A stretch of DNA of 9,853 bases from Nanobdellota archaeon. GTDB lineage: Archaea; Nanobdellota; Nanobdellia; SCGC-AAA011-G17; VGLX01. The stretch is taken from positions 1 to 9,853 of the forward strand of contig JAUYDG010000118.1 in assembly GCA_030691925.1 (NCBI GenBank), read 5' to 3'. The position numbers were made by a program, and so were the translations under genes. The notes beneath the pieces are model-generated. The model saw nothing but the letters and a program-made list of their open reading frames with translations, ran no database searches and had not been told where the DNA came from. Positions within the stretch are counted from its first letter, which is position 1; each line of letters begins with the position of its first letter. Shown piece after piece: positions 1 to 9,853 of this stretch.

Positions 1-495
1 GATCTCCCCGTCTTCCATGGATTCTCCGGTGTCATTTCTTACGCTGCCCTTCACTATCACCTTGCCACCTTTCATGCAGCGCCCTGTAGCGTTTCTAGTG
101 TCCCCTTCTATTATCACCGTCCCTTTTCTAAGGTACATGCCTAAACCTGTCAGCAGCCCGTTTGGCGATAGCACTACCTCGTCTTTTTTCCTGATTTTCC
201 TGTTGATAACTGCTGAGAGGTATATGCCTAAAGTTTCATCTTCTCCAGGCCCTATCCTTTTGCTCAGCTCTTCCACGTCTTTTAGCGTGTAGCTTAATCC
301 CTTTGTCAGCCTTAGCGCTTTTTTATAATTCGAGTCGTAATCTTCAACTTTTCCTTTTAAGAACTCTTTGCTGTAAGCTGCTAAGCTTCCTACTGCCAAG
401 GTATTATAACCATGTACGGACTCGCTTTCTTGAAGAAGGGCTTCTATCTTCTGGTCTAGGTTCTTTTCTGTAACGAATGTGAGTGGTATTTTCAT
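1..495 (-). CDS. Hypothetical protein, N-terminal 165 codons (its 3' end runs off the left edge). The distal part shows GXGXG-type beta-helix repeats, as in FwdC and the glutamate synthase C-terminal domain.
   Basis: It is absent from the supplied track because there is no stop codon in the window. Hand translation of the reverse strand from the ATG at 495-493 is open for all 165 codons down to position 1: MKIPLTFVTEKNLDQKIEALLQESESVHGYNTLAVGSLAAYSKEFLKGKVEDYDSNYKK...GMYLRKGTVIIEGDTRNATGRCMKGGKVIVKGSVRNDTGESMEDGEI. The periodicity G-x-V/I-x-V/I-x-G ... G-x-x-M-x-x-G repeats. The 91-aa plus-strand ORF 17..292 is its antisense shadow. Confidence 0.6.
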   Translation of the reverse strand, partial: MKIPLTFVTEKNLDQKIEALLQESESVHGYNTLAVGSLAAYSKEFLKGKVEDYDSNYKKALRLTKGLSYTLKDVEELSKRIGPGEDETLGIYLSAVINRKIRKKDEVVLSPNGLLTGLGMYLRKGTVIIEGDTRNATGRCMKGGKVIVKGSVRNDTGESMEDGEI

Positions 496-521
496 CCTGC
501 AACGTGGGATGGTGCATTGTT

Positions 522-529
522 TTTTAAAA
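522..529 (-). promoter_or_regulatory. TATA-like box (TTTTAAAA on the minus strand) for the CDS starting at 495
   Basis: The AT-rich 8-mer is centred about 30 nt upstream of the ATG at 495, which would give a 5' leader of only a few nt. Confidence 0.35.
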
Positions 530-565
530 CTTGCTTTTTAGGGTGAGCCTTTACCCTGGTAATTG

Positions 566-570
566 AAAAA
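566..570 (-). terminator. Oligo-T run (T5 on the minus strand), a candidate archaeal terminator for the 1939..694 transcription unit
   Basis: It is the first run of five or more T on the minus strand after the stop at 694-696. Archaeal termination typically uses oligo-T tracts. Confidence 0.25.
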
Positions 571-645
571 GATGTTAAGGTGTCATGGAATAAGGCCGGG
601 TGCATGAGTCTTTGGATGCGGTCATAATATTTTTTCTGCTGCACG

Positions 646-683
646 AGATATAAGCTCTTTTAATATTCTTAGAAATAAGCTCT
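646..683. repeat. Two copies of a 13-nt direct repeat (AGATATAAGCTCT / AGAAATAAGCTCT) offset by 25 nt
   Basis: Copies at 646-658 and 671-683 match at 12 of 13 positions by hand. They lie just downstream (minus sense) of the stop of CDS 694..1353. Significance is unknown. Confidence 0.4.
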
Positions 684-693
684 AGCTGTAATG

Positions 694-1353
694 TTACCCT
701 ATCATTCCTAATAGGTAGAATACTAGTCCGTCTGCCAGTTTTATCAGGTCGTCTTCTGTCTGTCCTTCTATTATCACGCATCCTTTTTCGTCTTTTATTG
801 CTGTCTCTTCCCCTAGTTGCAGCATTATTATTGCTGTGTCTTTTGTTGCGTCGCTGCAGGTTTTTATTATGCGCTCTTTGTCGCCTTCGTATTTGCTGGT
901 GAATGCGCTCTTCACCGGTATCTTGAATAGGTAAGAATTGTCCAGGAACTTGTCTATTTCCAGCGCAGCTATGGTTGTTTTTCCCATAAGCCTTTGATCA
1001 TTAGGGTCTATCACTACGTATGCCTCTTTTTTTGTTATTACGTCCTGTTTGACGTCAGGGTTTATTTTCAGGCCGTTCATCTCTGCCGGCTCGTGCCTAG
1101 TGTATACGTACTTCGGGTTTGGGTCGTTGTTGACGAATATTTTTATTCTGTAGGTTATCCCTCCGTCCTTTGTTGTCCCTATCTGCTGTACATCAAATGT
1201 TTCCACTCCATGCGCGTACTGGTATGTCCCGTGCTTTATCTTTTGGCTGAAGAATGCGAAGAATCCGAATGCCAGCAGTATTATTACCAGGCTGTAGACT
1301 ATGACCTTTATTTTTTTCTCTTCTTTTTTTGTTTCTTTCTGTTCTTCTTCCAT
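694..1353 (-). CDS. Single-pass (N-in signal-anchor) membrane protein of unknown function, paralog of 1355..1939
   Basis: The 219-aa ORF has a K/E-rich N-terminus (MEEEQKETKKEEKKIK), one hydrophobic helix (VIVYSLVIILLAFGFFAFF) and a soluble domain of about 180 aa. Its C-terminal module, IIKTCSDATKDTAIIMLQLGEETAIKDEKGCVIIEGQTEDDLIKLADGLVFYLLG, aligns with the neighbour. The start ATG lies 1 nt after the upstream gene's TAA. Confidence 0.8.
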   Translation of the reverse strand: MEEEQKETKKEEKKIKVIVYSLVIILLAFGFFAFFSQKIKHGTYQYAHGVETFDVQQIGTTKDGGITYRIKIFVNNDPNPKYVYTRHEPAEMNGLKINPDVKQDVITKKEAYVVIDPNDQRLMGKTTIAALEIDKFLDNSYLFKIPVKSAFTSKYEGDKERIIKTCSDATKDTAIIMLQLGEETAIKDEKGCVIIEGQTEDDLIKLADGLVFYLLGMIG

Positions 1354-1354
1354 C

Positions 1355-1939
1355 TTATATGCCTATCAGTGAGAAGTATATCTTGTCTGTGGCTTTTATC
1401 AGGTTTTCGCTTGCCCCTTCCATCGTTAGGCAGTTGGCTTTGTAGCTTATTTTTGTTTCTTCTGCTTTTTTGAATATTACCACTGCCTGTTCTTGCGTTG
1501 CGTCTTCGCAGGTTTTTATTGGTAATTCCTCGCATCCTGGCTTGTCTTCTGTGCATGCGTATGGTTTCAGCTCTGTTATGCCTATCTTTTTTTTGAAGTA
1601 GTCCATCGCTCTTGCGTTTGTTTTTATGTCGTCTGTGCTTATGTACATCTTTTGCGAGTAGCTCATCATCTGGACGTTTTCAGGTATTTCTATACTTTCC
1701 AGGTCTTCTGGGCTGTATGACAGGGTTATTTGCTGGTTGTCTTTGTATGCTACCCAGAACCCTTGTTCTGATTTTAGGAATTTCAAGCCATGATAGTCGT
1801 ATTTTTCCTCTTCTTCTTCATTCATGTTTAATGCGCTGGCTACCATTATGAGTATTATGAATCCCCCTATCATGTATGTTAGAGTCCTTTTTTTTGAGAA
1901 CAGAGGTTCTTTTTTTTCTTGTATTTTCTTTTTTTTCAT
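1355..1939 (-). CDS. Single-pass (N-in signal-anchor) membrane protein of unknown function, paralog of 694..1353
   Basis: The 194-aa ORF has a K-rich N-terminus (MKKKKIQEKKEP), a TM helix (YMIGGFIILIMVASAL) and an acidic linker (NEEEEE), followed by a soluble domain. Its C-terminal module is LPIKTCEDATQEQAVVIFKKAEETKISYKANCLTMEGASENLIKATDKIYFSLIG. It has four Cys against two in the paralog. Confidence 0.8.
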   Translation of the reverse strand: MKKKKIQEKKEPLFSKKRTLTYMIGGFIILIMVASALNMNEEEEEKYDYHGLKFLKSEQGFWVAYKDNQQITLSYSPEDLESIEIPENVQMMSYSQKMYISTDDIKTNARAMDYFKKKIGITELKPYACTEDKPGCEELPIKTCEDATQEQAVVIFKKAEETKISYKANCLTMEGASENLIKATDKIYFSLIGI

Positions 1940-1962
1940 ACCTTATACTTATTTGTTGCCTT

Positions 1963-1970
1963 TTTATAAA
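1963..1970 (-). promoter_or_regulatory. TATA box (TTTATAAA) for the 1939..694 two-gene unit
   Basis: The 8-mer is centred about 27 nt upstream of the ATG at 1939, which implies a leaderless transcript. It lies immediately next to the stop (1978-1980) of the upstream SpoIIM-like gene. Confidence 0.5.
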
Positions 1971-1977
1971 TTTATCT

Positions 1978-2859
1978 TTAGAACAATGCTGGTGTGATGT
2001 ACACTTCTACGAATGCCGCTAGGAATAGCACGCCTGTTGCCAGCAGTATGACATCCACAGAGTCCAGCAGCACGTGCTTGAACTGTTTTGTTCCCAGCTC
2101 GTGCCTTATCACTGCTACTGAGATTATGCCTCCTGCAAGGGCCCCCATGAAGTAGGCCAGTATTTCGAAGACGCCGTGTGTCATGTACCTGAATACTCCT
2201 ATTGAGAATATGCTGAAGTAGCCTATGCCTGTTACCGTGCTTAGGTTGGTTCTTACGAAGTTGCCTATCGCTGCTGATATGACGCTTGCGTTCCACGTCA
2301 GTATGAATATCGCTCCTGAGCCGTAGAAGAATGAGAAGAATATGCAGAACATCAGTACTTTCACGTTGTTTTCCAGTATCTTCCAGAACAGCTGGTCGCT
2401 AGTCAGTTCTCCGGTCAAATCTCTTATGGCTCCGATCCCTACAAATGACCCTATAGTCGCTGCTGAGCCGCTTATCTTGGCGTTGATCGCCGATATTGTT
2501 TGTATCTGTGTTGCGAACATCGTTTCTGTCATGTGCGCTGGGAGGAATACGTACCATAATGAGAAGCTTATGATGAATCCGAAGAAAAGGCATACTAGGA
2601 AGCATATCACTCTGCTGTGTTCTTTTAGCAGTATTACCTCTTTTTTGTGGTCTTCATTTTTTTCTTCCCTTCTTATCGCGTGGAATATCAATGGGACGCA
2701 TGCCAGTGATGTCAGGAACACCATTACAAGGCTTGATTGCTCGTAGAATATCCATAATCCAAGGAACATGGCTATTGTTGAGTAGAATATTCCTATGAAG
2801 AACATATCCCAGGGCTTTCTTTCTGCCGCCAGTGGTGTGATGAGTGATTCGAGTACCAT
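1978..2859 (-). CDS. SpoIIM-like (stage II sporulation protein M / former DUF95 family) polytopic membrane protein
   Basis: The 293-aa ORF has about six hydrophobic helices. The C-terminal segment, RYMTHGVFEILAYFMGALAGGIIS, resembles the conserved HG-x-x-E-I/L-x-A...AG motif of the SpoIIM family as I remember it. The family is common in archaea. Confidence 0.7.
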   Translation of the reverse strand: MVLESLITPLAAERKPWDMFFIGIFYSTIAMFLGLWIFYEQSSLVMVFLTSLACVPLIFHAIRREEKNEDHKKEVILLKEHSRVICFLVCLFFGFIISFSLWYVFLPAHMTETMFATQIQTISAINAKISGSAATIGSFVGIGAIRDLTGELTSDQLFWKILENNVKVLMFCIFFSFFYGSGAIFILTWNASVISAAIGNFVRTNLSTVTGIGYFSIFSIGVFRYMTHGVFEILAYFMGALAGGIISVAVIRHELGTKQFKHVLLDSVDVILLATGVLFLAAFVEVYITPALF

Positions 2860-2882
2860 ATTCTTGTTTTGGCATTAATGGG

Positions 2883-2890
2883 TATATATA
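2883..2890 (-). promoter_or_regulatory. TATA box (TATATATA, preceded by AAAAAC on the minus strand) for the SpoIIM-like gene
   Basis: It is centred about 27-28 nt upstream of the ATG at 2859, which implies a leaderless transcript. Confidence 0.55.
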
Positions 2891-2920
2891 GTTTTTGTCG
2901 GATTATTTTTTTGGTTTATC

Positions 2921-2926
2921 AAAAAA
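2921..2926 (-). terminator. Oligo-T run (T6 on the minus strand) 12 nt after the stop of the PagL-like gene
   Basis: The minus strand reads TAG GATTCACATAC TTTTTT GATAAACC AAAAAAA. This is a T6 tract typical of archaeal terminators. It could also pair weakly with the downstream A7. Confidence 0.3.
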
Positions 2927-2937
2927 GTATGTGAATC

Positions 2938-3609
2938 CTATGAAGCCCCTAGCGCGTTGATTCCTTCGTTTCTCTTTGCTAGGCTTGCGTTTGATATGTG
3001 GTGGAACATTAGTTCTCCGTCTATCGACAAGTTTTTGCTTATCAGGTAGCGTAGTCCTATGCTTCCTTGCGGTGTGAATTCTATCGCTTGGCCTATCGCT
3101 TGTTGTTTTTGGTCTTCGTGGGCGTTGGTGTACACCATTCCTGCTCCGAGTTGGAGGTAGGGTGAGAGTTTTGATTTTTCCGGCACTATGTTATATCTGA
3201 GCAGTAATGTTGCGCCGGTTAGGTAGTTTCCAAATCCTTTGTGTATGAGCGAGTTTGATATTTCGGATATGGCCTCTAGGTTGCCTCTTGGTAGTATGCT
3301 CAGCTTTGCGGGGTTGTTTATCATCCAGCCTAGTCTTAGGTTGGTTTGGGCGTAGTTGAACTGTGGTGTTTTTGGCCCTAGGCCGCATGGTGAGTATAAC
3401 AGTCCAGAAATGGTTTGTAGTGATATTCTGTCTTTTGTGAAGATCGTGTCTAGGTATGGTTTTTCTTTTTCTTGGTGGCTGATTGTTTCGACTTTTTTTG
3501 GTGTGTTTTCATGGTTTTTTTGTTCGTTGGCGTATGTTGGGCTGGAGAGCGCTAAGTAGCTTGCGAGTATTGTGCCTAAAAACCAGGATGCTTTTCTTAG
3601 TTTCTTCAT
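2938..3609 (-). CDS. Secreted beta-barrel protein resembling the lipid A 3-O-deacylase PagL / acyloxyacyl hydrolase family. Its 3' end is possibly frameshifted.
   Basis: The 223-aa ORF has a Sec-type signal peptide (MKKLRKASWFLGTILASYLALSSPTYA / NEQ). It has alternating-hydrophobic strands (NLRLGWMI, GATLLLRYNIV, SPYLQLGAGMVYT, GSIGLRYLIS, LSIDGELMFHH). The near-C-terminal HHISNASLAKRNEGIN lines up with the P. aeruginosa PagL catalytic segment HYSNAGLKQPNDGIE as I recall it. Confidence 0.6.
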   Translation of the reverse strand: MKKLRKASWFLGTILASYLALSSPTYANEQKNHENTPKKVETISHQEKEKPYLDTIFTKDRISLQTISGLLYSPCGLGPKTPQFNYAQTNLRLGWMINNPAKLSILPRGNLEAISEISNSLIHKGFGNYLTGATLLLRYNIVPEKSKLSPYLQLGAGMVYTNAHEDQKQQAIGQAIEFTPQGSIGLRYLISKNLSIDGELMFHHISNASLAKRNEGINALGAS

Positions 3610-3648
3610 TTTTTTATGCCTATTTGTGGTTTAGGATGTTAGGTTTAG

Positions 3649-3656
3649 TATATAAA
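3649..3656 (-). promoter_or_regulatory. TATA box (AAAG TTTATATA C on the minus strand) upstream of the PagL-like gene
   Basis: It is centred about 43 nt upstream of the ATG at 3609, which predicts a leader of about 17 nt. Among the predicted first genes here, this is the only one with a leader of this length. The 8-mer TTTATATA is identical to that of the e2b2 promoter. Confidence 0.45.
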
Positions 3657-3693
3657 CTTTACGATTTGTAGAAACTTAATAGTAGTAACAATT

Positions 3694-4071
3694 TTAGCTG
3701 GAAGATACAAGAATGACGCCCATTATTATTACGCCTATGCTCAGCCATCTCATCTTGCTTATCTCTTCTTTGAACGCCATTTTTGAGCCTATAGCGGCAA
3801 GTACATAGTTGAGGCTTACCATTGGATAGATGTAGCTGAGCTCTAAGCCGGATATTATCACTAGCCATAATAAGGTGCTGCACGCGAATAACATGACTCC
3901 GCAGATGACTGCCTTGTTGGTGAACATCTTCAAAAGAGTTCTGAAAAGGTTCCGCGCTCCTTTGGAGAAAAGGGTCACTTCTCCTACGTTGTTCATGCCT
4001 TTTTTGAGCAGTAGTTGCCCGGCCAGCCCTATCATGAGGCTTACGAAAAAGAGTATGAAGTAAATGTTCAT
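3694..4071 (-). CDS. Half-size DMT/EamA-type transporter subunit, ArnE/ArnF-like (putative polyprenyl-phosphate-sugar flippase subunit)
   Basis: The 125-aa ORF has four predicted TM helices. SLMIGLAGQLLLKKG and LLWLVIISGLELSYIYPMVSLNYVLAAIGSKMAFKEEISKMRWLSIGVIIMGVILV resemble E. coli ArnE as I recall it (SVAGQLCQKQA ... [44 protein letters not shown]). Its ATG overlaps the upstream stop as ATGA (4071-4068). A GAGG lies 7 nt upstream (4079-4082). Confidence 0.8.
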   Translation of the reverse strand: MNIYFILFFVSLMIGLAGQLLLKKGMNNVGEVTLFSKGARNLFRTLLKMFTNKAVICGVMLFACSTLLWLVIISGLELSYIYPMVSLNYVLAAIGSKMAFKEEISKMRWLSIGVIIMGVILVSSS

Positions 4072-4436
4072 TTTTTAGCCTCGCTTTTTGACATCAAGAA
4101 GACTCCGGAGCATATTATTAAAATCCCCGCCATCCTTATTATCGAGAGGTTTTCTTTGAAGAATGCCCATGCTGCTACTGCAGTGATGATGTAGCCTATG
4201 CTGATCATCGGATAAGCGTAACTTAAATCAGCCCTTGACAGCGCTGAGAGCCAAAATATTGAGCTTGCGCCTACAGCTAGCATGCCGACGAGAATAAACG
4301 GGTTCGTGAATATGTTGACGTAGCTTGTCACCAAATCACCGAACTGGAAAGTGGATTGTTGCAGACCGTATTTTACTATGAGGTTTCCAGCATTTATCAG
4401 TATTACCGAAGCTAAAATGTATTTGAATATTTTCAT
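4068..4436 (-). CDS. Half-size DMT/EamA-type transporter subunit, ArnE/ArnF-like, partner of 3694..4071
   Basis: The 122-aa ORF has four predicted TM helices. It carries the same core motif (LSRADLSYAYPMISIGYIITAVAAWAFFKENLSIIRMAGILIICSGVFLM). The 4-nt ATGA overlap with the next gene suggests a heterodimeric pair. Confidence 0.8.
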   Translation of the reverse strand: MKIFKYILASVILINAGNLIVKYGLQQSTFQFGDLVTSYVNIFTNPFILVGMLAVGASSIFWLSALSRADLSYAYPMISIGYIITAVAAWAFFKENLSIIRMAGILIICSGVFLMSKSEAKK

Positions 4437-4462
4437 CTCGTACAGCTCTTACGGCAATGTGC

Positions 4463-4470
4463 TTAAAAAA
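4463..4470 (-). promoter_or_regulatory. TATA-like box (TTTTTTAA on the minus strand) for the transporter pair
   Basis: It is centred about 30 nt upstream of the ATG at 4436, within the 81-nt divergent spacer 4437..4517. Confidence 0.4.
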
Positions 4471-4487
4471 CTTTTGGGTTGGAAAAC

Positions 4488-4495
4488 TTTATATA
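4488..4495 (+). promoter_or_regulatory. TATA box (TTTATATA) with a purine-rich BRE-like GGAAAAC upstream, promoter of the e2b2-rbcL unit
   Basis: It is centred about 26-27 nt upstream of the ATG at 4518, which implies a leaderless mRNA. There is no Shine-Dalgarno-like sequence between the box and the ATG. Confidence 0.6.
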
Positions 4496-4517
4496 GAAAT
4501 TTGAAGTTATCTTCTTT

Positions 4518-5348
4518 ATGAACTTTGGGCAGATATGCAGGGATATAAAATCTTTAAAGATTCAGGGTGCTACTAATGTTGCAAGAGCAGGTATCCAAGC
4601 CTTGAAGCTGAAACACGATCCGGCTTCTGTTAAGAAGATAATCAGCTTAAGGCCTACAGAGCCTGCGCTGAGAAATGCTATAAAATTCTCTTTGAAGGAT
4701 ATGAAGAACAATCCTGATAAGGTGTTGAGGCATTTTGATGAAGCCCAGAAAAAGATTGCTGAGATTGGCGCTAGGAAAATACCTGAGGACTCTATCGTCT
4801 TTACCCATTGCCATGCTTCTACTGTTACTGGCATTTTGAAAGAAGCGTTTAAGACTAAAAAGTTTGAGGTCTACTGCACAGAAACAAGGCCGATGTATCA
4901 GGGGAGAAGAACTGCTATAGAATTAGCTGCTGCAAAGATTCCTGTCACGATGTTCGTAGATTCTGCTGCCCGCTATGCTTTGAAAAAAGCGGATATAATG
5001 CTTATCGGCGCTGATGCTATTCTTTCCAGCGGCAAGATAGCTAATAAGATCGGCTCAGAGCTTTTCGCAGAGGTCGCCAGGAAGTATGATGTTCCTGTCC
5101 TTGTCTGCACTGACGCATGGAAGTTTGACCCTATGACTGTTTGGGGGTATGAGGAAGAGATGGAGAAGAGGGAGACGAAAGAGGTCTGGTCCAACCCTCC
5201 TAAAGGTGTTAAGATTAGCAATATTGCTTTTGAGCTTGTAAGTCCTGGGCTTGTCACAAGCATAATCTCCGAGCTCGGAGTTTACAGCGTTGAGAATTTC
5301 ATAATAGAGGTTAAGAAGAGCTATCCGTGGATGTTTGATGTTCCTTGA
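4518..5348 (+). CDS. e2b2: Ribose-1,5-bisphosphate isomerase (aIF-2B/e2b2 family)
   Basis: The 276-aa ORF carries eIF-2B-family signatures: IQGATNVARAG, VFTHCHASTV (the Cys corresponds to the catalytic Cys of the T. kodakarensis enzyme) and IGADAILSSGKIANKIGS (catalytic Asp). Its length matches short archaeal e2b2 proteins rather than the longer MtnA. It lies in the same transcription direction as form III RuBisCO, three genes upstream. Confidence 0.75.
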   Translation: MNFGQICRDIKSLKIQGATNVARAGIQALKLKHDPASVKKIISLRPTEPALRNAIKFSLKDMKNNPDKVLRHFDEAQKKIAEIGARKIPEDSIVFTHCHASTVTGILKEAFKTKKFEVYCTETRPMYQGRRTAIELAAAKIPVTMFVDSAARYALKKADIMLIGADAILSSGKIANKIGSELFAEVARKYDVPVLVCTDAWKFDPMTVWGYEEEMEKRETKEVWSNPPKGVKISNIAFELVSPGLVTSIISELGVYSVENFIIEVKKSYPWMFDVP

Positions 5349-5372
5349 TTCCAAGGAAAGAGGTGATTAGGG

Positions 5373-5391
5373 CGCTGTAACTTTTACAGCG
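5373..5391 (+). other. Perfect 8-bp inverted repeat (CGCTGTAA ctt TTACAGCG) in the e2b2 / ORF133 spacer, followed by a T-rich tract
   Basis: The arms at 5373-5380 and 5384-5391 are exact reverse complements, with a 3-nt loop. TCCTTATTTTATA follows. It could be a partial terminator, a processing site or an RNA-stability element. Confidence 0.3.
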
Positions 5392-5404
5392 TCCTTATTT
5401 TATA

Positions 5405-5806
5405 ATGATGCAAGGCGATATTAAGAAAAGAGAGGGTGTTGAGAAGGGCAGAAGCGCTTTCAAGAAAGTTTTTGAGCTGGTAGTTTTTTCCCTCCTCTTG
5501 GCGTTGCTCATCGCTCCAGGTCTTTTTTACACGGATGTTATCGCCCATGAGTTTTATCATTATCTAAAGCACCAGGATGTTGCTGAGGAGATATGCATAG
5601 ACCTCAACAAGCCTTACCTCGGCCATGTTAAGATAAGATTTGACAGCGAGGACCAGCTGTTGAAGTATGAGTCTGAGCAGCAAAGCAAGGAAGAGAAGAA
5701 CGCTGACCTGTTCGGCCATGTGGCTTCTGCTATCTACCTCGTTAACGCTTTGGTTGTTGTCCATTGGATGCTTTGGCTTGTAACACGAAGGAATAGAGGG
5801 CAATGA
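5405..5806 (+). CDS. Small two-TM membrane protein with HExxH and ExxAD motifs, a putative minimal gluzincin (M48/M56-like) metallopeptidase
   Basis: The 133-aa ORF has an N-terminal TM helix (VFELVVFSLLLALLIAPGLFY) followed directly by AHEFYH (H48-E49-x-x-H52). EKNAD (E97-x-x-A100-D101) sits just before a C-terminal TM helix (VASAIYLVNALVVVHWMLWLV). An in-frame stop at 5378-5380 fixes the start at 5405 or 5408. Its TGA overlaps the next ATG (ATGA at 5803-5806). Confidence 0.6.
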   Translation: MMQGDIKKREGVEKGRSAFKKVFELVVFSLLLALLIAPGLFYTDVIAHEFYHYLKHQDVAEEICIDLNKPYLGHVKIRFDSEDQLLKYESEQQSKEEKNADLFGHVASAIYLVNALVVVHWMLWLVTRRNRGQ

Positions 5807-6435
5807 GCTTGATATGTTTTGACTTGGATAACACCCTTGTCGATTCTGACAGGCTGCACATTCTTGCTTTCAAGAAGGCTTTCCAGGATTATAACCTCCC
5901 TAAAGTCAGGGATGCTGTTATAAGAGGCCTTCTCAGCATCACATCTGACCTTCTTGTTAAGAAAATTTTTCCTGAGCTTCCTAAAGGCGAAATAAGAAAA
6001 GTTGTTGAGAGCCATAACAAGTACATTGTTGCTTACGCTAAGGGCCTTGTCAAGCAGTTTCCTGGCGTTAAGCCCACGCTTATTAAGATCAAGGAGCGCC
6101 ACAGGCTGGGCATAGTCTCTAATTGCTCTCGCAAAGAGATAGTAGCGATATTGGGAAGCGCAGGCATAAGCATAGGCCTTTTTGACGTTGTAGTAAGCGA
6201 TGACAGGCTTAAGCATGGCAAGCCCTGGCCTGACGGGATTTTGAAGGCGGGAGGGCTGATGCAAAGCAAGGTGGATTACATGGTTGGTGACAGCCCTTAT
6301 GATGTCATGGCTGGAAAGAGGGCGGGATGTAAGACTGTTGCTGTTTTGACTGGTGATTTTAGCAGGGAAAGATTAAAAAAAGAGAAACCTGATTATATTA
6401 TTAATAGTCTGAAAGAATTGCTCGGGGTGGTATGA
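5803..6435 (+). CDS. HAD-IA superfamily phosphatase (phosphoglycolate phosphatase / PGP-like)
   Basis: The 210-aa ORF has all four HAD motifs: I CFDLDNTLVDS (DxDxT), II IVSN, III HGKPWPD and IV VGDSPYDVMAG. There is a cap-domain-sized insert between motifs I and II. Confidence 0.9.
   Translation: MSLICFDLDNTLVDSDRLHILAFKKAFQDYNLPKVRDAVIRGLLSITSDLLVKKIFPELPKGEIRKVVESHNKYIVAYAKGLVKQFPGVKPTLIKIKERHRLGIVSNCSRKEIVAILGSAGISIGLFDVVVSDDRLKHGKPWPDGILKAGGLMQSKVDYMVGDSPYDVMAGKRAGCKTVAVLTGDFSRERLKKEKPDYIINSLKELLGVV
6424..6430 (+). promoter_or_regulatory. Shine-Dalgarno-like GGGGTGG for rbcL
   Basis: It lies 5 nt upstream of the ATG at 6436, inside the 3' end of the HAD gene. It is complementary to the conserved 3' end of 16S rRNA (CCUCC/CACC region). 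Confidence 0.4.
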
Positions 6436-7743
6436 ATGGCAGAAGAGATCGAGTGGTATCATGAGTTCATAAACAAAAACTACAAGCCGAAAAAGGATGA
6501 TGTCAAAGTTTTGTTCTATTACGAGCCTGCCGAAGGGATAACCAACGAGGATGCTATCGGGAGGATTGCTAGCGAGAGCTCTTCCGGAACATGGACTACG
6601 CTGACAGAGCTGCCTAAGCTGCTGCCCAAGGTTAAGGCTTACGCTTACGAGTATGACAGCAATTATGTGAAGATTGCTTATCCGATAATCGACTTTGAGA
6701 AAGGTTCTGTGCCCTGCATGGTGAGTGCGATAGGCGGCAACATTTTTGGCATGAAAGCGTTGAACAACTTACGGCTTATCGATGCGGAACTTCCTTTAGA
6801 CTATATTAAAGATTTTAAAGGGCCTAACTACGGGGTTGACGTTATCAAGAGGATATTCAAGAGAAAATCTGGGCCTGTAACTTCAGTAGTCCCGAAGCCT
6901 AAGATAGGATATACCGCTGAAGAGCATGCGAAGAAAGTAGCTTACGCTGTCTGGAAGGGCGGAATAGACTGTGTTAAAGACGATGAAAACTTAACAAATC
7001 AAAGTTTCAATAAGTTTGAGCCGAGAGTAAAATTCTTAGCAAAGTATAGAGACAAGGCCATGAAAGAGACTGGTGAAGTGAAGGATGCCTTTATCAACGT
7101 TACTTCTTCTAACTTGAAGGAGTTGGAGAGAAGGGTCAAGCTGGTTCACGATTATGGATTTAAGTATTTCATGATTGACATGGTGGTTAGTGGTTTCACT
7201 GCTGTTGGAACTGCTGTCGAGTTAGCTTATGATTATGATATGGCCATACACGGTCATCGTGCAATGCATTCTATGTTCACTAGGAATCCTAAGCATGGTA
7301 TGACAATGCTTTTCCTTGCCAAACTTCTGCGTCTGATAGGCGTTGACCAGATACATACTGGCACTGGTGTTGGAAAGCTGGAAGGCTCTGCAGAGAGCAT
7401 AATGGCTATGGAAAAGATGCTTATGAACCAAGAAGTTGATAAAATCGAGAATGTTAGGATGCCTCAGAAGTGGGGTAAGATTAAGCCAGTACTACCAGTA
7501 TCTTCTGGAGGCTTGCATCCGGGTATAATTCCTGCTGTGTTTGATATTTATGGTACTACTAATATCGGGCTTCAAGTTGGCGGAGGTACGCTTGGGCATC
7601 CAGATGGCGCAGAGGCCGGGGCTAAGGCTGTTACGCAAGCTATCGAAGCATATAAACAAAAAATAAGTTTAGAGGAGTACGCTGAAAAGCATAAAGAATT
7701 GAAAAGGGCTTTAGAAAAGTGGGGTCATCTGAAGCCGATCTGA
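6436..7743 (+). CDS. rbcL: Ribulose-1,5-bisphosphate carboxylase/oxygenase large subunit, form III (archaeal type)
   Basis: The 435-aa ORF carries all the canonical catalytic and binding motifs: ASESSSGTWTT, GGNIFGM, VVPKPKIGY (K175/K177), GGIDCVKDDENL (carbamylated K201, D203, E204), AIHGHRAMH (H294/R295), VDQIHTGT (H327), GKLEG (K334), SSGGLHPG and GGGTLGHPDG. The C-terminus, HKELKRALEKWGH, is closely similar to the T. kodakarensis enzyme as I recall it. There is no small-subunit gene. Confidence 0.95.
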   Translation: MAEEIEWYHEFINKNYKPKKDDVKVLFYYEPAEGITNEDAIGRIASESSSGTWTTLTELPKLLPKVKAYAYEYDSNYVKIAYPIIDFEKGSVPCMVSAIGGNIFGMKALNNLRLIDAELPLDYIKDFKGPNYGVDVIKRIFKRKSGPVTSVVPKPKIGYTAEEHAKKVAYAVWKGGIDCVKDDENLTNQSFNKFEPRVKFLAKYRDKAMKETGEVKDAFINVTSSNLKELERRVKLVHDYGFKYFMIDMVVSGFTAVGTAVELAYDYDMAIHGHRAMHSMFTRNPKHGMTMLFLAKLLRLIGVDQIHTGTGVGKLEGSAESIMAMEKMLMNQEVDKIENVRMPQKWGKIKPVLPVSSGGLHPGIIPAVFDIYGTTNIGLQVGGGTLGHPDGAEAGAKAVTQAIEAYKQKISLEEYAEKHKELKRALEKWGHLKPI

Positions 7744-7755
7744 AAGCCATAACTT

Positions 7756-7763
7756 TTTTATAA
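7756..7763 (+). promoter_or_regulatory. TATA box (TTTTATAA) for the PHP gene. The T-run may also terminate the rbcL unit.
   Basis: It is centred about 26 nt upstream of the ATG at 7785, which implies a leaderless transcript. It begins 13 nt after the rbcL TGA and is part of a T6 run (7754-7759). Confidence 0.55.
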
Positions 7764-7784
7764 CTTTCTTGTCTATTATTTCCC

Positions 7785-8501
7785 ATGTTAAAGGCTGACT
7801 TTCATTCGCATACGAACTATGTGATACCCAAGAGGGATAGTAATCTTAGTCCTAAGCAGCTTATAGATTTTGTAGCTTCTAAAGGCTATGAGGTTTTGGC
7901 TATTACGGAGCATGCTTCTCTGAAATGCTTGTTAGGACGCATTGAGTATATTGATAATCCTTTGAGGACTTATTTTGATTTTAAGGATTATGCGAAGAAG
8001 AAAGGGGTACTTCTGATTCCAGGGGTTGAGACTTTTGTTGAGGGCAAAGAGGTTTTGCTGGTAAACTTTAAGGGCGATGCTAAGAAGGTCAGGACTTTTG
8101 CTGATGTTGAGAGTTTGAAGAAGGAAAACGTTTTGGTCATAGCGCCGCACCCTTTTTATGGTAAGCCTTCTTGTTTGAAAAAAAAGCTGGTGGAGCACAT
8201 TGATGTTTTTGATGCTATAGAGCACTGCCATTTTTACACCAGCTTTATCAACCCTAACAGGAAAGCTGTCGAGATTGCCAGGAGGTATAACAAGCCTTTG
8301 ATAGCCACTAGTGACGCTCACAATTTTAGCCAGATAGGCACAAATTTTTCATTGGTTGATGCTAAGAAGGATGTTGACAGCGTATTAGAGGCGGTCAGGA
8401 AAGGCAGGGTTGAAATAGTGACTGAGCCTTTGCCTCTTTGGAAGTTTTTAGGGATCGCTTCCTGGTCGGTTATGGCTGTTTTCAAGAAAAGGGTTATCTA
8501 G
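7785..8501 (+). CDS. PHP-domain metal-dependent phosphoesterase
   Basis: The 238-aa ORF has a complete set of PHP metal-ligand motifs: DFHSHT (HxH), LAITEH, PGVET, IAPHP and ATSDAH. The C-terminal 25 aa are hydrophobic/amphipathic (LPLWKFLGIASWSVMAVF). Confidence 0.9.
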   Translation: MLKADFHSHTNYVIPKRDSNLSPKQLIDFVASKGYEVLAITEHASLKCLLGRIEYIDNPLRTYFDFKDYAKKKGVLLIPGVETFVEGKEVLLVNFKGDAKKVRTFADVESLKKENVLVIAPHPFYGKPSCLKKKLVEHIDVFDAIEHCHFYTSFINPNRKAVEIARRYNKPLIATSDAHNFSQIGTNFSLVDAKKDVDSVLEAVRKGRVEIVTEPLPLWKFLGIASWSVMAVFKKRVI

Positions 8502-9853
8502 CCTTTGTAGTGCTTTCTTAGCATTTCCATTGCCAGCTTCCCGTCAAAGGATCCGCCGTATTTTTTTCTTATGTCCCCCATCAGGCCGCCGATAGGTGCT
8601 TTGGGGTTTTTTTCGACGAGCTCTTTTATGAATGATTCCAGTTCTTCTGCTGGTATCTGTTTATACTTTTCAAGGTTTATCTTTCTTCCTTGTGCTGCCT
8701 CTGCCAGGAGTTCTATGACTGCTTCTCTTGATATCTTCTCTCGGTTTAGTGCGTCTATGACTTCTTCGTAGTCTTCTTTTTTTATGCTTCCAGTGTCTAG
8801 CTTCAGCCTTGACCTTATTTCTTTTGGCGTTTCTACTAGTATTTGTGCTATCACGCTTGGTTTGAGGTTGTGGTATTTTTGCGCGTATTCTTTCAGCTCT
8901 ATCTCTTCCTGCACTATCTCTCTTGCCAGGTCTGCGTTTAGCCCGAACTGTTTTTCTATTTTTATCGCTTTTTCTGTCAGCAGCTCTGGCAGCTCTATCC
9001 TGTTGAGCCATTCTTTTGTTATTCTTATTGGTAAAACATCTGTTTCTGGGTACATTCTTGCTGATCCTGGCATCGGTCTCATGAAGCTTGTCGTTCCGTC
9101 TTCATTTGCTTTCCTGACTTCTGGTTTTACTTCCAGCTTCTGCTCTATGATGCTTCTTTGCCTTTCTATTTCTTTTAGTATGACTTTTGGTATCGCTCTT
9201 AGGTCTTGGAAGCCTTTTATTTCCACCCTTGCCCCTTCGGTTATGCTTAGGTTTATGTCTTGCCTTATGCTGCCTATTCCCCTTATGGCCCTTCCTGTGC
9301 TTCTGAGTATCATGCCGAGTGTTTGCGCAACTTCTTTTGCATGCTCCGGTGTTTTTATGTCTGCTTCTGTCTGTATCTCTATCAGTGGTATGCCTAGCCT
9401 GTCCAGGCGCCATATTCTTGATATTTTTTCCTCTTTGATGTTTTTTGCTGCTTCTTCTTCCAGGCAGATTGAGCCTATCTTTACGTTTCCTAGTGAGGTG
9501 TTTATGTAGCCGTCTTTTGCTATCAGAGCTGTTCTTTGGAATCCGGTGGTGTTGCTTCCGTCTACGACTGTTTTTCTCATGAAGTGGACTTCGTCTACGG
9601 CTTTTGCGTTTAAGAGCTTTGAGACTTGTAATGCTATCCCCAAAGCGTCCATGTTTAGAGGCCCTGGTGGCTCCTCGTCGAGCTCTACGTTGCATGTCGT
9701 GTCTGAGTATGCTTCATAGATGAACTCAAGGTTTTTGGCCATCTCGTGCTTTGCTGCTATGTCTATTTCTCCTGTTTCGCCTGCAACAGCCCTTAGCTTC
9801 CTTTTTATGATTATGTCCGGCTTGTCATCCCTTAAGACAGAGGGGCATTTGCA
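8498..9853 (-). CDS. gatE: Glutamyl-tRNA(Gln) amidotransferase subunit E (archaeal GatE). Its 5' end lies beyond the right edge.
   Basis: The track ORF starts at an internal Met (9742). The same frame stays open to 9853 and reads CKCPSVLRDDKPDIIIKRKLRAVAGETGEIDIAAKHE-MAKNLEF.... GatE hallmarks are CNVELDEEPP, RKTVVDGSNTTGFQRTALIA, LDRLGIPLIEI, GIGSIRQDINLSI and RVEIKGFQDL. A C-terminal GatB/YqeY-type tail (GGLMGDIRKKYGG) is also present. Confidence 0.95.
   Translation of the reverse strand, partial: CKCPSVLRDDKPDIIIKRKLRAVAGETGEIDIAAKHEMAKNLEFIYEAYSDTTCNVELDEEPPGPLNMDALGIALQVSKLLNAKAVDEVHFMRKTVVDGSNTTGFQRTALIAKDGYINTSLGNVKIGSICLEEEAAKNIKEEKISRIWRLDRLGIPLIEIQTEADIKTPEHAKEVAQTLGMILRSTGRAIRGIGSIRQDINLSITEGARVEIKGFQDLRAIPKVILKEIERQRSIIEQKLEVKPEVRKANEDGTTSFMRPMPGSARMYPETDVLPIRITKEWLNRIELPELLTEKAIKIEKQFGLNADLAREIVQEEIELKEYAQKYHNLKPSVIAQILVETPKEIRSRLKLDTGSIKKEDYEEVIDALNREKISREAVIELLAEAAQGRKINLEKYKQIPAEELESFIKELVEKNPKAPIGGLMGDIRKKYGGSFDGKLAMEMLRKHYKG

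What the first reader, a model, noticed from the sequence alone, without database searches (positions are those of the whole stretch)
2938..3609. Bacterial outer-membrane-type PagL / acyloxyacyl-hydrolase-like beta-barrel in an archaeal gene neighbourhood
**What the ORF looks like.** It has a classical Sec signal peptide and about eight amphipathic beta-strand-like segments. Its catalytic-looking segment, H-I-S-N-A-S-L-A-K-R-N-E-G-I-N, matches the P. aeruginosa PagL segment position by position as I recall it (H-Y-S-N-A-G-L-K-Q-P-N-D-G-I-E). His and Ser of the triad are conserved, while the triad Glu position aligns with Asn.

**Why it is odd.** PagL-family proteins are 8-stranded outer-membrane barrels that deacylate lipid A in Gram-negative bacteria. 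Archaea have no lipid A and no BAM machinery. Yet the gene has an archaeal-style TATA box and the same strand and composition character as its neighbours, and it lies in a window containing gatE.

**Possible explanations.**
- It was acquired by HGT and repurposed as an esterase.
- It is a secreted effector aimed at a bacterial partner's LPS.
- It is an assembly or binning chimera.

Among the predicted first genes here, it is also the only one with a leader of about 17 nt.
Basis: partly seen in the sequence, partly recalled or inferred. Interest (0 to 1): 0.7.

Follow-up and report, generated by a model that had tools for sequence, protein, structure and literature searches.

The report
Bacterial PagL-type barrel enzyme in DPANN archaea
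A gene for a bacterial outer-membrane-type lipid esterase (PagL family) really sits inside the genome of a tiny DPANN archaeon, was gained by gene transfer and is kept in a few such archaeal lineages, although the copy in this window has a one-base frameshift that cuts off its last strand.

Summary
The ORF at 2938..3609 (-) is a genuine PagL-family gene. It scores 63 bits against Pfam PF09411 (cut-off 23). The AlphaFold model of the intact allele is an 8-stranded barrel whose best PDB match is P. aeruginosa PagL (2ERV).

The archaeal setting is real and not a chimera. Six independent assemblies show the same joins, one of them reaching the type III RuBisCO gene. The gene's third-codon-position composition matches its co-oriented neighbours. 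A related archaeal genome has the same gene block without it: window 2891..3693 is an 803-nt single-gene insertion.

Three further archaeal genomes of a second lineage carry diverged copies in conserved synteny. All named relatives are diderm bacteria, so the gene is bacterial in origin and then spread within DPANN archaea.

This removes strand 8 and the aromatic C-terminus. Five sibling assemblies encode the intact 235-aa protein, which is under purifying selection.

Function is inferred only. It is probably an exported Ser-His-Asn lipid esterase, possibly aimed at bacterial LPS. Moderately interesting.

The parts
2891..3693 (-). 803-nt single-gene insertion (promoter plus PagL-like gene) relative to the syntenic relatives L019 and L020. 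In those, only 8 nt at the corresponding position (within a 46-nt spacer) lie between the second EamA gene and the SpoIIM-like gene.
   Evidence: In blastn of L019/L020 against the window, the alignment stops at window 3694 and resumes at 2890. The gene maps of L019 and L020 lack a PagL gene.
2903..3609 (-). Full extent of the PagL-family gene. It would encode 235 aa if the G run had five G, as in the sibling assemblies. The stop of the intact frame is at 2903..2905.
   Evidence: DNA alignment of the window with L002, L003, L005, L006 and L007. The restored translation is identical in length and C-terminus to P0001.
2938..3609 (-). The ORF as it stands in the window (223 aa, ends ...INALGAS*). 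It is annotated by NCBI as acyloxyacyl hydrolase, MDP2909092.1.
2946..2949 (-). Homopolymer with the frameshift: four G on the coding strand where five independent assemblies have five. The shift removes strand beta-8 and the aromatic C-terminus.
3529..3609 (-). Sec-type signal peptide (residues 1-27, predicted cut after T-Y-A). Its sequence pattern is shared by the archaeal-type clade.
   Evidence: Sequence, helix 2-21 in the model, and alignments of the clade.
2947..3426 (-). Beta-barrel domain as present in the window (residues 62-221: strands 1-7 and the first residues of strand 8).
   Evidence: AlphaFold2 secondary structure of the intact allele and Foldseek top hit 2ERV.
2956..3000 (-). 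Catalytic segment H204-I-S206-N-A-S-L-A-K-R-N214-E-G-I-N218. His and Ser correspond to PagL His126 and Ser128. Asn218 stands at the position of PagL Glu140.
   Evidence: Profile alignment to 2ERV. H204, S206, N214 and N218 are invariant in 68 relatives and in the 11 aligned clade members.
3649..3656 (-). Archaeal TATA-box consensus TTTATATA, preceded by a purine-rich BRE-like CGTAAAG. It ends 39 nt upstream of the ATG.
   Evidence: (2 matches in the window, both in promoter position; 0.51 expected by chance). L019 has the similar CGTAAGG-TATATATAC in front of the SpoIIM-like gene.

Best explanation
**What it is (shown).** This is a PagL-family (PF09411) outer-membrane-type beta-barrel gene of bacterial origin. 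It has become resident in a few DPANN archaeal lineages. In this lineage it arrived as an 803-nt single-gene insertion between a native pair of small EamA/SMR-like membrane proteins and a SpoIIM-like gene, and it has its own archaeal BRE/TATA promoter.

**How it most likely works (inferred from family knowledge).**
- The protein is exported through Sec and its signal peptide is cut after T-Y-A.
- After a polar linker, residues 62-229 fold into an 8-stranded barrel that has to sit in a lipid membrane.
- At the rim of the barrel, His204 and Ser206 (end of strand 7) act with Asn218 (start of strand 8). This is a His-Ser-Asn arrangement like that of OMPLA. They hydrolyse an ester-linked acyl chain from a membrane glycolipid.

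**Likely substrate (speculative).** The archaeon has no known lipid A or outer membrane. The most likely substrate is therefore the LPS/lipid A, or another ester lipid, of Gram-negative bacteria that the cell touches or feeds on. The small barrel would insert without BAM.

**This window's copy.** It carries a 1-nt deletion that removes strand 8. It is either a young pseudogene or a consensus error. Sibling populations carry the intact gene.
For: **Identity**
- Pfam PagL at 63 bits, against a cut-off of 23.
- Profile hit to 2ERV with His and Ser aligned.
- AlphaFold2 model with pLDDT 89.8 and eight strands.
- Foldseek top hit is PagL 2ERV; all other hits are bacterial outer-membrane barrels.

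**Bacterial origin**
- There are 189 and 317 relatives in the two searches. Every name that gives an organism is a diderm bacterium: Thermodesulfobacteriota, Deltaproteobacteria, Desulfobacteraceae, Methylacidiphilales, Verrucomicrobiia, Blastochloris.
- 75 of 80 metagenome loci have bacterial-type sequence and GC of 0.42-0.66.

**Real residence in archaea**
- The same junctions occur in L002, L003 and L005-L007, and partly in L008 and L009. L005 reaches e2b2, HAD and RuBisCO.
- Third-position composition is A3 0.49 / T3 0.03, identical to GatE and the other co-oriented genes.
- L019 and L020 show the empty site.

**Kept by selection**
- Between strain groups there are 8-9 synonymous and 2 non-synonymous changes, a pN/pS ratio of 0.06-0.08.
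- A second archaeal lineage keeps the gene in conserved synteny in three genomes whose flanking genes are 61-75% identical. L017 has archaeal/eukaryotic-type ribosomal protein uS10. L018 has eIF2-gamma, S6e, S24e, S27e, Spt4 and Rpb7.
- His204, Ser206, Asn214 and Asn218 are invariant in the 11 aligned clade members.

**One archaeal clade**
- NJ bootstrap is 98% for nine members and 61% once the window lineage is included.
- The members share a signal-peptide pattern.

**Link to bacteria is plausible**
- Published work reports murein-degrading domains in Woesearchaeota and Pacearchaeota. It leaves open whether DPANN have bacterial hosts (PMC8204110; PMC10936187).
Against: - No activity, localisation or expression data exist.
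- Archaea have no known BAM machinery, outer membrane or lipid A, so where the barrel folds is unknown.
- The copy in this window is frameshifted and has one private non-conservative change (F115S). It may be decaying.
- The gene is accessory: it is absent from the closest syntenic relative.
- Bacterial neighbourhoods of the subfamily give no hint of substrate.
- No member of this Asn-containing subfamily has been characterised as far as I could find, so even 'lipid A deacylase' is an annotation and not a result.
- Support for a single archaeal clade that includes the window lineage is only 61%, with a simple distance method.
Confidence: 0.5

Rival explanations
1. Same enzyme, but it works on the archaeon's own envelope. 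The barrel inserts from outside into the cell's own membrane, or into vesicles, and trims ester-linked acyl chains of scavenged or bacterial-type lipids that many DPANN must import. On this view it is a lipid-remodelling or fatty-acid-salvage enzyme, not a tool used against a partner.
For: The signal peptide is conserved within the archaeal-type clade. Two members have a lipobox-like F-A-G-C. The catalytic residues are conserved. The neighbouring genes are lipid-linked-sugar-flippase-like (ArnE/F-like, below cut-off) or SfLAP-like membrane proteins. However, the EamA pair was there before the insertion.
Against: No beta-barrel is known to reside in an archaeal cytoplasmic membrane. PagL-type active sites face the outer leaflet of an asymmetric LPS membrane (family knowledge). 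Nothing here shows that the archaeon has ester lipids.
Confidence: 0.2
2. Functionless passenger. The gene was picked up by transfer, drifts among DPANN genomes with insertion sequences, and is decaying. The frameshifted window copy shows the normal fate.
For: There is a frameshift plus a private F115S change in the window copy. The gene is absent from the syntenic relative. IS insertions or breakpoints lie directly 3' (L005-L007) and 5' (L003) of the gene.
Against: pN/pS is 0.06-0.08 between strain groups. The ORF is intact in five assemblies. The gene is retained in conserved synteny across three diverged genomes of another lineage. His, Ser and both Asn are invariant in the aligned clade members. 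An archaeal promoter is in place.
Confidence: 0.12
3. Non-enzymatic use of the barrel, for example as an adhesin, a receptor-like anchor or a small channel for attachment to a host. The esterase motif would be kept only for structural reasons.
For: Foldseek scores for OmpW, OmpA, NspA and OmpX are close to that for PagL. In one archaeal subclade the motif around the Ser has changed and gained four residues (H-A-S-C-G-N-F-I-L-N-N).
Against: His204, Ser206, Asn214 and Asn218 remain invariant even in that subclade. Sequence profiles pick PagL specifically.
Confidence: 0.08
4. Assembly or binning chimera: a bacterial fragment was joined to an archaeal contig.
For: None was found. The only oddity is the foreign family of the gene.
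Against: Identical junctions on both sides recur in independent assemblies of six other sequencing runs from two accession series. The DNA is 98-99% identical across the joins. GC is 0.433 for the gene against 0.428 for the rest. Third-position composition equals that of GatE. Other archaeal contigs of up to 105 kb carry relatives.
Confidence: 0.02

Closest known systems
PagL, lipid A 3-O-deacylase of Pseudomonas aeruginosa (PDB 2ERV; Pfam PF09411)
   Same: It has the same 8-stranded barrel and is the best structural match (TM 0.71 on the target). It shares the H-x-S-N-A-G-L...N-x-G-I segment, with His and Ser aligned position by position. It also has an N-terminal signal peptide and a last strand rich in aromatic residues.
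   Different: Identity is only about 17%. The triad Glu140 is replaced by Asn218. There is an extra polar N-terminal linker. The host is an archaeon without known lipid A, outer membrane or BAM. Activity is untested.
Uncharacterised bacterial 'acyloxyacyl hydrolase' subfamily of PF09411 (MAG proteins of Thermodesulfobacteriota, Deltaproteobacteria, Verrucomicrobiia, Methylacidiphilales, Blastochloris)
   Same: These proteins are 50-62% identical over the barrel. They have the same HHISNAG...RN.GINA.GG.G.TYFF signature, including the Asn, and the same length.
   Different: The bacterial members have unrelated signal peptides, usually end in D-x-L-W-x after the last strand, and sit in high-GC diderm genomes. 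The archaeal-type clade has its own conserved signal peptide. Most archaeal members end exactly at ...T-Y-N-F.
OMPLA / PldA, outer-membrane phospholipase A (from my own knowledge: His142-Ser144-Asn156 triad on a beta-barrel)
   Same: It is an esterase built on a membrane beta-barrel with a His-x-Ser motif and an Asn as the third residue. This is the arrangement predicted here, so the Asn does not argue against catalysis.
   Different: OMPLA is a 12-stranded, calcium-dependent dimer and is not detectably homologous. It gave no hit in any search here.
Murein-like lytic transglycosylase domain proteins of Woesearchaeota and Pacearchaeota (PMC8204110)
   Same: This is another typically bacterial, envelope-directed enzyme found in DPANN archaea. 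The authors read it as possible evidence of contact with bacterial cells.
   Different: It is an unrelated fold and substrate. Those are very large extracellular proteins, not membrane barrels.

Membership tests
PagL family (Pfam PF09411, lipid A 3-O-deacylase) | Significant match to the family profile above the curated cut-off | tested here: met
   63.1 bits against a cut-off of 23, E 3.8e-17, covering profile positions 4-131 of 136. All relatives carry PF09411.
PagL family (Pfam PF09411, lipid A 3-O-deacylase) | Eight-stranded antiparallel beta-barrel | tested here: met
   Met for the intact allele P0001: the AlphaFold2 model has pLDDT 89.8 and eight strands, and the top Foldseek hit is 2ERV. 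The window ORF itself lacks most of strand 8 because of the frameshift.
PagL family (Pfam PF09411, lipid A 3-O-deacylase) | Catalytic His and Ser (His126 and Ser128 of P. aeruginosa PagL) | tested here: met
   His204 and Ser206 align to them. They are invariant in 68 relatives and in the 11 aligned clade members.
PagL family (Pfam PF09411, lipid A 3-O-deacylase) | Acidic third triad residue (Glu140) | tested here: not met
   Asn218 stands at this position. It is invariant in the whole subfamily, bacterial members included. This defines a subfamily variant. It does not exclude membership by homology.
PagL family (Pfam PF09411, lipid A 3-O-deacylase) | Signal peptide and aromatic C-terminal strand typical of outer-membrane barrels | tested here: met
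   The signal peptide is judged by sequence inspection and model helix 2-21. The intact alleles end ...GGFIGFTYFFDKPKK. This ending is lost in the window copy.
PagL family (Pfam PF09411, lipid A 3-O-deacylase) | Location in an LPS-containing outer membrane, inserted by BAM | not testable with these tools
   The host is a DPANN archaeon. Only 9.9 kb of its genome was available, so the presence of BamA, Lpx or Lpt genes could not be checked.
PagL family (Pfam PF09411, lipid A 3-O-deacylase) | Removal of the 3-O-linked acyl chain of lipid A | not testable with these tools
   This needs a biochemical assay.
T9SS PorG (NCBIfam NF052316) | Profile match above the curated cut-off | tested here: not met
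   21.4 bits against a cut-off of 130. This is only generic barrel similarity.
Co-transferred lipid A modification island (ArnE/ArnF flippase plus PagL) | The ArnE/F-like pair and the PagL gene were acquired together and are of bacterial affinity | tested here: not met
   The ArnE/F matches are below cut-off (about 50 bits against 92-99). The pair is present at the same place in the relatives L019 and L020, which lack PagL.

The most novel reading that the evidence does not exclude
A small clade of DPANN archaea has domesticated a bacterial outer-membrane beta-barrel enzyme that must fold without BAM. The archaea export it to deacylate the LPS of Gram-negative bacteria they attach to, weakening the outer membrane or harvesting acyl chains. 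That would be the first molecular handle on DPANN archaea with bacterial hosts, and the first functional transmembrane beta-barrel made by an archaeon.
Probability: 0.2. Interest if true: 0.8.

Novelty: new member of a known kind. Interest (0 to 1): 0.55.

Why it matters
Transmembrane beta-barrels of the outer-membrane type are regarded as a hallmark of diderm bacteria and their organelles. PagL acts on lipid A, which archaea do not make. Here such a gene is stably integrated in at least two DPANN lineages. It is selectively maintained, has an archaeal promoter and has a clade-specific signal peptide.

This raises two concrete and testable questions:
- Can an archaeon make and place a beta-barrel without BAM?
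- Do some Woesearchaeota-like DPANN interact physically with Gram-negative bacteria? The literature states this as an open question (PMC8204110).

The protein is small and members of its family refold in vitro, so a direct assay is feasible. If it is only an accessory esterase of no special target, the case is one more bacterial-to-DPANN transfer, which is common.

Tried and rejected
- **Chimera.** Rejected: independent assemblies agree, composition matches, and an empty site exists.
- **Co-transfer with the ArnE/F-like pair as a lipid A modification island.** Rejected: the pair is native and is present in relatives without PagL.
- **Single-sequence search of PDB sequences.** It gave only noise. 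The profile search was needed.
- **Exact look-up of the 223-aa product in the contig index.** It failed, although the cluster look-up later found it as MDP2909092.1.
- **Target-site duplications, flanking repeats or a tRNA at the insertion.** None were found.
- **Neighbourhoods of bacterial subfamily members as a clue to substrate.** They are heterogeneous (TrpA, DctM, PQQ/PKD propeller, helicase) and include no LPS genes.
- **Synteny between the window and the other archaeal-type loci.** None was found.
- **Literature searches for PagL or a lipid A deacylase in DPANN or archaea, and for beta-barrels in DPANN.** They gave only incidental co-mentions.
- **The exclusive 8-member 'archaeal' clade first suggested by the tree.** It was not recovered with more sequences. 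The stable groups have 9 members (98%) and 12 members (61%).
- **Contexts of L011/L012, L013 and L016.** They could not be assigned to a domain.
Full report
**1. The observation**

The window has a 223-aa ORF at 2938..3609 on the minus strand.
- It begins with a typical Sec-type signal sequence, MKKLRKASWFLGTILASYLALSSPTYA|NEQ.
- It matches Pfam PF09411 (PagL, lipid A 3-O-deacylase) at 63.1 bits against a gathering cut-off of 23 (E 3.8e-17).
- NCBIfam gave only sub-threshold generic barrel hits: PorG at 21 bits against 130.
- NCBI already names the product 'acyloxyacyl hydrolase' (MDP2909092.1) in a MAG filed as 'Nanoarchaeota archaeon'.

- A profile of 68 relatives hits the sequence of the PagL crystal structure 2ERV (E 5.9e-4).
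- It aligns HiSnaglaerNrgiNalGgf with HYSNAGLKQPNDGIESYSLF.
- So His126 and Ser128 correspond to His204 and Ser206, and Glu140 corresponds to Asn218.

**2. A correction: the window copy is frameshifted**

- The closest database protein, P0001, is 99% identical but 235 aa long. It ends ...INALGGFIGFTYFFDKPKK, where the window ORF ends ...INALGAS*.
- DNA alignment of the window with five independent assemblies (L002, L003, L005, L006, L007) shows a single difference responsible. The window has GGGG (+ strand CCCC at 2946..2949) where all five have GGGGG.
- Restoring the base gives the same 235-aa product, with the stop at 2903..2905.
- The deletion removes nearly all of the last beta-strand and the aromatic C-terminus.
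- The window copy also has one private non-conservative change (F115S).
- This copy is therefore either a young pseudogene or carries a consensus error. Only read mapping can tell.

**3. Fold**

- The AlphaFold2 model of the intact allele used a 68-sequence alignment. It has mean pLDDT 89.8 and pTM 0.76.
- It shows a signal-peptide helix (2-21), a low-confidence polar linker, and eight strands: 62-72, 85-96, 109-124, 129-141, 148-161, 176-189, 194-206 and 217-229.
- Foldseek against the PDB ranks PagL 2ERV first (E 6.9e-6, TM 0.71 normalised to the target, rmsd 3.9).
- Every other significant hit is a small bacterial outer-membrane barrel such as OmpW, OprG, OmpA, NspA or OmpX.
- His204 and Ser206 end strand 7, and Asn218 opens strand 8.

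**4. The archaeal setting is real, not a chimera**

- The window encodes GatE (TIGR00134, 425 bits), type III RuBisCO (TIGR03326, 535 bits), a ribose-1,5-bisphosphate-isomerase-like e2b2 protein, a HAD hydrolase, a PHP protein, a SpoIIM-like protein and two small EamA/SMR-like proteins.
- Assemblies of six other sequencing runs reproduce the joins at 98-99% identity. L002 runs from the EamA pair through PagL into the SpoIIM-like gene. L005 (5.8 kb) runs from RuBisCO through HAD, hyp133, e2b2, EamA and EamA to PagL.
- GC is 0.433 for the gene against 0.428 for the rest of the window.
- The genome shows a very strong strand asymmetry at third codon positions. Minus-strand genes have A3 of 0.40-0.51 and T3 of 0.03-0.05. 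Plus-strand genes have T3 of 0.31-0.41.
- The PagL gene (A3 0.49, T3 0.03) is indistinguishable from GatE (0.51, 0.04).
- It has therefore either resided here long enough to be ameliorated or come from a genome with the same bias.

**5. It is an insertion**

- L019 (a 50-kb contig of NCBI assembly GCA_053533655.1) and L020 carry the same block as the window.
- The order is GatE-like, PHP, RuBisCO, HAD, hyp133 and e2b2, then EamA, EamA, SpoIIM and two membrane proteins. Nucleotide identity is 75-79%.
- There, the second EamA gene is followed after 46 nt by the SpoIIM-like gene.
- The blastn alignment breaks at window 3694 and resumes at 2890. Window 2891..3693 (803 nt) therefore replaces 8 nt of L019.
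- The insert holds only the PagL gene with 84 nt upstream and a few nt downstream.
- No flanking repeats or tRNA were found.
- The ArnE/ArnF-like pair next door was there before the insertion, so the idea of a co-transferred lipid A modification island is rejected.
- Upstream, CGTAAAG-TTTATATAC resembles the CGTAAGG-TATATATAC that precedes the SpoIIM-like gene in L019. The gene may therefore have captured or duplicated the resident promoter.
- TTTATATA occurs only twice in the window. One copy is here at 3649..3656 (-). The other lies 22 nt before the e2b2 start.

**6. Origin and spread**

- Relatives are numerous: 189 and 317 hits in the two searches. They are 50-62% identical over the barrel.
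- Every name that gives an organism is a diderm bacterium: Thermodesulfobacteriota, Deltaproteobacteria, Desulfobacteraceae, Methylacidiphilales, Verrucomicrobiia, Blastochloris.
- The whole subfamily shares HHISNAG..RN.GINA.GG.G.TYFF. The Asn in place of Glu is therefore inherited from bacteria and is not an archaeal change.

A small group stands apart.
- Its contigs are mostly low in GC (0.27-0.33; 0.41-0.43 for L016 and the window).
- Its members share a signal peptide of the form M-x-K-N-I-L-K-K-x-L-x-x-L-G-S-A-F-F-A-x-Y-x-A-L-S-x-P-V-Y-A.

Three members of this group sit in demonstrably archaeal contigs.
- L010/L017 has archaeal/eukaryotic-type uS10 (TIGR01046, 143 bits, against 75 for the bacterial model) and a Dph2 fragment.
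- L014 has the same synteny.
- L018 lies on a 105-kb contig with eIF2-gamma, aIF5B, S6e, S24e, S27e, Spt4 and Rpb7.
- These three share the block Dph2 fragment, PagL, SfLAP-like protein, hyp110. Flanking proteins are 61-75% identical and PagL is 48-64% identical. This argues for long vertical inheritance.

Further points on the clade:
- NJ bootstrap gives 98% for a nine-member archaeal-type group and 61% for the twelve-member group that adds the window lineage.
- In a scan of JGI metagenome contigs, 5 of 80 loci were of this type and 75 were bacterial-type with GC of 0.42-0.66.
- The simplest history is one bacterial-to-DPANN transfer, or very few, followed by inheritance and occasional movement among DPANN genomes.
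- The donor is unresolved. By distance, the nearest named sequence to P0001 is from a Thermodesulfobacteriota MAG.

**7. Is it functional?**

- Between the two strain groups there are 8-9 synonymous and 2 non-synonymous differences, a pN/pS ratio of 0.06-0.08. The numbers are small.
- His204, Ser206, Asn214 and Asn218 are invariant in the 11 aligned clade members. This includes a subclade in which the loop after the Ser has gained four residues.
- Most archaeal-type members end exactly at ...T-Y-N-F.
- These points argue for a folded, catalytically competent protein in the intact alleles.

**8. Mechanism**

Shown:
- Family membership, fold and conserved catalytic residues.
- A signal-peptide-like N-terminus.
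- An archaeal promoter consensus.
- Insertion into, and maintenance in, DPANN genomes.

Inferred from what is known of the family:
- The protein is exported by Sec and folds into a membrane-embedded 8-stranded barrel.
- It uses Ser206 activated by His204, which is oriented by Asn218, to cleave an ester-linked acyl chain of a membrane glycolipid.
- OMPLA also uses a His-Ser-Asn triad (my own knowledge). PagL itself was refolded in vitro for crystallography (my own knowledge).
- So neither the Asn nor the absence of BAM excludes activity.

Speculative:
- The substrate is the lipid A or LPS of Gram-negative bacteria in contact with the archaeon.
- This fits published notes that Woesearchaeota and Pacearchaeota carry murein-degrading domains, and that bacterial hosts for DPANN remain an open possibility (PMC8204110; PMC10936187).

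Rival readings are given with their tests in the rival-explanations section. They are action on the cell's own or scavenged ester lipids, a decaying passenger gene, and a non-enzymatic barrel.

**9. Comparison and novelty**

- By homology this is a member of the PagL family, in an uncharacterised Asn-containing subfamily. The enzyme class is not new, and the ORF is already annotated in GenBank.
- What appears to be undescribed is the existence of a DPANN-specific clade of this outer-membrane barrel. Full-text searches found no paper on it.
- I rate it a new member of a known kind in an unexpected host, with moderate interest (0.55).
- It would rise sharply if the protein were shown to act on bacterial LPS or to fold in an archaeal envelope.

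**10. Things seen in passing**

- An IS with a DDE_Tnp_1 transposase is inserted directly after the PagL stop in L005-L007. It has a perfect 16-bp inverted repeat and an 8-bp target duplication.
- L003 has a different upstream junction, 39 nt before the ATG.
- The RuBisCO gene is only 42% identical to the one at the same position in L019, whereas neighbouring genes are 61-86% identical. This points to in-situ replacement.
- The third-position strand asymmetry is extreme.

Noticed in passing
window 6436-7743 (+), compared with L019 6707-7993: The type III RuBisCO gene is only 42% identical in protein to the RuBisCO at the same syntenic position in the relative L019/L020. Flanking genes are 61-86% identical, and DNA similarity drops out exactly over this gene. 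This looks like an in-situ replacement by a divergent RuBisCO.
   Followed up: partly
L005 about 4179-5250 (also L006 and L007); corresponds to window about 2895-2902: In three assemblies an insertion sequence sits immediately after the PagL stop codon. It has a 320-aa DDE_Tnp_1 transposase, perfect 16-bp terminal inverted repeats (GGCTCTGTAGAAATCC) and an 8-bp target duplication (AATCCGAC). It separates the PagL gene from the SpoIIM-like gene.
   Followed up: partly
L003 1-147; corresponds to window upstream of about 3648: In one assembly the sequence upstream of position -39 of the PagL start is unrelated to the window. It carries a divergently oriented ORF starting MNKKEIVFLKNAYKRERDAKVRERIL. 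This is a second strain-specific breakpoint, located at the PagL promoter.
   Followed up: no
whole window, all genes: Third codon positions show an extreme strand asymmetry. Five of the six complete minus-strand genes have T3 of 0.03-0.05 and A3 of 0.40-0.51. The two EamA genes are less extreme (T3 0.10-0.16, A3 0.30-0.34). Plus-strand genes have T3 of 0.31-0.41 and A3 of 0.13-0.21. The + strand is T-rich at silent sites whatever the gene orientation.
   Followed up: no
window 3694-4436 (-): Two overlapping small membrane proteins (122 and 125 aa) give sub-threshold matches to the ArnE/ArnF undecaprenyl-phosphate-aminoarabinose flippase subunits (about 50 bits against cut-offs of 92-99). They are conserved in relatives that lack PagL, so they are native. 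Their adjacency to a lipid A enzyme homologue is coincidental.
   Followed up: yes
L017 1888-2175, L014 629-964, L018 9658-9951: In the second archaeal lineage the PagL-like gene always follows a short ORF (95-111 aa). This ORF matches only the N-terminal part of the diphthamide synthesis enzyme Dph2 and is 63-75% identical between genomes. No remainder of Dph2 lies nearby.
   Followed up: no
window 694-1353 (-) and 1355-1939 (-): Two adjacent proteins of 219 and 194 aa each have an N-terminal membrane anchor and match no family in Pfam or NCBIfam. They are conserved at the same position in L019/L020 (71-78% identity).
   Followed up: no
P0046 and P0098 (L014, L010/L017): Two archaeal-type members have F-A-G-C in the signal peptide, a lipobox-like motif, where the others have F-A-S/G-Y. 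Some copies may therefore be lipid-anchored.
   Followed up: no
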